A DNA stretch of 64,000 nucleotides from positions 22,479,933-22,543,932 of the forward strand of contig NC_057723.1 of the NCBI RefSeq assembly GCF_004010195.1. The letters are read 5' to 3'. The DNA is from Chiloscyllium plagiosum (Eukaryota). Both the position numbers and the translations under genes were made by a program. Shown here in pieces: positions 1 to 64,000 of the stretch. The number at the start of each line of letters is the position of its first letter. Within the stretch, counting starts at the first letter, position 1. The notes beneath the pieces were generated by a model. The model worked only from the letters and a program-made list of their open reading frames with translations, was not told the DNA's origin and ran no database searches.

Positions 1-1472
1 CTGTCCTGTTCTTCCCCACACAAATTAAGAGCTGAAACGCACACAAAGGTAAAATCAGATTTCTCTAAATACTTCAGATTCTTTGATAGGACTAATTTAT
101 AGGTTATGGTGAAAAGCAGATGTCAACTGAATTGGCTCTGAAATAGTTGACAAGATGCTGTCTTAGAACATAGAGAAAAACCAGCAATTAGCAGTTAGTG
201 CAATTCACGAAAATTCAAGTTCTTGAAATTATCAAAGAAGCAAATTAAATCAAAAATTAATTTGACTGAAGAAAATCTAGGTCTTTAAACATAAGCAATG
301 TGTTTCAGGTAAATGCAAGCAAATTATGCAATTTAAAATTGACTGAGCAATATTCATACAATAAAACCATTTCAGAGACAAAAAGCAAATAAAGATTGAT
401 ATTGATTTAAAATGCCAATTAACAAACTGCAGCTTACTGCCATTCAGTTGTTGATGCAAGCAATGTGTCAGAAGCTGATCAGTTCAATTTTCTCTGAAGC
501 AGCTTGAAAAATATTAAACTGTATACTGGGAATAACAACAGTTTTAATTTTAAAAACTGCCGTCACAACTTTGATAATTGTGGGGTTGTTTAGCTCGGCA
601 ACAAAGAAAAAAAGGAAAACAAACTAGGGAGAGAAAGATGAGACTTTGGAAGCCAAATACTGTGGATGCTGGAAGTTTGATTTTTTAAAATTCCAAAAGT
701 TAAAATCAATCAATATTTATAGATAAGGTCAGAAGTCACATACAATCAGGTTTAATCTAACAGGTTTATTTGAAATCACAAGTTTTCAAAACACTGCTCC
801 TTTGTCAGATTGTCCAACACCAGTACCTCCATTGTATTGACGGACACAAATTCACATTTAGTTCCGAAGAGTGATCACATCAATTACTGAAATAAATTAT
901 TCCACTGTAGGATTTGCTCACTGCTATAAGTAGTGAACAATGTAATGTTACATTACCTTCTCAGCAGACACATACTTTGTAGTTATATGTGCCAATCTAC
1001 GGTCAATAGGGAATTGACAGCAAATATAGTGTAAATATTTGTAATTAAAGTAAAGATGTTTGAGAAGTAGCTATTTCTGTAAACACGGGAAAACTAAAAT
1101 AGATTTGGAGCAAATACTTCTCATTTCCCCCTTAAAAAATACTTAGCATATTTTCAATGCAGGTGATAGACACTGACAATCCAAAAACAGTAGTCACTTA
1201 AATCTGCAATAGTTATAAAACAACAAGATGTCCGTTGAAATAAAAAAACACCCAGAAATTATTAGAGAAACTCAGCAGGTATAGAAACATCTGTGGAAAG
1301 AGAAACAAGTTAACTCATTGCCCAGTCCAACATGAGCTCTTCGGAGATCAATGTCTGCTGAATTAAAATACAACCCGTACAGTGTGGCAAAAGAAGCCCG
1401 AATACCTCAAAAGGTTTTAAGGAGGGGGGAAGGAAAAATATTGGTGCCAGTGTTCAGCAAGAGAAATTGGAA

Positions 1473-1487
1473 AGAAAATTCTAGAAG
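1473..1487. promoter_or_regulatory. Perfect three-unit heat shock element in HSPA4 intron 1
   Basis: aGAAaaTTCtaGAAg matches nGAAnnTTCnnGAAn, about 175 nt into intron 1 of a heat-shock gene. Confidence 0.6.
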
Positions 1488-1529
1488 ACAAAGTGCATGG
1501 GGCAATGAGTAAGATGTCAGTCAGCACCT

Positions 1530-2640
<1,111 letters not shown>

Positions 2641-3581
2641 TTGCCAAATAGAGTTTAAGGAGCCTGGATTCCTCTCTCACCCCCCCCCCCCCCCCAAATA
2701 GATGGTGACAGTGAGCCTTTATTTTGCCTCTTCTCCATCGCAGACTTCACTTTCTGGTTGTCACTTGTTTTGGTTGCAAAGAAATCGCTCATCTGTTTAT
2801 GATGAGTGATGACCGTGTCAACAATTGTCTCTACTCTTGGAGAGAAACACTTTTTTTTATTCATCCTGGGATGTAAGCATCACTGGCCAGGCCATCATCT
2901 ATTCCCCATCCTGAATTGGCCTGTTGTTGTACATGTGGTGTAGATATATCTGTACAGTGTTGTGAGGAAGGAGATTCCAGAAGTTGACCCTGTGATAGTG
3001 ATGGAATGGCAATGTTGGGCTGAGTCAAGGTGTATGTGAATTGGTAAGGATCAGCAGTTGAACAACTTAATATTTGTCCACAACAAAACAGAAATTGCCG
3101 AGAAACTGAAGTCTTGTAGTACCAGTGGAGAGAAAGCAGAGTCAGGGTTTGAGTCCAGGGAGCATTCGTCAGAAATAGTTTCAGATTTCCAGCATCCACA
3201 GTTCTTGGTTTTACTTTAATATTCATCAAAATGTTTGTCATAATGTTCAGTAGCAACTTTCAATGTATTTTCAAGTTAAATTTAGTGTTGTTGAAGAAGT
3301 CACGTTTTGTTGAACCTTTTCACCTTGCATTCACCAGGACAACTTTCAAGAATAACAATTTGAGGGGAAGCCAACATTAATAGTGTACAAGGGGGATGTG
3401 CGAGGTTGGCAAGTAGTCTATGGTAGATGTGTTACATTGAGAATGCTCCTATTGCTGATTGACAGTTAACTGCCAAGCTTGTTTAAATGTTAAACTGGGT
3501 AGTTTGGCTCTGCCCTAAAAGTGAATCAGCAAGTAGGTTTCACCTATCTTGTTGTGTTAAACAAACACCGTGTTCTATCTG

Positions 3582-3779
3582 GTAAAAACAATGACTGCAG
3601 ATGCTGGAAACCAGATTCTGGATCAGCGGTGCTGGAAGAGCACAGCAATTCAGGCAGCATCCGAGGACAGGCAAAATCGACATTTCGGGCAAAAGAAGGG
3701 CTTTTGCCCGAAATGTCGATTTTGCCTGTCCTCGGATGCTGCCTGAATTGCTGTGCTCTTCCAGCACCACTGATCCAGA
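3582..3779. mobile_element. Short Penelope-terminus insertion forming an ~80-bp-arm hairpin, with 15-bp TSD
   Basis: Inverted repeat 3616-3780. TSD accgtgttctatctg at 3567-3581 and 3780-3794. Confidence 0.85.
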
Positions 3780-6714
3780 ACCGTGTTCTATCTGCCTAAT
3801 TTCAATAAAATGTAACTGTCAACTGTCATTCAGCATTAATATGTGTGTTCTCCACAGCAACACCTCTATCACTTAACAAACGACTTGCCAAATAAACAGC
3901 ACTGCCCCTTTTGCAGCGTAAGTGTTAATTTCACCTTGAATGGTATTCTTACGAATTGTCGTGATGAGTACAAGATGAAAAACTTTGAAAAGACTTTGTT
4001 TTTCAGCAATTTTTTAAGTCTGTCAAGTCTCTTGGACTTGATGGTCTCCATTATATGGTCCTAACATAAGTGGTTGTAGAGATAGTAGAGACAATGATTT
4101 TACTCTTTTTTTAAAAAAATCCCTTGATTTTGGAATAGTCCTATCAGAATGGAATTCCACAAGAACCAATGAATTAGGTACAGCAGTAGGCCACTGCTTG
4201 GAGCCTATCTTTCTTATGCAAGGGTGATGGTTGATATAATTACTCCCGATTCCTACCAACCCTGATAACGTTTTTGCTCCCTTATTCATCAAGACCTCTA
4301 CTTAAAAAAAAATTCAAGGACTCTACTTTCACTGCCTTTTAAGGGAGAGAATTCCAATCAGTTTGGAATCTCTCTTGAGAGGGATAAGAAAATCTCAAAT
4401 ATTAAATAATGAGCCTTTAGTTTTCAGTTGTGACTTGTATATCTGGACTCTTCCCAAAAAAAGGAAACATCTTTTCCATTTACCCCCTTTAAAAAGCCTC
4501 TTGTTTATCTCTTAAATCATCTCTTACTCTTCAAAACTTCAACTTTCTTGCAGAAAGGAGGAAGACAGAAAGCAAAAAAATACAGGTCAGCTAATCTTAC
4601 ATCTGTCGGTGGGAAAGTTACATTTATAAAAATTACATCTGTTGTGTTGTTGGAATTTCTGGGTGGACAATTGTGGTAGTGATTGCTGACCTTGAGGAAT
4701 TCCAGATTCTTATTGAATTCATTCTGCATCGTCTGCCATGGCAGTATTTCAACCCAGGATCCTAGAACATTACTTGAATCTCTAGATTAATAATCTAGCC
4801 ATGATAACATGAGGCAATTGTCTTCTCTTACTTGAGAATGATCAAATTTTCAGATTCCAAAAAGCATTCAATAAAGTGACACAAATGGTTACTACACTAG
4901 AGTGGAGCCCGTAGTGTTGTTCTAGATTCATAAGGATAGAGGATAAGTTAGTTAATGAAAATTGGCATTGGGATAAATGGATCACTTTCAGCTGGTCAGA
5001 CTGTAACTAATGAGACTTCATAATAATTGCTTCTGGGATATCCAACTGTTTACCACGTTAGGATCTGACCAATTGATGTCTCTACTTGCTTAAAAAGGTA
5101 ATGTCTTCCCAATTTGATATGGGGAGAGAGCGTGAGGAAGCCAATTGATATACAGATTTCACTATAAATCCAGAAATATGATCAGATGTGTTTGTCATCT
5201 GGTCTCCTTGTGGTCTACAGGTTACTAAGGGATGGAGAGGAAACCAAGTTGATTTTTTGACATTCATTCACAGGATATGGGCACTGCTGTCTTGGCCAGT
5301 ATTTCTTGCCCAGTCCTAATTGCCCCAGGGCAATTAAGAGTCAGTCATGTTGCTGTGGGCTTGGATTTAAATCTCGGCCAAACCAGGTAAGCATGGCTGT
5401 TTTAGTTCTTTTAAGAACATTAGTTCACCAAGGTGGGTCTTCTCAACAATCAACTACAAGGTTCTCTTTGGACTATTAATTTCAGAATTTTCTTCAAATT
5501 CCACCATCTGATACAACCCGGATCCTCAGAGCATTACCTAGGCCTCTGGATTGATAGCATTAAAGTCTCACAATAGAGAAACAGCCTTCTGCCCAGCGTG
5601 TCTATGCCAAACAACCACATTAATCCCATTTACCTGCACTTGGTCCATAGCCTGTTAAGCCCTGCCATTTTGAGTGCTCATCAGTCGAACAATACCATTA
5701 GGCTATTGCCTCCCTTCTCTGTTGGAATTAGCCCAGACTGCACAATAAAGAGATAAAAATGTTGGTTCTATCATTCATCATGGAGACCTGAGTTCATGCT
5801 TTGAAAGAGGATGGAAGATTTGCTGAGCTTGAGGCTAGATGAAGAAACCACTACTGTATATTGTGTACCTTCAATTTGAGACAATTCTAGATTTTAAATT
5901 AACCAGCTAGGAAAGTAACAGATAAGCAACCCATTAGAAACTGAGAGCAGCTGGGAGCTGTTTGAGACTTTTGATCCCGGGGAGACCGAGAAGGAAGAAA
6001 AATTGTTTGTTTCTGTAGTTTTGTATAAGTTGTTTACTCAAGGTAATATTTTTAGTCATAGCTTTCAGTCATTTGATACAGTTAAAGTTTTTTTAAATTT
6101 GGAAAGAATGACTCATCATTGTTTCCAATAAGCTTGAATTCCTGATTAGGAATTGTCAATCACCGTGGAGTTGGTCTCAAAATCTATAATGACTTAGATG
6201 CAGGAGCCAAATGTATTGTAGCTCAATGAAGATAGATAGGAAAGCAAGTTGTAAAGAGGATGTGGTGTGAAAAGATAAATGGACAGGTAAGTGAGTTGGC
6301 AAAATTTTGCAGATGGAAAATAATAGAGAAAATGTATGCTCATTCACTTTGGAAAGAACAGAAAAGGGGAATGGAGAGATGCAACAAAATACTGCAGTAC
6401 AATGGGAACTGGGTGTCTGTACACGGAACAAAAGTATGCAGATGCAGCAAATAATCAGGAAGGCAAATGGTAAGTTGGTGTTCACTGGAAGGTAAATAAA
6501 ATTTAAAAGTAGGGGAGTCTTGAGACAGATAGCCCAAGGATTTGATGAACAGTGTCCAGTGTAAGGTATATTCTTTCGTCCTCGAGATTTGAGAAAGGAT
6601 GTATTTGCATTGGAAGCAGTCCAGAAAACTGCTGCAGAGAAGATCCTTGAGGTTGATCCTTGGGCAGAAGGAGTTGTGATAACAGCCCAACCCATGGTTG
6701 ACCTTTTTGATCTG

Positions 6715-6841
6715 GATTAGTGGCGCTGGAAGAGCACAGCAGTAAAGGCAGCATCCAAGGAGCTTCGAAATCGACGTTTCGGGCAAACGCTCTTCATCAG
6801 GAATGAAGGGCTGGTTTCCAGCATCTGCAGTCATTGTTTTT
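6715..6841. mobile_element. Short Penelope-terminus insertion with hammerhead motif, 14-bp TSD
   Basis: TSD acctttttgatctg at 6701-6714 and 6842-6855. Minus strand reads CTGATGA-agagcgtttgccc-GAAACGTC. Confidence 0.8.
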
Positions 6842-8472
6842 ACCTTTTTGATCTGCTGATTGAGGCCCATAAGTAGGGCGATGATATGATATCTTCATTC
6901 TTTTTATGTATTATTTCTGCTATTAATATAGGCACAGATGTATGGCACCTTAAAAAAAAAACAACAAATTACTATTCTATTTGTTTCCAGGATGTCAAAA
7001 CCTATATGAACAGTTGATTAGAAATACCTACAAAATAGAGCAAATGAAACCTGGCGTTTAGCGCTCCATTACTCTACACTCATCAGCAAAGTTTGGAAGG
7101 AATCATCAATGATACTCTCAGGCTGCACTTCTTTATCAACAAACTATTCACGAACACTCAGTTTGGAATCCGTTAGGGATACATTGTGCCCGACCTTTGC
7201 AGCATTGGTTTAACCATGAACTGAACTAATATCCAGACTCCCCAAAGCCTGTCCACCATGCAGTCATGTAGCATGGAAAGATACCCTTTGGTCCAACTCA
7301 TCAATGTCAACCAGATATCCCAATATTTGGCCCATCCCATTTACCAATATTTGGCCCATCCCCTCTAAACTCCAACAAGGTGCAAGTCAGGAGTGTGGTG
7401 GAATACTCAACTCCACTTGCTTTGATGAATGCTGCTCCAACCACACTCGTGAAGCTTGATACAATCAAGGCCAAAACAGCCTGTTTGATTGGCACCACGT
7501 CCACAATCACTGACATTTGATCTACAGGATGCCCTGCAGAAATTGCTCCCTGGATCGCATCTTCCAAATCTATACTCAATACCATCTAGAATGATAAGAC
7601 TGTTAGGCACATAGAGTATCATGACATACAAGTTCACTCCAAGCCCCACATCTTCCTGATTTGCAAATATAGCACCATTCCTTTTCTCTTGCTGGAACTC
7701 TTTCCCTAATAGAATCATGGGTATCAAAATTGTTGACAGTCCACACTCATTCTGTTGGCTTTGCTGGTGATAAAGATCAAAAGTTAAAATCCGGGTAGTT
7801 TTTTTTCCATTCACTTGCTATTGCATGATTCTCAAGGAAATGTACTACTCTTTGCTAATCATGATTGATACTAGCTCACAGAATGGCCACTGCAGTTATA
7901 GTGTGTGTTTGTGAGATTTGCATAGTTCAATCAATCTATCAAATAGCTGTTACAGATAATTCATATCAGAAAACAACATAAAGCATCACCCATCAAGTCA
8001 ATCAGATTTTATTTTGCTGAGCTTCCAATCTGTCAGACTTCCTATGAAAAGTAAGTGATTGAAGCTGAGTGCAGTTTGTTATTTTGCTGTCTATACACAT
8101 CTGCTCAAGCCAAATTTAAGGTTGTTCAATTTATTTCCTAATAGCATCTTTCAACCCTACAAAGAAACTAGATTCAAACTTATGCTATAGTAATAAGTAT
8201 TTATGTTGAAACTGCTGCATAGCAATGTGCATTTTCCTTCCCATCGTAAAAATTGTCAATAGATGAAACTCATTCTAATCATTTTGCTCAGATGGGATTA
8301 CTAATCGATTCAATCGATAATTGCGCAAAGTCAACGAATGTGTCAACTTTTACCTTTGCTGCATGAATGTTATGCTAGAAATGTTTGGAAATTGTCGTTT
8401 TTGTGTAAGGTAGAAGAAACCAAGAAATAGGTGTAAGTCATACAACATTTGGAATCTACTCACTATTCATTT

Positions 8473-8790
8473 GGGGGGCGGCACGGTGGCACAGTGGTTA
8501 GCACTGCTGCCTCACAGCACCAGAGACCCGGGTTCAATTCCCGCCTCAGGCGACTGACTGTGTGGAGTTTGCACGTTCTCCCCGTGTCTGCGTGGGTTTC
8601 CTCCGGGTACTCCGGTTTCCTCCCACAGTCCAAAGATGTGCAGGTCAGGTGAATTGGCCATGCTAAATTGCCCGTAGTGTTAGGTGAAGAGGTAAATGTA
8701 GGGGAATGGGTCTGGGTGGGTTGCGCTTCGGCGGGTCGGTGTGGACTTGTTGGGCCGAAGGGCCTGTTTCCACACTGTAATCTAATCTAA
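8473..8790 (+). mobile_element. HE1-type tRNA-derived SINE, near intact
   Basis: GGCACAGTGGTTAGCACTGCTGCCTCACAGC (A-box region), GGGTTCAATTCC (B box), V-domain-like core, CR1-like tail ending in TAATCT repeats. Confidence 0.88.
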
Positions 8791-9876
8791 ATCATCGTGA
8801 AACAAAGAATTATGGATGATGGGGATCTGAGAACAGTTCTGAAGAGGAATTGCCAGATTTAAAATGTTAACTCTGTTTCTCTCACCATCCCATAAGGTCA
8901 CCTTTTATCTTAAAATTCAACTCTACTAATTTTTACTTCCCTTAATTCCTGTAGAATGTAAAAGTCTATCATTCTCAGCCATAAATATTCTTGATAATAG
9001 GGATAGAGACTTCCAAAGATTCACAATCTCTAGATTAAGAAATTATTCCTCATCCTAATCCTAAATGGTTGATCCCTTCTTTTAAGGTTATGTACCTGTA
9101 ATTCTTGGTGCTCTAGCCAGGTTGTCCAATCGCTCAGTATCCAGACTGTCAAACCCTCTCAATTTAATCTACTTCAATAAGATCATTTTCAATTTTTTTC
9201 AATACTCCTCTAGAAAATTTAAATTTATTTTTCTCAAGCCTCTCCTCATAGGATAATTTCCTCATCGTAGGAATCCATCTAAAGTATCTTTGCAGCACCT
9301 ACAAGATATTATATCATTCTTTCAATATGGAGATCCCAACTACACAGACTAGTAAAACTCAGTAGAATTTCAAAAAGACTTCTGTACTCTGTATTTCATT
9401 TCCCTTGTAACACATGGCAAGACAAATCTTCTGAATATTAGTATTTGGTAGCTTTTTGCCAGCTTTCAAAGAAAATCCAGGCTTTCTAGTTTTCTGGAAT
9501 GACCTCCCATTTATCCACTTTATATTCCATTTGTCACCACCTTACCACTCATTTAGCTTGTCTATCAAAAACCTTTTTGGGGGGGGTGGGAGGGGCAACA
9601 TACTTGATTGTGATGTCATTCCACTACAAGGGGTTTTCACTCAGACGGTTTTCCCATACTTAAATTGCTTGATTTGTTTTCTGGAAAGTTTTCTCTCAAC
9701 TCTTCTACCAAAAATGTTTCTGTCCTTTCGGTTAACAATTGCACATGAACTAAAAGTGAAGATGTGTTGAAAATCTGATTCTAAGGTAGCTACTTGCAAC
9801 TTTTAAGAATTTATTTGGTACCAGCTCTCACTTTGTTTTTTAAACAAAAAAACTTGCTCAATTCTCAGGAATCTAA

Positions 9877-10030
9877 ATGTCTGCCAGAGATAGAGAAGAG
9901 CAAGAAGACGAACTGCTAGCTCTTGCTAGTATTTACGAGGAAGATGAATTTAAAAGGGCAGAATCTACGCCAGGTGGAGAAATAAGTATATGTTTGGAGT
10001 TGCCACCAAACTTCAAAATACATGTCCAAG
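9877..10030 (+). CDS. RNF14: RNF14 coding exon 1 (RWD domain N-terminus)
   Basis: Acceptor ttctcag ends at 9868 and ATG is at 9877. Encodes MSARDREEQEDELLALASIYEEDEFKRAESTPGGEISICLELPPNFKIHVQ(G). 154 nt, GTAAGT donor. Missed by the ORF track. Confidence 0.95.
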
Positions 10031-10141
10031 GTAAGTAGACCTGATGATTTATGTTGTAATTGTAAGGTTTGAAATGCATGCTGGTTAGCAAATTTTAACA
10101 CAAGTTCTTTCTGATAATGAGAACTACTTTTCTTGATTCAG

Positions 10142-10290
10142 GTGATGAAAAGCAGAATATAAAAGACCTGACTGAATATGCAGTTTCTTTTCTGCCAGCT
10201 CTTGTGCTGAAGTTCGAGCTACCTCCAGATTATCCATCGTTTTCAGCTCCTAAATATACCTTGAGCTGCAGGTGGCTTTTCCGAACTCAG
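10142..10290 (+). CDS. RNF14: RNF14 coding exon 2 (RWD domain, YPxxxP motif)
   Basis: ttcag acceptor. Encodes DEKQNIKDLTEYAVSFLPALVLKFELPPDYPSFSAPKYTLSCRWLFRTQ. 149 nt, GT donor at 10291, phase fits both neighbours. Confidence 0.95.
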
Positions 10291-12817
10291 GTTTGCAGTT
10301 GATTCTTCTTTTTATTGAAAGAAACATAAAGGTTTTTGGAAGGGTACAGTTAAAATAGCAACTCAGAGTAAATTACAACAGTGCAATGGGATGATAAAAG
10401 TGCAAAGAAATTTGATTTCATTCTTGCTTTGTCACTTTGTTTACAATGAACCTTGATTTTCCGGAATATCATAGTGTAATTTAAAAGTATCACTGATATT
10501 TAATATGAATGTTACAAAAAAAGTGTATGGCTAGTAGTCAAATCATTAATTTTCTATTGTGGCACAATTCAGCTTGATAGTCGCTCATGTTAGTAAACCC
10601 CTTTACCAATGCTCAAGTGCTCTCTTTGCTGTTTGGAATGTGTGATATAAGACAGCAGTGCTTTTTAAGTAGACATTTCTTATTTTTCAGTTTCTCCCTC
10701 CATTTTCTGAGTATAGTTACTTGATAACTAACCGACCTATGACGAGCCACATATTGGAATCTAAAAGTAGGGAGGTTTTGCTATGGTTTTATAATGTACT
10801 GGTGAGATCTACAAAATCCATTTCGTTTTTTTAAATTTGTGTTGTGCAAGCCAGCATGGTTAAAGTTGTGATATAAGAACAAATGTTCCACCCTTTTGAA
10901 GTGACTGCTGAAGTATTTCAATCTGTCATTAAATAGTTTAATGGTCATTGCTGTGCATTTTGCTTAGTTTTTCAGTAAGAACAAGTCCAAGAAGGTGAAT
11001 CAGTTTTCTACAGTGCTGCCATGGGTTGCTTCCATACAGTCAAAGCAAAGGATGGGCTGTTGACAGTAGAGCTCTGACCAGAGCTAGAATTGTGCCATTA
11101 TTCAGATGGAGTGCAGCTTTGTGAGGACTAGGCACTTGCAATTTTGGGAGCAGGTTGATTCAACTGGAATAGAGACCCAATAAGTTAGGACATCTGAGCT
11201 TGAAAACTTAGTGCCGGTGCCAGTTTGATTAGATGAAAAGGCTAAAATTGGGCTGGTAATTCGGCACTTGTGAGCAGTGGAATCGTGGGAATGCAGTCTT
11301 GGGAGAAGCAATCGAACCACCAGGATATGAACAATCATTGAAGCAGCTTTGAGGAAGTGTTGGGTACGTTTGTAAAAGAGACAAAATTTTAATGAGATTC
11401 AGTGACCACATTATTACTGTCTGGGAGGGTTGTTGAAAATCCAAGGGATCTGATTTGACCACATGTATTATTTGACATACTCTTGGGGTAAGTGAGCATA
11501 GCTTGTTAGTCTGTGTTTATTCTGGATGTTATATGAAAGTTTTATATACACATTTGGTTTCTTATTTTACTTTTCTAGTCTTGCATAGTAAAGTTTGTTT
11601 GTTTAAAACTTATGGCTTTTTTCTCTTAAATATCTGGGATTTCAAATTTATATTTTAGATTAAAAAGTTACTAATCCCTAATCTAATTGTAACACCTGCA
11701 ATTGTAATTTGGAAGTGTTTGCAGTCCACAAATGGAGAACTGTGTAAACATTCGTTCTTGTTATTTAAGAAAGTAAATGTTTGCATTAGAAGCAATACAG
11801 AGAAGGCTGACTAGGTTGATTCTTTCAACGAATAGGTTGCCTTATGAGGAAAGGTTAAACAGTTGGGCCTGTGTACTTGAATATTTAGAAGAATGAGAAG
11901 TGATGTTATTGAAACTTGTACAATTCTGAGAGGATTGACTGAGCGGATGCTGATAGGATTTTTGTCCTTATGGGAGAGACTAAAACCAGGGAAAACAACT
12001 TAAAAGTAAGGTGCCTCCCATTTAAGGCAGATAGGGAGATGTTTCATTTGAGGGTTGTTAATCTCTGACATTTCTTCCCAGAGTGTAGTGGAGGCTGAGT
12101 GAAATAAATCTTGACTTTCAAGGATTTTGAAGGATATGGGGGTAAAGAGAAAGTGAAGAACATAATCAAATTCTGTCAAATGGCACAGTAAACTCCAGAG
12201 GCCGAATGGCCTACTCCTATTCCACATTTCTGTTTGTGTGTGCATTAATTTGTTAAGCATGCTGAGAAATGTTTATTTTGATTGTCAAAAGATTCTCCCA
12301 ATATTTTTGTTTTAAAATTCTGTGAATTTTTTTATGTTCTGGAGAAATATTGGTGTTTCCTTTCTGAATATATTGCCAACATTATGATGTTCGTGCTGTT
12401 TTGGTATGAATGATTCGACCACGTGGGATTGTAAAATTAATACGTGATGTAAATTGTCTGCCTGAGAATTGATCAATGACTCATTGAAACATTCCATTTA
12501 GAACTGAGTAAAGAATTGTCTGAAGCACAGCTTGTAAAGATCTGCAAATAAATCTCTTAAAGTTAATGAGTTTAACAGTTTACATTTAACCCTCTATAGT
12601 AGTTTCATTTTTTTGTTCTGAGGCTCTGCTCTTTTTTGCTGGCAGAAGAAAGTGTTTACTTCCATCCTTGCTCCCCAGATTCTCCAGTTTGCTTTGCCAT
12701 GTAAACCAAGATAGCCACTGGTGCAATTCCAAATTCCTATTGAATTAATGGCCAGCGTTAGGGTGGTGGTAGCTTTCTAAAATTGACTTAATCTTCCCTG
12801 GTTTATATAGAAAGAAA

Positions 12818-13700
12818 TAGTCATAGAGATGTACAGCACGGAAACAGACCCTATGGTCCATGCCGACCAGATATCCCAACCCAGTGTGGTCCCACTTGCC
12901 AGCACCTGGCCCATATCCCTCCAAACCCATATTCATATACCTATCCAGATGCCTTTTAGGTGTTGCAATTGTACCAGCCTCCACCACTTCCTCTGGCAGC
13001 TCATTCCACACACGCACCACCCTCTTCGTGAAAAATGTTGCCCCTTAGGTCTCTCTTATATTTTTCCCTTCTGACCCTAAACCAATGCCCTCTAGTTCTA
13101 GACTCCCAGACCCTAGGGAAAAGACTTTGTCTATTTATCCTATCCATGCCCCTCATGATTTTATAAACCTCCTATAAGGTCACCCCTCAGCCTCTGATAC
13201 TTGAGGGAAAATAGCCTTAGCCTGTTCACCCTCTCCCTATAGCTCAAATCCTCCAACACTGGCAACATCCTTGTATGGGTGGCACAGTGGTTAGCACTGC
13301 TACCTCACAGCACCAGAGACCCGGGTTCAACTCCCGCCTCAAGTGACCTGTGTGGAGTTTACACATTCTGCCCGTGACTGCGTGGGTTTCCTCCCGGGTA
13401 CTCCGGTTTCTTCCCACAATCCAAAAATGTGCTGGTTAGGTGGATTGGCCATGCTAAATTGCCCATAGTGTTAGGTGAAGGGATAAATGTAGGAGAATGG
13501 GTCTGGTTGGTTGCGCTTCGGCGGGTCGGTGTGGACTTGGGCCGAAGGGCCTGTTTCCACACTGTAAGTAATTTAATCTTAAAAAAAATCTTTTCTGAAC
13601 CCTTTCAAGTTTCATAACATTCTTCCGATAGGAAGGAGACCAGAATTGCACACAATATTCCCAAAAGTGGCCTAACTAATATCCTGTACAGCTGCATCAT
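12818..13700 (-). mobile_element. CR1 3' fragment
   Basis: QFWSPSYRKNVMKLERVQKR and VRVWNELPEEVVEAGTIAT, with a ctctatgact tail. Confidence 0.88.
13277..13586 (+). mobile_element. HE1-type SINE nested in a CR1 fragment
   Basis: Same sequence as 8473-8790. It interrupts the CR1 sequence ggcaacatccttgta|aatcttttctgaaccc. Confidence 0.87.
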
Positions 13701-15134
13701 TCTCTGCTCCTATTTTTCTTTAATCTTTGAACATTAGTATGAGTAGAAAAAGACACGAGTAATTATTTTTACTCTCCTACCTCTGTGAGTAATAAGTAGA
13801 CTGCAGAAAAACTATTTTTAGCCTTCTATGTTAAGATTGGACATGAGAGTTTCATAAACAATGGAATTGTGGCTAAATAGGAGTCATTAGCTTTAAGAGG
13901 GGGTGAAAGGAGAACATTTCAGAAACAAAAGGAAAGCAAAACCTTTACATCAGAGGTTTTAAAATAATATTAAAAAAGAGCTAGTGCTGTAAATCATAAA
14001 TTTCTTGCACTAAGGTGAAATGTAGAGATTTCTAAATTCTAAAATATGCCTTTTTAAAGTTCTGAGGGAGAGTAGAAGGCGGTATTTCTGTCAGAGTACC
14101 ACTTGGCATGTTTTCAGTTGAAGAAGGGTGATTTGATCGTAATGTTTAAAGTTATGCCTGAATAGAACCGAGCAGATGAGGAAAAGTATTTCCAGGAGGT
14201 TAGAATGAGAGTCATAGAATAGAATGTTCCAGTATAGAAGGAAGCTATTGACCACATCTGGAAAAAGTTGTCCAGAATAGCAGTCCTACAAAGCTTCTGA
14301 TCAGCTTTCCACAGGTAATGTCTGATTGTCTTTTGTTAGTTCCTCTTGAATCTGACTCTCCACCCTTACAGGTATGATCAGCATGATCAACTTGACCTTT
14401 TTAAACGTGATTTATGACCAAGCAGGAGAGACTTTCACCCACAGTATTTTTAGAGTTAGTGAATGCAGTTTGAGGGTTTGTAATTTGTATGATAGTGGCA
14501 TGCCTTTTGAGACCTGAAGTGCTACCCATTGAAAGATAAACCGCCCATTTCCATGTTGAAGTTTGTGTAATCCCCAAACAGATCTAATGATGAGTGAAAG
14601 CATGCTGAATAAAATTTGTTGGAAATCACAGCAGGTCAGGCAGCATCTGTGAAGAGAGAGCAAGCTAATGTTTCAAATTTAGATTACTCTTGCAACGTTA
14701 GTTTGCCCCCTCTTCACAGATGCTGCCTAACCCATTTGTGATTTTCAGCATTTTTCTATTCAATACAGATTCTAATTTCTGCAATAATTTGCTCCGTGGA
14801 AGTAAGCTCTTGTGAATTCACCAAAATCTACACTTGATTTGAATGTAACTTAATAGTAGAGTGCAGGAGTTAAGCACTTCAAGAAGTTAAATGGAGTAAG
14901 GGAAAGAGGTGTCTGTTTGCTTTAGCTAAAATTGCTTAACCTTGAGGAATTGACTCTTGCTGGTTGACTCTTAGTGGAGAAGCTGGTTAATTGGTGAGTG
15001 TTTGGTAAATGATTAAAGTATATTTAATCTCTAAGGCTTCATATATTAGAACAGTAAGGTAAACGAATGAATAAAAAAGGGTGTATATAATTGTGCTGAA
15101 TAAAGTAAATATATTGTTCCTTAGCACTAAACAG

Positions 15135-15410
15135 ATGGTCGAGTGGTATTACTGCTAATCTATTAATCCAGAGACCCAGGCTAATGTTTTGGGGATCCAC
15201 GTTCAAATTCTACCGTGGCAAATGATGAAATTTGAATTCAGTAAAAATTTAGAATTAAGAGTCCAATGATGACCACAAAACCAATGTTTGAAAAACCCTT
15301 CTGGTTCACTAATATCCATTAGGGAAGAAAATTGCAATCCTTACCTAGTCTGGCCTATAAATAACTCCACTCTCATGACAATGTGGTTGACTCTTAGCTG
15401 CCTTGTGGGT
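15135..15410 (+). mobile_element. Second SINE family (SacSINE1/DeuSINE-like). Related copies at ~2858-2930 (-), 4660-4820 (-), 5258-5550 (-), 29250-29500 (+) and 58152-58480 (-)
   Basis: Copies share the blocks ttaatccagagacccag, tctggttcactaat...ttagggaag and caatgtggttgactctta. The family name is from memory and unverified. Confidence 0.6.
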
Positions 15411-15581
15411 AACAACACCTACTGCATGAATGGGGTTATTTTTTTAAAAAAAACAAAGCATATCATAGTGAGATAGATGATGTATCACATCTGCAACATT
15501 TGGAAGTTCTTGGATACTAGTTTGGTCCAGAGCAAAACTGTCTCTGGCAGATGTTTGAATTCCAAGCAAGTTTGGCTCAGT

Positions 15582-18500
15582 TATAGAGTCATTGAGTCAT
15601 ACGAGGAGAAAGTGAGGACTGCAGATGCTGGAGATCAGAGCTGAAAATGTGTTGCTGGAAAAGCGCAGCAGGTCAGGCAGCATCCAAGGAACAGGAGAAT
15701 CGACGTTTCGGGCATAAGCCCTTCTTCAGGAATGAGAAAGTGTGTCCAGCAGGCTAAGATAAAAGGTAAGGAGGAGGGAAGCAGACCCTTCAGTCCAATT
15801 CAGATGCTGACCAAGTTTCCCAAACTAAACTAGTCCTATTTGTCTCCATTTAGCCCATATCCTTCTAAACCATTCCTGTTCATGTAGTTGTCAAAATATC
15901 TTATAAATGTTGTATATCTACCAGCATCTACCACTTCCTTAGGTAGCTCATTCTACACACGAACCACCCTCTGTGAAAACATTGCCCATCAGATACCTTT
16001 TTAAACTTTCTCCTCTCACCTTAAAAATATGCCGCTTAGTTTTGAACTCACCGACCCTCAGAAAAAGACATTTGCTATTCACCTTGTCTATGCCCCTCAT
16101 GATTTTATAAACCTCTATAAGGTCACCTCAACCTCCTACGCTCAAGTGAAAAAAATCCCAACCTATCCAGTCTTGCCTTCTAGCTCAAATCCTTCAGTAC
16201 CAGCAACATCCTCTGGTAAATCTTGTCTGAACCCTCTCCAATTTAATAATATCCTTCCTAAAACAGGGTGACTAGAACTGTGCACAGTACTGCAGAAGAG
16301 GCATCCCCAATATCATGTACAACCTCAACATGATGTCTCAACTCTAAACTCTGAGCAACAAAGGGAAGTTTGCTAAATGTCATCTTAACCACCCTATCTA
16401 CCTGTGATGCAACTTTCAAAGAGCTATGTACCTGAACCCCAAGGTGTTTCCATTTAACAACACGACTTTGGGCTGTACAATTATCTCATTAAGTCCTGTC
16501 CTTGTTTGTTTTAACAAAATACGATACCTTGTACTTATCCAAATTAAACTCCCATCTGCCACTTCTCAGCCCATTGACCTTTTTGGTCAAGATTTCTGTG
16601 TAATCGTGGATGACATTGTTTACTTTCCACTATGCTACCAATTTTAGTGTCATCTGCAAACTTACTGGCCATGCCTCCTAAATTCTCATCCAAATCATTT
16701 ATATAAACGGCAAACAAAACAAAACCAAGTACAAATCCCTGTGGAACACCACTGATCACAGGCCTCTGGTCCGAAAAACAACCCTCTACCACCACCCTCT
16801 GTCTCCTACTGTCAAGCCAATTTTGTATCCAATTGGTAAGCTGTCCCTGAATCCATTGTGATCTAAGTTGACTGATTTGTCGACATGTGGAACCATGTCA
16901 AAAGCTTTGCTAAAGTTCTTGTAGGCAACACCTACTGCTGTACCCTCATCAATCTATTTGGTTACGTCCTCAAAAAATCTGAATCAAGTTTGTGAGATAT
17001 GATTTCCCAGCACACAGCCATGCTGACTATCCCTAATCATTCCTTGCCTCTCCTAATCCATATAAATCCTATCTCTCGGAAGCCCCTCCAACAACCTACC
17101 CACCACAGATCTTTGGTTCCCAGGCTTCTCCTTACAGCCTTTCTTATATGAAGGCAGAATATTAGCCATCCTCCAGTACACCTATGGCTGTAGATGATAT
17201 AAATATCTCTGTTCGGGGCCCTGACATTTCTTCTCCAAATTCCTAAATATCCTGGGATACACTTGATCAGGTCCTGGAGATATATCCATCTTTTTTTTTA
17301 AGACCTCCAGCTCTTCCTCTTCTGTGATGTGGACTGTTTTCAAGCCATCAGTATTTATTTCCCCAAGTTCCCTAGCCTCCATTTCTTTTTCCACAGTAAA
17401 AAAGATGCAAAATAGTCGTTTAGTATCTCTCCTATCTTCTGTGGTTCCATACATGGATATCCTCGTTGATCTTTAAAGGCCCCTATTCTTTCCATAGTTC
17501 TTAATATACTTATAGAGTCTCTTTGGATTATCCTTAATCTGCCAAGGCTATCTCATTTCCCTTTTTTAACCTTCTGATTTCCCTCTTAAGAATGCCTCTA
17601 AACCCCTTATACTCTTGGCCACAGCCTAAATACCTTTATTCATCCACATTTTCCTACTCTTACCAGCCTTCTTCTTCACTCTTAACAAGAGCATAATGCC
17701 TCTGAACTCTTGTTATCTCACTTTTGAAAGTCTCCCACTTGTCAGTCATCCCTTTACCTGCAAACAGTCTACTCCAATCAACTCTTGAAAGTTTCTGCTG
17801 GAAAAACACAGCAGGAAAGGCACCATCTGAGGAGCAGGAGAATTGACATCTCGGGCTGATTCTCCTGTTCCTTAGATGCTGTCTGACCTGCTGAGTTTTT
17901 CTAGTACCACACTTTCGACACTGATCTCTAGCACCTGGAGTCCTCACTGTCTCCTCTTGAAAGTTCCTGTCTCATATTATCAAAATTTGCTTTACTCCAG
18001 TTACGAACTTTAACTTTTATGGAAGGTCTATCCTTTTCCATAATGATTTTAAAATTAGTAGAATTGTGATCACTGGTCCCAAAGTGCTCACCTGCTCACA
18101 TATAAGACACTTGCCCTGTCATATTTCCTAACAGAAGGTCAAATTTTGCTGCTCCTCTGGTAGCTACATCTACGTATTGATAAAGAAATTTTTTTTGAAC
18201 ACGGTTAACATTCCTCACCAACCAAGCCCTTAACACTGCAGCTCCAGTCTGTTTGGAAAGTTAAAATCCCCTACTATTACAAACCTATTATTCTTACATA
18301 TATCTGAGATCTATTTACATATTTGTTCCTCAATTTTCTCTGAATATTGTGGGGTGCCTATAGTACAATCTTGTCAAGGTGATCATCCCCTTCATTCTGA
18401 TTTGCACTCATATAGCTTAACTGGACAATCCCTCAGAAAAATCCATTCTCAGTACAGAAGTAATGGTTTTCCTTAGTCAAAAACGTCACTCCTCCTCCTC

Positions 18501-19190
18501 TTCCCCTTTCTATCCTTCCCATAGCATCTAAATCCTGGGACACTGGGCTGCCAGTTCTGTCCCTCTTTTTCAGCCATGTTTCTGTAATAGCTATGATGTC
18601 CCAATCCCATGTTGCCACACATATCCTGAGTTCATCTGCCTTGCTATTTTCTAATTAACTTGCTCTTTTTTTAATTCAGAGCCATCCTTGTCTGTTTTTC
18701 TACCCTCACTACTGCATAGGATCTCTCCCCTTCCCCAAACTAGTTTAAATGCTCCGGAACATCACTACCAAATCTTATCCCCAGGATATTTGTCCCCTTC
18801 CAGTTCAGGTGAAACCCATCCCTTTTGAACAGGTCTTTTATGTCCAAGAAGAGATCCCAATGATCCAAAAATCTAAATCCTTGCCCACTGTCCCGTCTCT
18901 TCAGCCATTGATTTATTTGTCCTATCTTCTTAATCCTACTCTTAATAGTACGTGGCACCTGGAATAATCCAGAGATAACACTGTTGATGTTCTGTTTTTC
19001 AACTTTCTATCTAACTTCCTATATTCACTCTGCGAAGCCTCAACCTTTTCCCTAATTACCAATGGTGCACAACAACTTGTGGCTTTTCATGCTGCAACCG
19101 TTTTGAAACGTCGTTGATCCTGGCATCTGGTAGGCATCGTACCATCCTAAATTCATGCTCACACAGCTGCAGAATCTCCTGTCTGTGCTC
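15582..19190 (-). mobile_element. Long degraded CR1 (HER1-type) LINE: ORF1 esterase end, APE, RT and 3' tail
   Basis: ORF fragments GFRFLDHWDLF...DGFHLNWKGTNIL (SGNH-like), WDWDIIAITETWL (APE), SPGPDQVYPR and GVPQGFVLG...YINDL...KFADDTK (RT) appear in the correct order. Interrupted by Penelope-type inserts at ~15603-15780 and ~17794-17953. Confidence 0.9.
15697..15733 (-). ncRNA. Minimal hammerhead ribozyme motif in a Penelope terminal repeat
   Basis: attc-CTGAAGA-a-GGGC-ttat-GCCC-GAAAC-GTC-gattc has both conserved core boxes, a 4-bp stem II, a palindromic ACGT stem III and a GUC cleavage triplet. Confidence 0.7.
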
Positions 19191-20106
19191 CTATAAGAAT
19201 TACTGTTTTGAATTTTGACAAACTCCACTTAATATAACTGTAGGCTGAATCACCGTCACTGCAACATATCATGGAGGCAGGAAGTTACCTGGATTCTTTG
19301 TACCATGATACAGTCACACCTCTTGGGATTGGATTGTTTGCTTTGGTCAATGTTCAGGAACTAAAGCATGTGACTACAACTAAGCAGATCAGAGGAGCCT
19401 AGCCTTCACAATTGGCCAGTGAATTTGATGTTCTTTCACCTTGTTTGGATGAGTCTGAGGACTGCAGGATGGATGAGCTAACTAACCGTGGCCCAGTGGT
19501 ACAGGAGGCCAATGAAGAGGGGCAGTAAGAAAGACTGTAGTGGTAATTGGTCCATTGTAGTGAAGGGGATTGACACCATTCCCTGCAAAGAGCATGAGCC
19601 CAAATGGCTGTGCTGCCTTCCAGGTGCCAGGATTTGGGGCATTTCCTCAGGGATCGAGAAGAACTTGCAATGGCAGGGGAAAGATCAAGTCATTGTGATC
19701 CATCTAGTTACCAGTGATGCAGGTGAGATACAGGTGGCTATGCATCATCAGTATGAACAGTTAAACATTATATTTAACAAGAAAAAATCAAGATTAATGT
19801 GGTCCTGGAAAAGCACAGCAGGTCAGGCAGCATCCTAGGAGCAGGAAGATCGACTTTTCGGGCAAAAGCCCTTAAGCAGGGCTTCAAAGATCATAATCTC
19901 TGGATTATTACATGAACCATGTGCAAATTGGATCTGGGATAAGAGATTAAAAAAATTTAATGAGTGGTTTAAGAATTGTCATGTAAGAAATAGATTCTGG
20001 TTTGTGGTGCACTGGCACTAGGCCTGGGGAAAGTGGGATCTATGTAAATGGGTCTGCACCTGAACATGCAAGGGCCAATGTTCTTGCTAATTGCACAACT
20101 AGGATT

Positions 20107-20417
20107 ATCTTAGATAATTTACAGTGTGGAAACAAGCCCTGCAGCCCGACAAGTCCACACCGACCCTCCGAAGAGCAACCCACACAGAGCCATTCCCCTA
20201 CATTTACCCCTTCATCTAATACTACGGGCCAATTTAGCATGGCCAATTCACCTAACATGCACATCTTTGGACTGTGGGAGGAAACCGGAGCACCCGGAGG
20301 AAACCCAGGCAGACACTGGGAGAATGTGCAAACTCCACATAGACAGTTGCCCAAGGCGGGAATTGAACCCAGGTCTCTGGCACTGTGAGGCAGCAATGCT
20401 AACCACTGTGCCGCCCA
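20107..20417 (-). mobile_element. HE1-type SINE immediately downstream of the tRNA-Ile copy
   Basis: Reverse complement of the HE1 sequence at 8473-8790. Confidence 0.87.
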
Positions 20418-20425
20418 CAACGGAA

Positions 20426-20511
20426 TGGCCCGTATGGGGACCGAACCCGGGACCGAACCCGCGACCTTTGCGTTATTGGCACCATGCTCTAACCAACTGA
20501 GCTAACCGGCC
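20426..20511 (-). pseudogene. tRNA-Ile(AAT) pseudogene with a 12-nt duplication in the T arm
   Basis: Minus strand reads GGCCGGTTAGCTCAGTTGGTTAGAGCATGGTGCCAATAACGCAAAGGTCGCGGGTTCGGTCCC-GGGTTCGGTCCC-CATACGGGCCA. It is close to vertebrate tRNA-Ile(AAT) but has a U33C change, stem mismatches and a duplicated GGGTTCGGTCCC. Confidence 0.88.
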
Positions 20512-21328
20512 AGGATACATATAGGAGAGAAGATTTTAAACTGACTTGTGGAGACAAAGAGCTCAAAGTTTGGGAGATATCGTGGACCAAAGAGCAGAGT
20601 CCAGGCCACAGCGATTAATGTGGGATATGATAAACTGACTGTGAAAGGGAGGATTATGAATGTCAATGTAAATCAGCCAACAGATATATTCCTCCTTGCT
20701 GCCCCCTCTTGAATGGTATCCTGTACCATATTAGAACATGTTAGGATAAGGATGTTAGGATACTTTAAAGCTGAGATGAAGAAAATTTTCTCCTTGCTTA
20801 GAAAGCTGTGGAACTATTCAAAATAGAAGTGCATAGATTTTTGGCTGCTAAGGGGGTAAGGAAATATGAATAGTTTTAGCCAACTCAATTCCAGATTCTA
20901 ATCTTGAAAGTTGGAGCAGCCTCTAAGGACCAATAGTTTGTTCGAACTCCAATTTCTTGTGTTCTTATTGTGGTTTCAAAATCTAATTGTCACTTTCTTT
21001 TTTCTATTTATCTAGAAATGTAAGTTAAGTGTCAAGGACTTTGAATGCTTTTAACTGCCTGGATTGCTGTTTGTGAATGCTTCAGTGATTGCTTGCCTAC
21101 CTGCTTGTAGGCGTTACTTTTACTAAACGCCAAGAAATTTCCTTTTGTCATGGTGCCAGATTTAAATTGCCCCTCAGGAAAGGGAAAGGGAAAAAGAACA
21201 CACCATAGACTTTGTTAGCAGTCCATGTTTGAGGCAAGCAGTGAGTGCCTTCCTTCTCTGCTACCTCAAATTTTGGTCCTTGTTTTCTTTTCCTGTGTTG
21301 CTTAACCTGCTCAATTGTCTCCCAACAG

Positions 21329-21847
21329 CTCTCTGCACTTTGTTCTTGCCTGGATAGAATTTGGAAAGAAAATGACAATTGTGTAGTATTATTTTCATGG
21401 ATGCAGTTCTTAAAAGAAGAGACGCTCTCCTTTTTGCAAATTGAGTCTCCATTAGAAATCAAAAGAAACATTGAAGAGAATTCTGAAAATACTTTTTCTA
21501 ACAATAAGCATAATGAATTTGGATCAGAGGACAAACTGAAGAACTTGCAAGACTTTCCGCTTGACCCGAGAGCTATCCAGGATGTGGAGTCATGTGCTTG
21601 TGTTTTACGTGAAATTTTGGACTTTGATCAGAGTCAGAAACAAAAAGTCTTTAATGGCAAGATTTTCACCTGCAGTGTATGCTTTTGTGAAAAGCTGGGT
21701 ATTGACTGCATGCACTTTAAGGAGTGTAGCCATGTATATTGCAAGGCCTGTTTGAAAGAATACTTTGAGATACAAATCCGTGATGGGAATGTTCAGTGCC
21801 TTAATTGTCCTGAGCCAAAGTGTACTTCCATTGCCACACCTGCTCAA
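21329..21847 (+). CDS. RNF14: RNF14 coding exon 3 (RWD C-terminus and RING1)
   Basis: caacag acceptor. Encodes LSALCSCLDRIWKEN...LFSWMQFLKEETL...CSVCFCEKLGIDCMHFKECSHVYCKACLKEYFEIQIRDGNVQCLNCPEPKCTSIATPAQ. 519 nt, GTAAGC donor. Confidence 0.96.
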
Positions 21848-22845
21848 GTAAGCGTTTTTGAATTTTAAGCTTTATAATTACTTGCTGTTTAGTTTATTTC
21901 TACAGGATAAACACACTATCATACCAGCATGAAACTACTGTTTGTCAGGATGTTAATAAGTTACCCTAAAAATTGGCCAAACCGGACTAATCCACAGCTG
22001 CTCTAAAATTCATTGTGTGTTTATACTTCTTACACACGTTTCTAACTGTTGTATTCCAGCCATTATGCTTTATCTACACCGTCCATTATTGCGCACAAAA
22101 TCTTTTAAACTATGTCTTGAATTTGCACTTGATGGAATAAAAAGTTGGCTACAGATTGTTGGTATGAGAATTTGTGCTATTAAGTAATCCAATACAGAAC
22201 TACAAAGCGATTGTGAAAATAATCCTTAGTTACTAGGTGATAGGACAAATGGTTTCATGCCATACAGGACAAATAGTTTCATGTCATACAGAAAGCATGG
22301 TGGAAAAATATTGAAAATGTACAGTATATGGAGAGTTCTGGAATCTCCAGCATTGAGTGGGTGGCATGGGGAGTTTCCTGAGCATCGCATTTTCCAGAAT
22401 CAAATTGAAGTTCTTTTCTTGGTTTGTGAACAAGATTCTAGTAGCAGTCCTGTGCATTCATAGCTCAGTTCAGACTCAGTTTTTCCTGGTTTGCTTGTTT
22501 AACGTTTTTTGATACCACTTCTCATTAACTACACTTTTTTTTTTTCTCCCTCATTTTCAAGCTTAATTCTTAATTTTTCTGCAATTATTAGTTTAAATTT
22601 ACCCCTTCACTCACCTATTTGCCTTCTCTGTAAGGATAATAGAAAGGTGTCATTTAATTTCAGGTGACAATCATCTTTTCTTGAATGGACATATTGTGTG
22701 TCAAACAATGTCTGTGTGGCAAAGCCATGAGAATATCAATCTTTCCTATGTTTGACCAGCTCTGGAGCCAGTGTTGACTTTTCTAATCTTCTTTTCCTTA
22801 ACTTGCCCATGGTCTAAGGAACAGTCAAGAGATTGTCACCCTTGA

Positions 22846-24895
22846 GTTATAGAATATTTGAGCACAGTACAGTCCCTTCGGCCCTCGATATTACGTCGAC
22901 CTGTGAAACCAATCTGAAGTCTATCTATCCTTCACTACTCCATTTTCATCCATATGTTTATCCAGCCACCATTTAAACGTCCTTAAATTTGGCGATTATA
23001 CTACGATTGCAGCCATGATGTTCCACGCCTCTACTACTCTGAGTAAAGAAACCATCTCTGACATCTTTCACCCCTCAATTAAAAGCTATGTCGCCTTGTG
23101 CTAGCTGTCATTGTCCGAGGAAACAGGCTGTCATCTAACCCTCTGATTATCTTGTGTCTCAATTAAGTCACCTATCCACCTTCTGTCTAATGAAAACAGC
23201 CTCACGTCCTTCAGCTTTTCCTCTTAAGACCTTCCCTCCATACCAGGCAACATCCTAGTAAATACCGCTGAACCCTTTCCAAAGCATCCACATTCTCCCT
23301 ATAATGTGGTGATCAGAACTGTACACAATACTCCCAAGTGTAGCCGTGCCAGAGTTTTGTACAGCTGTGACATGACCTCGTGGCTCTGAAATTTAATCCC
23401 TCTACCAATATGCTAACACACCATATGCCTCTTAACAACCCTGTCAATCTGGGTGATGACTTTCAAGGATCAATGTACATGAACACAGAGATCTCTCTGC
23501 TCATCTACACTACCAAGAATTTTAGAATTAGCCCAATACTCCTTATTCCCATTGCTCCTTCCAAAGTGAATTACCTCTCACTTTTCCACATTAAACTCCA
23601 TTTGCCACCTCTCAGTCCAGCTCTGCAGCTTATCTATGTCCCTCTGAAACCTGCAACATCCTTCATCGCTGTCCACAACTCCATTGACCTTAATGTCATC
23701 AGTACATTTACTAACCCACCCTTCTACACCCTCATCCAGGTCATTTATAAAAATGACAAACAGCAGTGGTCCCAAAGTAGATCATTGCGGAACACCACTA
23801 ATAACTGAACTCCAAGCTGAACATTTCCCATCAACAGCCACCCTCTGTCAGCTAGCCAATTTCTGTTCCAAACTGCTAAATCACTCTCAATCCTATGAGT
23901 CCATATTTTGCGCAAAAGCTTCCCATGGGGAACCATGCCAAATGCCTTACTGAAATCTGTGTTGTACACCACACCAACTGCTTTACTCATCCATCTGATT
24001 GGTCAACTTCTCAAAGAACTCAATAAGGTTTGTGAGGCACGATCTACCCTTCACAAAACTGTATTGACTGTCCCTAATCAACTTATTCCTTTCTGGATAA
24101 CTATAAATCCTATCTCTTTTCTAACCTTTTCCAACACTTCACCCACAACTGAAGTAAGGCTCATTGGTCTATAATTACTAGGGTTGTCTCTGCTCCCTTT
24201 CTTGAACAAGGGGACAACATTTGCTATCCTCCAGTCTTCTGGTACAATTCCTGTAAACAATGATGACATAAAGATCATAGCCAAAGTCTCTGCAGTCTCC
24301 TCTCTGGCTTCCCAGAGAATTCTAGGATAAATCTCATCCAGCCCAGGGGGCTTATCTATTTTCAGTTTCCAGAATTGCTTACACCACCTCCTTGTGAACT
24401 TCAATCTCATCTAGTCTACTTGCCTGTATCTCAATATTCTCCTCAACAACATTACTTTTTTTCCAGTGTGATTACTGATGAAAAATACTCATTCAGTGCT
24501 TCTTGTATCTCCTTGGATTCCACACACAACTTCCCACTACTGTCCTTGATTATCCCTAATCTTACTCACGTCATTCTTTTATTCCTGATATACCTATTGA
24601 AAACTTTAGAGCTTTCCTTGATTCTATCTGCCAACAACTTCTCATGCCCCCTCCTGGCTCTTCTTAGTTTTTTCTTTAGGTCTTTCCTGGCTAGCTTGTA
24701 ACGCTCAAGCGCCCTAACTGAGCCTTCACATCTCATCCTAACATAAGTCGTCATCTTTCTCTTGACAAGAGATTAAACTTCCTTCATAAACCACGGCTCC
24801 CTCACTCGACCACTTCCTCCTTGCCTGACAGGTACATTCTTATCAAGGATGCACAGTAACTGTTCCTTAAATAAGCTTCACATTTCAATTGTGCT
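22846..24895 (-). mobile_element. CR1 ORF2 fragment (RT to 3' end)
   Basis: PEDWRIANVVPLFKKG...NYRPMSLTSVVG, DFSKAF and LFVIFINDL...DDIK. Confidence 0.9.
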
Positions 24896-26142
24896 TGAGT
24901 TCTTTTTATACAAGTCCTGGCTCAAGTTCTTAACCATCTGTGCACTATCATAAATTTACTTCATTAGTTTTGGTTGCTGTAACCCTTTCTAGAGTTTTCA
25001 ACCTGTTCCATAACATGTTGCGCTATTGCACTAAGGAACCAAGCATAAGCTGTGACACTCTGAACATATATATCAAAATTTATCTGACTATTATTGACTG
25101 CTGTTCTCTCAATTACTGTTGCTATCCACCTCATACTTGTCCAGTGCTATGTACTTTCTAAAGTTGGGAGTTCCCTTATTTTTGAGTCCTGTCTCTTTCC
25201 TATTATTTTTTTGGATGTCATTGAGCTATATTCTGAATGTCTAATGCTCAACTTGGCCAACACATTATGGAGAGTATAATCCAGAAACCCCTATTCCTCT
25301 CTGATGTGAACTATGACCAATTGCTGCTCTGGCATGGTGATCTACTCCAGAGCTCACATGAGTGCCTCTCTCTTACCGTGAATAGATTGAACATCCACAA
25401 CCTATCTCTCTTTAATCAGTCAGGTCCAGCACTCCATCACTTTGTTTCTGACTAACTTGGAGAAGGCGAATTGTGTTGACTGTTTTCACTAAAATATAAA
25501 CTGCAATGCATTCAAGATTATGAAGCTTGACAGGGTAGAAGTAGAGATGCTGTTTTGTACTAAAGTCAGGGCATTTAAAAATCTAAAAGCATTTACATAA
25601 GCAGCACTTCTGGTGTTTAAAATGAGTTAATGGGCTTTCCAAAGGTATTATCAGTTAACAAGTGAACAAGTCAGCAAGCTGTAAGTTCCCAATATGTTTT
25701 CTCGAATTAAACCTATCAAAGTAAGAATGGCAGTTTAGAGATTATATATGATACCACATTTATCTCACTTTCCTGCAAGCCCGATATGTTACAGACGCAT
25801 AGACACAACAGAGACAGCATTTTTCAGAGTACTGAAATTGCTTGTAATTTGTTTTTAACTAATATAGAAATATGCAAGCAAAGTGAATTATGAATATGAT
25901 GTTGTTTAGAAAATGGTTTCACTTAGATTCCTATATATTTTCTTTACCTGAATCTTCACTATACTTTCCAAGTTACTTAAGCATATTTTTATTTCCCAAC
26001 ACATCTCTTAACCTTGTTTCCATGTCTTCAGTTCAACTTTCACCTGTTCCTTGCACCAAAATCAACTTTGGCAAAAGTTAGAAATCATTTTATCACATCC
26101 ATTGTACTCTTGCCATGCATTATCAGTATTGTCGTCTTGACC

Positions 26143-27600
26143 TAAGACAATAAGAAGTAGCAATAGGAGTGGTACATTTGGCACCATGAGCCTGTTCCAT
26201 CATTTAATACGATCGTGGCTGATCCAATGCTACTTTGACAACTTTGTGCCCTTCTCCCAGTAACCTTTCCCCTACTGATCAAGAATCCTTCTCAGCCTTC
26301 AATACATAACCCTCTGTGTCAAAAGCTCCGAAGACACACAACCTCTGAGAGAAGAAATTCCACCTTATCTATGTCTTTTATTTGTGCCCCTTTATTCTGT
26401 AACTATGCCCTCTGGTCGTAGGGTCTCCCATTAGGGAATGCATCCTCTTAAGAATCCTGTATATTTCAACAGGATCTCCTCATTCTTCTGAACTCCAGTG
26501 AATCGAATTCAAACCTGTTTAGCTTTTCCTTATTAGACATACCCTCCATACTGGGAATCATCCTCATGAATCTGTTCTGAACTGCCTCCAATGAAACAGT
26601 ATCTTTATTGAATCAGGGGACCAAAACTGTTCACATTACTCCAAATGTGGTCTTACCAGGCCCTTATACAGTTGCAGTAGGACTTTTTTATTTTGATACT
26701 CCAATTGCCTTGAAATAAGGGTCAACATTCCATTATCCTTCCTGATTACCTGATGCACTTATGTGTTAGTTTTCTATTCCAACTTCCTTTATGTTGCAAC
26801 TTTCTGCAGTTTTTCTCCATTTAGATAATAATCTTTTGTTCCCCCTTCCAAAACAAGCAACTTCACACTTTCTCACATTTATATGCCATTTGCCAACTTT
26901 TTGCTCACTTAACCTATTACTATCTGTCTATAAATTATTTCTATCCCCCGACAACTCCCTAGTTTTCTTGTCTACAAATTTGTCTACAGTACATTTGCTT
27001 CCTTTTTCCAAGTCTTACGTATCTATTAAAAACTATTGTGGTCTCAACACTGATCCCTGTGGAACTGTATTGGTTGCAGGTTGCCAACCTGAAAAAGAAC
27101 CTCTCATCACCACCCAGTTGTCCCTTCTATTAGCTAATTTTCTCTCTCCATGCTAGCTTCAACACCATGGGCTGTTTAACCTTTTTTTGAGAGGTACATT
27201 ATCAAACATATTCTGGAAGAGCAAATGCAACACATTCACTGGTTCTCTTCTATCCACTCTGATTGAGACTTCCTTGAAAAACAGTAATAAGTTAGTCAGG
27301 TACAACTTTCCTTTCATGAAGCCATGCCAATTCGATTAGATTATAACTTTCCAAATGTGCTGCTATTTAATGGATTCTAACATTTTTTCAACAAAGATGT
27401 TGGGCAAATTGGCCTGTAGTTCCCACACTTTGCCTCCTCCCTTTTTGAATAGGGGTGTCATATTGGCACTTTCCCTTCACGGTATTTGACACAGTCACCA
27501 CATCCTCTGTGTTATGGGGGATAAACAAGAAGTTTGTGTTGAAACCACAGCCATGATCTCATCGAATGGTGGAGCAGCATGGCCTAATCCTGTGCCGAAG
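26143..27600 (-). mobile_element. Older CR1 fragment with a short inverted segment at the right end
   Basis: Reverse-strand CR1 ORF2 3' nucleotide motifs (ggggaccaaaactg, gatccctgtggaac). A + strand tail lies at ~27505-27600. Confidence 0.7.
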
Positions 27601-28049
27601 TCCAATTTTCCAAGCTGTTTTTCTTTTTGTCCAGCTTTGTGCCACTACTCTTATATGACTTTAAGTTGCAGGTCCTTTATACAATCTTTGGTTCCCTTCT
27701 CTTCAACTCCTTGCTTAATTCTTATGCTGCCCTAAGTATTTTATTCTTTGCTATTGGGTCAACTTCCATATCTGATTCCCAGCTCTACTTCTGAACAGTA
27801 TTTGTGAACATGCAAGCATCGTTGTACTGACTGGCAAATCTTAGGAAATTTCAATTAAACATGATTTTTAACAGAGTTTGATCAACCAGACAGATTATTG
27901 CGTATTCTGGGCAGATAACAAGACTTTTGGACAAGTTAGCAAGCAAATAGGCTGGGCACTACTTAGACTGAGCACACAATCACCTGATCGTTGGCTCTGC
28001 TTATTGACAAAATTTTGACTTCATTATATTAATGTGAATATACTTGTCC

Positions 28050-28478
28050 AGATTAGATTACCTACAGTGTGGAAACAAGCCCTTCGGCCCAACCAGTCCA
28101 CACCGACCCTCCAAAGAGTAATCCACCTCGACCCATTTCCCTCTGACTCATGCACCTAGCAGTATGGGCAATTTAGCATGGCCAATTCACCTGACCGGCA
28201 CATAGAGTCATAGAGATGTGCAGCATGGAAACAGACCCTTCGGTCAAACCCGTCCATGCCGACCACATATCCCAACCCATCTAGTCCCATCTGCCAGCAC
28301 CCAGCCCATATCCCTCCACATCTTTGGACTGTGGGAGGAAACCGGAGCACCTGTACGAAACCCATGCAGACGTGGGGAGAATGTGCAAACTCCACACAGA
28401 CAGTTGCCCAAGTTTGGAATCAAACCTGGGGCCCTGGTGCTGTGAGGCAGCAGTGCTAACCACTGAGCCACCGTGCAG
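28050..28478 (-). mobile_element. HE1-type SINE interrupted by a CR1 3' tail (~28203-28315)
   Basis: HE1 head and tail flank catagagtcatagagatgtgcagcatggaaacagaccc, which is a CR1 3' terminus. Confidence 0.8.
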
Positions 28479-28872
28479 CCCTTAGTTATCCCATTTTCTG
28501 CATTTATCACCATTTACCAAGTACTGAATGAAAGAGTAGATCAGGCTACAAAGAAGAATGTGTTTTATTCTACCACGATGAAACACTGCCACTCTGCCAC
28601 AAATCTGCCTGATTGTTACAATTGTATTGGAATACTAGCAGTATGATTGACAATGTGTGTATTTTGAATTACTGATTAACACATTCAAAATTTCATTTTA
28701 GCAGAATTTTTAAATAACTAGACAAATAATCTGGTCTAGAAAATGATGGGAAATTAATATCTACTTCAGAAGTTCTCTAAATTGAGAAAATAAAAAATGA
28801 AATTTGTCCATTAGATTCAGTTGAATTTCTGGAGTTTAAATTTTAGCATTTGAAAGTATTGCATCATTACAG

Positions 28873-29101
28873 GTAAAAGATCTCGTCAGTGAGGAGATAT
28901 TTGCACGGTATGACCGCCTTCTCCTTCAGTCTACATTGGATCTAATGACAGATGTAGTATATTGCCCTCGTACTGTTTGCAAGTCAGTGGTGATGCTTGA
29001 GCCTGGAAACACCATGGGCGTCTGTCCAGGATGTCGTTATGCTTTTTGTGCATTATGTGAAATGGCTTATCATGGAATTTCTCCATGCAGATTAAAAGCA
29101 G
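28873..29101 (+). CDS. RNF14: RNF14 coding exon 4 (IBR domain)
   Basis: ttacag acceptor. Encodes VKDLVSEEIFARYDRLLLQSTLDLMTDVVYCPRTVC...CPGCRYAFCALCEMAYHGISPCRLKA. 229 nt, GTAAGC donor. Confidence 0.96.
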
Positions 29102-29818
29102 GTAAGCAGTATTTTCACATGATTTTATCTTTTAAGTAATTGTTATGTTGCACTTTTGGAACTCCACGTTCATTTGGATTAAAATGTGAACACTCACTGA
29201 TTTGAAAATGTTTTAAGGGATGAATGGTGATTTATGTGCTCAAAGGACAGTTGAGGTGTATTTTGTCACTAATCTAGTGATCCAGACTAATGCTCTTGGA
29301 ATATGGGTTTGAATGCCAGCATGGTGAATGATGAAATTTCAATGAAAATCTGGTCATTGAAGCTAGCCTAGTGGTGATCATTTAACAGTTGTTGTAAAAA
29401 TCCATCTGATTAACTAATATGCATTCAGGAAAGAAATCTGTCCTACATGTGTGTCCAGACTGACAGTGATCTTGTTGACTCTTAAACAGCTCTCTGGAAT
29501 GGTTCTATGGGTTGTGGGGATGGGTTGTGTAAAAGGTAAGTCTTTGATCAGCTGTAATTGCATCGATTGGTGTTAATGTCCTGATGGACTGAATGGCCTA
29601 CTCCTGTTCCAATGATGAGATCAGTGATACAAACAGTAAGTGTGAAAGTGCAGATGAGCTTTGATTTTACGAGTAGCACCATCTAAATTTGGTACGCTTG
29701 CCTTTATTTGTAATACATTGAGGTGTAGGAGTCGGGATGTCACGTTGCGGCCGTGCAGGACATTGTTAGGCCACTTTTGGAATATTGCGTTCAGTTCTGG
29801 TCTCCCCGCTATAGGAAA

Positions 29819-30276
29819 TGTTAGATTCTCTTGACATTCTGACACACTTGTTGCAACTCCAATACGTCAACTTCTGTGAACAGCCACAATTTATTTAAGC
29901 AAGTACAAACTTTTGGAGAATCTCTTAACGTACTTCGTGATGCTTGCGGAGCATGTCAAGCGAGGCTCTCCAAACAAGGGAACTGTCCTCCCTTTATACA
30001 GGGTTTTACATCACAGTCACTCATGCATGCAAGACAACCCCCTGCCACTTCCCCCATAGTCACATGCCACCAATGTAACGTGATTAGATTATTTCCAGAA
30101 ACAGTGTGTGATTAAATTATTCCTTGAGACAGTGAGAGATTCGGTATTATTCCATGAGACAGTGTGCGCGATTTGGTTGTATTCCTTTAAAACTGCAGCA
30201 TTTACAAAACATGATTAAATTGTCATATCCTGCCTGCAAGACAGAAACCCCTGCCTCCAGACATCAAATTCTTACA
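29819..30276 (-). repeat. 3' LTR of the ERV-like element
   Basis: TG...CA termini. Minus-strand TATAAA at 29998-29993 and AATAAA at 29895-29890. About four ~30-bp tandem units in U3 (~30081-30195). Adjacent to the purine tract at 30277-30293 (AAAAGCAGGGAACGAGA on minus). Confidence 0.85.
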
Positions 30277-30299
30277 TCTCGTTCCCTGCTTTTGTCATT

Positions 30300-30460
30300 C
30301 CATGATAACTGACTAAATGGGGCTGAAAAAGGTGCTGCCAGCTTATTCATAAGAATCTGACAGCCAGCATTTAAGCAAGTTATTGACACGCAATACACAA
30401 TGACTATAACCACAAGAATTACTAATCCATGCAGTAGATAGAATCCCTAGGATCCTCCCA
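30300..30460 (-). pseudogene. env transmembrane-anchor and cytoplasmic-tail remnant
   Basis: My translation of a frame absent from the ORF track is GGS*GFYLLHGLVILVVIVIVYCVSITCLNAGCQILMNKLAAPFS..., a hydrophobic helix followed by Cys. It lies directly before the PPT and 3' LTR, where env ends. Confidence 0.6.
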
Positions 30461-30603
30461 CGTGGAAAAAAGAAGTGTTTACCAGTAAAGTTCTTAAACC
30501 CATAGTCCTTAGTGACCATCCAACCCCTCCAAGTTGAGTGAAAACGTGCCAATTATTCAAAATCTCCTTCAGTGAAGTCCAACCTGAAAACAAAATCCAG
30601 TCT

Positions 30604-31079
30604 GGCAGGGGTCAGTTCTGTTGTGTACAGTGCAGACAGAGCCCAAGCTTCAGGAGATGCAGGGATCAGTGTGGTTCCTGCAAGGTCGTAGGGGTCCAGT
30701 GCAATGAAATGTGCTCCCAAGATAGAGTGCATATTTATGGGGCTACGTATGGCCATCAGTTTTCATTTGGCCATCTTCGTGTTTACCTTTGCAAATTCCA
30801 ACCAGAGAATTTTCGGGATCAAATCGAATGCCATTTTAATGCATTCTTTGCTGCTTCTGCTTTCACTCTGCTGTCAAATGTAACAAAACCAACTGCCTGT
30901 TTGGATGTTAGCTTGATCAGTGAATCATCATATCCCTTAAATAGTCGAAAGAAAAGGTAAAGCTCACGTGGTTTATTATTCAGGGGAATGCCACTGACAA
31001 AAAGCATGCATACTTCCTCTTCATTGTTGATAGCTTCGTCACTTTTCATGTTCATGACTGGGGAGCTGATTGAATCCAT
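30604..31079 (-). pseudogene. RBPMS2: Processed (intronless), 3'-truncated RBPMS2 retrocopy inside the ERV-like element
   Basis: Reads [73 protein letters not shown] / NGIRFDPEN / LEFAKVNTKMAK*KLMA...[46 protein letters not shown] and LYTTELTP are RBPMS2-specific versus RBPMS. It is contiguous where the parent gene has introns, and carries two frameshifts and a stop. Confidence 0.93.
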
Positions 31080-31419
31080 TGTGTCCCCTTGCTCTGGGCA
31101 AGCGGTGCTGGTACTGGGAGAGCAGGATGGGTGTGATACGTTCCAGGCTCAATTGTCTATCAGAAGCACTGAGCAAGGTTCCCAGAATGTGACTTGGTGC
31201 AGAGTGCACAATGGGTAATATTTCCAGGGGTCTGGGTGAGTGGAGTGGACTTGGATCAGATGTGGAGGGGCGGACGGTGGTCCGAAAGTGTGCTTTACCT
31301 GTGAATGCAGAAATCTCAGAGACTATGTTAGCTGCTGAAAGTATCTTTGCATTTCCTCTCTCTTTCCCTCCTTGCCAAAGTAGGTATCAGTATGAAGACA
31401 GTCAATAAGCATTAGTAAC

Positions 31420-32361
31420 AAAGCATCAAGTACATACACTGGCAAACTGGAGTGATCCAGAGGCCTTTTGACAGAGTGCGAACACCCATGCGTCTTCCAT
31501 ATTTGTTTTTCTGGGTCAGGGTATCCCCCTGTAAACGCTGCACAGAAACAGTGTATGGTGTGCTAGTTGTTTGCAAGGCAGGTGATCTATTTAGTGTCTG
31601 CCAGTTCACAGAGGACACAATAGAATTGCAAGCTGTTGCTGCGTCTTAGGAAGCTCGATCGGCTCTGGCATTGCCATTGCTGATGTCTGTATTGTCCATT
31701 ACATAGGCAGCACATATGATTCTGGCCAATTGCTCGGGGAGGAGGAGACTTTGAGGATATTTTAGACACAGTGAGTTCTGACTAGGTGCCTCAGAGGAGG
31801 TCAGAAATCCACATTGTAACCCTAGCTGGTCATTGGTGGTGTTACTTTGAACGTTATTGGCAGACCAGACATGTCAGGAGGTACCTCCATTTTATTCCCA
31901 CCTGATAGTCCAGTTTGACATTTCAACCCTGATTCCTTATTTTGCTTCTCCTTGCTCAGTTTTTCCTGTTTTTCTCTACTTATATCATAATCCTTACGCT
32001 GACTCTTCAGCACCTCCCCAAGACTAAGTGTTTCCCTCATGATCATACACTCTAATCCCTCCTTTAATGAGTATTATTCTCCCAGCTGGTCTGTTTAAAT
32101 TTATTTGTTATTTCCTCAACCTTTCTCCACACTGATACTAAAGTTTTCCATTTAGTCCCTGTATTACGTTTCCAAATTGCCGCCTCTGCTTTTAAACATT
32201 TATCTATGTCCCAAGTTCCTCGTATCAGCCAAATTTCATTTCCCAATTTTTTTATTTAAACATCCTGACGGACGCCTGAACCTTTCCTTATTTTGAGGGT
32301 CATTCCGGCATAACTGTTGCAAAGGGGCTCCAACACCTGATTTATCCAATGTCTGTCCCAT
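31420..32361 (-). pseudogene. Degraded retroviral gag (matrix region clearest)
   Basis: ATG at 32361 gives MGQTLDKSGVGAPLQQLCRNDPQNKERF..., then after a frameshift GNEIWLIRGTWDIDKCLKAEAAIW... It has the Met-Gly myristoylation-type start and a WxxxGTWD motif like the class I matrix WPxxGT(F/W)D. The downstream part is only weakly assignable. Confidence 0.65.
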
Positions 32362-32790
32362 ATTTTTTAGTCTCAACTTCCAAACTTCTCTCTATGTACT
32401 AGTTCAGTGTCCTCAGTCTCCACATGCACTTCAGGGTAGGGTATTTCCCCTCTTAAAAACTGGTCGAAGGCAGGGTGATTGAGACAGACACAGTAGTTAT
32501 CCTTTATATTATGTACTATGTTCCGGAGCCTCAAACCCCACTGTTACAAGACTCTAACCTCCAAATTCCAGGGGGACTTTAACCTCCCTGGAAGAAACTC
32601 ATTGGCATACAAGTACATACATTATCTCAGAGATGCTGTCACTACAGAGTCCTGGAGAACGAGGGGTCAACTGAGTGAGATAGGTTAGTGAGCGAGATCA
32701 ACATAAATCCTACCTAGTTGGCTCATCCATCTCACGTTGCTGTCACACAGGCAATCACTTACTCAGTCTGCCTAGAAGCTTCATATATGT

Positions 32791-32812
32791 TGGAATCTGA
32801 CTCTCATCGCCA
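32791..32812 (-). promoter_or_regulatory. Primer binding site, degenerate, resembling the complement of the tRNA-Ser(GCU) 3' end
   Basis: TGGCGATGAGAGTCAGATTCCA lies two nt inside the 5' LTR. The recalled complement of tRNA-Ser(GCU) is TGGCGACGAGGATGGGATTCGA. The tRNA identity is tentative. Confidence 0.65.
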
Positions 32813-32814
32813 AA

Positions 32815-33217
32815 TGTTAGGTTCCCTTCTTGAGATTCTTGCACGCTTGATGCAGCTGCAATATGTCAACTTCTGTGACCAGCCACAATTTGTTCAAGCA
32901 AAGTACAAACTTTTGGAGGATCACTTAACACTTGGCGATGTTTATGGAGCATGTCAAGCGAGGCTCTCTGAACAAGGGAACTGCCCTCCCTTTATACAGG
33001 ACTTTACATCAGTCAGTTATGCATGCAAGACACAACCCCTTGCCACTCTGCTATAGTCACATGCCACCCAAAAACAATATAAAATGATTAGAGTATTTCC
33101 AGAAACAATGCGTGATTAGGTTATTCCTTAAACTGTAGCATTTAGAGTATGATTAGATTGTCACATCCTGTCTGCAAGATAGAAAAACACACCCCCTGGG
33201 ACATTCAATTTCTTAAA
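32815..33217 (-). repeat. 5' LTR of the ERV-like element (outer boundary 33217 or up to ~33250)
   Basis: Aligns by eye to 29819-30276, sharing gtcaacttctgtga, aagtacaaacttttggag and ggagcatgtcaagcgaggctctc. TATAAA at 32996-32991. Followed on minus by the PBS. Confidence 0.85.
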
Positions 33218-35944
33218 TGTCAGCAGAACAAATTAGCCCTTTAACATCTCAGAAGGATGTTGTGAAACTTGAAAGGGTTCAGAAAAGATTTACAAGCATG
33301 TTGCCAGTGTTGCAGGGTTTGAGAGATGGGGAGAGGCTGAACAGCCAGGCTATTTTTCCTAGTGCATTAGAGGCTGAGGGGGTGACCTTATAGAGGTTTA
33401 TAAAATCATGAGGGGTATAGATAGGGTGAATATTCAGTTATTTTTCCAGAGTGGGGGAGTCCAAAATTAGAGGGTATATTTGTAAGGTAAGAGGGGAAAG
33501 ATTTAAAAGGGTGGTATGTGTATGGAATGAGCCTCAGAGGAAGTGGTGGGGGCGGATACAATTGGAACATTTAACAGATGAATGAATAGGAAGGTGGTTT
33601 AGAGGAATATGGGCCAAATGTTAGCAAGTGGGATTAGATTAATGTGCAGTATCTGGTCAGCGTGGATGAGTTGGATCAAAGGGTCTGTTTATGTGCTGTA
33701 CAGTTCTGACTCTAAATTGTACAACTCTCATTTCCCATACAAAAATGTACTGAATGCATTCACTGAAAATTAGTGTCTACAAAATCCACATGATTTAAAC
33801 TTATTACATGACAAAATGAACTTGTCAACTAAATAAGTTAATGATTATTTTTAAAGTAATCATGATAGTGATTATAATTAAGATGTATCCCAGAATTTTG
33901 ATCTGGAGATTGATGGAGGGGGGAAGAAATGGAACAAAATTAGTAGTTACATGATGAAAGGTGGGTTGATTTTAGAAAGTTAGTATGGATTTCTGTACCA
34001 TTCAACTTGAACTCCACTATCCAGAATTACTGAGATAAATAAGAGTAACAGATAAGCTGTGGTCAGATATCCCAGACCATGTCAAATACCAGGTTCTAAG
34101 CATCCCACCCCACATGTCAGTGACACGACAGGCTAACAAATCTCATTAGAATTCCTTGTAAAAGAGATAAGTTTTAATACTTCATTTTTGAAGACCTAAC
34201 CTTGATACTTCCTTAATGCTGCTGTCACAGACTATCTGAACAACTGCTTACCTCCCACTGATCCTTTTCCTGAAGCAGTGCTTCCATGGATTGTTAAGGC
34301 TACACTTTAGCGCCTACTCACTGCATGAATTCAGCTATTTTGTAGTCAGCTGTCTTCACTTAGCTGGCTCCTCTGTTTTTGTGAACCTCAATTTGTCTCT
34401 GGTGCACTAAGCATATATTGCTTGTGGGCCTCCTTCGCTCCAATTCTCAGCCACAAAATAGCCTCTGGAACTTCAGTGAGCCCTAGCTCCCCAACCAATG
34501 TCTATACTGTTTCTGTAATAGAGAGCATTTTCCCTAAACAGAGCTAGCGACCTTCCACTCCAGCCTTAGCTACTCAGAACTTCTCAAGTCCTGACAACCT
34601 GGATACTGGTAATAACAGCATCTCTGCTGCCTGGAGGCTCTTCCTTCCAAGCACTTGTCTGACCAGTATTCTGAAGGTAGTAACTTTTATGATTCAATTG
34701 TCTCTGGCCATCTTTGGGCTCTAGTTAACTTCCCTTTCGTGTCATGTCTTTACTTTTGGCACAAAAAGGAGACCAATTTTGAAAAGGTTATTTATTTTAT
34801 AAATGGTGGGGTTGTTTCACTGTTTAAAAAATGATTAGAATGTGCACAGCTGGTCATGCTGCCACACTGCACATGCGCTAGCATTTGTAACCTAACCTGA
34901 AATGGTGTTCTAACTGGACCACAATGCAGCATTGCCCTGCTTGTCACTGCAGGCACCTTGGCCAATATGTGGTATAGGGTAAGGAAGATTTGTTAAGTTC
35001 ACTGACATCAATCCTCCTTTGTCTATGCAGTACCTAGAGCCTGTTTAATTCTGAATGGTGAGTTTAACAGAAGAAACACTCGTCTTTTTGAACAAGATGT
35101 TTTGTTGCATCAAAGGGATCCAACTGCTCTCCATGTTAACTTTGGTTATCCTCAGATATTGTCAAACCTGCTGCATTTCTCCAATAATTTCAATGTTTGT
35201 TTCAGATTTCCAGCATTCTTCATGTTTTGCCTTTATTCGAAGGTTAACGTATAACTCCCTGTTTCTACCAAAGACTGTGTGGCATCATCAGATTGAGTGG
35301 AGTTAATGTAGCTTCAACATTAATTCTTCCAGAACCATCTTCTTATGCAACACATTATGGAAGGAATGTTCATGATTCTTAACACAATATGGACAAAGTG
35401 AGATGTTCTGCTTCGGGCATGTTCACAATCCATATGCATGCTATGACAGGTTTTGATCTGGAATTACCGTTCAAGTTATTGCTTAAACTAACTGGGTTGC
35501 TCACAAATGTGAAATTTTCCTTGACACAGTGTACTCAGCCAATGCTTTTAAAAATAATTTATTTTGTTGCATTATATATTTAAGAAGTAACCTGGTTTCC
35601 ATTGTTCGGGGTGAAGGGATGAAATAATTCTGTTCCCAGTGGCTGTTAGGATTAAATGGAAAGTAGAAACTTATATCAACTTTCAGTCATCATTATCTTC
35701 ACTTGTAGAATTGTAGTATTGTGGAAATAGGTACAAAATGTTGGTTGTTATCTATTACTTAAACTGTTCAGTATTCCAATTGAAATTGATTTTTAGCCAC
35801 GCTGATTGAAATTTTATTTAAAAATTGGTTTTACTTATGATTCACGTACAAAAGTAAAATATGTTTAGGCCATGGAGCATTAAGCTGATTCTCTGATCAG
35901 CAGTGCAGTGGGGTGAATCTGGTCAAAAAGCATCATGCAAGAGA

Positions 35945-36115
35945 TTCAATTCAATTTGATTCCCTACAATGTGGAAACAGACCCTTCAACTCAACAACTC
36001 CACACCGACCCTCCAAAGAGTAACTCACCCAGACCCATTCCCCTACTTTTACCCCTGACTAATGTACCTAACACTATAGGCAATTTAGCATGGCCAATTC
36101 ACCTGACCTGCACAC
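35945..36115 (-). mobile_element. 5'-truncated HE1-type SINE
   Basis: HE1 3' half (ccacaccgaccctccaaagagtaac...ggcaatttagcatggccaattcacc). Confidence 0.75.
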
Positions 36116-36367
36116 ATTGGAGGGAAATGGCACAAATTATTGGCTTGTTTTATTTGGTTTGGTGGTGATAACTGTATAATTTGTCATTTCAAATGGTCAT
36201 ATTTCTGGATTTCTACATAATCCTTTTAGTACCTGAGATTGTACGCAACAGATATTGATTCGTGTAGTCTGCAATTTGAATCCCATTGTCATTCGCACCT
36301 AAACTTTTATTAGACTGGCAACAGGATAAGAAATTTTTGAATTAGCTGGTTATTTTGTTTTTTGCAG

Positions 36368-36540
36368 AGAAACTTTCTGCACTGCGTGATGAGTATTTGA
36401 ATGCAGACGAATCTGAAAAGTTGCGTTTGGAAAAATCTTATGGGCGCAGAATGCTTCAGAGAGCTGTAGAGGAGTTATGCAGCCAGGATTGGCTTGATAA
36501 GAACTCAAAGCCATGTCCCCGTTGTGGTACAAACATACAG
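36368..36540 (+). CDS. RNF14: RNF14 coding exon 5 (linker and start of RING2)
   Basis: tttttgcag acceptor. Encodes EKLSALRDEYLNADESEKLRLEKSYGRRMLQRAVEELCSQDWLDKNSKPCPRCGTNIQ. 173 nt, donor GTTGAA. Confidence 0.94.
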
Positions 36541-37471
36541 GTTGAAGACATACGATAATGTTCTTTTTATAAAGTACCAAGATAATTTCACTGAACTTTA
36601 TATCTTTATGAAAAGCTGTTTTATTTTAAACTTAGGATAAACCTTTTATCAGAAATTTAAACTGATCGGAAACTTTGTTAATTTTGCTAATGGTAATTTT
36701 TGCATTGTTTTGGAATGTTTTTTTCGTGTCCAATTTTGTTTTTTTTTATTTCTATGTCTCTAGTTCATAGGAATTCACTGTTTTAACTTTAATTTGCCTC
36801 AACACAAATGAATTTCTGTAGTTGTGGTTTGGATCGCCTGATCTAGATTTTTTTATTTACAACACAGTTATATGTTTTCCTTTGACATTCCTTGCGATTA
36901 AATAATTCATTAAAAAAATTGGCAAAAAAATTATATTTCTCTTTTACTAATTAAACTAAACAAGTTTGATGATTGTTAAGAATCCATTTTTAGAAATTTC
37001 AAGGCTCAGATAAAGCTACTTGTAAGAATGCATATACAATTTGGTTATGAAAACAGTGTTAAAACAGCTATGAAATCATGTGAGAATAGACCAGTGTAAT
37101 TTTTTTTAATCCTTTCAGTTCTATAAGGAAATGGCTGAACTCTCCCCATGATTGTTGTGAAGTGAAAAAGTTGAGATAAGGAAACCGGTGGATGATGAAA
37201 CCTCTTTGCAACAGGGAACCCTTAAAGTATTTTCAGTACTTTACTTTCAGGATGTCATGGAATGTTTTATAGCATTCCTATTTCAATAAATTGCAGCATT
37301 CTTGGAGCTTGCAACAATCAATTCTGCGCTTGCTGTCCCTACAAGCTACGAAATGTTTGCCTGAAATTGAAACCTCAGTTGAGGTATCATTGTTAAGAAT
37401 ATAGAATGTAATACCTTTATAATAAAAGGCTTGTCATTGATCTGCTACATGTCATTTCTTTTCCTTTCCAG

Positions 37472-37602
37472 AAGGTGGATGGATGCAATAAAATGACATG
37501 CACTGGATGTAAGCAGTACTTCTGTTGGCTTTGCATATGCCCACTCTCAAAAGTAAATCCATATAGTCACTTCAGTGATTCTTCATCACCTTGCTTTAAT
37601 GA
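37472..37602 (+). CDS. RNF14: RNF14 coding exon 6 (RING2 with catalytic Cys)
   Basis: tttccag acceptor. Encodes KVDGCNKMTCTGCKQYFCWLCICPLSKVNPYSHFSDSSSPCFN. 131 nt, GTAAGT donor. Confidence 0.96.
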
Positions 37603-37699
37603 GTAAGTTTTTGTTATATGTGAAAGATTCTTAGTGATACTAGATTGTTCATGTTGTTTTCATGTTTGTCACCTGGTAACTTACAGCTTGTTTATTGTC

Positions 37700-38285
37700 A
37701 GCGTGGCGTTGGAAAAGCACAGCAGGCCAGGCAGCATCTGAAGCGAATTGACCTTTCGGGCATAAGCCCTTCATCTGGGTTGGGGGGGGTGTGGGCTTAA
37801 GCGGGTTGAGAGATAAATAGGAGGGTGGGCGGGGCTGGGGTGGGATGTGGGGGGGGGAAGGTAGCTGGGAAGGTCATTGGAAACTAGTGAAGTCAACGTT
37901 GATGCCATGTGGTTGAAGGGTCCTAAGGTGGAAGATGAGACGTTCTTCCTCCAGTCATCTAGTGGCTTGGATTTAGTGATGGAGGAAGCCCAGGACTTGG
38001 GTGAGTTGAAGTGGGCCACAGGGTGGTGGGATTGTTGGTTGAGTGTGTCCCAGAGATGTTCCTTGAAACACGCTGCAATTCGGCATTCTGTCTCCTAGTT
38101 GTAGATGAGACCACATGGAGAGCAACAGATGCAGTAGATGAGGTGGATGGATGTGCAGGAAAATCTCTGTTGAATGTGGAAAGATCTTTTGGGGCCTTGG
38201 ACAGAGGTGGGGGAGGGGGGTGAAGTGTCAGCGCAGGTTTTACACCTCTTGCGATGGCGGGGGAAGGTGCCGGGGGTGAAAAACT
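37700..38285 (-). mobile_element. Penelope-like element 3' fragment with GIY-YIG endonuclease remnant
   Basis: PGTFP..RKRCKTC...VQGPKRSFHIQQRFSCTSIHLIYCICCSPCGLIY matches the PLE GIY-YIG region. It ends in the same terminal repeat as the short hairpin insertions. Confidence 0.85.
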
Positions 38286-40113
38286 GTTCAGCCAATGCAC
38301 ATTTTTCTTGACCACATACAAACTGCAGCAAGTCTTTTAAATCTACAGAAGATATTTTATGTGACTTTGAATTAATATTCAACTGTAAAGTTGTTGAACC
38401 TATATTAACATACTATTTAATTGTTATATTTGTCACAATTACTTCTGTAATAAACATTGAGGTAGGTGGATGATAGTTTAATGTAAGTTCAACTTAAATT
38501 GCAACATGCTTTTTGAAAAGAAAATTATAAATCTTTATTACTTATTGATTACATGATGTCCATTTAGTCATGTGGCATACAATATATTGATTTGGGGAAT
38601 TCCTGTGGCATTGTTTATAGTAAATTCAGGGATTCCGTAGAAAACAAAAATGTTTAGAAGAACTTGGGTGACAAGTATAATTATTTTAAGGTGGTGTGGC
38701 TTGAAGAAAGGAGAATTTCAGGTGCTTAGATGTCCAAGTGTGGATAGTGGTTTGGTTTAGAATTACTTGGAGCCTGCAATTTGAGAACAATGGTTGGAGC
38801 TGCCTCTCATAGCATTGGTGGATTAGAATCTACTTATACAAAGTGCAGCCAAACAGGAGGAGGGAGATTTAGTAGTGGCTGATCAGGTGAAAGTTGAGTA
38901 ATCAGGACAATGGCTAAGCTATCAGGTAAAGCTATGTTTATCCATAACCTGTAGATGTAAAAGAATGGCATTTTATACAGGAGAAGAGTGTGTCAGTGAC
39001 ACTTTGGGAGAGAGATAGGAAAAGTGGCTGAATGGAGTAGCAAAACTCTAATTTCTTGAAAATGGGAATAAAATAATGAAGGCCGTCTCAAGGTCCCTAA
39101 ACATTCAACATCTAATATTTGTGAAAGCAGTGGTGATGTTACCATAAATGAAAATGTTTGTGCATCAGTATCCTGTGGTGTGACCATTGAAAATAGTGAT
39201 ATTGAATTTTACTGCATGTTTGGAGTGTTGGATTTGGAGTAACGGAGAGGAGGGATTATCAGATTGAATCTGTGAGAATGAAAATGAGGAGTGAACAGAT
39301 TGCTCATGAATCCATGTCTTGTACTTTCATGTTGACATGGAGGCCCAAGAAATGTCAGGAGTCTCTGCTAGATTTAAAAATAAGTAGGAGAAAGTGAGGT
39401 CTGCAGATGCTGGAGATCAGAGCTGAAAATGTGTTGCTGGAAAAGCGCAGCAGGTCAGGCAGCATCCAGGGAACAGGAGAATCGATGTTTCGGGCATAAG
39501 CCCTTCTTCAGATAGTAAGTAGTTGACAGAGCTAAGCTATGCAAGAGGGGATAATATATTTTATGCTGAAAGATAAAATGGGTGAGTTATTGTTTTCTTT
39601 TCATTTACTTTTATCCCTGGAATGCATTGGTCAGAAATTGTTTCATACTTGTATAATTGGGTGGATGATGAACCAACAATTGCTGAAAGGAATTTTGAAA
39701 ACATTTTCTGAAAGCATGTTTGAAGATGGCATTTGTATGATTTTATTAGAGATGATTTCCTAGTAAGCAGTCGTTGCTTGTTTCCCAATAGACAAGTCTG
39801 AATATTTATTTTCCCTCTGGACAAAGGACTCCAGACATTAAATGTATTTGGTTTGTTAGTTGATCTTATTCCTTGAAAAATTTTTTACAAGTTATTGTCC
39901 ACAAGTTCAATCTGTCAGAACTAATTTCACAAATGGTTTTTTTCAGCAATCTGTCTCAGGCCTGGATTGAAATCCTATCCTGAAAGTTGCTGTGATATGT
40001 TCTGCTGTTATGGTTCTTTCAAACTAATTTTTTTGAACCAATGTTACAGTACATCAACCTTCACGAGAGATTCAAGTTTTTTTTTGTAGTAATTCTCTTT
40101 CTTTGTTTTGTAG

Positions 40114-40186
40114 GCTTTTCCAAGGTATTGACTTTGAAGCACAAGATGATATCTTGAGGGATGAAGATGATGATGGAATTGTTTAA
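40114..40186 (+). CDS. RNF14: RNF14 last coding exon (acidic tail and stop)
   Basis: ttttgtag acceptor. Encodes (E)LFQGIDFEAQDDILRDEDDDGIV*. The seven exons sum to 1428 nt, which is 475 aa plus stop in one open frame. Confidence 0.92.
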
Positions 40187-43100
40187 CCTCGTTTATAAAG
40201 CTATTTGGACTATTATTACGTAAAGCTTATGCATTAACCATTTAAACAGACAAACAACTGTTACTTCGGTGCAATCAATCACATTTAAACCAATCTCTAG
40301 CAATGGTTATTGAATTTGGCACTTACTGTTGTTGATTATGAAACTTGGAGCTCAGGATGTGTAATATTCTAGGAACTTCTGTTTTCAGCCTTCAAACATT
40401 TATAGATGCACAATATATTTGAAGAAATTTAGCTGATAAATTTGAGGGGAAGATAATGTTTCATTTAATCTGGACAACATTCAGTGGAAGGTATTTTGTG
40501 TATTCAAGTAACATTTGAGAAACGTTTTCAAAAATGATAGCAGTGCCATTTCTCCATGGTTCTCTGTCTTTGTTTCACGAGTTTAAAGTTTCTCCTTCAC
40601 CTTCCAAAAATTTTGAACTTTTGATTAATAGTCACAGTGACAATTGCTTGTAATCCTGTTGCTGTGCCCTCCTGAATTGGTGTCAAGAATTTGATATTCA
40701 AACTTTTTATCTTGATAGGCCACTTAATCATGGAGCTTTGCAAACCAACATATGCACTATTTCTGAATGGAGCTTCCTCCTTGATGCAACAATTCGAACT
40801 CTGGCACTTTTATAGACATGTTTTCAGTTTTGACACTGGAACTGCAGGGATTTTGCATGAAATCAGTAAATGATGCAAATACTGAGCATATAAGCCAGTT
40901 CTTTGGTTTTCTTTGTTTTCTGATAACACAGAAGCAATACTGTGCTAATTCAAGAAATTCAATCCAAGATGAAACTCTAGCAATAGATACTGAGCAGGCT
41001 GGAGTTTTTGCCTGTGAAGGGAGAAAAGATGTCTGTCAGGTTCTATCAGCCTAAAAAATATTCATTATAAATCTGTTGATCTTGCTGGCTCAAGGAACAT
41101 AATGACGGGTCTAGGAACAGGTCTGCTGGTTCTCTCCTGAACAAGTGGGTCGTAGGGGGAGAAAGAGTACTTTATTTTTAAAGTAAAAATTTTATTGCAA
41201 AAATAGAGTACATGTTTTGAATTATGAACCAGCTAATTATGAAAACTTTTTTTGACTGCATTTTGGTGCACAGGATGACTGCTGGGGCTGCATTTTTGTT
41301 ATAATTCCTTGGTATTTTTGCATAAAGCTACTCTGTAAACTGTTCTTCCAAAAAGGGCATTTCTTCTTTTAATTAATCTGTAGAAAAATCATAGTGCACT
41401 CACTAAGGAAGCAAACTATCATGAAATGGAATTCAAGAGAATTTAATAAAAAGATGTTTAAATGATTTCTAGTAACCTATGTTCTGAATAACATTACAAT
41501 GTTTGCAGTTATCTATATAGTTAACCACAAACTGAACATAATTTTTGAAATGGTTTTCTTCCACTTCATATTCATTAAGTGGTTTTAAATCTATTAACTT
41601 TATTATTCTTAATATGATGTCATGTGTGCTACAGACTGTCTCATAAGTGATGTGACATGCAAAAGATGGTGGCAAAGAATGGAAATTATACTGTAGAAGC
41701 TGAGAATTTCAGAAACTGACATTCAGCAATGAAGTGTAAAATCTCATTTGAGTTTTTCTATTATGAAGTAAATACCTACAGAGCTTAAAGTTGCTTTTTT
41801 AAGTTAATTAATTATTTTTGTTGCTTTTTGTTTGGAATTTCTTTAATAGAAGTTGCCAATGAAAAGTATATCTCCCACCATTTGGTAAATTGCCATGCTT
41901 CTGGAAGATAAAATATACAACATTCAAATTATTGTGAGCTATGGTTAATGGTACAGCCTCTTTGAGACTCACTTTCCTTGTGGCAACTTTATTTTCATTT
42001 AATGGCCCCTCTGGATTCCTGAAGATAGTAAAATCTGCCAATAGAATCTGTTTTCTTTACTGTATCTGATTGCTGTAGGAGTTCATAATAATACATCTGA
42101 ACTCTCGAGCCTGAATGTGGTGGTGATTTGAATGATTGAGGCAGCTGGTTTATGCTTGGATGTTAAAACGCCGTTTTAACCACTCTTAGTATTTCTTGGC
42201 TAATTTCTAAAGATAAGTAAGTGGAAACCCTTCGAAATCTCCAATTCTTAAAGTTAGAAACTTTATCAGAGAGTTGTAGGCACCGCGTGATCATAACTTT
42301 GAACTTCCCAGGTAATTGCTGTGACTTCCAAGGTGTCCTCATATGCATTTTTCAGGATCTGCCTGCTCTCTCACTACATAGAGACTGAATTTGTCTCCTT
42401 ATGCATTAAACTGTTTTGATTTAATGATAAGTAATAGAATAGAATGCATTTGACTCTTTGAGCACTTTCAACTTTTTTCTTCCACAGTTCCCATCCCTCA
42501 ATTCAGTTACCCCAGTAATTAGATATTTGCACAGGTACTTGTCATGCTAAAATTATAAAAATTTTAGTGTTAATCAATGGAGGTATAACTTTCTAAAACA
42601 TAAACCTCTACAATTGTAGAGTTGTATTAATTCATTGGAAGGAGGAAGAACAATATATGCCATATGTATTGTCATTGGAGGAAGTTACAAAATTGAAATG
42701 TGGAAGCATACCCAATTTAGGATGTCATTTAATCCAAAAGATTGCTATGCTGTTAAATATGTATTATGACTCCCTGTGTTTTAAAACTTCTAACCTAACC
42801 ATTAACTACGAACTTGTCTATTGTACTCTGAATATACTCAGACCTTCCATTTTAAAACAGCTGGTTTTGCATTTTGTTGCTGAAATTGTCATGGCTCATT
42901 CTTTTAAACAGCACAAGGCTGAGGTCACATTTGGATCAGCTCATCAGAAACTTTGCTTTCTTACAGTTTAATTGATTTCACGTTCATTCAGATGGGCATG
43001 CTTTCAGGATTAGCTTTTTCAAATACAACCTTCAAGGAAAGATTGTTTTAAAAATGTTGTTTAATGTCGAGAAGCTACTGTGAAGTGTATTCAGGCGCAA

Positions 43101-43200
43101 CTAAAAATCTATATATCAGATGTTTAAAGTTTCACTTATCTGAAAGGATTGAAAGTTGACAGCTGTCAAATAAATGATTGATTCATACAATGGCCTTGTT
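40187..43200 (+). other. RNF14: Probable RNF14 3' UTR with two candidate poly(A) signals
   Basis: AT-rich stretch with no recognisable repeats after the stop codon. AATAAA at 41445-41450 and at 43169-43174, the second followed by a T/GT-rich tract. Confidence 0.55.
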
Positions 43201-43659
43201 CTTTGTTAAATATCACGGATTCCTTTGTATTTTATTGTGAAATGATGTGGATTGAGACTCTACACTAAATGCCAAAATGAAACATTTGTATTTCCAATCC
43301 AGATTCATGACATAATTTTAAGGATTGCATTTAAATGCATTTCCTGTCAACTTTGTGCATTATAAATAATTATATCCATGTTTGTATTAATTGGACATGC
43401 TATCCACACCATTCTTTTTTTCTTTTTATCTATTGCTTCATATAAGGCAGGAATCTGAATATTATTACATTCTGGGAACAGAATCTTCTAATAGTTGCTA
43501 TATCCAGTCCTGCCTAGGAATGAGAGAGAGTATTTGCAAGGCTTTCAGTAGGTCATTCGGAATAATTCAAGGGTTCTTAAATCGTCAGTTTTGGGCAGTC
43601 AGAGAAGTTGCTGCCTTAGTCAGTAATGTACTTAGGAGAAGAACCTGAAAAGGTACTGC

Positions 43660-44890
43660 TTTTCCATGGGTGGGGGAGTCCAGAAATAGAGGGCACAGGT
43701 TTAGGGTGAGAGGGGAAAAATTTAAAAGGGACCTAAGGGGCAACGTTTTCACGAAGAGGGTGGTGCATGACCAGTCATGAATCAGGAGAATTCATCGAGT
43801 CATAGCTGTCCTGCATGGAAACAGACCTGTCAATCCTTGCCGACCAGGTATCTCAACCGATTTTAGTCTTATTTGCCAGCACTTGGTGCATATCCCTCTA
43901 AACCTTTCCTATTCATGCACCTGTTCAGATGCCTTTTAAATGCTGTAATTGTACCAGCTTCCACCACTTCTTCTGGCAGCTCATTCCATACACGCATCAC
44001 CCTCTGCGTGAAAAAGTTGCCCCTTAGGTCCCTTTTAAATTTTTCCCTTCTCACCTTAAACCTGTGCCCTCTAGTTCTGGACTCCCCAATATCATAGAAA
44101 ATACCTTGTCTCTTTACCCTCTAGAGTCATAGAGATGCACAGCATGGAAACAGACCCTTCGGTCCAACCCCGTCCATGCCAACCAGATATCCCAACCCAA
44201 TTTAGTCCCACCTGCCAGCACCCGGCCCATATCCATCCAAAACCTTCCTATTCATATACCCACCCAAATGCCTTTTAAATGTTGCAATTGTACCAGCCTC
44301 CACCACTTCCTCTGGCAGGCCATTCCATACATGTACCACACTCTGCGTGAAAATGTTGCCCCTTAGGTCTCTTTTATATCTTTCACCCCTCACCCTAAAT
44401 CTATGCCCTCTAGTGCTGGATTCCCTGACCCCAGGGAAAATACTTTGTCTATGTATCCTATCCATGCCCCATATGATTTTATAAACCTCTATCAGGTCAC
44501 CCTTCAACCTCCAACGCTCCAGGGAAAACAGCCCCAGCCTGTACAGCCTCTCCCTATAGTTCAAATCCTCCAACCCTGGCAACATCCTTGTAAATCTTTT
44601 CTGAACCCTTTCAAGTTTCACAACATCTTTCCAATAGGAAGGAGACCAGAATTGCAATATTCCAACAGTGGCCTAACCTATGTTCTGTACAGCCGCAACA
44701 TGACCTACCAACTCATGTACTCAATACTTTGACCAATAAAGGAAAGCATACCAAATGTGTGAAAAAGTTGCCCCTTCGGTCCCTTTTAAATTTTTCCCCT
44801 CACTCTAAATCTATGACCTCTAGTTCTGGACTCCCCCCATGGAAAATACCTTGTCTATTTACTCTTTCCATGCCACTTATGATTTTATAA
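43660..44890 (-). mobile_element. Cluster of nested and inverted CR1 3' fragments
   Basis: ORF 44202-44657 (QFWSPSYWKDVVKLERVQKRFTRMLPGL...) and ORF 43869-44054. A + strand piece lies at 43660-43770. Confidence 0.88.
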
Positions 44891-46631
44891 GTCTAGTAAT
44901 TTTGTACAGTACAAAATACAAAAACTTGTATCTTTTACATAAAGTTTATATTTTTGTTCAAAACTGTGGAGCTAGTGATATTAGTCTCTTCATAAGTACC
45001 TGGGATCTCCTACCTTTTCAACTTTAAAATAAAGAAAAACTGCCCAGTCAATCTTTAACTCCAATTTAAAGTCTGGTTCAGGATCACAACTTAAGTTGGG
45101 ATCTCTTGCAAGACTTTAAATCCAGGACAAATGCGATTTTCATAGAGAATTTTTGCAATGCATATTAAAAATGAAAATGATCTTTTCAGATGCTATGACT
45201 TTCAAGAGGAGAAATATTTATCATGGAATGATTTGAAAAAATAAATCATGGTTAGATTAGATTAATGGACCAAAATTCTGCATTAGCAGAAAATTTGAGT
45301 TGGAATTAAAAGCAGGTGCTAGGAAAATGAAGATTATTGAGATAACAGAGCAGCACCAGGGATTGGAAGATGGAGAATCTAACTGTGGTGGAATACAGTT
45401 TGAGTTGGCTAGAATTCAGTTGCTGCTGATGTAGTTTGCAAAGAAATAAAAGAATTTGTATTTGAAAGAGAAATGTAAATGCTTGAACTTGAACTCTAGA
45501 ATGGGAAGTTGGGACGAGAATAAAGGTGCAGGAAGGAGAAATGTAAAGGAAAAATAGAAAGTATAAACTAACTAAAAAGGCGCTACAGTTAACTTGTTTA
45601 AGGGAAGTTATTACAGTTAATAAAAATAAGTGTAGTTCAAAACCCATTGTGTTTTCATTGCTGTAAGAGAGAGGCAATCTTTGGAAGCCTATCATTGGAA
45701 CAGTAAATGGGTGAGAATAATCAGAACGCTTACTGTCTCCTCAGAAAAGACAGTACATATAAGAAAATGATTATGGTGAATTTAAAATTCTTCAGCATCT
45801 CTGCAAGGTCCAAGATAGCTTGTTAAGATGAAAAAGATTTTGTAGGAGGGGTATCCTGGACTTTCCCTAAGTATACTTTTAGTAGAGTCCAAAGACATGA
45901 GGCTAGATTGGATAAAATGGGGGGAAAAAATTGTCCAGTACAAAGGGAAGTTCTACCGAAATACAAGATTTTCAGGAACTAGACTCTGTAGGAGTAAATT
46001 ACTGCAGATACTGGAATCTGTACTGAAAATATAAGATGCTAGAGATCACAGTGGGGTCAGGCAGCATCCATGGAGAGAGCAAGCTAACATTTTGAGTCTA
46101 GATGACTATTCTTCAGAGCTCTGAACAGTCATCTGGACTCGAGACACTAGCTTGCTCTTTCCATGATGCTGCCTGACCCACTGTAATCTCCAGCATTTTT
46201 TTGTTTTCGGTAACTAAACTCTCCTGGAAAAACAAAAAAAGACTGATCAGTGGGGAGAATCAACTTTTATGCATGAAAAGTAACTTTGTGCACTTACATC
46301 CAGGCACAATGCCAGCTTTACCCAGATTCTTGGCTTCACCAATCCTGTACTGTCCCTCGGTTGTTCTGAGCTCTAATCTTGCTCAGCTGCACCAAGCAAG
46401 TAATTCAATGTCCACTCTCAATGTTTTGAAATTATCAATTGCAAATAGCCTTCATCCACACTGTCACTGCTCCCAGAGGTTTTGATGACGTAATGTCACA
46501 CTGGTGACAACATTTGGGCATCATTCATAGAAGTAAAACATTTGAATGAGGACTTGAAACATCTAAATGATAAGTTAGTGGAAGTAACTTCAACCAGGAC
46601 AGATATTCAATTAAAACCTAATGAACTTCAA

Positions 46632-46965
46632 GGGTGACATGATGGTTCAGTGGTTAGCACTACAGCCTCTCGATGCTAGGGACTGGGGTTTGATTTCACC
46701 CTTGAGCAACTGTCTGGAGTTTGCACATTCTCCCAGTGTCTGCATGGGTTTCCTCTTGGTGCTCTGGTTTCCTCCCACAGTTCAAAAATGTGTAGGTTAG
46801 GTGGATTGGCCATGCTAAATTGTCCATAGTAACCAGGGATGTGCAGACTAGGTGGATTAGCCATTGGAAATGCAGTGTTATTGGGTTAGGGTACGTCTGG
46901 GTGGGATGCTCTTTGGAAGTTCAGTGTGCACTCAATGGGTCAAATGATCTGTTTCCATACTGTTG
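46632..46965 (+). mobile_element. Older HE1-type SINE with internal duplication
   Basis: Has the cagtggttagcact head and two copies of the taggtggatt(g/a)gccat core. Confidence 0.75.
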
Positions 46966-47349
46966 GAATTCCAAGTATCAGACTCTCTATCAACTATTGT
47001 GAAACATGTTTTCAACAGGAGAGTGAGTTGATCTGTAAAAACAGTGACTCAATTCATAATTAAAATCCAATACTGATGTTCTGTTAGAACTTTGTGATGA
47101 AGGTTTATAATATTATTTGTAAACTTAGCTTCACAAGGAGAGGTAAATGGATCCATGATTTTTAGTTCTGTGCAAGGAGATTTGTTTTATAATGTCTTAA
47201 ATGCATTTTTAAAATAGCATTAGGTCAAAACAGTATTTCCAAGATATCATGTGGCTTAAGGTAAATGGCAAGATGAGCTACTTGGCAAGAGAATTGTTGG
47301 CTTGGTACAGCTAGCTATCCATGAGAAGATGGAATTGTGCCTCTGAGGA

Positions 47350-48080
47350 ATTGCTGGATTGCAATGCAGGGACACGTGGGAATCCTTGTGCATGAATCAT
47401 AAGATGTTGGTTTGCAGCTGCAACAGGTAATTAAGAAGGCAACTGGAATATTGTCCTTCATTGCTAGAGGGATGGACTTTAAAAATAGGGAGATTATGCT
47501 GGAGTTGTATAGGGTGCTGGTGACTCCACACCTGTACTACTATGTACAGTTTTGGTCTCCTTGAGAAAGGATATACTGGCACTAGAGGGGTGCAGAGGAG
47601 GTTCACTAGGTTGATTCAAAGTTAAAAATCACAACACCAGGTTATAGTCTGGAATTGAGGGTTGGCTTAGGAGGAGAGATTGAGTAGGCTGGAACCATAC
47701 TCATTGGAACGTGGAAGAATGTGGGGGGTTCTTATAGAAACGTAAAATTATGAAGGGAATAAATAAGATAGAAGCAGGGAGGTTGCTTCCATGAGCGGGT
47801 GAAACAAGAACTAGAGGGCATAGCCTCAAAATAAAGGGGAGCAGATTTAGGACTGAGTCGAGAAACTACTTCACCCAAAAGGTGAAAAGAATTCACTGCC
47901 TATCTCGTTGAATGTTTTCAAGGCAAAGATAGATTTTTGTACAATAGAGGAAGTAAGGCTTATGGTGAGCAGGTGGGTAAGTGGAGCTGACTCCACAAAA
48001 AGATCAGCCATGATTTTATTGAATGGAAGAACAGGCTCGATTGGCCAGATGGCCTACTCCTGCTCCTATTTCTTATGTTC
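47350..48080 (+). mobile_element. CR1 3' fragment
   Basis: cagttttggtctcc...ggtgcagaggaggttcactagg, with the tail ggcctactcctgctcctatttcttatgttc. Confidence 0.8.
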
Positions 48081-48104
48081 GAAAGGAGCAAAGATCCAAG
48101 ATTA

Positions 48105-48330
48105 AGGGTGGCACAGTGGTTAGTATTACTGTCTCACATTGCCAGAGACCTGGCTTTGATTCCAGCCTTGGACGACTGTGTGGAGTTTGCATGTTCTCCT
48201 CATGTCTGCCTGGGTTTTGGCTGGATGCCCCAATTTCCTCGTGCTGCCCTAAGGTGTGTAGGTTAGGTGGACTGGCCATGCTAGGTTGCCCTGTACTGTC
48301 CAGGGATGCGTAGGTTAGATGGATTAGCAC
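48105..48330 (+). mobile_element. Older HE1-type SINE
   Basis: gggtggcacagtggttagt...tgtggagtttgcatgttctcc. Confidence 0.75.
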
Positions 48331-48685
48331 ACTACCTTCAAGGTATTTGCAATGAGGAAGAGATTGTTGTCCACTTCCTTCAGGAAGAGATCGTTGTCCA
48401 TGCCTATTTAAAGATTTGGAAAGAAATGCAGTGGATTTTCTTGAGGGTCATCCTGAGAAGCTCCATACTGTAAAATGGTGTGTTCTAGGAGAGCAAAAAA
48501 AAACTATTAGATTACTTGGTGAAAGATGCCCCTTGTTCTGCCTGAAATCTGCTGCTGTTCCAGTAGAAGTTGTCTATAACCAACAATGCAGACCAGCAAA
48601 ATCCAAGTGAACACGCTGAGAGGTTACTAAAGCTTGTGGAAACACTAAAAAGACTCAAAGGTGGAAGGATATGAGAAGAGTATAC

Positions 48686-49307
48686 TGTTATGGACCATCC
48701 CCCTTAAAATATTTTTAAAGTAGCCCAGATCCTAATTTTGTTTTAGGCAGATGTGAAGAGGATATTCCAGGAGTGATGCAGCTGGTCAAACCATTCAGCT
48801 TTAAACAAAACAATTTATTTAAATACTATGGATGAAGCACGAACAAAAGAAAACAGAATTTAGAATAACTTATTTGATAACCTAACTGACTCTATTGCAA
48901 CTTAACGAAGGAACTATTCCAATCCCTGCAACATCTCATGAACACACCCCTTAGCAAATGGTAAAATCAAGCACCGATCTTTTTACAGGGAGGAGAGGTT
49001 GCAGAGAGAAAGTTTAGGCAAGACCTCTGTTGAAACATAGAACCTCTTTTTACTGTGGCTGCTTCTCTAAGTCCCTAGCAGTTTTTGACTGCTTGCTAAA
49101 AACAGACCAAAGTAGGAAAAAAGTCCTGAACTGGGAGAACTGGCCACTTGCCCTTCGTTGGACAATTGCTTTAAAAAAAAACCTAAAAAACTCTTCAGAT
49201 TGTTGACTCGGCAGTGTCTGTTAGCCATTTCACTGCCACTGCCTTTACAACCATTCTTGAAAAAACCAAGGGCAACATAACCTTGTTAAAGGGGTAGAAT
49301 CGTCACA
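48686..49307 (-). mobile_element. Solo LTR (622 bp)
   Basis: TGTTATG...CGTCACA termini, exact 4-bp TSD atac (48682-48685 and 49308-49311), and a minus-strand AATAAA near 48815. Confidence 0.75.
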
Positions 49308-50056
49308 ATACCAAGGGGCTGGAGATTGGGTAAAATCGTGCAGCCAATATTTTTGTCTCAATGTATATTGTAAATATCTTTTGTAATTAAATTGAGGCAC
49401 TGGTGTCACATGCTGCATAGAAAGAATGTGAACTGATTTGCAATTTTATTAATCAAATTTGAACTGTTATGGAATATAAATTTTGAAATATTTATAAAGT
49501 ACATTTTCAGAACAAACATATTTCTACTTGTTCCTATAAACAACAGCAAGAACAGTTGCTGATTATGTCTATCACCACTGCTGCAATTTGATTACCTGCT
49601 CACCCTCATCACCTCACCGAGTCAACCTCCAATCCTGTTCAGTCAGACTTTAAATAACTTGATGGATTTCTTTTGAGAATGCTCAAATAGTTCAGAATAT
49701 ACATTCTTCAAAATGCCAGATCCTCTTAATCACTTTGTTCCCCATGTGTGATCAATTTCTCTGCTTTAAGCTTAGTATTTGATTGGACAAAATCAAGAGA
49801 TAAAGAAAGAAACACAATGTGAACTTGTTTAGGCCAGCATTGTTAGGCACTCGCCACATTTGGCTAATAGGGAATCCAGATGAGGCTAACTGCATTTTTG
49901 ATTAATAGATAAGAGATGCCAATAAGAAAGCTTCTGTGTAATTTATAAGTAAATATTAATATTATCAGTACAATATTTGCTGTCTTTGAACTAAAGAAGC
50001 AGTCAATGCCAAATACGCTTTCAATTTGTAATGGCTGCTAACCTTTGTCAGACTTG

Positions 50057-50654
50057 ATTTGGAGATTTCAGTGTTGGACTGGGGTGTACAAAGTTAAAAA
50101 TCACGCAACATCAGATTATAGTCCAACAGGTTTAATTGGAAGCACGCTAGCTTTCAGAGCACCACTCCTTCAGATGGTTGTGGAGGACACCATTGTAAGG
50201 CACAGAATTTATAGCAAAAGTTTACAGTGTGATGTAACTGAAATTATACATTGAAAAATACCTTGATTGTCTGTTGAGTCTTTCATCTGTTCAAATGCCA
50301 TGTTAGTTTCACTTCTTTCATGTGTAAATCACAACAAAACTTATTTTTTTTTTAAAGTTTTATTCTCAGGTTAACTATAACAATTGGTGTTAGCCCCCTC
50401 TGTCTGTGTCATGATGTTTAGATTGATTCTAATCTAAAAAGTGAGATGACAGAGTTTTACGTGAATTCATGCAGTTTTTGAGCAAAGTACAATGTAAGTC
50501 TGCAAGTACAAATTCACCCCACAAACGTATATGTTTATGTGTGCATGTGGGTCTTTGTGTGTGTGTGTGTCTGGGTTGGGGGGATTGAGTGTGAGAGAGA
50601 GTGTATATGTGTGTGTATGTGGGTGTAGAGTGTCTTTCCACACCCACATCCACA
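50057..50654 (-). mobile_element. Second Penelope-type terminal fragment with (TG)n-rich tract, 14-bp TSD
   Basis: TSD ctttgtcagacttg at 50043-50056 and 50655-50668. Related pieces lie at ~727-830 and ~47616-47650. The family assignment is from memory. Confidence 0.7.
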
Positions 50655-52788
50655 CTTTGTCAGACTTGGTATGGTTGCCATCAACTGGTGGAAAAGAACA
50701 TATAATTAATTATCAGCGGCCAAACAGATCATGAGAAAAGGGCCAGAAACTAAATTTTCCTGAAGAGTTTTCTGTAGATTTTTAAAGTCTTTGCTAAAAG
50801 CATATCTGTTATTACAGAAAACATTTTCACGCTAAGACCAGATATGAACCACAATGTCATATAGGTGAAGAGGAAAATAAATCTAAAAATTCAAACAAAT
50901 TAATTATTTCCAATTGTCTTTGTAGAAAAAGAAAATCAAAAATCAACCTGGCAAAAAAGATTAATTGTTTAATCTGCTGCTAAGCACTTACCACATTAAC
51001 CTTTGCTTCCTCATCTTGACTTTCTGTTAATTATAGAAACAGTGCCAAGCCAAAGGTCAGAAGTCCAAATATTTAAAACACACCTTTTTATAGTTAATCT
51101 GTGCTGCAAGCCTACATTCTTATGAAGTCACTTTTTGTGTATCTATCTTTAATGAAACAGCTAAAACACTGAACTTACTTAGTGGGGGATTGCAGACTTG
51201 AAATACCTGCAGAGATATTGTTTTAAACTCTTTACACCATGTCATTTATGTACCTGAATAATATGAGAATAGTCTGGCTTTACCTCCTTATGCAGCATTT
51301 CTAGGAACCTTTGGAACTTGTTTACTTTTTAATCTTCTGAAAAGTTGAAAGCTATCTTTTGAACCCTCTTATTTTTAAATTCTTTCACAAGATGTGGTCA
51401 TTACTTGCTAGGCGCAGTATTCATTTCTAATTGATTATGAGAAGACGGTGGTGAGGTGTGTTTTTGTTTGGCTGCATCCTTTGGGATGTAGGTACAATTT
51501 ATATTTTATAGCTCAATTATACTAAATACTTTCCTGGAAAAAACTGTATTTTCTCTTTTAGGTGCAGCTCCTTGTATACATTAAAGAAACTATATTGATT
51601 TATTTTATTGTCATGTGTGTCTTCCAACAAGTGTGTACAGGGGTATAATGTTGCCATTCTCTGGCACCATCTTAAAACACAGAAATATAAACCAAACATT
51701 GAATATAATATTTATGCTATAGAGAATTCATGCCTAGGATGTTTCTAATGTGGTTTACCTTAATTAGTTTATTATCTAAAGAGGGGGCATTATAATTAAT
51801 TCATTAGTTGAAAGAGGGATGATAATATGAACTGCAAATTTCTTTTAAATGTTAATGTTACAGACAATACAAAGTCATTGTTTCTTTCGTGACTTCATAA
51901 AATATTTAACTAAAGTTAAATTTTATGATTATATGTGGATATTTGTATCAAGGTTAGCTACAATGCAGAGCTAAATGTTATTCCGCATATTAAGCATTTA
52001 GTTTTTGGAGGTGTCCAGTTTTCTTGAGGCTATCTGATGACTAGCATTTTTATTATTACTGAGCTAATGATTCTCCCGTGGTTTCTTAACATGAGTCAAA
52101 TTGTATCGTTTTGGAACAATAGTAGTAATATGCAGAAGAGGAGTCTTAACCCCCATTTTTGTCAAAAGGTCTTTCCTAATATCACTTCTGAAAGGCTTGG
52201 GTCTAAAAAAATGCATCAAAACTAGAGTTCCTCAACCCAAGAAATAGTTTATTTAAATCTAGTTTATCTGTTTCTCTTAATATCTTGAAACTTTGATCAA
52301 ATTACCACCGAAACTACTAAATTCCAGAGAGCAATCTTAGTTTTTTTCAATTTTATCTTGTAATTTCAACCTTGGACTCCAGGGAAATCATGTGGAATCG
52401 CTTTCAAAGCCACTATAACATTTTAAAGATGTGTTGCTGCTCATAATACTCCAGTTATGGTCTAACCAGGGCATGGTATTACTCAAGTATAATTCTAGTC
52501 CCTTGTATTCTGGTCCTCGAGAAATAATGCACAGCCGCTTTGATTAATTTCTGTACTTGTTCACAACATTTTCATCTATGTACATGAATCCCTTAATCAC
52601 TTTTGACCAGCACTATTTCTAGCTCTTTATCATTTAGAAATTACTTTGCTCTATCCTTTTTGGATTCACATGAATGATCTCATAATTACTTGCACTAAAA
52701 TCCATTTGCCACAATTTTGTCTATGCACTTAGTCCGTTGATATCTTTTTGCAATTTTAGACTTCAATATACACTTTAAAGTGCAGCTT

Positions 52789-53525
52789 AAGACCATAAGA
52801 CATAGGAGCGGAAGTAAGGCCATTCGGCCCATCGAGTCCACTACACCATTCAATCATGGCTGATGGGCATTTCAACTCCACTTACCCGCATTCTTCCCAT
52901 AGCCCTTAATNNNNNNNNNNNNNNNNNNNNNNNNNNNNNNNNNNNNNNNNNNNNNNNNNNNNNNNNNNNNNNNNNNNNNNNNNNNNNNNNNNNNNNNNNN
53001 NNNNNNNNNNNNNNNNNNNNNNNNNNNNNNNNNNNNNNNNNNNNNNNNNNNNNNNNNNNNNNNNNNNNNNNNNNNNNNNNNNNNNNNNNNNNNNNNNNNN
53101 NNNNNNNNNNNNNNNNNNNNNGGCCTAATCAGAGCTTTATAAAGTCTCAGTAGCACAACTGTGCTTTTATATTCCAACCCTCTTGAGATAATTGACAACA
53201 TTGCATTCGCTTTCTTAATCACGGACTCAACTTGCATGTTTACCTTTAGAGAATCCTCAACTAGCACTTCCAGATCCCTCTGTACTTTGGCTTTACGAAT
53301 TTTCTCACCGTTTAGAAAGTAGTCCATGCTTGTATTCTTTTTTCCAAAGTGCAAGACCTTTACTCACATTGAATTCCATCAGCCATTTCCTGGACCACTC
53401 TTCCAAACTGTCTAGATCCTTCTGCAGCCTCCCCACTTCCTCAGTCCTACCTGCCTGTCCACCTAACTTTGTATCATCAGCAAACATCGCTAGAATGCCC
53501 CCAGTCTCTTCGTCCAGATCATTAA
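52789..53525 (-). mobile_element. Young CR1 3' fragment spanning an assembly gap, nested in an older CR1
   Basis: FADDTKLGG...LQKDLD, HFGKKN...LRLYKALIR and IKGYGKNAGKWS, with an atgtcttatggtctt tail. Confidence 0.88.
52911..53121. other. Assembly gap (211 N)
   Basis: Run of n characters. Confidence 0.99.
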
Positions 53526-53974
53526 GCTTGTCTTTGCATCAACGGCAAATTTGGATATATAGCTATTTAATCAGTTTTCTGAATTGTTTTAAACGATATG
53601 GTGAAGAATTGAGACTCCACAAAGAACCTTGCAGGACATTGACAGCATCATGTGTGCTATGGAATATTAATCTATATTTTACTTGTCTTGTGTAATGTTT
53701 TGTTTATAAAAAGACAGAGGAAAAATATTGAGCTGCAAAGACACTGTTTTTAAAAGGTCACAGAAAACAACTAATCCACAAATTGCATAAGTTTCTTGAA
53801 GTGTCTGAAATCTAATTACCAAGGCACTTGTCTGGACAGGTTTTCAGCAGAACTTTACACCTACTACTGTTTAAACTTGCTTAAAACTCTAGAAACTAGA
53901 CACTTCAGCTGCAGAAATTATTGAGAACAAAGGACATCTGCCGACATTCAGGGTGCAAAGAAGGTTCTGTGGAC

Positions 53975-54232
53975 TGAGATGTGGTACTAAGATAAAGAGG
54001 AATTTCTTTCAGCAGAGGGTGGTAAATCTGTGGAACCCATTGCTAAAGGAGGCTGTGGAGGACAGGTCATTGAGTGTTTTTAAAGCAGAGCTAGATAGGG
54101 TTTTGATTGGTAAGGGGATCAAGAATTATGGGGAGAAGGCAGGAGAATGGGCTTGAGGAATATACCAACCATGATTGAATGGAGGAACAGACTTGATGGG
54201 CTGAATGGCCAAATTCTGCTTCTATTTCTTAT
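53975..54232 (+). mobile_element. CR1 3' fragment
   Basis: RNFFQQRVVNLWNPL...FKAELDRVLIGKGIKNYGEKAGEW. Confidence 0.82.
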
Positions 54233-56109
54233 GGTGGAGCCCTTTCTATTTTGATGGTATCCTTATAGTTTATACAATGGAGATTGAAGCTGCGTCACCA
54301 CTGTGGGTTGTCTATGTTGTGTTCCAATACTCAGTCACATGATCAAAATACCACCTGGGAAAGACCAAAACTGTCACCTTGTCTGTCCCTAACATCAACA
54401 GGAGTCTGCAGAATGGAACAGAGATGTCAGCTTTCCCTGAAGAATATAATATTACCTTTCTTATCACTCTGCAGTTCTCAATTTCGAACCCAATCTCTGT
54501 TACATTTTGGAATACAGAAGAGATAGTGAATTTTAATCTAAAAAAAATTAAAATTCTGTAGCACCCAGCTTGCAAAAGGACAGATTATGGATTAAAAGAA
54601 ACTTTCTCCAGAAAATCAACACATTTCCACCTCCTCTAGCCAATAACTTTATTTTTGCATGCTGGCCTGTGGTGTGTGGTATCTATTTTGAATTCCAAAG
54701 ACCCATCTACCCTGATCTTTCAATTCTCCTGCCTAACAAGAATTTATCTACCTGCCTTAAAAATATTAAATGACTCTGCCTCTACTGACTTCTGAGGCAT
54801 GGACTTCCAAAGTCATGCCACCCTCTGGGCACAAACACATTGCCTCATCTCTGCCCGAAAAGGGCAAATCCTCCATTACTTTTATGGTTTGCATTAATTT
54901 TGGTGGGTCCACATTTGGGTTCAATGTTAGTTTTATGTCTCCAAAATAATTATTCTACATGTCCATTCAGTCGTATTATGAATGAAAATAAGGAAGTTAC
55001 TTCTTTTCAAAAGGCCTATGTTGCTGCTAACCAACTTTTCTTCCCTTAATATGATTGTACAAAATTACTTTGTTGATTTTGATTTGCCTTAAAGTTTTTT
55101 TTTCATTTCACTCTTTACCAAACAATTACTGTCTGTTCTGTCAGTGTTTTGTTGCTCTATGAATTTCTCCCAGTTCCCAGGATATGTGCCAAGTTTTGTT
55201 TTTTGGATTTTTTTTCTTTTTTTTAAAGTCATCTACCCTAACTTAAAAGTAAATGTAGTTATTGGGTTGAGTTTTATCTGGGTTAATTGCTCCTTCTTAG
55301 TTTTGGTAGTCTTTCAAATCTGCTATTTGACAAATATTTGAGTATTATATTCATTAATCTGTGATGTATATATTCAAAGTACAGCAATAGATATAAAACT
55401 CTTAAATATAACATGACACTTTGCTCCTTATTCTTCAAGCTACCATAAATTTTTAAATGACAATAAAGCCAGTTGCTCTTTTATCCACTGTGAATTTTGT
55501 CTTCTAGAACATGCAGGAAAATTGCTTGGTGTGATGTGACCTTGCTTTCCTTGCCTGTGCTTTCTCCCTCTTAAGCAAGTACTGTATTGGCTGCTGACCA
55601 TGTGAGGATATGTAGGATTAAGCTGTTACTTTACAATTCTATGATTAAATGTACCTTGATGTACCGTTATTGCTATGAACCACTAGGCCATCTAATCTAC
55701 TACAGTATCAGTAAATTGTGGGTTATGCTCTCCTTTTTAAAGGGAAATATAACATGAAAGGTCAATATAATTGAGCAGTAGAATACTATTAGCAGCAATG
55801 ATGGAGGTATGGAGGGTTTCAGATGGTATTGTGCTCCCCACCAATGTGGTGTTATTGATAAAAATGGCTTTGGAGGGCTGCCTCTGTGTTCGTCTTGGGA
55901 TCATCTGTCCACCTGCCTCGGCTTTGCAACAATGCAGTCTCCAGCTTAGCATTTGAAGTATATAGTGTGGCATTCCCAACTCAATCCCCTTGCCACCATA
56001 TCAGCCAAGTCTTGAATTTAATCCTTTCAGTCAGCTAACTGTAACATCACACTGATAGTCTACAGAATGGACTTGTTCATCTACAATGTGTAATGAGACA
56101 CAAACGGGT

Positions 56110-57950
56110 TATAGAGTCATAGAGTTGTACAACACAGAAATAGACTCTCCAGTCTAACTTGAGAATGGTGACCAGATCCTAAATTAGTGTAGTCCCATTT
56201 GCCAGCATGTGGCCCATATCTGTCTAAACCCTTCCTGTTCATATACCCATCCAGATGACTTTTTAACATTGTAATTGTACCAGTCTCCACCACTTCCTCT
56301 GGCAGCTCATTCCATACACACACCACCCACTGTGTGGAAAAAGTTGCCCCTTAGGGATCTTTTAAATCTTTTCCCTCTCACACAAACCTATGCCTCCTAG
56401 TTTTGGACTCTTTCCCCCCCAAACCAGAGAAAAGACCTTGGCTATTCACCCTATCCATGCCCCTCATGATTTTATAAACCTCTATCAGGTCACTCTTCAA
56501 CCTCCAACGCTCCATGGAAACAGCCCCAAACCATTCAGTCTCTTCCTGTAGCTCAAATCCTCCAACCCTGGCAACATCCTTGTAAATCTTTTCTGAACCT
56601 TTTCAAGTTTGACAACATCCTTTCTGTAGCAAGACAATCAGAATTGCATGCAGTATTCCAAAAGTAGCCTAATCAATGCCCTGTGCAGCCTCAACATGTC
56701 CTCGCACACTTCCTATACTCAATGCACTGACCAATAAAGGCAAGGATACCAAATGCCACCTTCATTATCCTGCTTCCCTGTGACTCCGCTTTCAAAGAAC
56801 TGCAAACCTACACTCCAAGCACTCTTTGTTCAGCAACAGTCCCCAGAACATTGCTATTAAGTGTGTAAGTCCTGCCCTGATTTGCCTTTCCAAAATGCAG
56901 CACCTTACATTTGTCTAAATTAAACTCCATCTGCTAGTCAAAGAGTATGGTGCTGAAAAGCACAGCCAGTCAGGCAGCATCGAGGAGCAGTAGAATCAAC
57001 AATTCAAGCATAAGTTCTTCGTTAGGAGCTTATGCTCGAAATGTCGATTCTCCTGCTCCTCGGATGCTGCCAAACCGGCTGTGCTTTTTCAGCACCTGCA
57101 GTCCTCACTTTCTCCATCTTCTAGTCCTCAGCCTGTTGGCCTATAATTCTATCAGTTTTAAAATAGTCATAGAAAAGGAAAGACTAGATCTAAAATTCAA
57201 GTTCTAAATTGCAAAAAGGCCAATTTTTACATTAGTAGGTAAGAACTTCCAAAAGTTGATTGGGGGCAGATGTTCGCAGGTAAAGGGATGGCTGGAAAAT
57301 GGGAAGCCTTCAGAAATGAGATAACGAGAGTCTAGAGACAATGTGTTCCTGTAAGGTTGAAGGGCACGGCAGGTAGATGTAAGGAATGCTGGATGACTAG
57401 ACAGACTAGGTTTTGGTCAAGAATAAGAAGGAAGCATAGGTCAGGTATAGATAGCAGAGATCGAGAGAATCCCGAGAAGAATATAAAGGCAGTAGGAGTA
57501 TACTTAACAGAGAAATCAGGAGGGCATAAAGGGGACATGAGGTAGCTTTGACAATTAGGGTTAAGGAAAATCCAAAAGGATTCTACAAATACATCAAGGA
57601 CGAAAGGGTAGCTAGTGAGAGGGTAGGGCCCCTTAAAGATCAGCAAGGCTGCCTATGTCTGGAACTGCAGGAGATGGGGAGATACTATTTTGCATCAGTA
57701 TTTACTGTGGAGGAGGTTATGAAAGATAGAGAATGTGGGGAAATAAATAGCAACATCTTGAAAAATGTCCATATTACAGAGGAGGAGGGACTGGATTTCT
57801 TAAAATGCATGAAGGTGATAGATCCCTGGGACCTGATCAGGTATACCCAAGAGCTCTGTGGGAAGCTAGGGAACTCATTACTGGGCCCCTTGCTGAGATA
57901 TTTGTATCATTGATTGCCACAGATGAAGTGCTGGTAGACTGGAAGTTGGT
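56110..57950. mobile_element. CR1 with inverted halves: 3' part on minus (56110-~57135), upstream ORF2 part on plus (~57140-57950)
   Basis: Minus: VWNELPEEVVETGT. Plus: RVKENPKGFYKYIK...YFASVFTVE. Confidence 0.82.
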
Positions 57951-60692
57951 TTAAAATTTTGCACTTCTTTAAAGAGAAAATTAACCTTATTTCTAAAAAG
58001 GGCTATGCATCCAATATTGACAGCTCCTTGTTCAGCATATTTCGTTTTAAGAAAAGTAAATTAGGTCAATGTTTTAGTGCATCTTTACTAAGCTTTAATT
58101 TTTTTTTAATGTCCTGGGTTCAAACTCGACTCAAGTGCTGAGTTACCTTTTGTTTAATTCATTAATGGGTTGATGGCATTACTGGCTATGCCAGCATCTA
58201 TTGCCCATCCCTAATTATCTAGAGGGCAGTGAAAAGTCAACCACTTTGCTGTGAGTATGGAGTCACATGTAGGCGAGACCAGGTAAGGATCATTGTTTCC
58301 TTCCCGAAAGGGCATTGAACCAGATGGGTTTTTCTCTACAATCAACAATGGATTTGTGGTCCTCATTAGATTCTTAATCCCAGATTTTCCCTTCATTGAA
58401 TTTGAATTCCAACATCTGCTGTGGTGTGATTTCAACCTGGGATCTCAGAACATTATCTGGGTCTCTGGATTAACAGTAGGTTATCGCCTTCCCTCATCTG
58501 CTTCTGACTGGGATGCTACAGGCTTCCAAAGATGAAGGAAGGACACTGATTACACTCCACAGATGCTGCCAAACCTGCTGAACTTTTCCAGCAATTTCGG
58601 TTTTGGAATCTGTACTACTAGTTGAAGTACTTTGGATTATAGTGTAAATTCCAGGCATATTTGGGAGTCAAACAATAAGACGAATTGCAAATTCAAAGTT
58701 CAATGTATTCCACAATGAGATAATTAAAGTTTAATAACTAATATATGTTTACGCAAGATACAAACGTTGATAAGCGTTCAATTGCAATATTCTGAGTTAA
58801 TTCAGTGCGCGGAGGCTTGTGTCAAACTTCAAAAAAACCGACAAAGGATTTGATTTCCCTCTTTTTTTTCTCTTCCGATCATCTGACCGGCAACAAAATC
58901 ATATGACAGTGTTCTCTTTGCGCTGGGATAAAGAAAAGGAAACACAGAAAACGGGATTCCTGTTTAATGAAAAAAAAAGGTAAGATGCTGGCGTTTGCTG
59001 GTGATGTTATTATAAAATGCAATCTATGTAAATGTGAGTCTAGGCTAGGAGGTAGTGTCTGGCTGAATAACAGTTACTGGAAATCGTAAGGGAATAGCGG
59101 GTGCCTGGTCCTTTAATCTGTTACAGTGTCTCCTGTAATGCAGAAAATTGTTACAACCCCCTTAAGACCCACGATTAGACCAGCCTTCATTGCTAGATTG
59201 ATTTGTCTTGCGTTAGTTCGGCTCGTTGTGGCAACAAGCTTATTTATCATACAGCAGCGTTCATTTTTTTGGAAAAAGTAATAAATTATGTACAGTTTGT
59301 ATTGTAAAATGGGATTTCTCTGTGGCGACTGCTTTAATATTTCCTTGCGCCTGTCATTTAAATAGTTAGAAATGCAATTTTGTGTTACTACCCGGCAGTA
59401 ATTTGATTTTAACAATAAGTTGAAAATGTTATAAGGGGTGAGGTGTAAAAAGGGTTAACTTTTCCGTTCCCCACTTTATTTCCTTTGCCTTCAGGATAGT
59501 TGACCATGTTTTGAACTCCGACAAATTGTGCAACTTCTACTTTTCCAAATGAGGCATTTCTTGCATTCTACACGCAAAACAGAATTGTCATCTCAGGCTT
59601 GCTTTAATTGGACACCGAAACTGTCGTCTCTGCAAAATAGCCTACTTGTTATTGCTGCGGGCAACTTGTTGAGTGACTTCAGCCAAACTGGCTTTTTATG
59701 TTAGTGATGTTCAAACTACCTCCTGCATTCACACCCTTGACTAAAACCGCAATGTGATGAGGCTACTCTAGTGGAGTTACAAAGCCTGGGCAAATGTGCA
59801 GGAGCAGCTCATTTCATCCAGAGCATCAAGAGCTGGTGTTTGTAGCCTGCATCTTACATTGTATCTTTACTGCACGAAAGGCGGGAAGCAAAAGGGGGGG
59901 GGGGGGGGGTAGCTGTGTAGCCACCTGCTAAGATTCCCCATTTCAGGGATTAGCTGGAACTGGGGAAATGTTCCCAAGCACAAGTAAGACTATTTTTAGA
60001 GGGTGTGGCCTTGTGAATGCACAGGTACAGATGATCCTATCGCAGAGACAAAAAAAAAGGAAAATACACCATCTGATCCGCAGAGAAGAACTTTAATGAG
60101 GCAATTTCCTTTCATTTTGTTTTTGTTGTTTACTGCTCCTCTGGATTTACCTCACACCCATTACACATGCCTCTGGCATGGCGAATCCTGTTCTCTAGAA
60201 TGCCATTTCAAATGTATTATTATCGATAACTTTTTGCTTACTTCCATAGCGGGAACAGCTTTGTTTATTTATCGGCGGTTTTTTTTTTACTTGTTTAACA
60301 GCAGCTCTAAACAATTTTTAATCACTTTTTTTCAACCCAAAATTAATGTTCTTTTCCTATCAGCATTTAAACTACTTGTGTCTTTGTGTTTAACTTTTAC
60401 TTCCAGTGCTCTCACAGGAAAGAACCATACAATGGAGAATAACTTTTAGTTTATGATGTCCATTTTTTAAAGGGGATATTTTCTGTAACATATTCGTGAC
60501 AAATGATATTTCTGTTATTTATATATTTCAAAGGAAGTTTGCACTAGTCAATAAGTCAATGGGACATTTGGACCTGCTGTAGGACCTGGCCTTGCCCTGT
60601 GACCTCATTGAGGCTGTATTGCATTTTTAATGATTTAGTACAAAGTGCTGTGTTTTTCTTGTACAGTTTCCTTGAGTATATAAGAAACAACC

Positions 60693-60816
60693 ATGAAGTT
60701 GATTATATTGGAAGATCGCATGCAAGTCAGTGAATGGGCTGCAAAATACATCAGGAATCGGATTGTTAAGTTCAACCCTGGTCCTGACAGATACTTCACC
60801 CTGGGTTTACCAACTG
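60693..60816 (+). CDS. GNPDA1: Glucosamine-6-phosphate deaminase 1, first coding exon
   Basis: Acceptor ttcttgtacag ends at 60666 and ATG is at 60693. Encodes MKLIILEDRMQVSEWAAKYIRNRIVKFNPGPDRYFTLGLPT(G). 124 nt, GTATGT donor. MKLIILE, YIRNRI and FNPGP are GNPDA1-type rather than GNPDA2-type. Missed by the ORF track. Confidence 0.92.
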
Positions 60817-61044
60817 GTATGTAACAACAACAATAGTAAAAGATGTTTGATATGAACTGAGTTTGTACTGTTGGTTTTTTAGTCTGGTTGAATATTTCGG
60901 GGTAGAATTTACCATCCAAGTAGAAGTTCAGTAATACGCATTAACCTATTTGCAGGTCAGAAATGTCTTTTATTTGCAGTACTGCCAGTTTAGTATTGCA
61001 TTATGGGTGGTTTTATGTGGTAAATGTTTCTTAAAACAGAAATG

Positions 61045-61315
61045 ACCTGGTAGCTGAGTGGTCAGCTCCTTTGCCTCTTAGCACCAGGGACCAGTGTTCG
61101 ATTCCACCCTTGGGGGACTGTTTATGTGGAATTTGCACATTTTCCCCATGTCTGCCCGGGTTTCATCTGGGTGCTCTAGTTTCCTCTCATGGTCAAAAGA
61201 TGTGCAGATTAGGTGGATTGGCCATGGGAAACATGGGGTTACAGGGATGCTCTTTGGTGGGTCAATGTGGACTTAATGGGTTGAATGGCTTGCTTCCACA
61301 CTGTACTGATTGTAT
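61045..61315 (+). mobile_element. Degraded HE1-type SINE in a GNPDA1 intron
   Basis: Has the B box gttcgattcc, the core tttgcacattttccccatgtctg and the tail ccacactgta. Confidence 0.72.
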
Positions 61316-62550
61316 GAAACACAAATTGTACAGGTCTCATCAATCTTGTTTGGCTTTGGTTGATTTCGGACTTCAAATATCTGCATATTCTGATGCTCTG
61401 TAACAGCCAGTCACTACAGAAAATTCAGACACGTGCAGTAATATTCTCTCCCTCTATGAAAATAAAATCACAAATAGTATTTCGGCTGAAGATGATAAAT
61501 GGTCCACTGCATGGTCATCTTAATGAATGTAATAGCCCTGCTACTTGATTATTGCATTTTTCAGTTTTTTCTACTCTTCCCTATCACTCCAGCAACTGAA
61601 ACTGCTGTATCTCCTGTAAATGGTTGGTGGGATTCTAACACAAGTGTAGGTGACTTGTTTACACAAAGCTGGGAGTAGGATACTGCCAGTCAGGGCCAAA
61701 CACCTATTCAGACAACACATTTATTTGGACTGGTGATTCATTTTTTCAGATATTGACGTGGAGCAACTGAGTAATGTCGGTAGTCATTTATGTAAGAGAG
61801 TTAGTGCTGCAGATTAAGATGATTAAAAACTAAGACTGAGGTTGGGAACACATTTGCCACCAATTAATGGTCCCTATAGCTCATGTTCCTGAAGGTAATT
61901 TTCACATTTTTTTCTGAAAACCAGAACAGTCTTGTGCACAACATAATACAACTCTCAGCTTCCTCATTGGGCCCAAAAACATTTCTTTGAGACCGAACCA
62001 TGGAGCAATTAGCACTGGTCGTTACGTTGTCACTTCACCTCCGTGGCTTTTCCAATAGCCTGCACTGATTGGCGAGGTAGCAGCAGCCACTGCAACATGG
62101 GGAACCCCTTGTCTGGGAGGCGTCAGAGGCACTGAAGTTACCTCCTGTCTAACTAGATAATTTACATCTAAAAATTGCACTTCAAGAGCAATGCAGCTTG
62201 GGTGTGGGTTTGGGACATCAAATGTATTCCGTTGTTGGGTTCCTGACTCCATGTTGAATTTCCAGCTCACCTGTCACTTACCTTTAACTAAACTCCCAAG
62301 TCGGTGAACTGGTGTTCTGTAAATAAACTTAATGATAAAAGATGATTGTATATGTAGTCAAAAGTACAGTTTGCATCAATATTCATTGCTATCACAGAGA
62401 TATTCTTTCAAAACCAAACTGATTAAATGGCTGATCTGTGTTAGTAATCTAAGGGTTGGAGAGACTGTAAACATGGGTCATTGAATTTAGTCAGTTTAAC
62501 TGCTTGCAGAATTCTTGTGCAGTAATTTTTTGAAAAATATCTTTCTGCAG

Positions 62551-62652
62551 GAGAAACGCCTTTGGGAAGCTATAAAAAACTAATAGAATATTATAAGAAT
62601 GGGGATCTGTCATTCAGATATGTGAAGACATTTAACATGGATGAATATGTGG
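62551..62652 (+). CDS. GNPDA1: GNPDA1 second coding exon (gene continues beyond the window)
   Basis: tttctgcag acceptor. Encodes (G)[33 protein letters not shown](G), including the catalytic NMDEY motif. 102 nt, GTGAGT donor. Confidence 0.93.
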
Positions 62653-63269
62653 GTGAGTGTGGTGTAGTACAACTTTTATATGTTCAAAAAAAATCCTGAC
62701 CCAGTGACTTGAGTCATGAATCTAAAAGTTATTCCCTGTTATTTTCTGTAATGCGGTGGACCACATGCTGTTTTTGAGCCAGAGACTCTGGGTTCAAGTT
62801 TCACTCCAAAATTTGATGGCCAAGAGAGATATACTCATAATGTTGCCAATCATCTTGTAAATCTTTCCAACATACACCAATGCCAAAGAACAATAGCAGG
62901 AGAGATTCTGTTCCGCCTTGTGATGCAAAAGGAATTGGATCCATCACATACATAGTCTCAGGCTTAAACATGAATGTAAAAGTGCATATTGCCACAGCAG
63001 TTCTGACTCCTTAGTTGTCTGCTGCTCAGTTGTTGGGTGAGGCATGTGGATCAGATTAGGGTTCAATTCCCATTTTGGCTGCGATGGAGTTTTCATCAGT
63101 GGTGACTTGCCATACCTTCAGAGAAGTTCATGGTAATGTTTGGTGCATCTATCTCTGGGTAGAGATCTCAAGAAAGAGTTTCTGTCATATGTTGGTAAGG
63201 CACTGGGGCTGGATGAGCTACTTTAAAGGAAATGAGATGGAAATTGGAGAGTACTGGCCATAATTTTCC

Positions 63270-63720
63270 AGCCTTTGTGGACATGGGTGGTACCATAGGA
63301 CTGGAGAATTTCAAATTTTTGATCAAATAAAGAATGTAAATAGAAGCCCAGCAACTACAGATCTGTCAATTTTAATTTAACTGTGGGGAAGCTCAAGGAA
63401 ATAATAACTCAGGTCAAAATTAATAGTTTCTGAGGAAAATATGGGTTAATTAAAGCAAGCCAACATGGATTTGTTGAGAGAAAATTGTGTTTAACTAACT
63501 TGTTGAGTTGTTTTTTGAAGTATTAACAGAGTAGGATGGTGAGGGTAATGCTGTTGATGTAGTGTATTCAATTACTAAGAGACCTTTGATACATTTTACA
63601 CAACACACACCTGACCAAAATATAGCTCATGGAATAAAAGAGACAGTAGTAAGGTTGATGTAAAATTAGCTGTGTGACAGGAGCCAGTTGTGTTTTGTTT
63701 TTTGGCTATGTTTTGTACCG
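63270..63720 (+). mobile_element. Degraded CR1 RT fragment
   Basis: ccataggactggagaatt, cccagcaactacag, caacatggatttg and gatgtagtgtat motifs (PEDWR, NYRP, QHGF and DVVY equivalents). Confidence 0.7.
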
Positions 63721-64000
63721 GAGGCAGGTTTATTTTTGTGTTCTCCATGGCTCAGAGTTGGAACCCTTACTGTTTCTACTGTGCAGTCGGTTCTGATATG
63801 ACGTGATAGTTCCGTTCCCACGTGACCCCACGTTATAAGAAAATAGTGTAATAGCAGCACCATTTAAATTAATAGGGCCGAAATTGTGTTACACCCAATA
63901 CAGGTAAGCAAAGTTCATGTTCTACAAAAATGGTCTAAATTCTTCAATCACATTACAGCCAATTTGTGTTGAAGAAATGCATGTTAATCATTGACCTAGA

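Follow-up and report, generated by a model that had tools for sequence, protein, structure and literature searches.

The window, the 64,000-nucleotide stretch of Chiloscyllium plagiosum DNA analysed here, contained a retroviral element on its minus strand, which extended from a 5' LTR (33251-32815) to a 3' LTR (30281-29819). The 5' LTR had TG...CA ends; across 300 aligned bases it differed from the 3' LTR by 12.7%, a difference indicating that the element is old. It was inserted into a LINE and flanked by a 4-bp target-site duplication (left copy at 33252-33255, partner at 29815-29818, one mismatch), and the empty LINE site was supported by reads that connect the left and right flanks of the element. 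The 18-nt primer-binding site (PBS), at 32795-32812 on the minus strand, is presumably of the tRNA-Ser type. The hallmarks of an endogenous retrovirus (ERV) were all present, namely paired LTRs, PBS, polypurine tract (PPT), and short target duplication. Exons of an RWD-RING-IBR gene, which we take to be RNF14-like, were observed at 21245-21865 and 28840-29136 on the plus strand, and the element lies antisense within an intron of this gene, after the IBR exon.

The interior of the element, also on the minus strand, began with a broken gag N-terminal remnant (32363-31833), followed by the RNase H end and an integrase N-terminal remnant (31832-31361). The integrase core was deleted at 31361/31360 in the window copy and is still present in locus L011. 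Downstream of this deletion, a block coding for the integrase linker (31360-31276) contained a branch-like GCTAAC (31332-31327), a pyrimidine tract, and an acceptor AG (31300-31299). It was followed by approximately 60 nt without a match to the sampled cargo-free relatives or to the host UTR (31275-31215) and by a reverse-transcriptase (RT) fragment lying out of genome order (31214-31125), which was connected through a short microhomology to the 76-nt RBPMS2 5' UTR (31131-31056). The cargo itself consisted of intronless RBPMS2 codons 1-153 (31055-30603), whose reading frame is interrupted at codons 73 and 83, and of a piece of the RBPMS2 3' UTR from the last host exon (30604-30448), which is reached via a lineage-specific deletion. 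A remnant of the env transmembrane/cytoplasmic tail together with the PPT (30458-30282) completed the interior. Judged by its sequence, the window element is a non-autonomous derivative of a class I (gamma/epsilon-like) ERV.

The original prediction placed the RBPMS2 cargo on an env-style spliced mRNA, and the signals on which it was based were all found in the window copy. The donor CTGA/GTAAGT (D1) was located at 32763/32762 on the minus strand, about 32 nt past the 18-nt PBS that starts at 32812, in agreement with the predicted distance of about 30 nt, and the branch-point-like GCTAAC at 31332-31327 preceded the acceptor TTTCTGCATTCACAG with its AG at 31300-31299. The stretch from 31298 to 31080 was free of ATG, and the ATG at 31079 was in frame with the ATG at 31055. 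The caveat attached to the prediction, that the leader contains ATGs, was also borne out, as exon 1 of the window copy had three between the TATA box and D1 (32762) and five ahead of a second donor, D2. In 2000 shuffles of 2-base tiles of 32812-31056, GTAAGT arose somewhere in 635 and fell within the first 100 nt in 50, while 99 contained a site with branch motif, pyrimidine tract, and YAG/G at any position; the real stretch contained two acceptor-like sites, at 31299 and 32652. The splice motifs by themselves are thus only modestly beyond chance, and it is homology that carries the support. A plain count of U1 matches in the window copy was equal for D1 and D2 (6/9 each). The acceptor-like site at 32652 on the minus strand, with branch motif, pyrimidine tract, and CAG/G, lies about 60 nt after D2.

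The element belongs to a large family. A search with the RRM gave 634 candidates, of which 150 were scored matches, and a 27-nt pattern for the acceptor matched at least 379 times; the copies were about 80% alike and 88-91% identical to the host coding sequence. At least three LTR/leader backbones carried one common cassette, composed of the acceptor block, the cargo, and the env tail. We studied 84 cargo loci in detail (27 + 37 + 20), with the cargo start inside the locus in 81; twenty of the 84 had been picked on the acceptor motif and were excluded from the acceptor counts, and loci L162 and L163 are possibly recent duplicates. Cargo-free, env-bearing relatives of the window element, hereafter helpers, encoded gag, protease, RT, RNase H, integrase, and env. 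Their integrase had an MLV-type C-terminal domain, and they gave a gamma-type TM match (E 0.001-0.004) that fell below the Pfam cut-off.

Comparison with the helpers identified the origin of the acceptor. The block at 31360-31276 matched them at 71-78% and codes for the linker that precedes integrase's C-terminal domain. The acceptor AG was found in 15 of 21 distinct aligned helper loci (28 examined, 5 short of the site, and 2 duplicates), and the env start of the helpers lay about 220-230 nt downstream of the site. Of the two sources considered in the original prediction, the env acceptor of the helper virus or the RBPMS2 5' UTR, the site belongs to the helper virus, as it lies in the helper integrase block, and its position suggests that it is likely the env acceptor of the parent virus. 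Host-derived sequence begins at 31131, a position 76 nt ahead of the native ATG, which leaves the acceptor 168 nt outside the host part. A weak local match of the acceptor to the RBPMS2 5' UTR (score 27) was discarded, since the block directly matches helper integrase.

The acceptor was also retained in sister copies, as the original prediction required. Among the 61 copies not chosen on the acceptor motif, 44 had the AG, and 36 had a branch-like motif situated about 30 nt before it. Silent-site identity was not raised at the acceptor in the comparison of third positions between two helper classes (0.60 for -39..-1, within a range of 0.39-0.88 along the preceding pol), so conservation of the site in the helpers could reflect protein constraint. 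Upstream of the acceptor, the deletion edge was at -105; downstream, the start codon was at +243 in the window copy, and among short-form copies the acceptor-to-ATG distance was 72 nt in 29 of 53 and 56-57 nt in three. Successive deletions thus approach the acceptor from both sides without removing it, a pattern that is suggestive but no proof, because apparent junk was also kept in most copies and retention by itself says little. Self-regulation of the acceptor by RBPMS2 through CAC clusters was considered and found no support, as CAC counts near the site were 4.4-5.2 and those of the helpers were alike (3.4-4.7).

The donor named in the original prediction fared differently. As an ancestral donor, D1 (32765-32757, minus strand, intron from 32762) was not supported by the ten env-bearing helpers, none of which had the GT and nine of which had A there. 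The GT was limited to the backbone of the window element, where 17 of 25 aligned loci had it together with a perfect intron-side match, and was absent from all ten second-backbone cargo copies. D2 (32716-32708, minus strand, first intron base 32713), though imperfect in the window copy, had its GT in 10/10 helpers, 20/27 window-backbone loci, 7/10 second-backbone loci, and 17/19 third-backbone loci; in the three groups, 5, 20, and 2 loci, respectively, did not include the leader or gave no leader match. Between the two, D2 is the better candidate for the inherited major donor, and D1 is a later gain that may have been used in one lineage. A 6-nt palindrome 5 nt before D2 was seen in the leaders of helpers and of cargo copies on all backbones (about 32719-32724 in the window, where it is degenerate), and it resembles a dimer-initiation loop beside a major donor. 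Conservation of D2 could stem from this adjacent palindrome, through packaging, rather than from splicing.

The order of the segments recorded how the cassette may have been assembled. Downstream of the acceptor came about 60 unmatched bases, about 90 nt of RT, and the RBPMS2 UTR with its short microhomology joint. In the four helpers showing both, the acceptor block was preceded by this RT stretch at a distance of 1.0-2.1 kb, and in no cargo locus did RT sequence extend further upstream than the fragment. The RT fragment being out of genome order with no RT upstream of it, the capture occurred at RT; the position of the acceptor block ahead of the RT fragment, against genome order, requires a second recombination or template switch, whether during the round of capture or afterwards, with the switch point within about 85 nt after the acceptor AG. 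In later deletions, the integrase core was lost, everything upstream of -105 was replaced by an AT-rich block, and the acceptor-to-ATG spacing was shortened from about 250 to 72 nt in the short form.

In most copies the acceptor block was preceded by the AT-rich block, which was about 860-970 nt long (oriented positions of about 3850-4820 in L115, G000:C3:63122963-63123933) and contained its own pyrimidine tract and CAG; when its source was searched for, all 40 scored matches were copies of the family. In the third backbone, the leader had about 1.5 kb of short tandem repeats (L115, oriented about 2080-3650), and the helper leader contains a few related repeats. At L109 (G000:C27:42881900-42888609), a third-backbone leader was inverted relative to a full-length cargo whose 3' LTR is of the window type; this locus was considered as a spliced copy and proved to be an inversion.

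The host RBPMS2 gene was located on G000:C40, where the exons matched the Chiloscyllium plagiosum protein P0001 at up to 100%. The cargo, after which the env tail begins, was composed of six host RBPMS2 exons joined together and one 3' UTR exon, and is thus an intronless cDNA in the env slot. Fusion of the cargo to the env transmembrane tail was dismissed, as host 3' UTR comes first after the cargo. The annotated last 48 residues of P0001 (G000:C40, about 25109259-25109402) matched LINE-like repeats many times regionally, so that this isoform tail looks repeat-derived.

Among 78 classified cargo copies, a sample enriched for the class of the window copy, six were full-length, 18 ended at codon 153, and 54 joined codon 73 to the C-terminus. 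The 18-copy class, to which the window copy belongs, jumps from codon 153 into the 3' UTR with the RRM intact, and the same junction was present in 9 of the 18, those in which it was found. Nineteen of the 20 motif-picked copies were of the codon-73 class; none was of the window's class, and none was full-length. With full-length copies in existence and the truncation confined to one derived minority lineage, an RRM with replaced C-terminus as the ancestral cargo, as had been supposed, is not supported. The codon-73 deletion preserved the frame in 30 of the 50 copies that could be measured and removed the end of the RRM, with the α2/β4 loop and β4, from the commonest lineage. In human RBPMS the α2/β4 loop is part of the dimer surface (accessible text of PMC4783296), and we mapped this loop onto the shark residues by inference; the first frame break of the window copy lies ahead of it.

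The cargo protein showed no sign of selection in N:S counts over the classified copies. Rare changes in the codon-73 class had an N:S of 433:145 against an expected 2.8:1, which is neutral, and the shared changes specific to the commonest lineage were about 8 N to 4 S by hand count. Changes common to all cargo classes were mostly silent and may be those of the host rather than of the element. Identity to the host was 91% for full-length copies and 89% and 88% for the other two classes. In place of the intact cargo ORFs under purifying selection known from crocodilian elements, neutral decay and lineage-wide deletions were observed. The dominant-negative role proposed for the product is not supported by these data, the commonest lineage being without the α2/β4 loop and β4 and its shared changes mostly non-synonymous. 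On present evidence the cargo protein was more likely a passenger.

The proposed start at ATG 31079 was not supported by the comparison either. The position is ACG in the host 5' UTR, and ACG, ATG, and ACA occurred in 18, 24, and 23 of 81 copies, respectively; this is the pattern of CpG decay, and the ATG is what has become of a CpG in the 5' UTR of the host gene. The ATG-free run from 31298 to 31080 is peculiar to the window copy: in 15 of 20 copies of the same internal layout an extra ATG, which the window copy lacks and which the short form deletes, was located 60-82 nt after the acceptor. Another ATG was found 13 nt before D2 in 23/27 window-backbone loci versus 4/19 third-backbone loci, so a spliced RNA of the window's lineage would have short upstream frames. 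Both kinds of upstream ATG would hamper translation. In helpers L173-L200, the leader ATG likewise lies 13 nt before D2, and after a splice from D2 its frame reads the integrase tail in env phase and stops a few codons ahead of the env start. An ALV-like leader ATG spliced into env was not supported on this account, as the phase fits but most helpers share the stop before the env start.

The junction reads that the original prediction expected, at 31298 to 32763, were not seen, nor were any at 31298 to 32714, among the joints and loose ends listed in a low-power mapping on 30960-32830 of three contig sets (RNA being a guess) and one RNA run, with 17 reads and tissue unrecorded. The listed joints were known DNA deletions, and the listed loose ends ran unspliced through the acceptor block, e.g. 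at 31318 and 31404. Among genomic copies, three junction patterns for a spliced retrocopy gave 0 matches versus at least 379 unspliced acceptor matches. Spliced retroviral RNAs usually lack the packaging signal, which makes the retrocopy test a weak one.

Taken together, we favor, with slightly better than even confidence, the reading that the family is a dead offshoot of a class I shark retrovirus with RBPMS2 behind the likely env acceptor, spliced most likely from 32713, and with the cargo probably a passenger. A full-length RBPMS2 cDNA was captured at RT, and a second template switch placed the acceptor-bearing part of pol ahead of the RT-cargo joint. An active copy would then have spliced D2 (32713), rather than 32762, to the helper acceptor, giving an env-style RNA with the cargo, which was afterwards cut by two different deletions. 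We infer that the splice sites were functional, that D2 served as donor, and that there was once a spliced RNA. Of the env-style layout originally proposed, the helper acceptor at the env-acceptor position of simple retroviruses and the cargo in the env slot stand, while D1, ATG 31079, the ancestral truncation, and the dominant negative are not supported. The main competitor to this reading, which we consider unlikely, is that the integrase block held no working acceptor in the cargo family, or that env uses another site, so that the block was passively carried and the cargo never spliced. It would account for reads and genomic copies without a junction, for silent sites without excess conservation, and for contig and read ends that pass unspliced through the block (31318, 31404), and the retention of about 860 nt of apparent junk in most copies fits it too; but the position of the block suits the env acceptor of simple retroviruses, 36 of 61 copies have the branch-like motif about 30 nt upstream, and the nested deletions end short of the acceptor on both sides.

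Selection could also have acted early, if full-length RBPMS2 was once expressed and helpful, which would be why an acceptor came back ahead of the RT joint, and later lineages lost the protein with the layout kept. The acceptor block out of genome order (RT 1.0-2.1 kb upstream in four helpers) and the template switch within about 85 nt past the AG would be expected from this, although one complex recombination yields the same order without selection. The six full-length copies are nearest to the host (91% versus 89% and 88%), yet they are rare, at 6/78 classified and 0/20 motif-picked copies, and the changes common to all classes are not assignable to the element over the host. The commonest deletion is in frame (30/50) and the short form drops the intervening ATG, but one deletion in three would be in frame by chance anyway, and we judge an early benefit improbable. 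Slightly more doubtful again is the specific version in which the acceptor, lost at the RT capture, was regained by the second recombination since a spliced oocyte RNA-granule protein aided germ-line entry, with hundreds of copies on three LTR families as the outcome. The least credible is the original prediction in full, with 32762 spliced to the acceptor and an RRM with replaced tail acting as a dominant negative or as an oocyte localizer of viral RNA. D1 does match perfectly on the intron side in 17/25 window-backbone loci, the C-terminal deletion is shared and spares the RRM, human RBPMS without its last 20 residues has no splicing activity while its RRM still dimerizes (accessible text of PMC10570038), and Rbpms2 is an oocyte RNA-binding protein (accessible text of PMC6049948). 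However, D1 is missing from helpers and other backbones, the lineage is a minority (0/20 motif-picked copies) with too small a number of shared changes to reveal selection, upstream ATGs are common, and the frame of the window copy is broken at codon 73, before the dimer-surface loop (PMC4783296).

The family can be regarded as a high-copy fossil, in a cartilaginous fish, of the classic layout of oncogene transduction, with an RNA-binding protein rather than a growth gene as cargo. Its copies also show where an extinct virus is likely to have had its splice sites, the deletions converging on one integrase block and the cross-backbone comparison favoring one donor over the other. If early selection for RBPMS2 expression were true, the family would be a case of a retroelement that exploits an oocyte protein of its host to spread in the germ line. 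In our literature search by title and abstract start, with subscription journals mostly outside its scope, no paper on this RBPMS2-carrying element was found.

For the acceptor, MLV serves as a positional model only, and the likeness rests on position: its leader donor is joined to an acceptor inside 3' pol, and the spliced env leader covers the integrase tail (accessible text of PMC5778647). The crocodilian elements CrocERV31 (nectin3) and CrocERV29 (KIT-ligand) are likewise ERVs with a host mRNA in or beside the env slot that were amplified, and their ORFs are under purifying selection, with six insertions in the nectin3 lineage; the word 'splice' does not occur in the accessible main text of that report (PMC4299795). 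The shark family differs from them: its acceptor pattern has at least 379 matches, it occurs on at least three LTR backbones, its cargo carries internal deletions, and selection is not evident. The closest known system is avian myeloblastosis virus (AMV), in which the env acceptor in 3' pol is kept upstream of the junction and expresses v-myb (accessible text of PMC2442608). In both, a host cDNA takes the place of env with an acceptor from 3' pol upstream of it, and AMV needs a helper, as the non-autonomous window element would have done. Unlike the window element, AMV is exogenous, its splicing is demonstrated, and its v-myb, joined to gag codons, is selected (PMC2442608). The cargo of the window element has its own 5' UTR and ATG, with the RT fragment between the acceptor and the cargo; by sequence comparison the AMV-type layout is real, splicing of the RBPMS2 cargo is deduced where that of v-myb was demonstrated, and a function for the cargo is unsupported where v-myb was selected.
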